Below are positions 1-64,000 of a stretch of DNA of 64,000 bases, piece after piece. A model generated the notes under the pieces. The model was not told the origin of the DNA, did not search any database, and saw nothing but the letters and a program-made list of their open reading frames with translations. The stretch lies in contig JBNRSN020000003.1 in the NCBI GenBank assembly GCA_051313645.2, forward strand, positions 501,022,001 through 501,086,000, given 5' to 3'. This DNA comes from Centroscyllium fabricii. Lineage: Eukaryota. Position 1 is the stretch's first letter. Every line of letters starts with the position of its first letter. The translations under genes were made by a program, and so were the position numbers.

Positions 1-82
1 CAAAGAAAATCAAGTGTTCAACTAAAGAAAAGAACAGGTAAGGAAGAAGTTTTTCTTTGTTTTTTTTCAGTTTGTAGGAAGC

Positions 83-402
83 TGGTCTTACAGCTTGTAA
101 ATCTGATGGTTTTTATATTTTTTTGTGATAGTTAACAAAATCGGGAATTTGAGCTGTTCAAATTCCCGATTTTTTTAACTTTCACAAAAAAATATATAAA
201 CCATCAGATTTACAAGCTGTAAGACCACAAACATGAAGCTTTATATATTTTTTGGTGATAGTTAAAAAATCGCCGATTTCTACGCGATTCCAGCTGAGAG
301 CTGAGCTGTTTGAGCTGAGAGCTGCGAGGGGTTGAAATCGCCGATTTTTGACCTATCACCAAAAAATATAAAAACCATCAGATTTACAAGCTGTAAGACC
401 AC
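83..402. repeat. Two adjacent long imperfect palindromes (fold-back repeat)
   Basis: TGGTCTTACAGCTTGTAAATCTGATGGTTT (from 83) is the reverse complement of AAACCATCAGATTTACAAGCTGTAAGACCA (ending 227); the right arm recurs ending about 401 in a second hairpin; both centres contain GAGCTG. Confidence 0.75.
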
Positions 403-1062
403 AAACAAATATCTCCAAAGGAATAATTAAAAAAAAAACTTTAAACCTGTTTTTTTCACTTTTCAAACCTGCCTGCACTCTCTTAAGACTGGTATTTACG
501 TGGGCAGAAAAATGGAGGCTTCCTCACGTTGTACACCTGAATATTGAGCATCAGACTACAGGAAGTCTGCAGCTCAAAGTGCTTCGTGGGGAGGAAGCTG
601 AAGCCCCTTGCCCATCAGCACAGGAAGTTCACGTTTCTGGTAAGCACCTGAGCTGCCTCCCCACGAAGCATTTTCGTGGGGGGGCAGCTCTTCTGGAGCA
701 CAGGAAGACAGGGCCCATTACCTCTTGTTGACAATTGTGTTTCTTAATTGGCTTATTAATCAGGATTTTCACTGCAATGTTTCGAGCTAAGCTTTTGGTG
801 TCTGGTCACAGAGTTCGCTACCTCAGTGCTCCCGTTGTGTTTGCAAAGATAAGGAGAGGTATCTGGGGGGGGGACAGTTTTAAGTGCCTGAGGGGTGTTT
901 ATGGGAATCATCTGCTTGACCAGTTGAGCTGCTCTCTGTAGACTCTGTTACATTGGGATTTATATACTGCATTGTAAATGTGCTAGTGTAAGTTCAGTCT
1001 AAAAATCCCGATTAAAGCTACCAGATCTAAATTGACTTGAACAATGGTACTCAATTGAATTA

Positions 1063-1244
1063 TGATGTGGAGGTGCCGGTGTTGGACTGGGGTGGACAAA
1101 TGCAAGAAGTCACACAACACCAGGTTATAGTCCAACAGCTTTATTTGAAATCACAAGCTTTCAGAGCGCTGCTCCTTCAGCGTTCCGAAAGCTTGTTATT
1201 TCACATAAAGCTGTTGGACTATAACCTGGTGTTGTGTGACTTCT
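1063..1244. mobile_element. Penelope-like element remnant, inverted pLTR pair
   Basis: AAGAAGTCACACAACACCAGGTTATAGTCCAACAG and its reverse complement form a hairpin; 12-bp TSD TCAATTGAATTA at 1051-1062 and 1245-1256. Confidence 0.8.
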
Positions 1245-1496
1245 TCAATTGAATTACACAGCACTGTGTGATAGAACCTGGTCTTATTCAGAAACTCGTC
1301 ACTACTGTGCATGTGCCACACAATGAATGCAGTGTGTAGATGCCTGTGAATGTCGAATGACCATAATAATCTAGTTGACCTGAGTTAGTGATGCTTTTCA
1401 GTGTTCATCACTCACACAGTTTAATTGTAACAATGCTTTAGTTGTTGCCCAGTATCCGTTGTCCAAACTAAATGTAGTTGTGGTTTATAATTGTCA

Positions 1497-1922
1497 GCTT
1501 GGCTTAGTGGTAGCATGCTCACTTCTGAATTAGATAGTTGTGGGTTGAAGCCCTGCTCCAGGATTTGGGCATGTAGTCTAGGCTGACACTTTAGTGCGGT
1601 ACTGAGGGAGTGCTGCACTGTTGGAGGTGCCATCTTTTGGATAAGATGTTAAACCAACTATCTGGCTGCTCAGGTGGAGATGGCTCTATTTGAAGAAGAG
1701 CAGGGCAGCTCTCCCAGTGTCCTCACCAACATTTGTACCTCAACCAACACCGCCAAAACAAATGACCTGCTGATTTTATGATATTGTTGTTTGTGGTGCC
1801 TAGCTTTGCACAAATTGGCTACCATGTTTTCTGACATAACACTGACTACACATCAAAAGAAATGCATTGGCTGTAAAACTCTTTAGAACTTCCTGAAGTT
1901 GTAAAAGGTGCTATTTAAAAGT
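1497..1922 (+). mobile_element. Degenerate SacSINE1/DeuSINE-type tRNA-derived SINE
   Basis: Diverged copy of the SINE at 1939-2380 (tRNA-like A/B boxes, CTGAGGGAGTGCTGCACTGT core, L2-like tail). Confidence 0.7.
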
Positions 1923-1938
1923 ACTTTAGTGTCAACGA

Positions 1939-2380
1939 GTGGCTCAGTGGGTAGCACTCTCACCTCCTGAGTCAGAAGGTTGTGGGTTCAAGTCCCACTC
2001 CAGAGACTTGAGCACATAAATCTGGGCTGGCACTCCAGTGCAGTGCTGAGGGAGCGCTGCACTGTCGGAGGTGCTGTCTTTCGGATGAGACGTTAAACCG
2101 AGGCCCTGTCTGCAGTCTCGGGTGGATGTAAAAGATCCCATGGCAGTATTTTGAAGAATAGCAGGGGAGTTCTCCCCGGTGTCCTGGCCAATATTTATTT
2201 CTCAATCCACGTCACAAAAAAATGATCTCATTATCACATTGCTGTTTGTGGGATCTTGCTGTGCACAAATTGGCTGCCACGTTTCCAACATTACAACTAC
2301 ACTACAAAAGTATTTCATCGGCTGTGAAGTGCTTTGGAACGTCCTGAGGTCGTGAAAGACGGTATAGAAATGCAAGTCTG
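1939..2380 (+). mobile_element. SacSINE1/DeuSINE-type tRNA-derived SINE
   Basis: A box GGCTCAGTGG, B box GGTTCAAGTCC, Deu-type core (GTGGATGTAAAAGATCCCATGGCA...GTCCTGGCCAATATTTAT), L2-like tail ending ATAGAAATGCAAGT. Confidence 0.8.
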
Positions 2381-2463
2381 TAATTCTTTTAAGTTTCTCT
2401 TTTTCAGTAGGGTAAGGGTTTTAAGTGTTATTTTTGTTTAAATGTTTGTTCATTTCATCACAG

Positions 2464-2561
2464 GTTACCTGCCAAACAGTATTCATGCAGTTGAAGCCAT
2501 GTTGGCAACAGCCAGCATTGGTGCCATTTGGAGTTCAACCTCTCCGGATTTTGGTGTAAAT
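2464..2561 (+). CDS. AACS: Acetoacetyl-CoA synthetase, internal coding exon (equivalent to human exon 5)
   Basis: cag|GTTACCTG...GTAAAT|gtaagt; 98 nt; translates (G)[32 protein letters not shown], near-identical to vertebrate AACS as I recall it ([32 protein letters not shown]). Confidence 0.96.
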
Positions 2562-3021
2562 GTAAGTAATGCATATGTTTGATTGGCTGATATCCCTCGG
2601 TTCCAAATGGACCTAATAATTGTGCTCGATTTTATAAAGTGCATTGCGTAAATGTTTGTAAAGATCTCCCAGATTCCACAATTTCTTGGAATCTGCATGT
2701 TGACTACGCTAAAAGCATTGCATGTGATCTATCCGGGCACGCATGCTGACATCGCCTGCTTTTGGATTCCAATCGGTTTTTTCCTACTCTTCTGGAAGTG
2801 TTGATTTCTTCTGGGATACAGATCCGCAAACACTGGTTCCCCATGTACATCAGTCAAGTGTGTGTTTGTCATGTGTGAGCCAGAGAATACCACAGGCCTT
2901 TGGACTGCAGGGAGCGCATCACATGTGACCTGATCTTGCCCACGCAGCCCCATCCCAGCAGAAGATGCTGGATAGTGATCAGGAGGGGGAGGACCTGGTT
3001 GCTTTCGCTTTCTTCGGATCA

Positions 3022-3117
3022 ACTTAACTTCACTTCGCCTGATGAAGGAGCAGCGCTCCGAAAGCTTGTGATTTAAAATAAAACTGTTGGACTATAACCT
3101 GGTGTTGTGTGACTTCC
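3022..3117 (+). mobile_element. Penelope pLTR fragment with minimal hammerhead ribozyme motif
   Basis: CTGATGA (3039-3045), stem II GGAGC/GCTCC, GAAA (3060-3063), palindromic AGCT, followed by the same pLTR sequence as at 1063-1244. Confidence 0.75.
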
Positions 3118-3627
3118 TAGAAAATCAAACCATTGGCGCTTTCTCGGAATAATGGCTCAGCTACTCACTGAAAGAGAGAGAGCCTTATTCCATAGTTTCA
3201 ACATAATACAAAAATCGATAACTTGTCTTCCGTTGAAGTGCCTTTGCTAAAGATTTCCATAATGACGCATGCACCTATTTCAAAAGTGGCAGGTCAACTA
3301 CTAACTAGCACTGAATCTTAACTGCCAATAACACCTAAAGAAATGATGTTGGACCATTTTACTTGAGTTTGTGCTTTTCATACTTCATCTCAACACGGTG
3401 GTCTGTGTAGGCTAAATAATCCTGCACAAGAAGTTGAAAAAAATGTGGTTGTCAATTTTTGTACTACACAATTGGGTGTTGTTGCAATCAGATACACCAG
3501 CAATTGTTACCTCGCTCGCTCTCCTTTTACATGAAGTGAAGAACCTGCCACCTGCTGGTTAAACTTTATCCAATTTCTGTGAAATATAAAACTAAACTCA
3601 GCTATGTTTTGACATAGTTTGTAAGTA

Positions 3628-3935
3628 CAGGTTTGAGTGTCCTAAATCTGGAGTTCCAGAATCCGGACTCCGGGACGATTGGTGGCAGGTGTCCGGAATC
3701 TGTAAAATGTTCCGGAATCCAGACACCCTGAGGGAGGCCTACCAAAAACCGGAACCTGGGCCCAGGCATTTCAGGACTCGGAACGTGTTTCTGATGTCCG
3801 AAGTCTGGAAATATCGCAACCTGGGCTCGGGCGTTTCTGGACTTCGGACATCAGAAACACATTCCGAGTCCGGAAAAACCCGAAAACCGTCTCTGCCTCG
3901 GTCCCGAGATTGCCGGATTTGGGACGTTCTACCTG
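3628..3935. mobile_element. Tc1/mariner (pogo/Tigger-like) MITE
   Basis: TA|CAGGT...ACCTG|TA termini, TA TSD, internal inverted repeats rich in TCCGGA. Confidence 0.7.
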
Positions 3936-4224
3936 TACTGATACTTAGATTTTAACTAAACCAGGGAATCTTAAAAACGTCATTTAACTGAATAATTGGT
4001 GTTTTCACAACTAGCTCATTTGTATTCACAACAACTGACCAGTATTCTTTGGATATCCCTTGCTTACCTTTTTTGGTTTCTTGTTTGCACTTGTTCAAGT
4101 GCATTGACAATGTTGTAATAAGCACATCATCTTGCAGCTTATGAAACGTAACCTTTTTACTGTATCCTCTTGGGACAATTTTCTACGTTGAAGGTGCTAT
4201 AAAAATGCAAGTTGTTCGACATGG

Positions 4225-5351
4225 TTGACCACTCCATCCTTCTCCAATGCCTCTCCACCATCGTCCAGTTGGGTGGGCTGCACTACGTAGCCAGAGAATC
4301 ACCTGCAACGGCTTCTCTTCCCGTTTCCGCATCGTTACCTCTGGTCTATCCTTGACCCCCCTCCTATTTCTCATCTACATGCTGCCCCTTGGCGACATCA
4401 TCTGAAAACACAGTGTCAGTTTCCACATGTACGCTGATGACACCCAGCTCTACCTCACCATCACTTTTCTCGACCCCTCCACGGGCTCTGAATTGTCAGA
4501 CTGCTTGTCCGATGAGTAAAAGTTTTCCCCAATTAATTATTGGGAAGATCGAAGCCATTGTTTTGGGTCCCTGCCACAAACTCCGTTCCCTAGCCACTGA
4601 CTCCATCCCTCTCTCTAACACCTGTCTGAGGCTGAGCCAGACTGTTTGAAACCTTGGTGTCATATTTGACCCTGAAATGAGCTTCCGACCACATATCCAC
4701 GCCATAACTAAGACCGCCGATTTCCACCTCTAATATTGCCCATCTCCGCCCTTGCCTCAGCTCATCTGCTGCTGAAAGCCTCATCAATGTCTTTGTTACC
4801 TCCAGACGCCTTTCCAACACACTCCTGGCTGGCCTCCCACATTCTACCCTATGTAAACTTGAGGTAATCCAAAGCTCTGCTTCCCGTGTCCTGACTCGCA
4901 CCAAGCCCCGTTCACCCATCTTCCCTGTGCTCGCTGACCTACATTGGCTCCCGGTTAAGCAACGCCTTGATTTCAAAATTGTCATCCTTGTTTTCAAATC
5001 CCTCCATGGCCTTGTCCCTCTCTACCTCTGTCCCCAAGATTTCTGCGCTTCTCTAATTCTGCCCGCTTGAGCATCCCTGATTTATAATCGTTCAAACATT
5101 GGTGGCCGTGCCTTCTGTTGCCTGGGCCCTAAGCTCTGGAATTCCCTGCCTAAACCTCTCCGCCTCGCGACCTCTCTTTCCTCCTTTAAGACGCTCCTTA
5201 AAGCCTACCTCTTTCACCAAGCTTTTGGTCACCTGCCCTAATTTCTCCTTGATGTATGGCTCGGTGTCATTTTTTTTGTCTTAATACTCCTGTGAAGCGC
5301 CTTGGAACTTTTTACTACGTTAAAGGCGCTATGTAAATACAAGTTGTTGTT
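4225..5351 (+). mobile_element. L2-clade LINE, 5'-truncated and degenerate
   Basis: RT remnant (LFLIYMLPLGDII...FHMYADDTQLYL), LHWLPVKQRLDFKI motif, tail AAGGCGCTATGTAAATACAAGTTGTTGTT. Confidence 0.85.
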
Positions 5352-6391
5352 GAGTTTGAAAATCTCAATTCATGTAAAGATTGAATAGTTAGCTACAAAT
5401 TCTTGATCCGTTGGCTGGCTTCAATATATTGGTTTTTATTTTGTCACGCCGTCCTGCGATGTATCGTACTGTGTTATGGCACTGGTTTAGCTGAACCACC
5501 GCTATGCACCTATTGGTGTAGTGGAGGGAGGGAGTCAGTATTCTGAAGTCATTTTCTTTTTACACTGCCCGCTCTAATACATCCTGTATGTTGTCATAGT
5601 TTCCTCTCTTCTCCTGAAGGTGGGTTATGATGCACTGCCCGAGTGGCACTTCCAGTGTGAACTTGGGCAGCAAACATTACAGGGATAATTAATAGTGGGC
5701 CCTTAGCTCAGTCCACTTTTGTCCTTGTCCAATATCCACGTGTACATCTTCAGCTTGGGGAGTCACAAGCTAGTGGTTTGAAGAAGGAACCTTGGCCTTC
5801 CCGATCCTGGACTAAAAAGCTACGTAAAGAATAATAATTCCAATCCTGATGCTAGAGCAGACCTCTGCACAGACCAGGATGGAAGCTGATCTGTGTGTCT
5901 TGGTCACACCCATTCCACCCGGTTTACCGACTCACTGAGACATTCAGAGCAGGGGTGGGAGAGGAAAGAGAAGAGGTCTCAACAGTATCTTAATTGAGGT
6001 GAGCATAAAATTCACATGTGGCAAGGAAAAATGACCAGGCAGTCAGTGCATTTGCTAATTAGTGGCACAACAAAGCGACTTGAGGCTCTAATACCAGTGA
6101 CCGCAATAATTCGCACTAAAAGAGAGGTGCCAACCTCTGCTGGATTGTCAACAGTTTTCTTCAGTATTTTTCTTTGGCAAAAGAGCTCTTCATTTGAGGT
6201 GGGTTCTTGTTGCATTGGGGACACATTTCTGCCACACAGTCCGAGGAATGCTCATTCGCAGCAAATATTTATTATAAATGCATGAAAACAGGCTGGAGGA
6301 AAGCTGCAGTCAGAGCATGCTGCTACTCTGCTGCTGTCAAAGTGACTGACTGGCTAACTCCATTATGATACTGCCAGCATTCTGAAAGGAT

Positions 6392-7142
6392 GGGGGGAGA
6401 AATTCGGTGGCTTGTGCCTGCCGTTAGCGCCCTAAGAGGGCTGCTAATTGGGCGCAAGCCTGGCGTGGAGCCTCCCACCATATTGAGTGGGGCGCTGATG
6501 TGGGCGGTAGCCAGTAGCGCCTCGCGGCTCATCGCCGCCGGGGATGACATCATCGGAGCGCGCAGCGACCCTCTCGCGCCCAAGGGAGCGAAATTGAGTC
6601 GTGCTCGCTGACTTTCCGTCGGATGCTGCCCGCGACAGCTTCAGCCTGTCGTACTTGCAGCGGGGGAGCGCTGCTTAAAGGGGAGGGTGCCGGGCGGCCA
6701 TTTTTGTTGCTGGCCGACTGCCAGCACCTTCCCCCTCTGCCGTCCCTGGCCTCCCTCGCTGCCCCCCCCCCCCCGCTCGAGTGTGCTGCCTCTGCTCGCT
6801 GAGCCTGGCACTTTCCTCGAGTACCGGGCTCCTTCGGCGGCACGGCGGCCCCACGGAGCTCCGGCCAAAACCGCGCGAGGCCCCTCCCCTTTAATCAGGG
6901 GTGGAAGGCCTGCAGTACCTCGCCGTGGCACTCTATGCTGCATGGCGCTTCAGGCCACAGCGCCGGAACTTCAGTTGTAGCACCTAAAGAACGAGTTTGG
7001 GCGCCTGCAGTAGCGCTCGACCTCCTCCTATGGACGCTACAACCGAATATCAGCGGGAACGGCGCCAGCGGTAGGAAGGCGCTAAAAGTAGCGCACCGCC
7101 GAGGTTAGCGCCCAAAAATGGACGCCACCGAATTTCTGCCCC
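6392..7142. mobile_element. Non-autonomous PIF/Harbinger-type MITE (TTAGCGCC-rich family)
   Basis: TIR GGGGGAGAAATTCGGTGGC / GCCACCGAATTTCTGCCCC; 3-bp TSD GAT; homologous to copies at 8981, 43077 and 46720. Confidence 0.8.
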
Positions 7143-8304
7143 GATATGTTTACGATGAAGGTTGTTGAAGTTGCTTCAAGAACAATGTCCCTCAGATCAT
7201 TTCCACCATCTTCGTGAAGCTTTCGTATCCACCGTTGCTAATTTCTGAAGCTTGCTGCTTACGGCCTCATGAACTCGAGTACCTTCCTTCAGTTGCTGGT
7301 AGAAAGTAAGTGGGTACTTCGTTAGTCGCATTTGCCTGCAAAATATGCCACCTGTGGGATTTATTGAACTAATATTTAACTTCTTTCAGATTGATAAGAC
7401 AGAAATACCTGTTTATTACACTGATAATGTATCCAGCTACCAATTGCTACTTTAAATGTGTCCTATGCTCTTCAGAAAACCCAAGCAATGGAACCAAGGA
7501 AATTGGATCATTAAATTGACCAGCTATTTATTCATAGTTTCCTCCGTTAAAATGACTGGTTTTAGCGAATATTGAGGAGGGGTGCAGTGCAGTGCAGACT
7601 TTTGACTTGCGCTTTCACCTGATTTATACATTATTTCACAAAGTAAAAATCAACTGAATAATCCCCATCTTACAGTCAAGTGCCTCGCTGCAAGGCTGGT
7701 GTGTGACACAATGAATTACGCATGTTAGTCTTTCAAAATAGGATTTGAGTGTTTTGAATGAACAAATGACGACTTGTACTGCTGCAGTCTGACACCTGGG
7801 ATCCTCTTCAGGTAATTCGCATTACAGTTGGATAAACCAGTCGAGCTTTTGGATATCTGAAATAATTGATTGGTTACAGTGAAGTTTGATGCCGCATTTA
7901 TTTTTCAGAACTCAAAATTGTTAACACAATAGCTAACACTTGTGTTCTGCAAATGTGTGAAGTACAATGATGCCTACAGATCTAGTAGTTTAAATTTTAA
8001 CCATCCACAAAGCCAAAATTTAAAAAAAAATGAAAGATAGCAAGGATATCATCAGTAACTGTATTTGTTTTTGGTAATAATATTGATAGTTTTTAATTTG
8101 TACCTTAACAAGCAAGTATGAATACATTGAGAGTTTTGCTGTTTATAAATGTGGTTAAAGTCTGCTGCGACTTTAATACAATTCTATTCCTTTGCTGTAT
8201 CTGCACCAATAAAAATTGCAGTTTGCCAGTATCTTGCTACACTGCTTGTGTCCCATGATGTGTAATCTAGTAATAGATTAGAAATGCAGGAATGATCTTG
8301 TTAC

Positions 8305-8883
8305 TACAACAACAACTTGTATTTATATAGCACATTTAAAAAAACGTCCAAAGGCGCATCACAGGATCGTTATCAAACCACGTTTGACACTGAGCCACAT
8401 TAGGAGCTATTAGGACAAGCGACCAAAAGCTTGGTCAAAGAGTTAGGTTTTAAGGAGTGTCTGAAGGACGAGAGAGAGGTTTAGGTTTAGGGAAGGAATT
8501 TCAGAGCTTGGGGCCTAGGCAGCTGGAGGCACAGCTGCCAGTGGAGGAGCGATTTAAAATCGGAGATTCGCAAGAGGCCAGAATTGGAGGAGCGCAGAGA
8601 TGTCTGAGGGTTGTGGGGCTCAAGGAGATGACAGAGATAGGGAGGGGCGAGGCCATGGAGGGATTTGAAAACAGGATGAGAATTTTGAAATCCAGGCGTT
8701 GCCAGACCGGGACCAATGTAGGTCAGCGAGCACAGGGGTGATGAGTGAACGGGACTTGGTGCAAGTTAGGGTATGAGCAGCCGAGATTTGGATGAGCTCA
8801 GGTTTATGGAGGATGGAAAATGGGAGGCCGGCCCGGAGAACATTGGAATAGTCAAGTCTAGAGGCAACAAAGGCATGGGTGAG
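8305..8883 (-). mobile_element. L2 LINE 3' fragment
   Basis: Reverse complement of the 3' part of the L2 at 4225-5351 (PVWQRLDFKILIL, tail ACAACAACAACTTGTATTTATATAGC). Confidence 0.8.
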
Positions 8884-8980
8884 AGCTAATTACTAGAGCT
8901 AATTAGTTCAACAGCAGAAAAACCAAACTAGTGAAGGTGGTATTAAAAGATTTAAAATTGGCCCTGAAAATTAAGACATA

Positions 8981-9695
8981 AGGGGAAAAATTGGGTTGCG
9001 GCCCATTTGGGGCGCTAACCACGGAAAGTAGTGCCCCGAAAAAGTTAGCGCCGTTGCGCCTTAAATTGGGTTTTAGCGCCCCAAGTAGGAGGTGGGACGC
9101 TACTGCAGGCACCCCACCTCGTTCCTTGGGCGCCATTGTGCGCCGCTGCGCCACGTTCTGCAGCACGCCACGCCGCGGTACAGCAGGCCTCCCTCCCCTT
9201 CTTAAAGGGGAGTGGCCTAGCGTGGCGCGGCCCAGAGCCTCACTGTACGCGCCGGGGATCGGAGTGCCGCCAAAGGAGCCTGGCACTCGAGGGAAGTGCC
9301 GGGCTGATGGAGCACAACTAGCACTCTGCGGGGTGGGGGCATCGGGGAAGGCCAGGGACGGCAGAGGGGGCAGGTGCTGGCAGGCGGCCAGCAAGAAAAA
9401 TGGCCGCCCGGCACCACCCCCCCCCCTTTAAATAGCAACTGCGTCCCCCTGACCTTGTCGGTGACGGCGTCTGGCGCTAAGTCAGGGGGCGCGACTGAAG
9501 TTTGAGGCTGGGGTGCGAGCGAGGCGCTACGCACGGTGATGACGTCATTGCCGGTGGCGCAGCGCCACAGGGCGCTGCCGCCAGCGCCACGCTGAATATC
9601 GCGGGAGGCGTCAGCCCAGGCGCTAGGTGCCTTGCGCCCATTAGCACCCCTCTTAGGGCGCTAACGGCTGGCGCAAGCAACTCAATTTTCCCCCC
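8981..9695. mobile_element. Harbinger-type MITE (same family as 6392, opposite orientation)
   Basis: TIR AGGGGAAAAATTG / CAATTTTCCCCCC; flanks ATA/AGA (imperfect 3-bp TSD); shared internal sequence. Confidence 0.75.
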
Positions 9696-10464
9696 AGAGT
9701 CTTTAAGTCACGTAGAACTTGTGTCCTTGTCATATTTAAATTTTAACACTAAATGTACATTAAATGGTGTGCGTTTGGTGTGAAAATCCTGGTACGAAGC
9801 CGCTGAAGTGCGCTGTCAACTAATTAGCTCCGACAAGACTTGGCCATTAATTGGCTTGAAGAAAAGATCGATGTCAGCTGGAGTGACATGTCGCCTCCCC
9901 CTCACCCGCCTCCCCCTCACCCACCTCCCCCTCCCCCTCGCCCCCCTCACCCAATGCAACCATGCTGTCACATCATGATGTCAAATGTGAAATCATTCTA
10001 TCTACGAGTCCAGATTCAATCCTAGGTGGTTCAATTTGCAACTGCAAAATCTTAAGTATGCACAACCAGGCTTTAGGTGCTCCAGTTCTCTTAAAACTCA
10101 GGAGCACCACTGCGCATTTTAGGATCTGGCTAAATAACCTCCTGCACACGCACCATGGTGCTGTGCTTCAGAGGAAATCGGAGCAACAGTGACTGGGATA
10201 GTGTGTTTAATGTTCCTTCGTAATACTGGTACACTTAATATTACAAGGAGATGAATTGATGGTCCTTTATTGTTTGAAATTAGCCATTGTGTCTTATTGA
10301 GGTTTTCTTCAATGCACAAACCTGATTTGTACAGAAATATTCTTATTCACAAGAATAAAATACAGTGTGATGAATAATGAAGCATCAAATTGGACAAAGC
10401 AACATTTTATCCTCTTGCACTTTGTGTGTGTGTGTGTATATATATATTAATATATATACATACA

Positions 10465-10706
10465 CACATGAAACTCTTTTTTATCCGGCACTGAGGGGAC
10501 CGGCGTGATGCCGGTTGATCAAAAAGTCCGGATTCCAGAGAGGTATACATACCAAGGTACGAGAGCCCCGTACACGGCCACAGATCCAGGAACCCCGCTT
10601 ATACGGCCACTGATATATAGTAAAACTTACCTGAACCTACTCCTGAATTTTGCCGGTTGAGAGAGATTTTCGGACATTTAGGTGCCGGTTAAAAGAGAGT
10701 TTCCTA
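10465..10706. mobile_element. Tc1/mariner-type MITE
   Basis: GAAACTCTTTTTTATCCGGCAC ... GTGCCGGTTAAAAGAGAGTTTC inverted ends; related to 40409-41131. Confidence 0.6.
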
Positions 10707-11218
10707 TAATAATTTTATACCCTGTATGTACAGTGTGTGTGCAGTATGGTTTTCCTGTCCCGTCTCACTAGGTGGCAGCATATAATTAAGGAGATGGTCT
10801 ATTTGTCGTGCTCCAGAGCAATGACTGGGGTTTTATTTTCATTCATTAATGTTGAAATACAAGATTGGTTCTTGTTATCCATGAACTTTCCACTTTGATG
10901 ATTTAAAATTTGATTTATAGTTTAACGGATGAATTTGATCACTTTTAGTGCTGTAACATAAGCCAGATTAACATCTGCTTAAGCCCCATTTAAATCTATT
11001 GGAATAATTTGTAATTCATTTTCTTCAAACTTTACTCTTTCCTGAGTCCAATGTTATTATAAATATTCCATGGCCTAGAGATCAGACAGGCGATCTACTC
11101 CTAGGCCTTGATCAGCCCTGCTGTAGAACGTGCTACCAGAAGGCAAGTTCGAGCAGGGTCACCGGTGTGCCACTGACTGATCAGTCATTGCGGGTTGCTG
11201 TTCTACCTATGTAGCTAT

Positions 11219-11517
11219 TATAACAACTTGTATTTATATAGTGCCTTTAATGTAGTAAAATGTCCCAGGGTGCTCCACAGGTGTGTGAGAAGACAAAAAT
11301 TTTACACCGAGCCACATAAGAAATTAGGGCAGATGACGAGAATTCGAGGAGCGCAGATATCTCTGGGTGGGGGACTGAAAGAGATTAGAGATGGGGAGGG
11401 ACGAGGCCGTGGAGGGATTTAAAAACAAGGATGAGAATTGCTCAACTCGGAGCCAATGTCAGTCAGCGAGCACAGGGGAGATGGGTGAACGGGACTTGGT
11501 GCGAGTTAGGACATGGG
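11219..11517 (-). mobile_element. L2 LINE 3' fragment
   Basis: Homologous to 8305-8883. Confidence 0.7.
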
Positions 11518-11689
11518 CAATGTTCCCTCTAAATTCTGTTTTGTACTGAGCGGGCTACAAACTCTTTTGAGTGTGGCATTTTTGTCCGTGAGCAAAATTT
11601 CAAACAACAACTTTTACAACAATGACAGCAACCACTTAAAAGCATATATATGGTAATACCATATTGCCACCCCACCGTCTCAAATCATG

Positions 11690-11987
11690 AGACAATCAGA
11701 CGAGGTTCTATACAAGGTTAACATAACTTCTTTGCTTTTGAATTCTATTCCTCTAGAAATGAGCCCCAGTGCTGTATTTGCAATTTTATGGCTTTTTTAA
11801 CCTGCGTTGCTGCTTTTAAAGATTTGCGAATCTGTACCCCTAGATCCCTTTGCACCTGTACCTCAGTTAGACTTTTATTTTTCACGGAGTGGGTCGCTTC
11901 CTTATTCCTTCTACCAAAGTGCACCACCTCACACTTCTCTATATTGAAATTCATTTGCCATTTACATGCCCATTTTGCAAGTTTAAT
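11690..11987 (-). mobile_element. CR1-clade LINE fragment
   Basis: Minus strand WQMNFNIEKCEVVHFGRRN...QRDLGVQI, the CR1 ORF2 post-RT motif. Confidence 0.75.
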
Positions 11988-12417
11988 AATAGTAGAATTA
12001 ATTAAAAGCTTTTAGTTAGTCATGTACAAACAGTTTAATAAAAAAAACTTGTCATGACTGGGATATTAAAGAACTGCATAATAATGCATTAACACTTCAG
12101 AAACGTCACTCAGTTACACGGTTATGCATCGACAAACAATCCAGGGTGAGTTGAAAGAGGCACATCTATTCATACAATTTGTATTCATTTTGAAGTTTTC
12201 AATGTATTAGCCCATCCCTAGTGTCAACTATAGCAATGACTGCACAAGCAGCAGGAGCAGCAGCTTTCCTGTGGCGTTGACATGCTGGACGTTCACATAA
12301 GTAATTAGAATATTAATCACAATGCAGGCAGACACCCAACAAATATAAAGTGCCGTAGTTCTTTAGCTCACAGTATTAAAAAGAATTGAACAAAATCGGG
12401 CATCCGTATTTCCAACT

Positions 12418-12692
12418 TGACGTATCGTCAATATCTCTTAATAAAAGACTGGACGAGTAGTTACCGTAACTATAGGGTTTTAATAACTTACTTTGGAGTG
12501 ACCCTCCGAACGAACATCAGAACAGAATGAGGGAGCCTCGGTCAGTCCTCACCTATAAAGGCCTCACCTGGGGGAGGAGTTAGAGGTGTGGCTGACCTGG
12601 CTCCACGACAGTGTTACAGGCTGTGTATCACACACAGCCAATTGTTGGCAACAATAATTCAGTGGTACATATACATATTATGGGTTACCACA
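12418..12692 (-). repeat. 3' LTR of the Gypsy element
   Basis: Direct repeat of 20517-20792; about 5 substitutions and 1 indel by eye (about 98% identity). Confidence 0.96.
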
Positions 12693-15600
12693 TTCACCCC
12701 TTCTTGAAAATTTTAAGTCCGGTGGGGGTGAATGGACCGAGCAGTTCAATATCAGTTTGTCCGGCGGTCGTGTCAGCCTGGAGGACCGCCGGAGTTCCGG
12801 TGATGGTTCTTCGTGGTCCGTGCTGCTCGAGTCCGTTGGTGGTGCCGTAGTTTCGGATGGTGATGGTCTCAGATGGTCCGAGCTATCGGAGTGGTGGTCT
12901 TGGGCTGGCCACGGCTGGGGCTCTGGAAACCTCGGAGGCCATCGTAGGTGTAGGGGGTGTTCTGGATACTGTGGCTGGGCGGGCTGCTGGCCGACCAGGG
13001 GCTCTGCTGCGGTGTTTCCTGCGGGCGGCAGGTCCCTAATTGATACGGTGTCCTCACGCCCGTCCGGGAACTGTACAAACGCGTATTGCGGGTTCGCATG
13101 CAGGAGCTGCACCTTGTCCACCAGGGGGTCGGTCTTGTGGCCACGGACGTGTCTCCTAAGGAAGACCGGCCCCGGTGTCGTGAGCCATGGAGGAAGAGCT
13201 GTCCCCGAAGTCGACTTCCTGGGAAAAGCAAAAATCAAATCATGAGGGGTGGCTTTAGTGGCCGTACACAGGAGAGAGCGTATAGAATGCAGTGCGTCTG
13301 GGAGGACTGCCTGCCAATGGGCCACTGGAAGGCCTCTGGACTTCAGAGCCAGGGTGACCACCTTCCAGATGATCCCATTCTCCCTTTCTACCTGGCCGTT
13401 CCCCCGGGGGTTGTAACTGGTCGTTCTGCTCGTGGCAACCCCTTTCTGGGGCAGAAACTGACGTAGTTCATCGCTCATGAACGATGACCCCCGGTTGCTA
13501 TGGATGTAGCTGGGGAGACCGAAAATGGCGAACAGCGTGGTGAAGTGTTTTATCACCGTTGCGCTCGTCATATCTGCGCAGGGGAAGGCGAAGGGGAAGC
13601 GGGAGAACTCATCTACGACCGTGAGGAAGTATGAGTTGCGGTCGGTGGTGGGGAGGGGGGCCTTTGAAGTCCACGCTGAGACGTTCAAAGGGGCGGGTGG
13701 CCTTGATGAGGTGCACCGTGTCTGGCCGGAAAAATTGGGGTTTGCACTCGGCGCAAACAGGGCACTCTCGGGTCATAGCCTTGATCTCCGTGATGGAGTA
13801 GGGGAGGCTACGGGATCTGACGAAGTGGGCGAGTCTGGTTACACCCGGGTGGCAAAGGCGGTCGTGGAGGTCCTTCAGCCGGTCTAGCTGGGCACTGGCG
13901 CACGTTCCCCTGGACAGTGCGTCCGGGGGTTCATTGAGTTTACCTGGTCGGTAAAGAATGTCGTACTCGTAAGTCGAGAGTTCGATCCGCCACCGCAGGA
14001 TCTTATCATTCTTGATCTTACCCTTCTGTTTATTATTAAACATAAACGCCACCGACCGTTGGTCGGTGAGAAGGGTAAAACGCTTACCGGCCAGGTAATG
14101 ATGCCAGTAGCGCACGGCCTCCACGATGGCCTGGGCTTCCTTTTCCACTGCAGAGTGGCGAGTTTCGGGTCCCTGTAGGGTGCGGGAGAAAAACGCTACG
14201 GGCCTGCCTGCCTGATTCAGCAAGGGCGAAGTCCGAAGCGTCGCTCTCCACCTGGAAGGGGATGGATTCATCAACTGCGAGCATGGTCGCCTTGATGATG
14301 TCTTCCTTTATCCGGGCGAATGCCGTTTGTGCTTCTACCGAAAGGGGGAAAACGCAAGCCTTGAGGAGTGGTCTAGCCTTGTCCGCGAACTGTGGGACCC
14401 ATTGTGCGTAATAGGAGAAAAATCCTAGGCATCTCCTCAAGGCTTTAGGGTTGTGAGGTAGGGGCAGTTCTTGAAGGGGTCGCATACGCTGTGGGTCGGG
14501 GCCGAGGACCCCGTTTTCCACCACGTATCCGAGGATGGCGAGCCGGGCTGTATTAAAGACACATTTGTCTTTGTTATACGTGAGGTCCAGCTTATCCGCC
14601 GTGTCGAGGAATTTGGCCAGATTGGCATCGTGGTCCTGCTGGTCGTGGCCGCAGATGGTCACGTTGTCCAGGTAAGGGAAAGTGGCCTGCAACTCGTTCT
14701 GGTCAACCATGCGGTCCATCTCCCTTTGGAACACTGACACTCCGCTGGTCACGCCGAAGGGGACCCGGAGGAAGTGGTAGAGCCGACCGTTCGCCTCGAA
14801 GGCGGTGTAGGGGCGGTCGCCTTTCCGGATCGGGAGTTGGTGATACGCCGACTTAAGGTCGATCGTGGAGAACACCTTATATTGGGCGATCTGGTTGACC
14901 ATTTCCAAGATGCGGGGGAGGGGGTAGGCGTCGAGCCCGGTGTAGCGGTTGATAGTCTGGCTGTAATCGATCACCAGCCGCTGTTTCTCGCCAGACTTCA
15001 CCACTACTACCTGGGCCCGCCAGGGGCTGGTGCTGGCTTCAATTATCCCCTCCTTCAGGCAGCATACGCCCGACCTCCGACCTGATAAACGTGCGATCCC
15101 CCACACTGTACCGCCGACTCTTGGTAGCAATAGGTTTGCACTTGGGGTCGAGGTTGGCGAACAGTGAAGGGGGGTCGATTTTCAGGGTGGAGAGGCCACA
15201 GGCCGGGCTCCGCTTTGGGAAGGGACTGTCCCGGCTACTGACGGTGAGGGGGGCAAGGTCCCGCCGAACTCCATTGTCATGCTCTTGAGGTGGCACTGGA
15301 AATCCAGACCTAGTAAGGCTGGGGCACACAACTGCTGGAAGGTGTACAATTTAAAATTACGGTATACGCACCCCTTGACTGTGAGCGTGACGGAGCAGTA
15401 GCCGGTGACGTCAGCGGTGTGGGACTTTGAAGCAAGGGAGACTTGGTAGTTCGTGGGCAGGATCTGCAGTCCGCAGCGCTGCACTGTATCGGGGTGCACA
15501 AAGCTCTCCGTGCTTCCAGTGTCAAATAGGCAATCGATAATATGGCCGTTTATTTTAATAGGCATTATCGAATTCGACAGAGTGTGTGGCCTGTCCTGGT

Positions 15601-15702
15601 CCACTCTGGGTATGGCTGAAGCCGACGTGTACTTTTGTGTGTGGGGGCCCCCTGCTGGTTGGGGCTGTACACAAAATGGCGGCGCCCCTGGCTCGCACAT
15701 GG
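12678..15702 (-). pseudogene. Gypsy pol (protease, RT, RNase H, integrase), frameshifted
   Basis: LFDTGS protease; RT IDLKSAYHQ, VPFG, YLDN; RNase H ESDAS...DALSR; integrase HHCC finger and VDFKGP/VVDEFSRF/HSNRGSSF/GQVER; frame breaks near 15250, 15060, 14220 and 13660; second integrase catalytic Asp appears as Asn (SNRG). Confidence 0.93.
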
Positions 15703-18700
15703 ATTGGATTGGATTGGATTCGCTTTATTGTCATTGCACAGTACAAGTAAAATGCAACGAAATTAGGTGTGTCCAACCAGAGTGCAAACAGCAGTTATAT
15801 GCATATATATAATAATAATATACAGTAAAAGAGTATATACAGTAAGTGCAGTGGGTTAAAATGCCGTTAAAAATACACTATATAAAAGTTATATTCGCTA
15901 TGGTCTTATGTACAAACAGGTTATGAACATAATAGCATCTCATGATCTTCAAGGGCTAGGCAGTATGAGACGGGGTGGAGTTCTTTGTCAACAGTCTGAC
16001 AGCTGAGGGGAAGAAGCTGTTAATAGTCCTGTTGGTTCTGCCCGGGAGGCTGCGATAGCGTGACCCAGTGCGAGTGCCACGTTGGGCGATAAACAATCCA
16101 TGGTTGGGATGAGAGGCGTCTCCGATGATGTTACGTGCCCTTCGTAAGCACCGCCTCTCATAGACTGAAGTGATGGATGGGAGCGAGGTCTTGGTGATGC
16201 GTTGGGCGATTTTCACCACCTTCTGCAATGATTTTCGGTCGCTGATGGTACAGTTGCCGTACCAGACTGAGATGCAGGTGGTAAGGATGCTCTCAATGGT
16301 ACAGCGGTAGAAGTTCATCAACACCTGAGAGGATAGGCGAAGTTTAGCCAGTTTCCTCAAGAAAAAGAGGCGCTTGTGGGCCTTCTTGACCAGAGTTGAG
16401 GTATTGGTGGTCCAGGAGAGGTCTTCAGAAATGTGAACTCCCAGGAACTTAAAGCTGGTGACACGCTCAACCTCCTCCCCATTGATATGGATGGGGGTGT
16501 GCGTGCCTTTTTTGTTCCTTCTGAAGTCCACGATAATCTCCTTGGTCTTTTTGGTGTTGAGTACCAAGTTATTGTTGGTACACCACTCTGCTAGGTGCTG
16601 GACCTCTTCCCTGTATGCCGTCTCGTCATTGTTGCTGACGAGCCCAACCACTGTGGTGTCGTCTGCAAACTTGGCAATGGTGTTTGAGCCATGGACAGGA
16701 TTGCAGTCATGCGTGAAGAGGGAGTAGAGAAGGGGACTCAGCACACAGCCCTGTGGGAGACCAGTGTTCAAGATGAGGGACGAGGATTTGTACTTGTCCA
16801 GTCTGACGTGCTGGGGTCTGTTGGTCAGAAAGTCCAGTATCCAATTGCAGAGGGAGGGGTCGATGCCAAGGCCAACAAGCTTGGTGATCAATTTGGAGGG
16901 GATGATGGTATTGAATGCCGAGCTAAAGTCAATGAACAGGAGTCTCACATAGGTGTTGCTCTGGTCCAGATGGTAGAGGGCAGGGTGTAGTGCTGCTGAG
17001 ATGGCATCATCCGTACTCCTGTTCTGACGGTAGGCAAACTGATAGGGGTCAAGTGTGGATGGGAGGCATGATTTAAGATGAGCCAAGACCAGCCTCTCGA
17101 AGCACTTCATGATGGTGGAGGTGAGTGCCACGGGTCGGTAGTCGTTGAGGCTCACTGGGGAGGCGTGTTTAGGAACAAGCACAATAGAGGTCGATTTGAA
17201 ACACGTAGGGACTTTTGCTTGGGCCAGAGACAGATTGAAAATGTCGGTCAGGACCCCGGTCAGTTGTTCAGCACAAGCGCTGAGTACACGTCCGGGGATG
17301 CCATCAGGGCCAGCAGCCTTACGTGAGTTGGTCCTGCTCAGTGCAGCATACACATCTGTGGGGGAGAGTGTGAGGGGAAGGTGGTTTGCAGGGATAGTGG
17401 CCTTGGTGGCCATCACGTGGTTGTCCCTGTCAAAACGAGCATAGAAGTCGTTTAGCCCATCTGGAAGGGAGGAGTCGGTGGTCGGGGGGGAAGCGTGGGT
17501 GGATTTGAAGTCTGTGATGGCCTGCAAGCCCTGCCACATGCGCCGAGGGTCAGAGACATTGAAGTACTCCTCCACCTTAAGCTTGTGGCTGTGCTTAGCC
17601 CTTTTGATGCCCCTTTTCAGGTCAGCCCGGGCTAGACTGTAGGCCTGTGCGTCCCCTGACCTGAAGGCGATGTTGCGTGCCTTCAGCAGTTGTCGGACCT
17701 GCCCGTCCATCCACGGCTTCTGGTTTGGGAAGATTGTAATTCGTTTGATGATGGTGGCATCATTGATGTTAGTATTGATGACATCCAAGACAGAGGAGGT
17801 GTAGGAGTCGATGTCAGTGTGTGAGTCCACTGTGGCTTTTGCAGCGAAGTTACTCCAGTTAGTGTACTGGAGCTGATGCTGTAGTACTGAGTCTGCCCCC
17901 TCAGGCCAGACTTTCACGACTGAGGGCTTGACTCGCTTGATGAGGGGGTGATACTTGGGTAGGAGGAACAGAGAGGTGTGGTCTGACTGACCCAGGTGGG
18001 GAAGGGGGAGGGCCTTGTATGTGTCTTTGATGTTAGTGTAAACATGATCTAAGGTCTTATCTCCTCTTGTGGGGCAGGAAACGTGTTGGTAAAATTTGGG
18101 GAGAACAGACTTTAGGTTGGAGTGGTTGAAATCTCCAGCAACGATGAAGGCTGTCTCCGGGTGTCGTGTCTGTTGTTTGCTAATGGCTGCATGCAGTTCT
18201 TTCATAGCTAGCTTAGCATTAGCGTCCGGTGGTATGTAAGCTGCGGTTGTAATAATGGATGTGAATTCTCTGGGCAGGTAGAAGGGTCTACATTTAACCA
18301 TGAGAAATTCTAAGTGGGCAGAACAGTGACTATCGATGGTGGTGGTGTCTGTACACCAGGAGTTGTTAACATAAATGCACAGACCTCCTCCGCGCATCTT
18401 ACCGCAGTCAGCTGTTCTGTCCGAGCGGTTGCAGTGTAGGCCTTGTAGCCCAACCGCACTGTCTGGAACACCATCGTGCAACCATGCTTCCGTGAAGATC
18501 AGAATGTTCGTGTCCATAATCCTTTTGTTGTTTGTAATCCATAGGCGTAATTCATCCATTTTGTTCACCAGAGACCGCACATTAGCAAGGAGAAGGCTGG
18601 GGAGAGGGGTGCGGTGAGGAGCCTGGGTTAGCTTCCCTCTAGCGCCTCCTCTGCAGCCTCGTTTTTGCCTGCGTTCTCTCCGCCGCCTACGGGGCCTCCT

Positions 18701-19266
18701 TGACCGGGGAGGCAGTGTAAACAGACCCGGTGAGCCCGGTTGTCTGACAATGTCACTGGGACCGTCGAAAGTGATGGTAATATCCGGCGATCCGACATGT
18801 ATACCAATGACCAGAAGCTCATGTCTGGTGTAAAATGGATTGGTACTGCTGTACTGGGCGAGCAGTCTGTGGATGAGTATGCAGATAACTACTAATTTGC
18901 CAAAACTGGCGGGACCAAAAGCCGCAGCGTATACACACACGCCGCCATGAGAGGTGCAGCAGGTTGAACTAAAGGAGCAACGGAGGAGGCAGAGGCCAGA
19001 CCCGGGAGCGGGACTTCGAGCAGAGCAGCAGGCTTCAAAGGAGCAGCGGAGGAGGCAAAGGCCAGACCCGGGAGCGGGACTTCGAGCAGAGCGGCAGGCT
19101 TCAAAGGAGCAGCGGAGGAGGCAAAGGCCAGACCTGGGAGCGGGACTTCGAGCAGAGCGGCAGGCTTCAAAGGAGCAGCGGAGGAGGCAAAGGCCAGACC
19201 CGGGAGCGGGACTTCGAGCAGAGCGGCAGGCTTCAAAGGAGCAGCGGAGGAGGCAAAGGCCAGACC
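15703..19266 (-). mobile_element. Apparently full-length Rex1/Babar-type LINE inserted in Gypsy gag
   Basis: APE endonuclease (LANVRSL, FTEAWL, VAGDFN, LDHVY, SDH), RT ([28 protein letters not shown]), C-terminal [10 protein letters not shown] motif, 3' UTR ending GACAATAAAGCG(AATCC)n; 5' tandem repeats. Confidence 0.93.
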
Positions 19267-20491
19267 CGGGGCCTTGGAGACAAAATGGCGGCGCCCCTGG
19301 CTCGCACATGGCGGGCCGCTGGGGACAAAATGGCGGCGCTGAGGGGTCGCACATGGTGGGCCGCTGGGGTCGAGATGGCGGCGCCCGTGGTTCGCACGCG
19401 GCTGACCGCTGTGAGCGCGCTGGCGGCGCCCGTGGTTCGCACGCAGCGGGCCGCGGTGACTGGGTTGGCGGCGCCCGTGGTTCGCACGCAGCGGGCCGCG
19501 GTGGTCGGGTTGGCGGTGCCCGTGATTCGCACGCAGCCGGCCGCGTTGGGTCTGCTGCTGGCGTTGGGGGGTCGCGCTTTGCCGGCCTTTGCCGCATCGG
19601 GGTGGGAGCTGGGGGCGCTTCCCTTCTACCCCCGGGCCGTCGCTGGATGGCGCTGCTATTGCAGCTTACCTGAGGTCTGTCGGAGCTTTCACAGGCTGCG
19701 CTGTTGTACCTGGAGTTGGGCGCTGCTGGTGCTGATCTGCAAGCCTTTGCGTAATGTCCCTTTTTGGCGCACCTCTCGCAGGTCGCGGTCCTTGCTGGGC
19801 ATCTCGCTCGCGGGTGCAGTCCCTGGCCGCAGAAATAGCAGCGTTTGTCCTTTGTGGCTGTCGCAGCCATCGTGGGGGTCTCGACCCGTTGTGGTGCTGC
19901 CCAGGCCTGGGCCCGTTGTGGCGCGGCCCACATGTCGTAGGCCTGCGGGTTTGTGCCGCTGTACGCCTGCAATTTATTGCGTGCTCCTTCAACGGAGTTA
20001 GCTATGGCGATAGCCTCTTCCAGAGACAAAGAGTCTTTTTCGAGCAGCCGCTGGCGGGCTTCCACGCACCTCAGGCCAGTTACGTACGCGTCTCGGACGA
20101 GGAGGTTCGCCTCCTCTTCTGCTGTCCAGGCTTGGCAGCCACAGACCCGTACCAGGGCCTGGAGCGCTTGCTCAAACTGTTCATTGGTCTCACCCGGTAG
20201 TTGTGGTCTGGTCGCAAGCACATGTCTGGCGTAGACCGAATGGACCGGGCGCTCGTAGCATTTCCTCAGCTTTTCCACTGCCCCTGGGTAGGTTTTGGCG
20301 TCTCGGATGAGGGAGAATACTCGGCTGGAGATCCTAGACCGGAGAACCTGTAGCTTGTTCCCGTCGGTTGTAGCCTTGGCGGCGTCCATATAGGCCTCCA
20401 GGAGACCGAACCAGTGTTTGAACGTGGTGGCGGCGGCTGGGTCCTGTGGACTGATATCCAGCTTTTCTGGCTTTACTGCACCGCTCTCCAT
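15956..20491 (-). CDS. Chimeric 1511-aa ORF: Gypsy Gag (two Cys/His knuckles) fused in frame to LINE APE-RT
   Basis: Stop-free in the ORF track; residues 1 to about 408 are Gag ([28 protein letters not shown]), the rest is LINE 5' repeats plus ORF2. Expression is not shown. Confidence 0.75.
18970..19269 (-). repeat. 66-bp tandem repeat (about 4.5 copies) at the LINE 5' end
   Basis: Unit GGCTTCAAAGGAGCAGCGGAGGAGGCAAAGGCCAGACCCGGGAGCGGGACTTCGAGCAGAGCGGCA on +; encodes [22 protein letters not shown] in the fusion frame. Confidence 0.9.
19267..19545 (-). repeat. 45-bp (15-aa) tandem repeat in the Gag C-terminal region
   Basis: [15 protein letters not shown] repeated six times; a seventh unit ([12 protein letters not shown]) lies beyond the LINE at about 15665-15702. 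Confidence 0.85.
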
Positions 20492-20516
20492 TTCAAAATT
20501 TTTAAGTTATTAAAAT

Positions 20517-20792
20517 TGACATATCGTCAATATCTCTTAATAAAAGACTGGACGAGTAGTTACCGTAACTATAGGCTTTTAATAACTTACTTTGGAGCTA
20601 CCCTCCGAACGAACATCAGAACAGAATGAGGGAGCCTCGGTCAGTCCTCACCTATAAAGGCCTCACCTGGGGGGAGGAGTTAGAGGTGTGGCTGACCTGG
20701 CTCCACGACAGTGTTACAGGCTGTGTATCACACACAGCCAATTGTTGGCAACAATAATTCAGTGGTACATATACATATTATAGGTTACCACA
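20517..20792 (-). repeat. 5' LTR of the Gypsy element
   Basis: TGTGGTAACC...TATGTCA on - strand; gag ATG (20491) lies 26 nt downstream. Confidence 0.96.
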
Positions 20793-21037
20793 CAACTTCA
20801 ATCACTTCCATTAATAAACGTTGTCTTCTTGAACCAGCACACCCCCCATGTAACATGTCAAATGCAGCACTTATTCACAAGTGCTGAAAAACACATACAC
20901 AATTTGTGTCACCAGGTTAAAACATAGCTTTTCCTGCTTTTTGTTTTTAACAGAAATAAACATTCATCTTTCTTCTTAGGCAGGAGAACCAATCAGACTG
21001 ACTTGGAAATGTTTACTAATATGTTGACGTAAAGATA

Positions 21038-21605
21038 CAGGTTGAGCACCGTTAATCCGTCACGGGCGGGACCAGGCGCATGCTGGGAAAGTGAAAATCC
21101 CGAACGATTGAAGCGTCGGTGAGCGCATGCGCTGACCATTCAAAATGGCCGCCACGAAAGGCTGGCTGCCATTTTGAGTGGCCTGCGCATGCGCTTGTCG
21201 TTCGGGGAGGCCTGGGATCGGCTCCGATAGGCCCGGCGAGGTTGGGCTCGGAGGCGCGAGGCTGTGCTCCGAGAGGATGGGCTGGGTCCGGAGAGGCGAG
21301 GCTGGGCTTGGAGAGGCTGGGCGGGGCTGGGCTCGGAGAGGCTGGGCAGGGCTCGGAGAGGCGAGGCTGGGCTCGGAGAGGCTGGGAGAGGCTGGGCGGG
21401 GCTGGACTAAGAGGCTGGGCTGGGCTCGGAGGGCCAGTGAATGATCTGCGCATGCGCTCACCGTTTGGCGGCGCATGCGCAGATCAGTCACCGAAGCATC
21501 AATCACGGTGGCCATTTTGCGCATGCGCGGTGCAGTCGGGGAAATTATTGCCAGACGTTCGAAGCTGCCGTTTTTTTGGGTAACGGATTACTGGTGCGCA
21601 ACCTG
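21038..21605. mobile_element. Tc1/mariner (Tigger-like) MITE with GGCTGGGCTCGGAGA internal repeats
   Basis: TA|CAGGTTGAGCACCGTTAATCCG ... CGGATTACTGGTGCGCAACCTG|TA. Confidence 0.8.
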
Positions 21606-22989
21606 TATTAATTTACGAATTTCACCTGTAATGTTTTTCTCTCATTAAACATTCCCCACAATATTAATTCCTGCTCTTATCACGAAAAGTGCTGAATTAT
21701 TTTAGGTACTTCCCAATTAAATAGTGGGAAACAAACTTCAGTATACTCTCAATTTTGAATCTCCTATTTCAAACATTTATACCAAATCAAAATTGTACAT
21801 TATCAGTTTAATCAAAGTATTTTCTGTCTTTCTCAATAAACAAATAATAGTTTCTTCGAAAGTAGCTTCCTACAATTTTTATACATCATTACATAGCTCT
21901 TGTTTCTATTAACACTCCACTAAATGTTTAAGATGAAATCTATATTTACATTATTCCTGGGACTTGTTAGGACTATTGGGCGACAGATAAAATAAAATGG
22001 TTTGTGTTTTTCCCCTTTTTTTGGTTCTCTTCCTGAATGTCTTAATTATATATATTTTTAAGTCAATAATAAGTCATGTGTACTCCAACAAATCCTCCCT
22101 ACCCTCCCCCTCCTCAACAATATAGTTGCACGTTTGTGTCAAGCTACTCACTTCAGTCGATCATTTAAAATCACATACTGAGAAATTTCAATCTTAAACT
22201 GTTTTAAGCATTTCAGACCCTCTTTAAAAGCGTTTGGACTTCAAGATCTAGAAACTTGTTTAGATGAGAGGAAAATTGATTTTTGTTTCTGTTTCTTCCA
22301 AAATCATATTTGAAACTTGGGGGCGGGGGGAGTGTGTGGAACACATTTTCTGTGAAAGGTTCATTAAAAATCTTTAAATTCTTTCAAGTCTCATTGCAGC
22401 TTTGACAGAAGTTGCACCAAGTTTTTCTTTCCCTTTTCAATGCTGTTGTTAAACATAGAACAAAAAATAATAAAATAAATTCTAATTCCAAACGGAGCTC
22501 AAATAATAAAGTGAATAAAGTGGTTAAATTTCCTAAGAAGGTGGTGATGTTATCTATCCCCAGCCATGGCGATGGGTTGGGATCAGTTGGAGAGAAGTTG
22601 TTTCCTCTTTGCTGCCGTTCCTTCCGTCTCTCAGATTTGAGGTACAAACAGGGACACAAACATTTTCCCCTCTCTCATAATATGATTTAAACAACCCTGA
22701 TAGACTCTTTCAAAAAGGGGACAACATCTGGTAAAATTTAACCACAACTTACATTCAACATCACTTCCCTGTATTTCTTTCCAGCTTTAAACAATTTTCT
22801 GAATTAAAAAAACCTCATTTTTGTTTCACCAGGGGCCTAAAGCTTGTTTATTTTAGCCTCCTTCCAGCGGCCATTGTACATGTGCTGCGCCTCCACCTGT
22901 GTTATTCCAAAGTGTGGCCGCCGCTCAGTCCCATGGAACGGATTCAACGCATCTGGACCCTCTCCCTCTGTCCCATTCTCTCCCTCTGT

Positions 22990-24096
22990 TTGAAAGAAAA
23001 GGCATACAATGTTGCAAAGATTAGTGGTAGGCCAGAGGATTGGAAAATTTTTAGAAACCAGCAAAGGATGACTAAAAAATAGATAGATTATGAAAGTAAA
23101 CTAGCAAAAAAATATAAAAACAGACAGTAAGAGCTTCTACAGGTATATAAAAGGGAAGAGAGTAGCTAAAGTAAACGTTGGTCCCTTAGAGGATGGGACT
23201 GGGGAATTAATAATGGGAAACCGGGAAATGGCAGAGACTTGGAACAAATATTTTGTATCGGTTTTATGGTAGAAGACACTAAAAGCATCCCAATAATAAT
23301 TGATAATCAAGGGGCTAGAGGGAGGGAGGAACTTAAAACAATGACTATCACTAGAGAAAAAGTACCAGGCAAACTAATGGGACTAAAGGCTGACAAGTCC
23401 CCATGACCTGATGGCTTGCATGCTAGCGTCTTAAAAGAAGTGGCTGCAGAGATAGTGGATGCGTTGGTTGTAATCTACCAAAATTCCCTGGATTCGGCAG
23501 AGGTCCCAGCACATTGGAAAACTGCAAATTTAATTCCACTATTCAAGAAAGGAGGGAGACAAAAGCTGGTAACTATAGGCCAGTTAGCCAAATATCTGTC
23601 ATTGGGAAAATGCTGGAATCCATTATTAAGGAAGTAGTTGCAGGACATAAGAAAATCAAAATACAATCAAGCAGCGTCAACATGGTTTTATGAAAGGGAA
23701 ATCGTGTTTGACAAATTTACTAGAGTTCTTTGAGGATGTCACGAGCAGGGTGGATGAAGGGGAACCAGTAGATGTCATGTATTTGGATTTCCAGAAGGCA
23801 TTCGATAAGGTGCCACATAAAAGGTTACTGCACAAGATAAGAGCTCACGGGGTTGGGGTAACATATTAGCATGGATAGAGGATTGGCTAACTAACAGAAA
23901 ACAGAGAGTCAGGATAAATGGGGTCATTTTCCGGTTGGCAAACTGTAACTAGTGTGGTGCCACAGGGATCAGTGCTGGGGCCTCAACTATTTACAATCTA
24001 TATTAATGACTTAGATGAAGGAACCATGTGTCCTGTAGCCAAATTTGCTGATGATACAAAGATAGATGGGAAAGCAAGTGGTGAGGAGGACACAAA
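22990..24096 (+). mobile_element. CR1-clade LINE ORF2 fragment, degenerate
   Basis: WKTANLIPLFKKG, LDFQKAFDKVPH, VPQGSVLGPQLFTIYINDL, KFADD with stops and frameshifts; ends where the Harbinger copy begins. Confidence 0.9.
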
Positions 24097-26975
24097 GGCT
24101 TCAATTTTCATTGAGCCATGGAGGCGGGCTTGGAAGTGTGCGGGGTGTTAAAATTGCAAAATCTGGCAGGCAGGCAGGCGGGACCCTCCCCCCCCCCCCC
24201 CCCCCCACCCCCTCCGCTTGGTTCCCAACTCCGAGCGATTTTAATTCAGTCGTGTCTGATGGTCCCGACTCCATCCTGCATCCAACAGGTGCGACTGGTC
24301 GTTAAGGCCCTTAGCCACTAAATGGCCTCTATAATGCTATTTTGAAAGGCCCTTGCGAATTTAACCCTTTTCCCACGTGAAACACGCCTGGTGGGAAACA
24401 CGAATGTGAAACCTGGTGGGAGCACAATTGGATTGCTGACTATCAACTGCAGGTCAACCATTAAAGCGGAGATTTGCTCAGCCATGATTTGCAGGTGGCA
24501 GGACTTAGTGGTCTGAGGTCTGGGGCAACTTTTAGAAGGTTTAACCACATCTGTGGAAGGTTGGAGTCTCACACCCATCTCCAGTGTGACCTCCTGGGAA
24601 CCCCTCTCACCACCTTCACTCAGCACTTCCTCAACGAAAGCATATGCCAGAAGTATGGGAGCCACTTATTTCCTTCCCATCTGGGCACTAGAGGAGCTCG
24701 AGCACCAGCCACAGCAGCAGAACCAGAAACAACAGCAGCAGGAGTGCCAGGGTGCTGCTCACCTACCTGAAGCTGCATAGGCCAGAAGGGGCCAGCGCCT
24801 GGAAGGCCGTTGGCGCAGGAGATACCGCCCAAACAGGGTCTACAGACGCAGGGTCAGCTACCTCAACATGTCTGAGCAACAATGCCAAAGGCGGCTCCGA
24901 CTTTCGCGAGAGATAGTGACTGACATCTGCGCAATGCTACAGCAAGACCTGCTGCCCAGAGGACCAGGTGGATACTCCTTACCAGTGGCCATCAAAGTCA
25001 CCACTGCACTCAACTTTTTTGCCTCAGGCTTATTCCAGGGAACATCAGCGGCATCTCCCAGGCGGCCGCACACACTTGCATCACGCAGGTAACTGATGCC
25101 CTCTTTGCCCTCGTGCACAATCACATCCATTTCACCAAGGATTGAGCAAGTGTCACGGCGCGAGCGGTTGGATTACCTAATCTGGCAGGCTTTCCAAGGG
25201 TGCAGGGCGTTGTTGACTGCACACATGTGGCCCTTAGGGCACCCCATCGCAATCCAGGTATTTTTGTCAACCACAGGAGCTTCCACTCCCTCAACGTTCA
25301 GCTGGTGTGTGACCACAAGAAGGAAATTTTGCATATTTGTGCCATATACCCTGGAAGTTGCCATGACTCCTTCATACTGTGCCAGTCTCGTGTGCCTCCT
25401 CTATTCAGTCCACCAGACTAACTTAACGGATGGCTACTTGGAGCCAAGGGCTATCCCCTAAGGACGTGGCTAATGACGCCGTTGAGGAGGCCAGCCAACA
25501 AAGCTGAGGAGCGCAACAACCCCAGCCACATTTCCACAAGATCCATTATCGAACAAACCATAGGTTTGCTGAAGATGCACTTCAGATGCCTGGATAGATC
25601 TGGTGGAGCCCTACAGTGCTAAGCAGCCAGGGTCTCTAGAATCATCGTGGTTTGCTGTGCACTTCACAACATGGCACAGCATCGTGGCTTGCAGATTCCT
25701 GAGGACCAAGTGACTTCTCACATATCCTCCTCAGATGATGAGGAGGAGGAGGAATGCGAAAACGAACATCCTGCAGAGGCCCATCAACCAGCGGCAGCAT
25801 TACGCGAGAACATTGCTGCCTGGGATGCAAGGAACGCACTTATCCTGGCCAGATTTGCTTAGCCTAGTCAATCAAACACTTGCCTCGCTGCTTCTTTCCA
25901 AAGCTTTGACAATGGCCAAGAACCAGAGGATTCCTAGCACTCTGACCTCCATACTGACAGTTGCAAGTATTTCTGAGGCCTCAATGTGGAAGTCCCAATT
26001 GCGAAATGACAGACGCCACAACTGCAACATTTGCCATCAGAATTTTTATGTTCAATAATGACGTGATGGCATTTTTACAGTAAACACAAAATTGCACCCA
26101 AGTAACTACCCTTGTGACTATTTATTTGTGCAGAATTTTCCTCTTGTGCGTGCTCCTACGCGGTGCCTCCCCTGTGGCTTCAGCAGATATGAAGGCCCCT
26201 TGCTCACTTTCCTGCTGCTCCTTTCTCGACACCTTTGGTGGGCGTCCTTTGGGGTTGCAAGCCTGTGCGGGCTCGTCAACAGTCTGCTGCTCCTGCGGCT
26301 GTGCAGAGGTTGAAACGTCTATCTCACTTGGGTGTGGACTCCGGTGGGGCTCTGACCAAGGGCTCTGCAGTGGCATGGAAGTGTGAGTGCATGGAGAGGA
26401 GCCCCCACTTGCCACCAACCTGCCTCTCATGGGTCAGGTCCCCCTCCGTGCCTGCAAGTGGCTGGAGAGCACCTTGCTGCACATCAGGGGGGGGCCATGG
26501 GGACCCATATCTGCAATGGCAGTCCTACTCAGAAGGACTTCCACGAAGGTCTGGTTTCTCTGTTCAATAGATGCCCATCGTTCCTCAAGAGATGTGATTC
26601 TATTCTAAACAATGACCATGTTTTCCATACCCTGGCGACTAAGCTCCTCCATGGCCGTAGCCATCCTCTCCTCTATGGTAGCAGGCCTTACCATGGAGGT
26701 AGCAATCGTTTCCACGGAGGTAGCCATCCTTTCCGTGGTGATGCGTTCATGCGCCAATGACTCCACAAAGGCTTTGCTCATGTTCGCTATAGACTCCTCC
26801 ATTCGCTCCACACTCGTAGCGACCCTAGAGACAAAACCTGCCAGAGACTCCTGCATCTGTGCCTGGTGTTCCATCACCTCTGACCAGCCTGTAGAGCAAT
26901 ATAGACAACAAACAATCCATTGTCTGAAAAAAGAGAGGTTCCTGCACACATACCCATCAGATGGAGAAGATTAGT
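24097..26975 (+). mobile_element. PIF/Harbinger transposon, degenerate and right-truncated
   Basis: Colinear with 51002-56786: similar left end and AAGGCCC...AAGGCCC subterminal palindrome, transposase remnant, and the 3' part of the accessory gene on - strand; Myb exons and right TIR absent. Confidence 0.88.
24655..25862 (+). pseudogene. Harbinger DDE transposase pseudogene
   Basis: MGATYFLP...*...[41 protein letters not shown] (Asp lost), IEQTIG; one stop and a frameshift near 25045. Confidence 0.88.
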
Positions 26976-27699
26976 CAGATAAGGTGGAGCAATTCTGTCC
27001 CACATCCATGTTGGTTAATGCATTCCACCCTGCCTGCAAAAGCCCACCATCCTTTTGACCTCTTTTTGACCCCACAACCACCAAATGTTCCTTCCTTCCT
27101 TGCTGATTTATTAAGCACTGAGCAGTTTTCCATTAATTGAGGAATTCAATATAAATGTAACTGTTGGTTATACTTTGGATAGCAGTAATTCCAGGGTTTG
27201 AGGGGGAGAATCTTGATGTTGACCTGCTGGAGAAGTGGAAGCCAGTGGAACGAGGAGAGAACACAGGCAACTGAGCTCTGAATAGGTTGAAGTAAATGTT
27301 AGATTAGATACCAACGAGGCCGGAAAAGGTGGAACATTAAAGGGGAAGGAAAGTGTAAGGAGAATGCATTTTTATTCTAAAGTATTCACCCTTTTTACAG
27401 AACTAAATCAGGCTGTAATGTGAAGACTCTTGAATAAGGTTTTCCTCTTTTTAGGCTGCTGTGATACCAATTATTTGCAGCGTTCCACAGTGGCTTCAGT
27501 GCAAGCTGTGGAGGGAATGGGAACTTCAAACAGGCTTTGGAGCTGGTCCAACAAACCCAATCTTGGGAACAGTGCATAGGTTGGAAATACAGATTTTCCA
27601 GTCGGTAGAGTAGTCTTCTTGGGTTGAGCGATTCCAGAATGGTTCTTGAGATGCCATCCCCTTCACCCTTTAGTTGTTTGCAAAGGAGTTACTTGAGAG

Positions 27700-27980
27700 T
27701 TGCCTTGGCGGTAAGTGCAACATCCCCACCGACACCTGGGAGTCCCTGGCCCAAGACCGCGCAAAGTGGAGGAGAAGCATCCGGGAAGGCGCCGAACACC
27801 ACGAGTCTCTTTGCTGGGAGCAAGCACCCCCCCCCCCCCCCACCCGCCCCTTCAACCACCATCTGTTCCACCTGTGACTGAGACTGCAGGTCCCGCATTG
27901 GACTCATCAGTCACCTGAGAACTCATTTTTAGTGTGGCAGCAAGTCATCCTCGGTTCCGAGGGACTACCCAAGAAGGAAT
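27700..27980 (+). mobile_element. RTE (BovB-like) LINE 3' fragment
   Basis: KCNIPTDTWESLAQDRAKWRRSIREG and terminal zinc finger CSTCD*DCRSRIGLISHLRTH; short 3' UTR ending AAGAAG. Confidence 0.75.
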
Positions 27981-28050
27981 TCATAAGTGTGCTGGTTTGC
28001 TCCATTACAAAGGGGAAAAGGACGTTTTCGGAAGAGATTGTTTTTATATA

Positions 28051-28827
28051 CACCATTGTACCGGCACGGGTGGGACTAGGCCCGGGCCGGTTTTGCGAAA
28101 AAAACGGAAGAACGAAGTTGGCCAGTGCACATGCGCACCATTCAAAATGGCCGCGCGCATGCGCATAACATTGCAATCACAAAATCACCTCCCTCTCCTT
28201 GCCACAGGATTGACAGGCTGCTCCACCAATCACAAGCCTCCTGGCACCCTAGCCACAGGATTGACAGGCTGCTTCACCAATCACAAGGCTCCTCCCCCCC
28301 CCCCCCCAGCCGCGGGATTGACAGGCCATTCCACCAGTCACAAACCTCCTGCCACCCCGCCCCCCCCAATCAAAGCAAACTAGGCGGAACCTGTCCCCGT
28401 TTCAAGCGCGGTTGAGGCCGCGCGGTAAACACCGATGTGAGGTATCTGCTCCTCATCCGACAGATTGGAGAAAGCCTCCTCCTTCTCCTCCTCATATCCC
28501 AGCGACTCCAAGGCGACGAAGCTCTCGGCCTCCCGAGTCCGAGTCGCTGCTGCTTACCATGGGGTCGGCGTCTCCTGAAGCCATCGGGACGGTGAGTGTG
28601 AATGTGCCGGGATCAAAGGCTGGAGTGGGCTCTGCTGCGCTCTCTCTCCTGTCTGTCTGTTCGCCCCGACTGCCCTGCGCATGCGCAAAATGGGCGCCGC
28701 AATCGGGGCTTCAGCGAATGATCTGCGCATGCGCCGAAGCCTCGATTGCAGCGGCCATTTTGCGCATTTGTGCCGGACGACTGAAGTTGCCGGCTTTTCG
28801 GTTGCCCAATTAACGGTGCTCAACCTG
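28051..28827. mobile_element. Tigger-like MITE, left end eroded
   Basis: Right end TTAACGGTGCTCAACCTG|TA; GCGCATGCGC and AAAATGGC motifs shared with 21038-21605; internal CACAGGATTGACAGGC repeats. Confidence 0.65.
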
Positions 28828-29170
28828 TAGTAGAGGGCCTCCTGAAGTATTTCCTTAATCAATATTTGCTTTTAATAACAGTGCAAAATGAAGCTGATGT
28901 ATTCCTCGTTCTAAATAACATTTTGCAGAATAGTGTTCTGAAAGATCTGAGAGTCCAAGGTTTTCTTTTTAAACATAATAGCTTGAGAAAGAGTAATTTG
29001 GGCATTGATTCTCGTCTTCACAAAGAAGCTTGCAGTATTTACACTCTAATGGAGTCTCCCTAGTTGATTGAGGCAAGCAACACCAAGAAAAAGAAATCCT
29101 TGAAATTCCTCCTTAACCTCTCACTCACTGTGGCAATCAACTAAAATCTTCACAATAATCATTATATACA

Positions 29171-29488
29171 GGGCGGCACGGTAGCATAGTGGTTAGCACT
29201 GTTGCCTCACAGCGCTAGGGGCCCGGGTTCAAATCCGGCCTCGGGTGACTATCTGTGTGGAGTTTGCACATTCTCCCCGTGTCTGCGTGGGTTTCCTCCG
29301 GGTGCTCCGGTTTCCTCCCACAGTCCAAAGATGTGAGGGTTAGGTTGATTGGCCAGGATAAATTGACCCTTAGTGTTAGGGGGATTAAATATGTGGGGGT
29401 TACGGGGATAGGGTGGGATATGTGTCGGTGCAGGCTCGATGGGCCGAAATGGCCTCTATCTGCACTGTAGGGATTCTATGATTCTATG
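29171..29488 (+). mobile_element. HE1-type V-SINE (tRNA head, V core, CR1 tail)
   Basis: tRNA-like head, V-core TGTGTGGAGTTTGCACATTCTCCCCGTGTCTGCGTGGGTTTCCTCCGGGTGCTCCGGTTTCCTCCCACAGTCCAAAGA, tail (ATTCTATG)n. Confidence 0.88.
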
Positions 29489-29754
29489 TAGAGATATGAC
29501 TGTTTGCTTCCTACAAATCATATTCCCATTGTACGAGCAGGACTGCAGCCACTGTAAACCTTTCAGTATTTGGTTATCTGTACCAATACTTATCCCTTCA
29601 ATCCTTTTCATAACTAGTTATGTCTCTCTCTTTTTTAAATAAAGAAACCTGTCCTTTTCCTACCAATTTTCTCTCCCTTCTTCTCTGAAAGCATTGGTTC
29701 CTTGCTTGGTCCAATCACACTCCAGTACCTTGCCCGAGTGGCCATTCTTCACAA

Positions 29755-30120
29755 CTCGATTTAAAAATTCTCATCCTTGCCTGCAAATCCCGCCCCTCCC
29801 TATCTCTGTAACCTCTTCAACCCGATAACTCTCCGAGAACTCTGACCTCTTGTGCATCCCCCACTTCCTTCGGCCCACCAATGGTGGTCATGCCTTCATG
29901 TGTCTAGCTCTGGAATTAACTCCCCAAACTGCTTTGCCTCTCAACCTCTCCTCCTTTTAAGACGCTTCTTAACACCTACCTCTTTGACTAACCGTTTGGT
30001 CACCTGTCCAAATGTCTCCTCTTTTGGTCTGGCGTCAATTTTTGGCTGATTTTGGCTTCTGCGAAGCGCCTCGTGACGTTGTGCTACATTAAAGGCGCTA
30101 CATAAATGCAGGTGGTTGTT
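29755..30120 (+). mobile_element. L2 LINE 3' fragment, degenerate
   Basis: Homologous to about 4965-5351. Confidence 0.65.
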
Positions 30121-30346
30121 TTAGCTATACAGTGAGTGTCATCAGATTATTGAACTGTGAAGAGAGCATCACAGCTAAGCCTGAAGCTGACAGATGTGCA
30201 GCAGGGGTTGCTGAATAGAGATCAGTAGTGGGGCGTATGAGACCTCGTCTGCTTTCGCTCCTCCCTCCCTCCCCATCTACCACATGGATGTTGAGATTTC
30301 TTGTGCCCCTTCCTGTGTCCGCCAAGATGGGCGAGCTCAGCAGAAA

Positions 30347-30906
30347 CATCTTGAGTATTGTGTGCAGTTTTGGTCACCTTACCTGAGGAAGGATGTTCTT
30401 GCCATGGAGGGAGTGCAGCGAAGATTCACCAGACTGATACCTGGGATGGCAGGAATGACGTATGAGGAGAGATTGGGTCGATTGGGCTGATACTCGCTGG
30501 AGTTTAGAAGAATGAGAGGGGATCTCATTAAAACTTAGAAAATTCTAACAGGACTAGACAGACTAGATGCAGGAAGGATGTTCCCGATGGTCGGGGAGTC
30601 CAGAACCGGAGGTCACAGTCTAAGGATAAGGGGTAAGCCGTTTAGGACAGAAATGAGGAGGAATTTCTTCACCCAGAGAGTGGTGAACCTGTGGAATTCT
30701 CTACCACAGAATGCAGTTGAGGCCAATTCATTAAATATATTCAAGAAGGAGTTGGATATATTTCTTAAGGCTAAAGGGATCAATGGATATGGGGAGAAGG
30801 CAGGGACAGGGTACTGAGTTTGGATGATCAGCCATGATCTCATCGAATGACTGAGCAGGCTCGAGGGGACGAATAGCCTACTCCTCCTATCTTCTGTGTT
30901 TCTATG
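30347..30906 (+). mobile_element. CR1-clade LINE 3' end
   Basis: HLEYCVQFWSPYLRKD...VQRRFTRLIPGM, NFFTQRVVNLWNSLP, 3' UTR GATGATCAGCCATGATC...TTTCTATG. Confidence 0.9.
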
Positions 30907-32040
30907 TAAACTGAGGATTAAAGCTAGGACCTTCCTGGCCTGAGTGACTCTCTGACCTAATGTGCTGAGCCATTGGAATAGCAGTCAAGGATTCTTTTTT
31001 TAAATTATATTTCAAACAGCATCATATATCCCTGGTTACAAATTGTCTTGATGGAACTGTAAAAGTTTTAAAACAAAGTCCATAAATAATAAAATGGTAA
31101 CCTTCTAAAAAAAAATATCTCGCACTAAGTTTAGAGAGAAACTTATATTTAAAAAGTTGGGGATAATTGTTTTGATGTCAAATCTTCAGTTAATTGGTAT
31201 CTTTGAAATAGATGGAAAATGCCAACTCTTTGAACTCTCAGCAGCTTTCCGAATGCATCAACATCTCTCTGTTGTCCTAAAGAGGGTTGTATAGTCAATG
31301 AAGATGGCATTCTAGCAAGCAATTAACTTAAATGGAATGATACCATGATATGCATCAAGATTACGTACATATCATTTAGATGGAATTGAATAATATGTTT
31401 ATGTTTGTATTCAGACATGAGAGAGAATTTCTAAGCGAGATTGACTAGCTTTGACGGCAAGCTTCTTTTTCTCAGTTTGAAGACTGGGGATTGTTTTTTT
31501 CCCCTCTAATTTAAATCAGAACCTTCCCAAATATGTTTTTGAGAATTCTAATTTGTATCTGGATGGTTGAGGTTCTTTTGAATTCAGGTGGTTTGCCATT
31601 GATCCTGAGAAATCTTGGTTGTGTTTCATCATTTGACATTAGTTCAGCTGAGCTGCAGAATGCTGTGCCTTGTAGATTAAAGAAGACTGAGTTCCAAAGT
31701 TGCATAATAGCTTCTAGTCTTTTTCTTTGTGAAGCTCTTCATTAATTGAGGAGCCACACACTGTTTAAAAAAAAAATCTTAAGTATCAGCTGATCACACT
31801 GTGATACTGTTTCATCATGGAGATCAAAGGTTCATGAGGGCTATTGAAGTGGCTAATGAAAATTGGTACAACTCTGTCATCCTTTGGGTTGGTGTGTGCG
31901 CTTTTAATTAAATGACCGGGTAGGACAAATGAATACCTAACTTCAGTCATGCTTTTGACAATTAGGCTGAAATGATATTACATTTTCTGAACAGACAATT
32001 GAAGGTACCAAGGTTCTGAAGTAAGCTCTCCCCGTCAGAC

Positions 32041-32467
32041 GATAGCAAAATACTGCGGATGCTGGAAATCCGAAATAACAACAGAAAACACTGGAAAAAC
32101 TCAGCAGGCCAGGCAGCATCGGTGGAGAGAAATATAGAGTTAACTTTTCAGGTCAATGACTTTTCTTCAGAACTGGAGAAGCCAGGAGAGGGGAATAGAT
32201 TTTAAAGCTTGTAGGGGGGGGGCTGAAAGAACAAAGGAAAGATCAGCGACAGGCTAGAATGCGGGGAGATAAGCGACATTAGGAGAAATTGAAGGAACAC
32301 AGGATGGCTCTGGATAGGTGTGAACGCTCTGGCAGAGTAAAGAAAAAAGCCCAGATGAAAGTGTGGATTGAAAAAAAGAGATAAAATATATATATATATG
32401 TGGTAGGGGCCGAGGTTATAATCTAAAATTGTTGAACTCTATGTTTAGTCCTGAGGGCTGTAGAGTA
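32041..32467 (-). mobile_element. Penelope-like element 3' fragment
   Basis: End of GIY-YIG domain (GTLQPSGLNIEFNNFR) plus pLTR with hammerhead-like CTGAAGA...GAAA on - strand. Confidence 0.75.
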
Positions 32468-33032
32468 CCATTGATAAATGATTGTGGTTTCCTGTAATCT
32501 TTCTCCTGTTGCTTCACTTCCAACCAATCAATAGTTTCTCTCTCTTATGATTAGTAGCATGTTCTTTTACGCACATTATTAGTCTTTGGAGCTCCGAATG
32601 CTTTAGTGACCTCCTTCATTGCAACTTTCTTTCCTTGTATCTTCTAGACCTCCAGTGATTCTGTTTAGCACATACTGCACTAGATTGGCTGTCTGTTTAT
32701 TTAAATGGAATCGCAACCACTTCAGAAGGTTGCTCTCCGCTTTTCCGCGAAGCAGTGCAGGAACTTGTGTATGGTTTCATTGCGTATTCACAAATGCGGA
32801 TGTATTTTGGACAGCGGCATTTTCTGTGATATTTCTACCCTGCCAGTGTCAGCCTTTGATATTTAAAATTTCAAACTGTACCAGAATTTGAGTGGGCAGC
32901 ATTTTCCCCAAGGCTTTTACTAACACGGATGTTGTGTTCACGCAACAGCCCAGGAGTGACTCTCCCTCAACTTTTTTTTGCTCCTCAGTGGAGAAGTGCT
33001 CAGCCTCCTCTTGCTAAGTAAGAAAGAACTTG

Positions 33033-34396
33033 CACGATAGCAAAATACTGCAGATGCGGGAAATCCGAAATAACAACAGAAAATGCTGGAAAAACTCAGC
33101 AGGCCAGGTAGCATTGGTGGAGAGAAATAGAGTCGACGTTTCGGGTTCGGACCCTTCATCCAAACTAAAGCTGGAGAATGAAACACAAGCAGGAAGGCGG
33201 GGAAAGGAACAAAGAGAGACAGCACAGAGAGAACAGACTGAGACAAGATTCTGTGGACAGGAGACAGTAGTTGATTAGGTGTGAAAAACACTGGCAGAAC
33301 AAGAGGTGGCTGCCATGATAGAGAAAAGAAAGGCCAAATAAACATTGGACGCGAAATTGGCGCCTTAGCGCCGTCGGTTTAGCGGCGAAAAATGGGTGCT
33401 ACAGGTTTTAGCGACGGGCGCAGACATTTTAGCGCTGGGCACTAAATTCACCCAGTGATTAGTGCCGGCGCTAACTGTTAGCACGCGCTAATTTGCGATC
33501 GTCAATCGTCGTGCATATCCGGGTGCAGCGCCCGCCCGCCAGGCTGCGGCCGAAATTCGCCTTTGCGCCAGTCCCCCTGGCGCAGCGCTGCCAGCGCCAG
33601 CTTTGGCAAGCACTGCTGAGGGTCTGAGTGGCCGCTGCAGCGCTGCTAAAAGGGCGACACTCTCTTTCCTCGGCAGCCTCTTCGGCCCGAGATCGGCCAG
33701 TTGCTTCGGGAGGGGGCGGGTGGCCTGAGATCGGGCAGATGCTGAGGGGGGTCGGGCGAGATCGGAGGGATGATGAGGGGGGTCGGGCGAGATCAGGGAG
33801 ATGATGAGGGGGTCGGGCGAGATCGGCAGATGATGAGGGGGGTCGGGCGAGATCGGGGAGATGATGAAGGCGGGGTGCCGGCACATCATGCAATGTTTCC
33901 CCTACCCCTTTAAGACCTTTCCGGCTCCAGAGTTCATGGAAAAACAAGGAGTTGCTGAAGGAGCGCTGCGCCCGTGATCGGCAATTAGCGCCAAAAAGTG
34001 GCCGGTTGGATCTCGTGCAACACCTGATTTAGCGCTGAAATCTGCAAGGCCGGCGCTAAAGTGAATATTGGGCAGTTCGGCGCTAATTTAGCGCCGGCAC
34101 TAATTTTTGCGCAGCGCCAATTTTAGCGCCCCAATTCATGCGCTCACGAATTTCGTGGCCATTGTAGATAAAAAGAGGTAAAAATATGATGGTGGCTGGA
34201 GTTATGATCTGAAATTGTTGAACTCGATATTGAGTCCGGAGGGCTGTAAAGTGCCTAATCGGACGATGAGGTGTTGTTCCTCGAATTTACGCTGAGCTTC
34301 TGAGGAACAATGCAGCAGGCCAAGGACAGAGAGATCAGAGTGGGAGTGAAACGGAGAGTTAAAGTGACAGGTGACCGGGAGTTCGGGGTCTAGCAC
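33033..34396 (-). mobile_element. Penelope-like element 3' fragment split by a MITE
   Basis: ORF 34202-34396 PVTCHFNSPFHSHSDL...QRKFEEQHLIVRLGTLQPSGLNIEF (GIY-YIG C-terminus); pLTR at 33033-33346. Confidence 0.8.
33347..34160. mobile_element. Harbinger-type MITE (TTAGCGCC-rich) with internal ~30-bp repeat
   Basis: TIR GGACGCGAAATT / AATTTCGTGGCC; TSD ATT; repeat GGGGGTCGGGCGAGATCGG...ATGATGA at about 33720-33870. Confidence 0.8.
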
Positions 34397-34679
34397 CTTA
34401 TAATGGCCTGGGAGTATCCTAAAATGCTTTACAACCAGTGGGTTACTTTTGATGTGCAGTCACTGTCGTTACACAGCCAACTGCAGAAGCGAACTTGTGC
34501 ACAGCTTCCACAAGCAGCACATAAATGGCCAGACAATCTGTTTTTGGTGCTGCTGTTTAGGGAGAAATTTAGCCGTGCCATAGGATATTTTGCATCCATC
34601 TGATCAGGCACACTAGAAGTTGGTTTAACGTCTCATCAGAAATTGTGAATTCAGCAGGAACTGTAACTCATCTAATTAT

Positions 34680-34939
34680 AAGAAGTCACACAACACCAGG
34701 TTATAGTCCAACAGTTTTATTTGAAATCACAAGCTTTCGGAGCGCTGCTCCTTCCTCAGGTGAAGTGAAGAGATGCATATAGGCACAGCATCTGCCTATA
34801 TGCATCTCTTCACTTCAACTGAGGAAGGAGCAGCGCTCCGAAAGCCTGTGATTTCAAATAAAACTGTTGAACCATAACCTGGTGTTGTGTGACTTCTTAC
34901 ATTTGTCCACCCCAGTCCAACACCGGCACCTCCACATCA
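34680..34939. mobile_element. Penelope inverted pLTR pair with hammerhead motifs on both strands
   Basis: About 220-nt near-perfect palindrome; 12-bp TSD TCATCTAATTAT (34668-34679, 34940-34951); CTGAGGAAGGAGCAGCGCTCCGAAAG on both strands. Confidence 0.85.
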
Positions 34940-35699
34940 TCATCTAATTATGAGCACAATGCACTTCTAACTGTTAGTTCTGAAATACGACCACTTTATA
35001 CAATGAATGACTTCTATAGTCACAGGTAGGTAAAAGGATAGCTGCATCCGTTTTTTGCTTGTTCCTTCCCTCTTGTAGTTGGCTCATACCCATGCACCTA
35101 ACGTTAGGGTAAGGATGGGGGCGGGATATCGCCAACCTGTAATATTGGTGCACTCTATGAAAATTCAGGACACTTGACACGACTGTGGGCCCATGGAAGG
35201 CAATTGCCATTCGATTGTAGCTTTATATGTGTGATGTATTTTGAGTTTAAAAGAAATTTGGTTTATAAGTGCATTTATTCACGACAAAATTGTAGCCAAT
35301 CTGGTATATCCTGAAAGTTGAAAAGATTTGAAATGGAGCATTGGTTTTTGTATGCTGTCAAACGTTTTGCCATTCAGACTGTAGTTTTAGCCACGCCTGA
35401 AGTTGCATCCAGTGCTCACTTCCTATAACTGAAAGATTCAAAACTGAGCATCAAATTATGCCTTTGTTTTATGTTCCATATTTCTGTGTGTTGCACATCA
35501 TGCACCATGATCTCTTCACAGTGAGCTCCCTGTGCAGCCAGCTTATTAGGGCAGAATGCAAGCTATTTTCCTTCCTTTTCACCTCATTCAATGTTGAGGG
35601 ATTTACCCAAAAATCTGAATATGTTCTCAGGTCTGCACATTGATCGAATTTTGCTTCATAGTAATACTGGGGGAGGATGGGGGAAAAGATAAACTTTTA

Positions 35700-36803
35700 T
35701 ACAGAGTAATGTATGAGTCTTTACTCTGCCAGAGCCGTTCACACCGATCCAGAGCCATCCTGTATTCCTTGAATTTCTCCTAATGTCTTTTATCTCCCCC
35801 ACCTTCTAGCCTGTTGCTGATCTTTCCTTTGTTCTTTCAGCCCCCCCCCCCCCTCTTTCCCCAGCCCCTACTAGCTTTAAAATCTATCACCCCTCCTGGT
35901 TTCTCCAATTCTGAAGAAAGGTCATCGACCTGAAACGTAGGGGGGGATTTTCATGGCCCTGTGAGGCGGGGTTTTCGGCGGGTCGGCCGTCAAAATCGCG
36001 GAAGCGACGGGTCGCAACCCCCCCCTGCCGGATCCCTGCCGCTTTGACATTTTCCCCCGCTCTGACTTCCCGCTCCGAAACCTTCCCGCCGGCGACTGGC
36101 GGGGATGGGCTGTTACCTCGTTAAGGGCCCTTAATTGGCATGTGTAATGCCATTTTAAGGGCCCTTCCGAATTTTCATGCCATTCCCACCCTAACACCGC
36201 CAGCCTAAAACCCCGCTGGTGAAACCCAGCAGGAGCACAGCGCTGTTCATTACTTTCTCCTTCAAGGTGTTGAAGGACATGCTGCAAAATGCTTTGCAGG
36301 CCTTCAGCACCTTAGAGGAGTAAGTCACTCAGTGGTGGATACACTAGCTATGGACAAAAACTGAGAAATCTCAGCTTTGCACATTTCCTGACAGCCGGTG
36401 CCAAGCTGTCAACGATTCAGAGCCTGCCCGCCCACCTGTCAGTCACCAGCACTTGACCTTTCCCATTGGTTCCACTCGACTGTGATGTCTCAGTGGAGTG
36501 TTTCCATGGGAACTGTCAACAACCAGTGCTGGAACTGTCAATCAAGTTCCTCGCAGCCGGCAGGAGCTCCGACTCCATTGAGTCAATTACCACCGGCGGC
36601 TGCACGTGGGTATTTAATTACTCAATAAAATTAAAATTGCGTGGGGTTCCCAGGTCTTTGGGCAGGCGGGACAGGAACCCGCCCCGCCCAATCCCCGCCA
36701 GGTTCCCGCACTTCCGGCAAAATCCCCCCCGTTAACTCTGTTTCTCTCTCCACCGATGCTGCCTGGCCTGCTGAGTTTCTCCAGCGTTTTCTGTTGTTAT
36801 TTG
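35700..36803 (+). mobile_element. Penelope pLTR fragment interrupted by a Harbinger derivative
   Basis: CTGAAGAAAGGTCATCGACCTGAAACGT (ending 35938) continues at 36733 as TAACTCTGTTTCTCTCTCCACCGATGCTGCC; inverse of the 32041 family. Confidence 0.7.
35939..36729. mobile_element. Non-autonomous derivative of the Harbinger family at 51002
   Basis: TIR GGGGGGATTTT / AAAATCCCCCC, TSD CGT, subterminal TTAAGGGCCCTTAATTGGCAT...TAATGCCATTTTAAGGGCCC as at 51181-51223. Confidence 0.85.
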
Positions 36804-36948
36804 AGTATTTAAGTACTGGCCTTATAGAAAATACCCTGAGTATATATCTAATTGATCCCTTTCATTCTTTCTATATACATGCCAGTTTTTAAACAAATTA
36901 TTTACATAACCTGCTTCTAAAGCTTTACCATTGCCAATTTCTCCACAG

Positions 36949-37063
36949 GGTGTACTGGACAGGATCTCTCAGATCCAACCAAAACTTATTTTTTCAGTTG
37001 AAGCGGTTGTTTACAATGGTAAAGAACATGATCACATGGAGAAGCTGCAGCATGTGGTGAAAG
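36949..37063 (+). CDS. AACS: Acetoacetyl-CoA synthetase, next coding exon
   Basis: ccacag|GGTGTA...GTGAAAG|gtaaat; 115 nt; [38 protein letters not shown](G); phase 0 join to the previous exon. Confidence 0.96.
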
Positions 37064-37216
37064 GTAAATTGAGATTCATTTCTTGCGCCTGCTTGTTATG
37101 ATATGCACATCTTGTTAAACATCGTGGACATGGACCTTAAGTTACTGATTTATTTATTGAGTCTGTGTGGACAGCAATGGTCAGGTACAGTCAGTGTACA
37201 CTAGAATACATCCTAA

Positions 37217-37590
37217 TTACAGCACAGAAACAGGCCATTCGGCCCAACTGGTCTGTGCCAGTGTTTATGCTCCACACGAGCCTCCTCCCACCCCATTTCA
37301 TCTAACACTATCAGCACATCCTTCTGTTCAATTCTCCCTCATGCACTTACCTTAAATACATCTATGCGATTCGCCTCAACTACTCCATGTGGTAACGAGT
37401 TCCACATTATATCTCCTGAATTCCTTATTGGATTTGTTAGTGACTATCTTCGATTTATGACCCCTAGTTTTGGTCTCCCCCACCCCCCAATAAAAACCTT
37501 TTCTCTACACCTACCCTATCAAACCCCTTCATAATTTTAAAGATCGCTATTCAGTCACCCCTCACCCTTCTCTTTTTTTCTAGAGAAAAA
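37217..37590 (-). mobile_element. CR1-type LINE 3' fragment, degenerate
   Basis: ACAGCACAGAAACAGGCCATTCGGCCCAAC (CR1 3' UTR, reverse strand) and CCCCTAGTTTTGGTCTCCCC ORF2-end remnants. Confidence 0.6.
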
Positions 37591-37782
37591 ATGGTACAAA
37601 AAAAACTAATGCCACCATTGAGTCTTGTGAAAGTGGAAAGAAATATAGGACTTTGTTTTAATCTTCCTTGTAGTACTTCTCCTCAACTTCAGTGTCAATC
37701 AATCAATACCCATTGCACATGTTTAGTAATTCCTTTTTTTTCTGGATGAAAATTGACAAATCAAATCTTCAAGGAATAAATT

Positions 37783-38752
37783 CCTAGGCCCAACCATCTT
37801 CAGCTGCTTCATCGATAACCTTCCCTCCTTCATAAGGTCAGAAATGGGGATGTTCGCTGATGACTGCACAGTGTTCAGTTCCATTCGCAACTCCTCAGAT
37901 AATGAAGCAGTCCATGCCCGCAGGCAGCAAGACCTGGACGACATTCAGGCTTGGGCTGATAAATGGCAAGTAACATTCACGCCACACAAGTGCCAGGCAA
38001 TGACTATCTCCAGCAACAGAGAGTCTAACCACCGCCTCTTGACATTCAACGGCATTACCATCGCCGAATCCCCCACCATCACCATCCTGGGAGTCACTAT
38101 TGACTGGACACTTAACTGGACCAGCCACATAAATATTGTGGCTGCAAGGGCAGGCCAGAGGCTGGGTATTCTGCGGCGAGTGTCTCACCTCCTGACTCCC
38201 CAAAGCCTTTCCACCATCTACAAGGCACAAGTAAGGAGTGTGATGGAATACTCTCCACTTGTCTGGATGAGTGCAGCTCCAACAACACTCAAGAAGTTCG
38301 ACACCATCCAGGACAAAGCAGCCCGCTTGAATGGCACCCCATCCACCACCTTAAACATTCACTCCCTCCACCACCGGCGCACCATGGCTGCAATGTGTAC
38401 CATCTACAAGATGCACTGCAGCAACTCGCCAAGGCTTCTTCGGCAGCACCTCCCAAACCCGCGACCTCTTCCACCTAGATAGACCGGGGCAGCAGGCGCA
38501 TGGGAACACCATCACCTCCAAGTATGGAGAGTCACACACCATCCTGACTTGGAAGTATATCGCCGATCCTTCATTGTCGCTGGATCAAAATCCTGGAACT
38601 CTCTCCCTAACAGCACTGTGGGAGTACCTTCACCACAAGGACTGCAGCGGTTCAAGAAGGTGGCTCTCCATCACCTTCTCGAGGACAATTAGGAATGGGC
38701 AATAAATCTGGTCTTGCCAGCGATGCCCACATCCCAGGAACGGATATAAAAA
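37783..38752 (+). mobile_element. CR1-group LINE, 5'-truncated (second family)
   Basis: ORF 37844-38482 MFADD...WADKWQVTF...YKAQVRSVMEY; close paralog of the 3' part of 58811-60438. Confidence 0.85.
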
Positions 38753-39000
38753 TCAGTTTTAGTGTCCTGGTTGGCATTCAATAATTGGTAATTTGGCCAA
38801 AGATGATTCTTGTGTGATGGGCATAAATAAATGTGTAACCCTGATTGATTTAAAAATACATAAATGATTGTACTCAGTTGACATTAAAAAAAAAGTTTAC
38901 ATTGGGGAAACTGGGTGGGGCTGTAGGTTGGACACTAGCCTTTCACCTGTCGGGTCTGGGTTCAAATCCAGCCCATTCTGATGGGATGACGGTCTCTTTT

Positions 39001-39237
39001 TGCTGGCTATAAGGACTGTATGTGAAATAAGATTGGATATTAGGAACTTGCTGGCTATAAGGACTGTATGTGAAATAAAACTGGATATTAGAGTCTTGCT
39101 GGCTATAAGGACTGTATGTGAAATAAAACTGGATATTAGGGTCTTACTGGCTATAAGGACTATGTGAAATAAGACTGGATGTTAGGGGCTTGCTGGCTAT
39201 AAGGACTGTATGTGAAATGAGACTGGATATTAGGGGA
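39001..39237. repeat. Minisatellite, ~48-bp unit, 5 copies
   Basis: TGCTGGCTATAAGGACTGTATGTGAAATAA(G/A)ACTGGATATTAGGGTCT repeated. Confidence 0.9.
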
Positions 39238-39379
39238 CTTACAGTGCAACACTTTCACCAATTTGGCACTGATTGGTGATCTGACTCAGGCAACTGGATG
39301 GCTGGTAGGGAAAATTGAAAATAAATGTTGCACTGGTATGGTTGGAGGTGTTTTTTGAGGTTGAGGTTGCAGCACAAAG

Positions 39380-40060
39380 TTGGGGTTGCAGTACATCGGC
39401 GAGACAGTGCAGACACTACGACAGTGGATGAATGGACACCGCACAACAATCGTCAGGCAGGAGTGTCCCCTCCCAGTCGGGGAATACTTCAGCAGTCAAG
39501 GACGTTCAGCCTCCGATCTTCGGGCAAGCATTCTCCAAGGCGGCCTTCGAGACACACGACAACGCAAAATCGTCGAGCAGAGGCTGATAGCCAAGTTCCG
39601 CACTCATGAGCACGGCCTCGACCGTGATATTGGCTTCATGTCGCGCTACATGTGACCCCACCTGACGTAGAGTCATCCAGACTCGAGTTGTCTTTGGCTG
39701 GTCCTCACTACGTGGATACGGCTACGATTTCCAGCAAGAAAAATCTTTTTTTAAATCATTCTGTGGGTTTTCACACAGACACCAGACTGCAACATTTGAC
39801 CCTTTGTGACTGCACCTCATTGATCTCAGGCTGGTGTCTGGATGACTGATGTGTTGGAACACCTTTGATTGCTTTGGGTGGCTCTCTGCTGAGGTGTGAT
39901 GTTGGACAGTTGAGAGGATTGCATTGTTCTCTCCTTCGAGATATGCTGTGTTTAAGTGAATCTCTTTTGCATACACCTGATGAAGGAGCTACGTTCCAAA
40001 AGCTTGTGATTTCAAATAAAACTGTTGGACTATATATAACCTGGTGTTGTGACTTCTTAC
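39380..40060 (+). mobile_element. Penelope-like element 3' end (GIY-YIG remnant plus pLTR)
   Basis: QYIGETVQTLRQWMNGHRTTI...PVGEYF...EQRLIAKFRTHEHGLDRD; CACCTGATGAAGGAGC hammerhead remnant near 39974; same pLTR as 1063, 3022 and 34680. Confidence 0.85.
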
Positions 40061-40408
40061 AATAGCACAGAGTAAGGGAGAGTTTTACTTTATCAAGTTG
40101 TGTTACACTGTTGGGTGCTTAATGACATTGGTGCCTTTCATTGGAAGAGCCGGTGGGGAGGGTCGGGGAAAACCACATTAAGCAGCAGTCGTGTGCGCAT
40201 GTTTAACTTGACCAACAGAGGAGCTAAAATGCATAAACTCTTGCCCGAGGCAACGCGTTTTTTTTAAACCTTGTGTTATTTCTTTGAATTTCTATCTTCC
40301 ATCAGGTTAAAACATTTACTTCAAAAGCAAATTTAATTTTTTTTTAGCAATCATTTCTCGAGTGTTTAATCAAAGGTTAGCTTTATGCTGTGAAATTAAA
40401 TGCTTGTA

Positions 40409-41131
40409 CAGGAAAGTCTTTGATATCCGGCACCGACGGGACCGGTGTAACATAGAATCATAGAAACATAGAAGATAGGAGCAGGAGTAGGCCATTCGGC
40501 CCTTCGGCCATTCAATGAGATCATGGCTGATCATCCAAACCCAGTACCCTGTCCCTGCCTCGTTCCCATATCCCTCGATCCCTATCGAGCCTGCACCGAC
40601 ACATATCCCACCCCATCCCCGTAACCCCACGCATTCAATCCCCCTAACACTAAGGGTCAATTTATCATGGCCAATCAACCTAACCGCACATCTTTGGACT
40701 GTGGGAGGAAACTGGAGCACCCGGAGGAAACCCAGACAGACACGGGGAGAATGTGCAAACTCCACACAGATAGTACCCGAGGCTGGATTTGACCCCGGGT
40801 CTCTAGTGCTGTAAGGCAACAGTGCTAACCACTATGCCACCATGCCGGATAATGGAGAGGGTTATCTACCGAGACTTTTTAACAAAGAAAAATAAAAAAA
40901 ATCAATAAATGTGTAGTATACAGTAATTGGGTACTCATCTACAGAATGTTGTGTTAACTGGATGTGGATTGTGGCAGTTTGGAGAACCACCCCTACTGAT
41001 TAACTCGGCCACCACAGGAGACTCGGACTCGGCAACATTGCCGGTTATTGAGGTGTTGTTTTTGGATGAGAATTTAGCCGGTTAATAGAGAATTCTGGAT
41101 ATTTAGGTGCCGGTTAAACAAGAGGTTCCTG
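40409..41131. mobile_element. Tc1/mariner-type MITE containing a SINE
   Basis: TA|CAGGAAAGTCTT...ATCCGGCAC and GTGCCGGTTAAACAAGAGGTTCCTG|TA. Confidence 0.7.
40452..40845 (-). mobile_element. HE1-type V-SINE with CR1 3' tail
   Basis: Reverse complement of the V-core and tRNA head; tail matches the CR1 3' UTR at about 30780-30906. Confidence 0.85.
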
Positions 41132-43076
41132 TAATAATCGTCATATCTTGGTGAAACCCGATCAGATGCAGTAATTTCAATTCGGTCAGCTTTTTTGCTG
41201 AAAGTAACCGTTTGTTGTCTTGCAGTTTTCAGGTGAAAAGTACAACAAAGAAGCACTTCTGAGGATGTTAAATTGGCAATACTGCATGGAATTAATGATT
41301 TACAAAGAATTTTTTGCTGATATGAAAATTGATTAATGTTTGAGGCTTCAAAGTTTCATATTTAAGTGCCTGCTTTTTGATGGAAAACTAAAGGTGTTTT
41401 GCTTTTGCAGGATCAGAAAACAATGCGTTGAGTGCACTTCCCCAAGAGTAGGTCTGTGGAGCGATTTATACCCATGGATTAAATGTCAGGTTTCAGAAGC
41501 CGCACCTTTAATCGTAGCTGGCAACCTCCTTCACGCCAAGGGTCTACCACAATTTAAATTACAACTTTTCATACCTGACATTTAATCTGTGGCTATAAAT
41601 CACTGTAGATATCCATTATTCTTTAATTAAAGGAATAGTTGGACTAATGCTAAAGAAACACCTTGAAATTAGGCTCTCTGACTATTGGCGTCCATATGAA
41701 ATTACCTTGTCCACTTTTTAATGGAGGGGCAATTTAAAATAAACGAGTTGGTTACTTGGCACTGCCATTAAATAGCAGATAAACCAATTTCAAACAAACG
41801 CATTAAGTATTCATATGCTAATACTCAAAAAGCCTCATTTTAAGACATCGATATTATCTATCTAATCCTCTCAGCTACTGCAGTGCACAAAATAATAAAA
41901 TACCTCTTATTCAACTCCGGAAAATGATGACCCAATTGACTGAAAAGACTGATGCACCTATTAGCACTATCTAAAATGTCATGAGATTTTTTTTCGAGAC
42001 TGATCCCTACCTGCCGCAGGCTAGCCTACCATATAGAGCCTTGTAGCCATTTGCACAGAACTCATTAACTCCTGAAAGGATAGAGCCAATTAAGTATTTA
42101 GACGAGCTACTTTATTCACGCTGGAATGGTTTTCCAACATCTGTCACCTTACAAAACATCAAAAATCATGAAGTGACGTTTGGGTGCAAAGTTTTACTTT
42201 TATATAGATTTTTATTTCCTTAATGGGTATGCAAACTTGGGGATATAATTGAAGAATAAAGTAAAATTAAATTATCGTACATGATATTAGGTGATAGGGT
42301 GAAATGTTCACGTCTAGGTCTGGTCAGGCCCATTTCTGACACCAAAATGGTGCACAAACCAGGAAGTTTTACTGCAAGGGAAAATGGTCAATTCCTGTTG
42401 ATTCGAAGTTGGTGAATTTAAATAATCTGATAATTCCAATGTTTTTAGTACTCAATTTCCACTTTACATTGCTTAATTCAAATGCTTGTGTAATTCAAAT
42501 CTTTTAGTGGAAAACATGACTTTTGAATAATGAGTAGACTGTAAATGCCAGTTTTAAAGAGCTGCAGGTGATCTTCAAGAGATTTGCATGACTTGAACCA
42601 GCTATGCAAAAAATAAATACATTAGCAATGTTCTTCGAGGATTTCAACAAAATCCAATTTAGGTAAAGTTTACTCACCTTTTGCTTGATATGTAAATTAG
42701 GAAACTTGGTGAGGACAATTCAACAAAAGAATTGCTAAACTTACCAGATCAATGCCCACAATGGTTTGGAGTATTGCAGCTACCTTCCTGTGGTACTCAA
42801 AAAGAGGGAAATACTTTTTTTCCTTCAATACATTCGGTGAACTGTTACACCAGTTCTTAATATATTTGCAGTGTTGATAGTACTGCTAATAAAAGAACAA
42901 ATTTGCATTTATGTAGTGCCTTTCATGACCTCAAGGCTCTGGAATGGGAGTTGAATCCATAACCTTCTGACTCAGTGGCAAGAGCGCCACTACTGAACCA
43001 CGGCAGACACCCAAGCATAGAATTCCCTACGGAATAAATTGCTGTTCTGCTTCACTTGCATAATCTCAAAAGTGTT

Positions 43077-43737
43077 TGGGGGAAAAGTTTGGTTGCTTGC
43101 GCCAGCCGTTAGCGCCCTAGGAGGGGCGCACATGGGGCGCAAAGTACCTAGCACCTGGGCGTGGCACCGCCCATGCCTCCCGTGAAATTCAGCGGGAGGC
43201 TGGTGGCGGCGGTAGCTGTTAGCGCCCCGTGGCGCTGCATTGCCAGCGATGACATCGTCGCCGTGCGCAGCGCCCTGCTCACGCCCCGGTCGCGATCTTC
43301 AGTAGCACCCCCTGACTTACCGCCAGACGCTGTGTCCGACAGGGTCAGGGGGGTGTACTTGCAGCCGGGGCAGCGCAAAATAAAGGAGAGGTGCCGGGCG
43401 GCCATTTTTGTTGCTGGCCGCCTGCCAGCACCTGCCCCCTCTGCCGTCCCCGGCCTCCTGTGAAGCCCCCTCTGAGGAGTGCCGGCAGTGTCGGGCTCTT
43501 TTGCCGGCACTCCGATCCTTGCTGGCCCAGCTGGGCCCCGGGTCGCGCTGAGCTAGGCCCCTCCACTTTAAGAAGGGATGGAAGGCACGCAGCGCCGAGA
43601 TATTCAGTCGCAGCGTCCCTGCTTGGGGCGCTACAACTGAATTTGCAGCACAATAACGCTAACTTTTTCGGGGCGCTAAAAGTAGTGCCTCACCGAGGTT
43701 AGCGCCCCAAAGGGGGCGCGACTCAATTTTTTCCCAA
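43077..43737. mobile_element. Harbinger-type MITE (6392 family)
   Basis: G-rich/C-rich imperfect TIRs; shared GTGCCGGGCGGCCATTTTTGTTGCTGGCCG core. Confidence 0.75.
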
Positions 43738-44443
43738 TTTGAATCCACAAATGAAAAGAATAAGTACCATGTATTGATATAATGCAACAATATGCGTTAC
43801 AGGTTTACTATTATACATGTTAAACTATTACTTTGCACGAGGTTACAATAAATAGACAACATTATGAATTTTATTGAAGGTCTTGCATTACAGGCCAGGC
43901 ATAGCCGCAGCATATAATCCTTGAGTAAAATAGTAGGTAATTATCTTAAATGTCAAGCCATTAATACTTTGTGATCAACTGAAAAAGGTTTCGATCCAAA
44001 CTGGCTTGGTGGTTGATCTGATTTGAATCAATTGTATGTTTGGTGAGATATGTTTCACTTTTTACTCTTGGAAAAATAGCAAGTCCTGTTTTGCTATTCA
44101 ATGTGGCTCATAGTAAAGTATGAGCAATTGAGGACTTAAAAAAAAAAAGAAATACTTCCCATAGAGAACAGATGTTGCAGGCGATTAGGAAAGCATCTCT
44201 TGCACTGGAGGTGGTCGTATAAAGGCGACTGTCATATACAATGATGTATATTCATTTTTAAAGTAGTTCAATCTAGAGCAACCATAATGCGCAGGTACCA
44301 CTGCCAATCTACGGGGTATCTAGGAAAATTTCTCATTTGTAGCTGAAACCTCGGGTTATGTTACTGATGAGTCTAACTTTGTGTTATCTCAGTAGCACTA
44401 TGCCAGTTCAGATCAATCGACATGACTTTATTTGCTCTTTCAG

Positions 44444-44525
44444 GTTTGCCCGACTTGAGGAAGGTAATAATAATTCCCTATGTACGACCAAGAGAGACCG
44501 TGGACCTGTCCAGGATACCGAACAG
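44444..44525 (+). CDS. AACS: Acetoacetyl-CoA synthetase, next coding exon
   Basis: tttcag|GTTTGCCC...AACAG|gtgaaa; 82 nt; (G)[26 protein letters not shown](S); phase 1 to phase 2, compatible with both neighbours. Confidence 0.94.
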
Positions 44526-44913
44526 GTGAAAACTCATGAATATTATTCCGATTGAGTATTTGTTGCAATGGCAACTGATATTTCTGCGCAGACAATGTGA
44601 TGACAACTATTGCTAGCATTTCTATAGCATCTTGAATGTCCCAAGGTACTTCACAGAAGAGAAGTTGGCACCGAGCAGACGGAAGGCACAGTCGGAAAGA
44701 TGGGTTTTGAAGAGGAAACTTTAAAGCTGGAGAGAGGATGGGGCGGTGGAGGGGATAGTAAAAGATGAATGGTTTAGATGAGCAGTTCCAGAGAGCAAAG
44801 CCACAATGGCCGAATGTTCTGTCACAAGTGGTGGAATGAGATGGTGGGGAGGGGAGGGGGGGTGGTGTGGTGGGTTGTCAGCTGTACAGAAGGCCAGCAT
44901 TCAAATTAAGATA

Positions 44914-45217
44914 CAGGTCTGACACCGTTAATCCGGAACCGGTGGGACCAGGACGCACACGCCGGTGGCCATTTTGAATGGTCTGTGCAGGCGCTCGCTG
45001 AAGCATCAATCGTTCGGGGAGAGGCCCGGGCATGCGCAGCCAAGCATGGCAGCCATTTTGCGCATGCGCAAACCAGTCGGGCAGTCGGGGAGAGGCCCGG
45101 GCATGCGCAGCCAAGCGCAGTGGCCATTTTGCGCATGCGCAGACCAGTTGGCCGGATTCGTTCCGGACGACTGAAGTTTCCGGATTAACGGTGTCCGGAT
45201 TAACGGTGCCGGACCTG
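44914..45217. mobile_element. Tigger-like MITE
   Basis: TA|CAGGTCTGACACCGTTAATCCGG ... CCGGATTAACGGTGCCGGACCTG|TA; internal direct duplication with GCGCATGCGC. Confidence 0.8.
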
Positions 45218-45566
45218 TACTTTCACTTGTCAACTCCAAAACTACTAGTTTTATAAACCTGTACTTCACAAGACAAATGATTATAAATCCTGAATAAAAA
45301 CGGAATGTTGGGAGTATAGTGGCTCAGATGATATCTAAAAGAAAGGCAGGTTGATGTTTACTTTGGAAGTTTAAACACTGAATTTTATGCCCAAGGCGAA
45401 TGTTATTGATTCTGGGGAATAGGATATCTTTACCTCTGTCTAGTGTCTATCACAGTCATAGATCAGATATCACACCGGGTGGTTGCAAGGTGTAAGGTAA
45501 TGCTCACTGGTATTGTTCTGTGCACTAGCTCCAACCACAGAAAAGTACCTACCATTAGGACCTAAT

Positions 45567-46155
45567 ACGATAGTAAAATACTGCGGATGCTGGAAATCTG
45601 AAAAAACAACAGAAAACGCTGGAGAAACTCAGCAGGCCAGGCAGCAGCGGTGGAGAGAGATGCAGATTTAACGTTTCAGGTCGAAGCCCTTTTTTCAAAA
45701 CTAGAGAAGCCAGGAGGGGAGAGAGATTTTAAAGCTTGTGGGAAATCACACCTATGCTGAGCCATCCTGTGTTTCTTCAATTTCTCCACATATCTCTTAT
45801 CTCCCATGCCTTCTAGCCTGTCGCAGTTCTTTCAGCCACCGCCCCCCCCTTTCCCCAACCCCCACAAGCCGGACCACCGAAAATTCCAAACCACTGAAGG
45901 TTCGGGGGGAGCGGGCGGGTAGAACACTCCCTGGGGCCCGGAGCGCGCAGGTCGAACACTCCCTGGGAGGGAGCCCGGAGATAGAACACTTACAAAACCT
46001 AAAAAAACAGCAACCCAAACGCCCGCCGCCTTCGGTGCTCGCTCACCCTTCCCGGGAAACGGCTGCTCCGCAAAATGAAGAGCGCTGGTTTCCAATCGTG
46101 CCGGACCACCGAAGCTGCTGGACCATCGGATGCCGGATTACCGGTGCTCAACCTG
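45567..46155. mobile_element. Penelope pLTR fragment followed by a partial Tigger-like MITE
   Basis: AAAATACTGCGGATGCTGGAAATC family sequence with an inverted portion (to about 45860); MITE end CCGGTGCTCAACCTG|TA at 46155. Confidence 0.6.
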
Positions 46156-46159
46156 TATA

Positions 46160-46700
46160 GCGCGTTTCATGACCTCTGGAAGTTCCAAAACGCTTCACAG
46201 CCAATGAAATGTGGTCACTGGTGAAAGGTAGAGCAACACAGTCAATTTGAGCACAGTGATGAGATGAATAACCAATTTGTGGTGTTGGTTGAGGGCTAAA
46301 TGTTGGCCAGGACACTGGGAGAACGCCCCTGTTCTTCTTCGATAATGGGATTTTTTACGTCCACCTGAGCGGATAGACAGGATCTCGGTGTAACGTCTCA
46401 TCTGAATGACGGGTCTGCAGTACTGCACTGGAGTGTTGGCCTAGATTATGTGCTCAAGTCCAAGAGCACGGCTAGAAGCTACATCCTTCTGAATTGAGTA
46501 AGAGTGCAATTAGTAAGCCACTTCTGATACCTACTCTTACCTCTTAAGTTAGAAGATTGTGGATTCAAATCCCACTCCGGAACTTGAGCACATAATCCAC
46601 AAGCGTCTGCTATTCAAATGGATGTAAAGTATCCGATGGCATAATTTGAAAAAGAGCACGGCAGTATCCCAGTGTCCTGGCCTTCATTTCCTCCTCAGCC
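46160..46700. mobile_element. Two degenerate SacSINE1-type fragments in opposite orientation
   Basis: About 46160-46520 on -, 46520-46700 on +; both match 1939-2380. Confidence 0.6.
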
Positions 46701-46719
46701 AGTACAAATAAAATACATT

Positions 46720-47425
46720 GGGGGGAAAATTCGTTTGATTTGCGCCTCCCGTTCGTGCCCTATTGGGCGCCAATGGGGCGCAAAGCAACTAGCGCCTGGG
46801 CGTGGCGCCGCTAACACCTGCCCTGAAATTCAGTGGGAGGTTAGCAGCGGCGGTAAATGTTAGCGCCCCGCGGTGCTGCGCCGCCGGCGATTACGTCATC
46901 GCCGTGCGCAGCGACCCGGCCGCGATCTTCCTTAGCGCCCCCTGACTTATTTCCGGGTGCCATGTCCGACTGGGTCAAGGGGGCTTACCTGCGGCCGGGG
47001 TGGCACAAATTAAAGGGCAGGTGCCAGGTGGCCATTTTTGTTGCTGGCCGTCTGCCAGCACCTGCCCGCTGTGCCGTCCCCGGCCTCCTCTGCAGCACCC
47101 CCCCCCCCGCTGCAGAGTGCCGGCTGCGCTCCGTGAGCCGGGCTCTTTTGCTGGTGCTCTGATATCCCTGGTGACCCAGCTGGGCCCTGGGTCGCACTGT
47201 GCTAGGCCCCTCCTCTTTAATCAGAGGAGGAAGGCCTGCAGTACCGCGGCGCGACGTGCCGCAGAGCGTGGCACTGCGTCATATCGCGCTGCGATATTCA
47301 CTCGCAGCGCCCCAAGAGGGAGGTGGGGCGCTACTGGAAGCACACCACCTCCCTCTTGGGGCTCTACTGATGAATTTCGGACGTGAGGGGTGCTCACTTT
47401 TTCGGGGCGCGACCCAATTGTTCCC
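46720..47425. mobile_element. Harbinger-type MITE (6392 family)
   Basis: GGGGGGAAAATT ... AATTGTTCCC ends; TSD ATT. Confidence 0.8.
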
Positions 47426-48316
47426 ATTAACTTTTTTCCCGTTTTCTCTTTCTCTTTCAAACAGATTTTATGTCGAGTTTTTCTTTAAAAGACACAATTT
47501 TTCCCTCCCTCCTTCCACTCTTTTGCTTTCTGTTTCCCCTCCCTATATTGGAAGTTAGAATGCCGAGTTAATATTTTTTGGAAAGGTCATTATTTGTAAC
47601 TTAATGGATCATAAATGATATTTTCTTTTCTAATGGTGTTCAAGTTATGCTAACAAACTGCAATATGAAATAATACATCTGTGGAATTGGTCTGGATATT
47701 TACAACAACCTCTGTCTGCATAGTTAAACCAGAGTTTACTGAACTCTGTATAACATGTATTTTGGTTGTCTTGAGCCATTAGTCCTCCGTGCTTTTCAGC
47801 TTGCAAGCGTTTTCCCTTATTTCAATGTACAAGGAATCAATTGGCTGCATTTTTTGGCCTGGAATTTGCGGCCAGCAGCCAAGCAAAGGCGTTGGCTGCT
47901 GGCCCTGATGTACATTCCGCCCAGGGATCTCGCAATCCCTGAGTCGAGAATTTCAGGTTTTCCGACCTTGAATTCAACTTGGCAGAACTTAATGGGGGAT
48001 CCCCGTGCGCGAACTGCCATGAGGTCAACAGGCTGTCGAAGCAGCCAATCAAAAGGCAGAATTCACACAACCCGTGAACAAGGAAGTGAGTAAAATAGTT
48101 ATAAAGAGAGCAAAAGAAAGATTGGAGTTCTCACATGGGGAAAAGACAAACCTAAAATAAAGATGCACAAATTGAACAAAAAAGTAAATAACTTTTGTTG
48201 AAAAGTTTCTTAATTTTAATTTTTAATTAAAATAAACAAGTTTCACACTGCACAAAATTAAAATTAGTTTTCCAGGCCCTTAATATTTGTTGAAAAATAT
48301 GCTGCGAAAACCCTTT

Positions 48317-49409
48317 GGCCGAATAATTGGCAGTCTAACGCCGACCGATTAGCGCCAGAAAATGGGTGCTAAAAATTTTGCACTGCGCCCAAAATTCGGC
48401 AATCGATTAGCGCTGGTGCTAACTGTTAGTGCGCGCTACTTGGCGCACCTGAATCCTTGCTGATATCCTGGTGCAACGGCCACCCCCAGGGCTGCACCCG
48501 AAATTGACGAGCGGCCACCTAACTGACGCCTAGCGCTGCCAGCGCCAACTTTCACAAACACAGCTGAGGTGATGGGCTGCTGGGGCGTTCTTTAAAGGGA
48601 GACACTTAATTCTAATAATAATAATAATTAAACTTTTATTGTCGTTATACAATGTACAAGTACATGAACAACGAAATGTGATCTTGCAAGCTCCCAAGAG
48701 TCCAGCAAAGCCGCTGCATCTGTGCGCGCCGCCATTCCATCTTTCCATCTTTCCATCATTCCGACAATCTTCAGCCAACCGCCCCTCCCCGGGGCTCCTT
48801 TCGTGACCTTCTGCACCTGGTATTCCCTGGTGGTTACCCATCCAAGTACTAACCAGGCCTGGCTCTGCTTAGCTTCCAAGCCTTGCCAGTGACCCTGTCC
48901 CTAGTCCCAGGAACAGGGTTCCTTTCATGCGGTAGCCATTTTGTGGGAGATCGGAGACAGACAGAGGGATGTTCGGAGAGTTACAGAGAGAGACAGAGGG
49001 AGGTGAGGGGAGATCGGAGACAGACAGGGGGAGGTTAGGAGAGTTACAGAGGGAGGTGAGGGGAGATCGGAGACAGAGAGGGAGGTGAGGAGAGATGGAG
49101 AGGAGAGATACAGAGAGAGGCAGAGGGAGGTGAGGAGACATCATATACTGTTTCCCCTCCCCCTTTAAGAGCTGGCTGGCGTTGCTGGGAAGGCCAGGAG
49201 TGGCAGATGGAGCGCTGCGCCCTCGCTCGCCACTTAGCGTCTGAATATTGGCCGTTTGCACCCGTGCAACGCTTGATTTAGCGCTGCAATCTGCAAGGCC
49301 GGCGCTAAAGCGAATATCGGGGGCTCCGGCACTAATTTGCATCCGGCGCCAATTTTAGCGCTGCGCCGAGGTTAGCGCCCCAAAATGTGCGCTGACCAAT
49401 TTTTCGGCC
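48317..49409. mobile_element. Harbinger-type MITE (33347 family), nested
   Basis: TIR GGCCGAATAATTGG / CCAATTTTTCGGCC; TSD TTT; many TTAGCGC motifs; GA-rich internal repeat. Confidence 0.82.
48608..48940 (-). mobile_element. 5S rRNA-derived SINE with Rex/Babar-derived body and tail
   Basis: 48807-48880 reads CTTGGAAGCTAAGCAGAGCCAGGCCTGGTTAGTACTTGGATGGGTAACCACCAGGGAATACCAGGTGCAGAAGG (3' part of 5S rRNA with the internal promoter); tail TTTCGTTG..TACTTGTAC..GACAATAAA(ATT)n. 5' boundary uncertain. Confidence 0.75.
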
Positions 49410-51528
49410 TTTGGGTCCAGTTTTAGTGGGGAATTGACCAGCGATATTACTGCAGAAGAGCTGAAGCTTTCATTAGTTTCACTGCTTGCTGGCTCTGTGT
49501 TGGGGTGGGGCGGCGTGGGGGGAGGGGCTGCACAGCGCAGCCAATTTTGAAGCTGTTATTGAAAGACCGCAAGCGCATGTGTCAAATCCTGGAGTTGCGC
49601 TCAGTTTCAAAGGTGGTATGATACCGTACGCTGACAGTTCGCTGTCATACTGACCGCAGATTCAGGGCCATTGTCTTTACTAATAATTTGATAAGGTGAC
49701 TTTATACAGAATTAAAATGTTGTTTTCAAAATGTATACATGGACTTCTAACTTGTCATTAAAACTGGCAACCAATAATTCATCTAATAATTTTAACTTTA
49801 TTTGCATAATTTCAACTTTACAGTGAATACAATACACCCTGTACTAACAATTTGAATGTGAGATAAACAAGAGATTAAATATACATGAAAGATTGCTTAA
49901 TTGGTATTTTGAGTACTGAATTTCCCATTGCAGTCCTAAAAATAGATCTGGTTTCTAACTCCGAGCTTGTTCAGATGATTTAAAAAAAATTAACTTGTAA
50001 TCCTCCATATTGTGAAACAGAATTGTAAGCATAAATATTGTCTCCTTCTGATGTTCCGCACACTCAGTAATTTAGTTTAAATGTTATTTGAAACTGAAAG
50101 ATTAAAACAACACATGATGTTTTGTAGATTGGTGTGGTGACATTCTGCCCAACATCCTCTCTCTCGCTGCTTCAATCGGTTGCTCCAAGAATTCTGATTT
50201 TTATTTAATGTTCATTCTAAGGGCTAAATTCCACTGCGATAAAATTGCCTCTTCACATTGCTGATGTGTCACAAAGTCTAGAAGGTCTGAGAATGATGCA
50301 TCTGGCTTTTAATAACAGCTTAGAGGAAAGATTAGGGGAGTCTTTCTTGTTCAAAGTACTCCTGCAGTGTCTTTTTTTAAAGAAATATTCTGTTGTAGGA
50401 GTCGTTGGAAATAAACAGACTGCGAGACTTTCGTAGCAACAAAGAAAAACGCGTGTTAGCTTTATTAATTCTCCGCATGGACTGAGGGACTCGGCCTCGT
50501 CGCATGGCTATGACGTCATCGCACAATCGACGACTCTTAAAGGGACTCTGACCCGATAACCCAACCAAGTTCCGTACATAACGCGGAGCGATAACAACAT
50601 TGGCTATACATAGTGAATTGTGTTACTGTCCCTATGTGGTCTCCGCCACACTGTGACTTTTTAAAAGGGTGGGGGGACTCTTCTAACAGAGATCTGTTAT
50701 TTTGGGTCGTCTTCCTTCTAGGTCACAGTGCGATGTGCAAGAGGTAATATATGCAGCGTACCCAGCTGGTGTATTGATTCTCTTGGGTGCAATGGCAACA
50801 CATAAGCTTCGAGGCCAGGCTGATGATGTAGCTCCCAGCACAACTGAACGTTGTCACTCTGGAATGCACACAGCCCATTCCCAGTAGTAATTTCACTGCC
50901 GCAACCTGGAGGAAATGGGAGCCAAACCTCCAAGGGTAGTAAATATATTTATTTTACCAGCAATAATTATTTTGACACAGATTTTCTTTTCCAGAGACAT
51001 TAGGGGGAATTTTCGTGGGCCGGGCGGGCGGGGTTTTGGGCGGGCGGGAGATGAAAATTAGAAATTTTTGGTTCCCGCCCAAGCCCGCCCATTTCCCGCC
51101 GGTTTCGAATTTTCGTCCCGACTTTTTTGCCGCCCCGAATCCGTCCCGCCGGTGCCCGGCGGGGATTCTTGTTGAGGTCGTTAAGGGCCCTTAATTGGCA
51201 TCAGTAATGCCATTTTAAGGGCCCATCGCCATTTTCATGCGTTTCACACACAAATCCCGCCAAGATAAACCCCGTCAGGTGAAACCCTTGTGTGAACTCC
51301 GTGGGACTGCTGAGTATCTGTGTCTGGTCACTCAATGAAGGCTCACATTTAATCAGCCATCATTCGCTTGGCCAAACACATTGTTGTCTCAGTCCTGGCG
51401 ATATTAGCAACAGCCTTCAGCACACCTGTGGAAGGTTGAATCCTCAAACACTTCTGCAGTGTGACCTGGGAAAGCCCCCCCACCACCCCTCAGTCAGTGC
51501 TTCCTCAGCCGAGGCTGCCAGCACAGCC

Positions 51529-52779
51529 ATGGGAGCCGTTTTTTTCCTTCCCTTCCTGGGATTGCATGATCTCTACCAGGAGCAGATGCGGCTACAGCAG
51601 CAACAGCACCAGCCACACCAGGAGCCTGACGCTCCTGCGGACCCTCCGGGGGCAGCATGGGCCAGAAGGCATCGGCGCATCTGAGGCCGTCACCGCAGAA
51701 GATACCCCCCAAACAGGGTCTACAGAGTCCGAGCCACCTACCTCAACATGAGTGAGCGGCGGTGCCAAAGGCGACTCCGACTTTCCCGACAGGCAGTCAC
51801 AGACATCTGCGCCATGCTGCAGCAAGAGCTGGAGCCCAGGACACCATGTAGACATGCCTTACCAGTGGCCCTAAAAGTCACCACCGCACTCAACTTCTTT
51901 GCCTCGGGCTCATTCCAGGGATCAGCAGCTGACATCAGCGGAATCTCCCAGTCGGCCGCACACTCCTGCATCACCCAGGTAACCGATGCCCTCTTTGCCC
52001 GCGCCCACAATTTCATCCATTTTACCACCGATCGCACAAGTGTGAGGGCCCGAGCGATTGGAATGGCTCGTCTGGCAGGCTTCCCAAGGGTACAGGGCAT
52101 CATTGACTGCACACATGTGGCCCTTAGGGCACCCAACGACAACCCAGTAGCTTTTCTCAACCGCAAGGGCTTCCATTCACTCAATGTTCAACTGGTGTGT
52201 GACCACAACAAGGAGTTTTTGCATGTGTGTGCCAGGTACCCTGGCAGCTGCCATGACTCCTATGTCCTGCGCCACTCAACCTTGCCTACGCTCTTCACAC
52301 CGCCGGACCAGCTTCCGGGGTGGCTCCTTGGAGACAAGGGCTATCTCCTCAGGACTTGGCTCATAACGGCGGTCAGGAAGCCAGCCAATGAGGCTGAGGA
52401 GAACTACAACTCCAGACACATCTTCACCAGAAGCATTATAGAGCACACCATCGGCTTGCTCAAGATGCGTTTCAGATGTTTGGACAGATCAGGTGGAGCC
52501 CTGCAATACACCCCAGCCAGGGTCTCCAGAATGGTAGTGGTATGCTGTCAACTTCACAACATGGCCCAGCGCCGTGGCTTGCAAACTCCTGACCAAGACC
52601 TGCCTCCTCGCATACCGTCCTCAGATGAGGAAGAGGAGGAGGAGGAGGAAGAAGAGGAGGAGGTAGAGGAGGAGGAGGACGGGGTTGCTGCCGCTCGACC
52701 CCAGCCAGCGCCACCATTACGCGAGAACGTTGCTGCCCGGCAAGCAAGGATGGAGCTCATTCTTGCAAGATTTTCGTAG
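51529..52779 (+). CDS. Harbinger DDE transposase (HARBI1-like); one in-frame TGA at 51682-51684, 343-aa core from 51748 intact
   Basis: HTH ([10 protein letters not shown]), [40 protein letters not shown], acidic tail; upstream MGAVFF start is in the same frame and matches the copy at 24655. Confidence 0.9.
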
Positions 52780-54025
52780 ACTACTCAAGCCAGCTTGTGT
52801 TACTCTCCTCATCCTACCAGCGCATCCTCAATGACACACTCCAATCAGCTCCACAGCTCATACCTGCATGCGCCCACTACTGTAACAACATCTGTGGGGG
52901 GGGGGGTTGGGGGAGTGTGAATCGGTTGCTGGCAACTGCCTATGAAGGCTTTCTGCGCTCGCCCATCCAGCCACGCCCCTGACGCACCACACATTTCTTG
53001 GATGAACATGGTCCCACCCAAACATCCATCCATCCATCACATGCAATAATGAACACAGAAACATTCAAGGTTGCAACTGCAACATGCTGTTTAGTACATA
53101 CATTAAGCAAACAAGGCCACATGCATGGTTGTTCAACTGATGACTAGCACTTATGATTCACTACATTAATGATGTCCCAGGCATCTCAGCTGCAGACATG
53201 CAGGTTGAAACAGTCAAAATGTCATTATCAGCAATGCTGCACCTCAGCCAGTCCACTTTGGAGCTTGAAACTTCATATCCATTGTCAATCATGTTCCCCC
53301 CTCTCACGAGCTGCCCCTCCCTTTTCAAGAGTGACACATAATGACAAACCAGGGCAGCGCACCCGCACATGAGGCAGCAGTAGTGGAGTGCGGTGAGGGT
53401 CAATGTCTGGTGGTTCTTCACCCACCTGATCTTGTTTAATGTGTCCGAGCTGAGGCATGCTGGCACCATGGCTCCTTGGCCATTCCATCAGGGTCAGGTG
53501 CTGTGAGGGGCCATTTGAAGCCAGATGATGTTGGATGCGTGGGTACTTTGGACAGTTGCCGCATCTTTTCTTTGGCCACCTCCATCCGTTTAAGGTTTTG
53601 TTCCTGTAAAAGTTCAGCACTGAGGCGTGTTTGCTGCTGTAGCGAAAACATCAGGTGGCTTGTTCAGTTAACCTGGTCATCCTTTGGTCCACACATCGGT
53701 CATACAGTCCCTCTGTTCGCTGGTGTGCGTCCCCATGAGGGTAGGCCGGTTTCAAGAACCTTCACTGTTAACCATTCAGCTGCACTGTGCTGTGGAACCT
53801 CATTCGTCCTGCTGTAAGTCCTTCTGCCATGTTGCATCAGCATCGTTGCATATCTGTGAGGCCTGCCCGATTGCTGCCCAGCCTGCATAAGGTGTCAATG
53901 TGGAAGGGGCATTCGCAAGATGTCAGACATGACAACTGCATCTGGTGGCACCTCAGTGGTCTGCTGTGTGACCACTGATTTTGGAGACCTAACTTACACT
54001 AACACCCAAGTGACTCCCGTTGTGC

Positions 54026-56533
54026 CTAAGGGTGCTTACTGGTTCTTCTACGAGTGCTCCTACGTGTTGCTATCCCTGTGGTGTCAGCAGATGTGGAGGC
54101 CCCCTGCGGAGTGCCCTGCTGCTCCTGTGTGGACACCTTTGGCGGGCGTCCTCTGGGGCGGCGAGCCGGTGGGGTCTCGCTACCAGTCTGCTGCTCCTGC
54201 GGCTGCGCAGGGTATGAGACTTCCATCTCAGGCGCATGGGGACTCCAGCGGGCGTCTGACCGAGGGCTCTGCAGTGGTGTGGACGTGGGAGCGCTTGGAG
54301 AGGAGCCCCCACCTCCTTCAGCTGCACCACCAACCTCCCTCTCATGGGTCACCTCCCCCTCAGCGCCAGCAAGTGGCTGAATAGCACCTTGCTGCACTTC
54401 AGGGGGGCCATGGGGACCCGTTTCTGAAGTGGATGTCCTACTCAGAGGGGCTTCCAGGAAGGTCTAGGTCATCTGCTCAATAGATGGGACACAATAGATA
54501 GGCATCCTCTCCAACTTCTACCGCTGCACAATAGAAAGCATACTGACAAGCTGCATCACAGTCTGGTATGGAAATTGCACTATCTCGGACCGGAAAACCC
54601 TGCAGCGGGTAGTCAAAACTGCCCAACGAATCACCGGTACCCAGCTACCGTCAATGGAAAGCATCTACCTCAAACGCTGCTTACGGAGGTCTCTGAACAT
54701 TATTAAAGACCACACACACCCCAGCCACAGTCTGTTCGCCCCCCTGCCCTCCGGGAGACGCTACAGATCAATTCGCACCCGCACGACTAGATTTAAGAAC
54801 AGCTTCTTCCCCAGGGCTGTCAGCCTCCTGAACTCTAAAAAAATAAACTCCGGTACCTGCACGCCTGATAATGTACTTTACTGTATGCAATTTGCATGTA
54901 ATTTTTTGCACTACTCTCGGGAGCGTCGAGTCTTCGTCTCGTTGTATTGTACTAGTACTCTGCAATGACAATAAAACTTGAATTGAATTGAATAGATGCC
55001 ACTCGCTGCTCAGGAGATGTGTATCTATTGTGTGCAGTGCCCATGTCTTCGAAAGACTGGCCATTTATGTGCTCGATGGCCGTGGCCATCCTCTCGTCCA
55101 CGGTCGCTATCCTTTCCATGGTGGTCGCCATCCTTTCCATGGTGGTTGCCATCCTTTCCATGGTGATGCAATCATGCGACACTGACTCTGCAAGGTCGCT
55201 TCTCATGCTTGCGACAGACTCCTCCATTCGCATGACACTCGCAGCTACCTGGGAGACAAAACCTGTCGGAGACTCCTGCATCTGTGTCTGGAGTCCCATC
55301 ATGTGTCCTCTGCCTGATGGATCCAAAGGCGCTGTGTCTACATGCAGCTCAGCTAAGCTGCCAGAGTCCTGCGCCCTCCGACTAGGACTCAGCACTGCTG
55401 TCCCTTTCTCCACAATCTGCTGACGCGCACTAGTGCTGTCTGAATCACCCGGTGACAAGTTATATGTAGCTCTAGGGGGGCCCACCGAGGTGCTAGTATC
55501 TGCGCTGGTGCCGGGTGGAGTCTGTGGTGCTGACGGTGCACCCTCAGGTGGCATGTTCCTCTGAGGACTGGACAGCTCCTGATCAGCTCCGGTTGTCTGT
55601 CCATCTGAGGCTGGACCTGTGGGGCAGTAAAGGCAGAGGTTAGAGATATGTCAGCAAGGTTACATGCAGATAGCATTCAGGAGCTGAGCAGAGCTGCCTC
55701 TGCAGTGCTTTTACATTCATTGTGGCAGTCTCGTGTTAGTTTTAAGATACATAATTAAACCATGCTGTCACCGACTCCAGATTGCCTGCCTGCTTCGCCG
55801 TCACCCACTCCCGGGGCTTGCCCCTCCCCAACGAGGTCCAGCACTGCCTCTTCCCAGGTGGTGAGCTGCTGGATGGTGGGGGGTCCTCCTCCGGTCCCGG
55901 CGCTGTGCCGCTTGTTGGCGGCTGTCTTTTCCTGCAATGAGGGAGAGAAGTGGAGGTTGAGTGAGAAGGAAGGAGTTGTTGCAGCGAGTGAGCAGCAAAG
56001 TTTGCTGTAGGGTGACAAAGATGCAGTGAGCCTGCAAGACCAAAGGCTCTCCCGTGTGCTTCCAGATGTGCAGCAAGCATGAGAGTGAGAGGGAGTGTGA
56101 GGGCTGAATGGAGGGAAAGGACCGTGAGTGTGACCATAGATAGAGAGGGAGAATGGGTAAGGTTGCTTGGAGGTGGTGGCCAAGTGGGATGTGGAGGAAG
56201 GTAGAGGTGAAGATAAGTTGTGGTGAGGAGAGGTGAGGGGGATGAGATTGAGGGTGAGGGGAGATGAATACTTACTCTGGCAGTGCGATGAAGGTCATGC
56301 AGTCGCTTGCGACACTGCAGCCAGGATGTTGCGCCCAAGGAGCTGACCCCCTCAGCCACCTGCTTCCATGCAGCCTTCGTCTGTGAGGGAGGTCTCTTCC
56401 TCCCTGAGGAGGGGAAGAGAACCTCCCTATGGGTAGTTGCCCCCTCGAGCAATGCGTCGAGGGATGCATCGTCAAATTTGGGGGTGGGTCGTCCCCTAGC
56501 GCTGCCCGCTGCAGCACCCTCACGCTCTGCCAT
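54026..56533 (-). pseudogene. Harbinger accessory Myb/SANT-like protein gene (3 predicted exons), disrupted
   Basis: Exon 1 56533-56276 (PKFDDASLDALL...AAWKQVAEGV...WLQCRKRLHDL|gtaag), exon 2 55931-55772 (TGGGPP), exon 3 from 55616 (MERMATT heptads, then RRPRGRPPK); broken by the LINE at 54487-54990 and a TAG just after it. Confidence 0.85.
54487..54990 (+). mobile_element. 5'-truncated Rex1/Babar-type LINE
   Basis: [21 protein letters not shown]...HPSHSLFAPLPSGRRYRS; tail GACAATAAAAC(TTGAA)n; 8-bp TSD AATAGATG (54479-54486, 54991-54998). Confidence 0.92.
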
Positions 56534-56893
56534 CCTGGTGAAGGTTGCAGAGCTGAGAGCAGTGCGGGAGGCGAGCTGTTTTTTTAAAGAAAACCCGAAT
56601 CCTGACGTCATACTGTGCGACTTTCTGACTGGAAATCGGTGATTGGGAAGGCTTCCCACATGTGGGGAATTAATTGGATCGTTGGAGGAAAATTGCATGG
56701 GAAACCCCGCCACCTAATCGGGCGGGCCAAAAACCCGCCCCGCCCAATTCCCGCCAGTTTCCCGCCATTAGACGAAAATTCCCCCCATTGAGGGAATATT
56801 TTGATCGCCTATTCCTGCTAGACTTTCACTCCCCCTTGAGTATAGTTAATGTGTTAGTTTTATAACCGCATCATTTTGTGTTTCTTTTCACAG

Positions 56894-57044
56894 CATGTTT
56901 CTAGATGACTTCCTTGCCACTGGAAAGGAAGGAGACCATGGTCCGCAGTTGGAGTTTGAGCAGCTGCCCTTCAACCACCCGCTTTTTATCATGTATTCTT
57001 CTGGCACAACAGGGGCACCAAAATGCATGGTACATTCAGCTGGG
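56894..57044 (+). CDS. AACS: Acetoacetyl-CoA synthetase exon with the AMP-binding P-loop
   Basis: tcacag|CATGTTT...GCTGGG|gtaggt; 151 nt; (S)[50 protein letters not shown], containing the acyl-CoA synthetase signature YSSGTTGxPK. Confidence 0.97.
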
Positions 57045-57429
57045 GTAGGTAATCCCTGCGGCTTGGAGCGGATAAATATTTTGAGATGAGACCTGTTTAA
57101 TTTTATTTAGCTGTAGTTATTTGAACTTCATCAAGTTGTATTTGAACTTGCATACAGTAGGAAAATGAAAAGTGAAATAGATCTGTATTTTACTTATTAA
57201 AAATGGCATAGGTTTTTGTTCTTTCCCACTCTCTGCTTGTCCATCCCTCCCTCCCTCCCTTTTTTCCATCCTCCCTCCCTTCTTCCCCCCCCCCTTCCTT
57301 CCGAGGTCCCCCCAATTCAAGATTCAGCTCCATCCAAGGTTCTCTCTTCCGCTCCACCCTCTATTCAAACTCATCTCTTCCATTCCTCCCCTATCCATTG
57401 AACCCTCCTTCTATTCACCGTCTGTCTGC

Positions 57430-57750
57430 CTCTCCTTCGCTCCCTCGCCCGTCCTGCCCTCTCCTTCGCACCCTCGCTCTGTCCTTCGCACCCTCGCTCT
57501 GTCCTTCGCTCCCTCTCCTTCGCTCCCTCGCCCGCCCTGTCCTTCGCTCCCTCGCCCGCCCTGCCCTTCGCTCCCTCGCCCGCCCTGCCTTTTGCTTCCT
57601 CGCCCTGTCCTTCATTCCCTGCCATTCCCTCCCTTGGCTGCCTTGTCTTTCGCTCCCTCGCCCGCCCTCTCCTTCGCTCCCTCGCCCGTCCTGCCCTTCG
57701 CTCCCTCGCCCTGCCCTGCCCTTCGCTCCCTCACCCGCCCTGCCCATCGC
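57430..57750. repeat. Pyrimidine-rich minisatellite (~20-24-bp unit)
   Basis: CTTCGCTCCCTCGCCCGCCCTGCC variants repeated about ten times. Confidence 0.8.
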
Positions 57751-58810
57751 GTTACCTTCTCTCATCCATTCAGGTACATTTTCCCCTGGCCTCCATTCTA
57801 CCCTCTTTCACTGTCCATTGTCCCTTCTCTTTCCCTCCAACCTACCAGTTCTCTCAGCCTGATCTCATTAGTTTTATAAGTAGCAGAGTTACCTCGATTG
57901 CTTATTTAGAGGAGTGGCCTCAAAGCTCAGATGGCAGCTAAACGTCACAGCTGTACTCCAGACTTGAGACCCTGTGAGCAATGCCACGTGACACCTATTA
58001 GTAGTTAATAACTTAACTAAATGCAAGTCAAAATAATGTAAGCTTACTCAATTAAAGGTGCTGTACTAATGGAATCCATTGCGAGCATGCACACGCATAA
58101 CCATAATGTAAAAATAAATCTATAATTACATTGGAAGCAATTAGAAAATGGTTTTAAATGAAACTGCCCTTTTCCTGCAGTAGTTTCTTTCTGAATTCAA
58201 CAGATGCTTCAATTAACATTTAATTTTGAATACCATGTTTTGGCAGGATCTTAAATGCTTTCATTTGGAATGTGGAACATTAATCTGCAAAGTATAGCTA
58301 CTAGATGTTTAAAATATTGAGAATCGGGTTACATCCTATTCATTTGTAATAAGTTAATTCAGTCAGTTCAATATCCCTATTCAAAACGATTTCTGTGGAT
58401 TCCAAATTCAAATACTCTATTTTGATTCAGTGGTTTAATTTTTCAAAAATCAGCATAGTTTCATGATGTTGGATATAATCTTATAGGCTTTTATACTGCT
58501 AATAATTGTGTACATGACTAAATATTTAGTAACTTCCTTTATATTTTGGATTCTATGTTGCCGACCTTATTAAAAATGCCAGTTTAGAAATGTAATCTTG
58601 GTCTGAAAATGTTGCAATTTTGCTTAAATTATAACATTTTCCTTTATAATTTCATCAACCTCGCTGAGCTATGGTTTTGTAAAAGGTATCTTAGTATCAC
58701 ATCCTCTGCAGTTACGTGCTGGTGAGAGTTGAGATGGATGTGGCTAGCTTTAAACTTCAAGAACATTGGATTGTAAGTTAGAGTAGAAGCTTATGTTATG
58801 TACCATAATG

Positions 58811-60438
58811 GAAGCTGAGGTCCCCACCATCACAGAAGCCAGTCTTCAGCCAATTCGATTCACTCCACATGATAATCAAGAAACGGCTGAGTGCACTGGA
58901 TACAGCAAAGGCTGTGGGCCCCGACAACATCCTGGTTACTGTGCTGAAGACTTGTGCTCTGGAACTAGCCGCACCTCTAGCCAAGCTGTTCCAGTGCAGC
59001 TACAACACTGGCATCTATCTGACAATGTGGAAAATTGACTAGGTATGTCCTGTCCACAAAAAGCAGGACAAATCCAACCCGGCCAATTATCACCCCATCA
59101 GTCTACTCTCAATCATCAGCAAAGTGATGGAAGGTGTCATCGACGGTGCTATCAAGCAGCACTTACTCACCAATAACCTGCTCACTGATGCCCAGCTTGG
59201 GTTCTGCCAAGACCACTTGGCTCCCAACCTCATTACAGCCCTGGTCTAGAGGTGAGGTGAGAGTGACTGCCCTTGGCATCAAGGCAGCATTTGACCGAGT
59301 GTGGCATCAAGGAGCCCAACTAAAACTGAAATCACTGGGAATCGGGGGGGAAAACGCTCCACTGGCTAGAGTCATACCTAGCACAAAGGAAGATGGTTGT
59401 GGTGGTTGAAGGTCAATCATCACCGCCCCAGGACATCGCTGCAGGAGTTCCTCAGGGGAGTGTCCTAGGCCCAACCATCTTCAGCTGCTTCATCAATGAC
59501 CTTCCCTCCAACATAAGGTCAGAAATGGGGATGTTCGCTTATGCCTGCACAGTGTTCAGTGCCATTCACAACTCCTCAAATAATGAAGCAGTCCGTGCCC
59601 GCATGCAACAAGACCTGGACGATGTTCAGTCTTGGGCTGATAAGTGGCAGGTGACATTCGCGCCACAGAAGTGCCAGGCAATGACCATCTCCAACAAGCG
59701 AGAGTCTAACCACCACCCCATGACATTCAACGGCATTACCATCGCCGAATCCCCCACCATCAACATCCTGGGGGTCACCATTGACCAGAAACTTAACTGG
59801 ACCAGCCACATAAATACTGTGGCAACAAGAGCAGGTCAGAGGCTGGGTATTCTGCAGCGAGTGTCTCACCTTCTGACTCCCCAAAGCCTTTCCACCATCT
59901 ACAAGGCACAAGTAAGGAGTGTGATAGAATACTCTCCACTTGCCTGAATGAGTGCAGCTCCAACAACACTTAAGAAGCTCAACACCATCCAGGACAAAGC
60001 AGCCCCATTGATTGGCATCCCATCCACCACCTTAAACATTCACTCCCTCCACCACCGGCCCACCTTGTCTGCAGTGTGTACCATCTACAAGATGCACTGC
60101 AGCAATGCGCCAAGGCTTCTTCGGCAGCACCTCTCAAACCCGCGACCTCTTCCACCTAGAAGGACAAGGGCAGCAGGTGCATGAGAACACCACCACCTCC
60201 ACGTTCCCCTCCAAGTCACACACGATCCTGACTTAGAAGTATATCGCCGATCCTTCATCGTCACTGGGTCAAAATCCTGGAACTCCCTTCCTAACAGCAC
60301 GGTGGGAGTACCTTCACCACAGGGACTGCAACTGTTCAAGAAGGTGGCTCACCACCACCTTCTCGAGGGCGATTAGGAATGGGCAGTAAATGCTGGCCTT
60401 GCCAGCAACACCCACATCCCATAAAATTAAAAAAAACA
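58811..60438 (+). mobile_element. CR1-group LINE, 5'-truncated and degenerate
   Basis: PVHKKQDKSNPANYHPISLLS, IKAAFDRVWH, VPQGSVLGPTIFSCFINDL; stops and frameshifts; A-rich tail. Confidence 0.88.
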
Positions 60439-60867
60439 GAGTCTCCAAAATGTGGCCTGGCATGGGCATGGGTATGAAGACAAGTGTAAAGTTTCGTCCT
60501 GCAGAAGTTTTGGTATTGGATGAAGAAAGCCGATAATTATTAACTGATAATGGACGTCTATTTTGAATCTGAGTGTCAGTGATTCAGCAGTGAGTCCCTA
60601 CAGTTTCTTTGGCATTTTGAAGTCATTTTTTGTTTGAAGAAAGAACCTCCTTTTTCAGGAGGCATTTTTGTATAATTTCAATTTGAGTGAATTGTTAATT
60701 TGCATTAAGCAACTTTGAATTAGGAGCAGTCGACTGCCTGGTCCTGAAAATGCACAATGTTTTGGGTGGATTCAGAGTGGGCGGGGTGGTCTTTGGGGCA
60801 GTACCTGTTTACGCTGGGTCTGCACCCTGTTTGGGCAGTGGCAAGTTTCCCTGATGTGAGTGGGCAG

Positions 60868-61130
60868 TGTCGTAAAGCATGACTTCCTAAATAACCTAGG
60901 AAGAGTTGCTGGTTGGACTTCCAAACAACTTGGGAACAGTTACTGGTTGGCCAGCTGAGGGCACCTGACCAGGGAGTATAAATACTGGGGCCTAAGCACC
61001 AGTTTAAACAGAGACACTCTAGAACTAGGAGCCTAGTGACTGTGAACTAGCTCTCTGTCTTTATGTTATGTTATAAGTTGAATAAAGCCTTGCTTTATGT
61101 TCACTAAAAGCTTGGTAAGTCTTTATGACA
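60868..61130 (+). mobile_element. Solo LTR
   Basis: TGTCGTAAAG...CTTTATGACA inverted termini, TATAAA near 60977, AATAAA at 61081, flanks GCAG/TCAG (imperfect 4-bp TSD). Confidence 0.72.
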
Positions 61131-61799
61131 TCAGGCAGTGCCTGCATCCATCCCCTCTAAACCTGACATCATAGAAGGAGAAAATGACTCGTGGGATGAA
61201 ACAATCCGAGAGAATCCCAGCCAGTCATGCCTTTGCTGCTCCCAAGGGACTGTAGCGTGTAACGGACGTACAGTAGTTTCAAGCTGGCAGAAATAGGGCA
61301 TCTCCCCCCAAATTCGAAAAAGCTAATTTCCATACAGCAATCGGTCTTAAAGTGGGCTTCTTCAAGAAACCCATGATCTTTGGCTGCCACTTGACCCCAG
61401 AGGCTGCTATTTCCAGCACTCCCACTGTGGGCGGCTGACCATCTTATGGGAACACGCCTGACCCTGGGAACCTTGGTGGGCTCAGGACTGTAGCTGACAT
61501 GCACACAGGGCGTTTTTCTGCACCTTCATTAGGGTGGCAGAGCGGGGTTGTGGATTTTCTGGGCCGATATGTTTACATTGGCAGGCAATATAGTTGTGGT
61601 GAGTGATACTGTCCTAGGTTTAAAAAAAAATCCCACAAATGAATTGTGGATGCAGAGGTTATCTTTCTGAAATTGCTGTATAGTTGACTACCATGACTTA
61701 AGAATTCTAATTACACTACACGGGTGGATTTTATTTTACGTCTTTACGATGGTAGTGAGTAACAGTAGTCAGTTGCTGATGAACTGGCTAAATATCTGA

Positions 61800-61910
61800 T
61801 GATAACAAAATACTGCAGATGCTGGAAATCCAAAACAACAACAGAAAATGCTGGTAAAACTCAGCAGTTCAGGCAGCATCGGTGGAGAGAAACAGAGTCA
61901 ACGTTTCGGG
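61800..61910 (-). mobile_element. Penelope pLTR fragment
   Basis: AAAATACTGCAGATGCTGGAAATC...GGCAGCATCGGTGGAGAGAAACAGAG, same family as 32041 and 33033. Confidence 0.65.
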
Positions 61911-63137
61911 GAGTTCCCTTCAGCTAAATATCTGCCCTTTCATCTCTCCACCCCTCCTCCATGCACACAACATTCTGCTCTGTTTGTGAGGTTAAAGGAC
62001 ATCTGGCTCTACAGCTATCCCTACTTAAATTTTCTTCACTGCAGTTTACTGTTGGGTTAGTCATTGACGATCAAGCTGGGAGGTATATTAAAATAACTGA
62101 GTTTCCCTTTTCCAAATACATTGCTTTCCAGTGTGATGGTTGAACTGAGGTTCAGTATCACCAACTGGCACCTACGTCAAGAATCCACCCTTTAGAAGAT
62201 AAGTAAATTTTCTCCAGAATATCATGTCTGAGATGCACTTTTTTGGACTATTACAATGTATTTCCCAAAAAGCTATTTTCACAGCACTTTGAGCTGGCTG
62301 CATAATAATTTAGTTCCACGGTTCTAAAACTCGAAGTCGCCTTCTATTTGTCGAGCTAGGGGGGGTCATGAGGCATTCGTGCAACTCTGATTCCGATCAA
62401 TCTGTGGTGGAAAGTACAAGGGCATTCAATACAGAATTAATATTCTGTAGCCATAGTTACGCTGTGTACATCGATGGCATATAATCAGCATTATGGCAAC
62501 GGCAGTGAAGATCGGAACTTTAGGACATGGAAGGAAGGAATGTGTGCTTTAATGCAGTTTGCAGTTTCATAAGTTTAAACACTTTGACAGGTTTATAAAG
62601 TCCTTGAGATGCTGGCAGTCATACATTTTTCATTTTAATTTATTGAAGAACAGATCTTATGTCAAAAAGGTGCTTTTGTTGAAATACTGCCTCATCCATA
62701 AATTCCATGTGTACTGAAAGGTGGTTTGTGATTATCCTGCTGTTTAGTCTGCATTAGTTTCTACAGCACTTGTTGTTGTTACCAGCCAGTTGATTCATTG
62801 ATTACATTTAGGCGAGAAACTGGGTCAACTTGAGAATTGGTCATTAGCTGTAACCTTACTGAATGGTGAGCTATTATTCATTATTACCAGTCAGTGCACT
62901 TCCCAGACAGTTGAGTTTTAAAGGGTGCTGGGTCTTGTAGTGAAGAACTGCACCACTAGGGGGCACACTTGTTGCATCTTCACGCTGTTCCAAGTGGCAA
63001 GTGATCAGAATTGGGGACAGTTGTCTCTGTGCCACGTACAAACATTCATAAAGGACGCAGTTATCATTTTGCTACATATAATGCACAGAGAAAATCTCTC
63101 CCCATACCATTCAAGCTATTCTAATGCTGAAATTAAG

Positions 63138-63492
63138 GACGACACGGTGGCGCAGTGGTTAGCACTGCTGCCTCGCAATAAGGAGCTCCTGGGTTCGAAT
63201 CCTGCTTGGCCCGGGACCCCTCTGCGTGGAGTTTGCATGTTCTCCCCGTGTTCGTGTGGGTTTCCTCCGGGTACTCCGGTTTCCTCCCACCACCCAAAGA
63301 CATGCAGGTTAGGTGAATTGGAGATACTAAAAATTGCCCATGAGTATGTGTGTGATATATAGTTCTTAGAGTTGGGGGTGTCGGGGGATATGGGGAGAGG
63401 GTAGGAGGGGGTTGCTGGGTTTGGATGATCAGCCATGATCTCATCAAAAGGGCCGGTGGCCTACTCCTGCTCCTATCTTCTGTGTTTCTGTG
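63138..63492 (+). mobile_element. HE1-type V-SINE
   Basis: A box GGCGCAGTGG, B box GGTTCGAATCC, V core, CR1 tail GATGATCAGCCATGATC. Confidence 0.85.
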
Positions 63493-63684
63493 TGAGATAT
63501 TTGTGTACATTTAATTAGCGGTAAACGTAATGTTAAAATGATGTATATTAAAGTGTTTACATTTTAAAAAGTGGTAATTGCATTTCCAGTAAATGGCAAC
63601 ATTTTTGCGTTTTTTTAAACCAATAATAATACAAAATCATTTGGGAGAAGTTGGTTTCCAGAACTAATTATTTAGATCAAATAA

Positions 63685-64000
63685 TTGATTCGAGATTCAA
63701 GATTATTTTATTGCCACATGTAACTGGTAAAATGGAACGCTTACTCCCCACTCAGTTCCACAATATAAGTATAAATATAAAAAGCAAAAGTAAAAACAAG
63801 TATAAATATAGAAATAATAAACAACTAAACAAATAAGTGCGGTTAGCGGTTCAGTAGGCGCACTGCCTGGGGGTAGAAACTGTTCTTGAACCTGCTGGTC
63901 CTGGTTCGGATGCTGCAGTACCAACGGCCGGACCGCAGGAGGGAGAACAGATCATGCCCAGGGTGATTGAGATCCTGGATGATGGAGCGGGTCTTGTTCC
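63685..64000 (-). mobile_element. Rex1/Babar-type LINE 3' end (continues past the window)
   Basis: Minus strand IIQDLNHPGHDLFSLLRSGRWYCSIRTRTSRFKNSFYPQAVRLLN; CAATAAAAT followed by AATCTTG-like tail repeats. Confidence 0.8.

What the first reader, a model, noticed from the sequence alone, without database searches (positions are those of the whole stretch)
15956..20491. Stop-free Gag-APE-RT fusion ORF: a LINE enzyme placed under an LTR in frame with Gypsy Gag
Seen: the 1511-aa ORF starts 26 nt after the 5' LTR, runs through Gypsy Gag, then through LINE 5' repeats into a complete Rex1/Babar APE-RT with catalytic motifs intact. The element's own pol has about four frameshifts and a D-to-N change in integrase. 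Established: LINE ORF2 normally lacks Gag and LTR elements lack APE; nested insertions are common. Inference: an LTR-driven transcript could make a capsid-tethered LINE RT and end at the LINE 3' tail, so the hybrid RNA could in principle be copied by target-primed reverse transcription. The simplest explanation remains a young, chance in-frame insertion into an already dead Gypsy copy.
Basis: partly seen in the sequence, partly recalled or inferred. Interest (0 to 1): 0.75.

Follow-up and report, generated by a model that had tools for sequence, protein, structure and literature searches.

The report
Chance in-frame LINE insertion into Gypsy
A young LINE retrotransposon sits inside the gag gene of a broken Gypsy element and forms one 1511-codon reading frame with it; the fusion is single-copy, has no detectable offspring, and is likely an accident of nesting of a kind that also turned up elsewhere in this genome.

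Summary
The ORF is real: Gypsy Gag (aa 1-~407), LINE 5'UTR repeats, then APE-RT with 12 of 12 checked catalytic residues intact. It is most likely a one-off nested insertion.

Both junctions and a private 6-nt deletion each occur once in 7.2 Gb, so no daughter copies were found. The LINE's own ATG is out of frame here because of a +2 variant carried by 26 of 433 copies. The fusion reads the untranslated repeats in a non-native frame. Private LINE changes look neutral (2 synonymous, 3 not) and hit conserved residues. A second, unrelated 1478-codon Gypsy-LINE fusion frame turned up among 60 other LINE copies, so such frames arise by chance.

One result points the other way. This copy's Gag has fewer amino-acid changes than each of 37 sisters (1 versus at least 3; post-hoc P 0.014-0.07), while its pol decays normally. 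Expression and raw-read support for the junction could not be tested.

The parts
20793..20797 (.). Gypsy target-site duplication, 5' copy (5 bp)
   Evidence: identical to 12413-12417; read
20517..20792 (-). Gypsy 5' LTR, 276 nt, TG...CA ends
   Evidence: 5 substitutions and 1 indel against the 3' LTR
15956..20491 (-). 1511-aa fused reading frame (Gag + LINE 5'UTR repeats + APE-RT)
19268..20491 (-). Gypsy gag portion with two CCHC-like knuckles (from aa 218) and a 45-nt repeat array at 19285-19544
   Evidence: the knuckle scores only weakly in Pfam, below cut-off
19268..19270 (-). 5' junction, 3-nt microhomology between Gypsy and LINE
   Evidence: single copy in genome
15703..19267 (-). Rex1/Babar-like LINE, slightly 5'-truncated, 3565 nt, replacing 1 target base
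   Evidence: 98.1-98.8% identical to 20 of 20 sisters; empty-site joint 15702-19268 with one letter between
18971..19270 (-). LINE 5'UTR, 4.5 copies of a 66-nt repeat, read here in a non-native frame
18939..18948 (-). LINE native start ATG (18948-18946) followed by a +2 dinucleotide variant that puts it out of frame with APE-RT
   Evidence: homolog N-termini start at the equivalent motif
17978..18586 (-). APE endonuclease domain, aa 636-838
   Evidence: PF03372
16430..17173 (-). LINE reverse transcriptase, aa 1107-1354
   Evidence: PF00078
15703..15955 (-). LINE 3'UTR with AATAAA near 15729 and (ATCCA)n tail; 3-nt microhomology with the target at 15700-15702
   Evidence: junction single copy
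12693..15702 (-). Gypsy gag end and pol remnant (PR-RT-RH-INT), four frameshifts, in-frame deletion, integrase D-to-N
12418..12692 (-). Gypsy 3' LTR, 275 nt
12413..12417 (.). Gypsy target-site duplication, 3' copy

Best explanation
A 3.6-kb LINE lies inside the gag repeat array of a Gypsy copy, in frame with Gag, and likely arrived by one ordinary target-primed insertion, so the fused frame is likely a neutral accident that is now decaying. Shown: a Gypsy element with a 5-bp TSD; a LINE in sense at a site with 3-nt microhomologies at both ends and 1 nt lost; LINE 5'UTR repeats that are stop-free in two frames; a +2 variant that links the Gag-phased frame to APE-RT. Inferred: the Gypsy inserted first and the LINE about 2-2.5 times more recently; one phase in three gives a fusion; the frame is still open because the LINE is young and has had little time to acquire stops; the locus has not been copied since.
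For: Each junction matches once in 7.2 Gb with up to 2 mismatches. The private 6-nt deletion also matches once. The one other copy sharing a private substitution shares 1 of 10 rare sites and lacks the deletion. LINE singletons are 5 (2 synonymous, 3 not) against a median of 6 and 38% synonymous in 48 other copies (Fisher P=1.0). Four of 5 nonsynonymous rare changes examined hit conserved positions, including a P kept in 108 of 110 homologs and a T/S kept in 109 of 110 beside the catalytic Glu. An open APE-RT frame is usual in this family (30 of 56), as is an open Gag (12 of 30). Nesting is common: 7 of 56 and 5 of 60 LINE copies abut Gypsy-like DNA. An independent 1478-codon Gypsy RT/RNase H + LINE frame occurs in 1 of 60 copies. 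Rough expectation for a Gag fusion is 0.5-1.1 per genome, about half that after allowing for the 28 of 60 copies whose APE frame does not extend past their 5' end.
Against: The Gag of this copy is unusually unmutated: 1 singleton versus 4-12 in 12 sisters; 0 unseen bases versus 3-15 in 29 copies; 1 nonsynonymous change versus at least 3 in 37 of 37 copies. Its pol and LTRs decay at the normal rate. Post-hoc P is 0.014-0.07 depending on the test. The tests on the LINE part rest on 5-10 changes and have low power. All catalytic residues checked are intact.
Confidence: 0.87

Rival explanations
1. This copy's Gag is under purifying selection (incipient domestication), and the LINE insertion lengthened it into an expressed Gag-APE-RT protein whose LINE part is a tolerated passenger.
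For: Gag has 3 synonymous and 1 nonsynonymous rare change, where about 6.3 nonsynonymous were expected (P=0.014). It is the lowest of 38 copies, while pol in the same copy is broken. The 5' LTR and ATG are in place.
Against: Counts are very small and the test is post hoc. The Gag-versus-pol synonymous ratio is not significant (Fisher P=0.30), and the within-copy density test gives P=0.04-0.07. One copy among thousands (3341 candidates) has a low prior. The locus was picked for having an open frame.
Confidence: 0.06
2. The Gag tract was refreshed by gene conversion or by cDNA from a younger Gypsy copy, perhaps while the LINE's 5' end was being resolved, so Gag has the LINE's age rather than pol's.
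For: Rare-change density is 0.32% in Gag (4 of 1248), 0.34% in the LINE and 0.83% in pol.
Against: No near-identical donor among the 40 scored of 3341 candidates; the best are about 99%. The junction shows plain microhomology with no extra bases.
Confidence: 0.04
3. The chimera is a working hybrid retroelement: an LTR-driven RNA ending at the LINE tail makes a Gag-tethered APE-RT that copies it by target-primed reverse transcription.
For: All parts lie in order on one strand: LTR, ATG, Gag, intact catalytic residues, LINE polyA signal and tail. A similar route to ORF1 capture is proposed in PMC4120745 (section 13, read).
Against: No second copy of either junction or of the private deletion. 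Private changes at near-invariant APE and RT positions. The protease lies beyond the LINE stop codon, so the fusion would not be processed in cis (inference).
Confidence: 0.015
4. The junction or the frame is an assembly error.
For: No raw reads were available to confirm it.
Against: The +2 variant occurs in 25 other copies. Both junctions have the microhomology seen at other insertions of this LINE. The Gypsy TSD matches on both flanks, and the Gypsy halves abut the empty site to within one base.
Confidence: 0.015

Closest known systems
Nested insertion of a non-LTR retrotransposon into an LTR retrotransposon
   Same: LINE inside a Gypsy element, with microhomology at both ends and a short target-site truncation; both outcomes are described for zebrafish ZfL2-2 insertions (PMC2666801, passages read).
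   Different: The insertion happens to be in frame with Gag and the whole frame is still open.
Rex1/Babar LINEs (APE-RT, short tandem-repeat tail)
   Same: APE before RT, 3' oligonucleotide tail, frequent 5' truncation (PMC6274825, passages read). Named best homologs are teleost proteins with PF03372/PF00078/PF09004 at about 50-73% identity.
   Different: Own ATG is out of frame; the only in-frame start upstream of APE comes from the Gypsy Gag. Clade placement by RT phylogeny was not run.
Ty3/Gypsy LTR retrotransposon with a single gag-pol ORF
   Same: LTRs, 5-bp TSD, PR-RT-RH-INT order; 4 of 20 sisters have one open frame of 1412-1444 codons.
   Different: This copy's pol is broken and cut off from gag by the LINE.
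ORF1 capture by LINEs (Metcalfe and Casane model, PMC4120745; author names recalled)
   Same: A 5'-truncated LINE with a complete ORF2 lands behind another element's first ORF, the route they propose for hybrid elements.
   Different: The donor is an LTR-element Gag, the join is a single fused frame, and no spread of the hybrid is seen.

Membership tests
Rex1/Babar LINE | APE domain upstream of RT in one ORF | tested here: met
Rex1/Babar LINE | 3' UTR ending in a short tandem-repeat tail | tested here: met
   (ATCCA)n here and in 18 of 20 sisters where the end motif was found
Rex1/Babar LINE | No separate ORF1; single start upstream of APE | tested here: met
   ATG at the same place in 31 of 31 native-allele copies; homolog N-termini agree
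Rex1/Babar LINE | RT groups with named Rex1/Babar references | not tested
Ty3/Gypsy LTR retrotransposon | Paired LTRs with TG...CA ends and a 4-6 bp TSD | tested here: met
Ty3/Gypsy LTR retrotransposon | Domain order PR-RT-RH-INT | tested here: met
Ty3/Gypsy LTR retrotransposon | tRNA primer-binding site after the 5' LTR | not tested
   none evident by eye in the 25-nt leader; no tRNA comparison was run
Autonomous chimeric retroelement family | More than one copy sharing the chimeric junction | tested here: not met
   1 match each
Autonomous chimeric retroelement family | Purifying selection on the enzyme part | tested here: not met
   low power
Domesticated Gag-derived gene | Purifying selection on Gag | tested here: inconclusive
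Domesticated Gag-derived gene | Transcribed and conserved at the orthologous site | not testable with these tools
   no RNA holder listed; no related genomes held

The most novel reading that the evidence does not exclude
This locus is a Gag gene caught in early domestication that now makes an LTR-driven Gag-APE-RT fusion protein, a live snapshot of a LINE acquiring a retroviral-type capsid as its ORF1.
Probability: 0.06. Interest if true: 0.7.

Novelty: new member of a known kind. Interest (0 to 1): 0.2.

Why it matters
As it stands it is a clean example of how long hybrid ORFs arise by chance in TE-rich genomes. Stop-free 5'UTR repeats let this LINE family join upstream frames, and 1 of 60 sampled copies has done so with another Gypsy. 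That warns against reading such ORFs as new elements, and it shows that raw material for the proposed ORF1-capture route is produced repeatedly. If the Gag signal were real and the locus expressed, it would be a testable intermediate between LTR and non-LTR elements.

Tried and rejected
32-nt TSD: rejected; it is a pre-existing gag repeat.

+2 variant as an assembly slip or as private to this locus: rejected; 26 copies carry it, scattered over the LINE tree.

Apparent synonymous excess in the LINE (9 of 17, P=0.064): vanished once closer sisters were added, because most were sub-lineage variants.

pol inherited from a dead master: the 14220 deletion occurs in 4 other copies, but they share 0 of the 20-25 rare pol sites covered and are 89-94% identical in pol, so it is recurrent. 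The 15062 insertion is unique.

Possible daughter at C678: rejected.

Expression: no RNA holder listed, which is no evidence either way.

Junction in public DNA runs X1-X4: no listed contig bridges 19268. These are contigs of a high-copy repeat with most pieces not shown, so the result is inconclusive.

Protein search: none of the 120 listed of 402 hits covers more than 65% of the query or shows a Gag Pfam domain. Only 831-2645 aa proteins and 8000 candidates were scored.

Literature: searches listed no natural Gag-APE-RT element; these were listings only, in an open-access library.

Earlier scan findings: none. No structure or complex prediction was run; it would not bear on the question.

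Full report
OBSERVATION. The frame 15956-20491(-) is 1511 codons without a stop. It starts 26 nt after the last base of a 276-nt LTR (20517-20792). The partner LTR lies at 12418-12692, with 5 substitutions and 1 indel between them, and the same 5 bp flank both ends. Pfam places APE at aa 636-838 and RT at aa 1107-1354. Twelve of 12 catalytic residues checked agree with 110 aligned homologs. The element's pol has four frameshifts, an in-frame deletion and the integrase D-to-N, whereas 4 of 20 sister copies carry one open gag-pol frame of 1412-1444 codons. The description is accurate.

ANATOMY OF THE INSERTION. The 32 nt repeated on both sides of the LINE looks like a TSD but is not. Sixteen of 20 sisters have the same two 45-nt gag repeat units in tandem with no LINE; two have one unit, one has a deletion and one printed no match. 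Four of 4 public DNA runs show the empty joint 15702-19268 with one letter between. So the LINE (15703-19267) replaced one base, with 3-nt microhomologies at both ends. Microhomology and short target truncation are described for zebrafish ZfL2-2 insertions (PMC2666801, passages). Three other nested copies of this LINE could be resolved, and they show overlaps of 5 nt, 5 nt and a 3-nt loss.

WHY THE FRAME IS OPEN. The LINE's own start is the ATG at 18948. It is in frame in 31 of 31 native-allele copies, and fish homologs begin at the equivalent motif. The 66-nt repeats upstream are 5'UTR but are stop-free in two frames. The window copy has 2 extra bases just after this ATG, a variant found in 26 copies against 407 native and scattered over the tree. 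The variant disconnects the native ATG and connects the other repeat frame, which is the one Gag enters. With either allele one phase in three gives a fusion. An open APE-RT is usual in this young family (30 of 56: 22 of 31 native, 8 of 25 with +2), and so is an open Gag (12 of 30).

NO SPREAD. Each junction matches once in 7.2 Gb with up to 2 mismatches. A private 6-nt deletion 2.2 kb from the LINE's 3' end also matches once, so no daughter longer than that exists unless the deletion came later. One other copy shares one private substitution but only 1 of 10 rare sites and not the deletion. The families themselves are large: 3341 candidates for Gag and 1878 for the LINE, of which 40 were scored in each search.

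NO SELECTION ON THE ENZYME. Against 48 full-cover copies the window LINE has 5 singletons (2 synonymous, 3 not); the others have a median of 6 with 38% synonymous (P=1.0). An earlier hint of synonymous excess (9 of 17) came from sub-lineage variants. Of five nonsynonymous rare changes examined, four hit conserved columns: T669 (T/S in 109 of 110, next to the catalytic Glu), P1105 (108 of 110), A824 (A/G in 104) and E1012 (62). Rare-change density is 0.34% in the LINE and 0.83% in pol (P=0.016), so the LINE is the younger.

THE NULL. Seven of 56 and 5 of 60 LINE copies abut Gypsy-like DNA. A rough product of nesting rate, strand, gag share, phase and intactness gives 0.5-1.1 Gag fusions per genome, about half that after allowing for the 28 of 60 copies whose APE frame does not extend past their 5' end. 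More directly, 1 of 60 copies taken in list order has its APE frame open 330 codons upstream into the RT of another Gypsy family, making a 1478-codon frame. Hybrid ORFs of this size therefore arise independently in this genome.

THE RESULT AGAINST MY READING. This copy's Gag is less mutated than expected. It has 1 singleton in 932 nt against 4-12 in 12 sisters, while its pol is typical. With a 17-copy panel chosen on pol, not Gag, it has 0 unseen bases against 3-15 in 29 copies (7 of 24 pol-chosen loci were dropped for poor cover or high Gag divergence). It has 1 nonsynonymous rare change against at least 3 in 37 of 37 copies. Its four rare sites are 3 synonymous and 1 not. P values are 0.014 (nonsynonymous count), 0.04-0.07 (density) and 0.30 (ratio against pol), all post hoc. 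Chance, conversion from a younger copy and selection on Gag remain open. No near-identical donor was among the 40 scored.

WHAT COULD NOT BE TESTED. No RNA run holds the locus, no raw reads were available, and contigs of four DNA runs were inconclusive for the junction. No related genome is held, so the host's identity and orthologues are unknown. The Rex1/Babar label rests on architecture (PMC6274825, passages) and teleost homologs, not on a tree. Supplements were not read.

COMPARISON. It works like any nested LINE insertion. It matches the first step of the ORF1-capture route proposed in PMC4120745 (section 13), here with an LTR-element Gag as donor, but it fails the test for a chimeric family (one copy). 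Seven paper searches listed no natural Gag-APE-RT element (listings only).

VERDICT. A real ORF, most likely a chance product of nesting (0.87), with a small residual chance that Gag is selected and the fusion expressed (0.06). Interest 0.2.

Noticed in passing
L187:4521-8957 (+) (G000:C2, about 59.61 Mb): Independent 1478-codon stop-free frame joining the RT and half RNase H of a different Gypsy family to this LINE's APE-RT. Its first APE motif Asn is changed.
   Followed up: partly
window 18830-18948 and homologs P0002-P0062: The native LINE protein begins with a hydrophobic, signal-peptide-like stretch before a YTRxELL motif and an Arg-rich patch; the same layout is seen in 8 of 8 fish homologs printed. 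One paper search found nothing.
   Followed up: partly
26 LINE copies listed: The +2 variant removes the in-frame ATG yet appears in 6% of copies, including older ones. It may be recurrent slippage, trans-mobilisation or a non-AUG start in the frame that is open from the element's 5' end.
   Followed up: partly
L053 flanks: Another copy of this LINE appears inserted in sense into the Gag N-terminus of a different Gypsy family (motif recognised from memory), in the frame that would fuse only with the +2 variant.
   Followed up: no
window 20492-20516 and 12693-12725: No evident tRNA primer site after the 5' LTR; the leader resembles the sequence just before the polypurine tract, so priming may be unusual.
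   Followed up: no
window 24700-26860 and 51580-55290: Two diverged copies (74-82% identical) of an element whose translation resembles a PIF/Harbinger transposase (recalled, not scanned).
   Followed up: no
L025, L034: Sister Gypsy copies with a related Gypsy element nested inside them.
   Followed up: no
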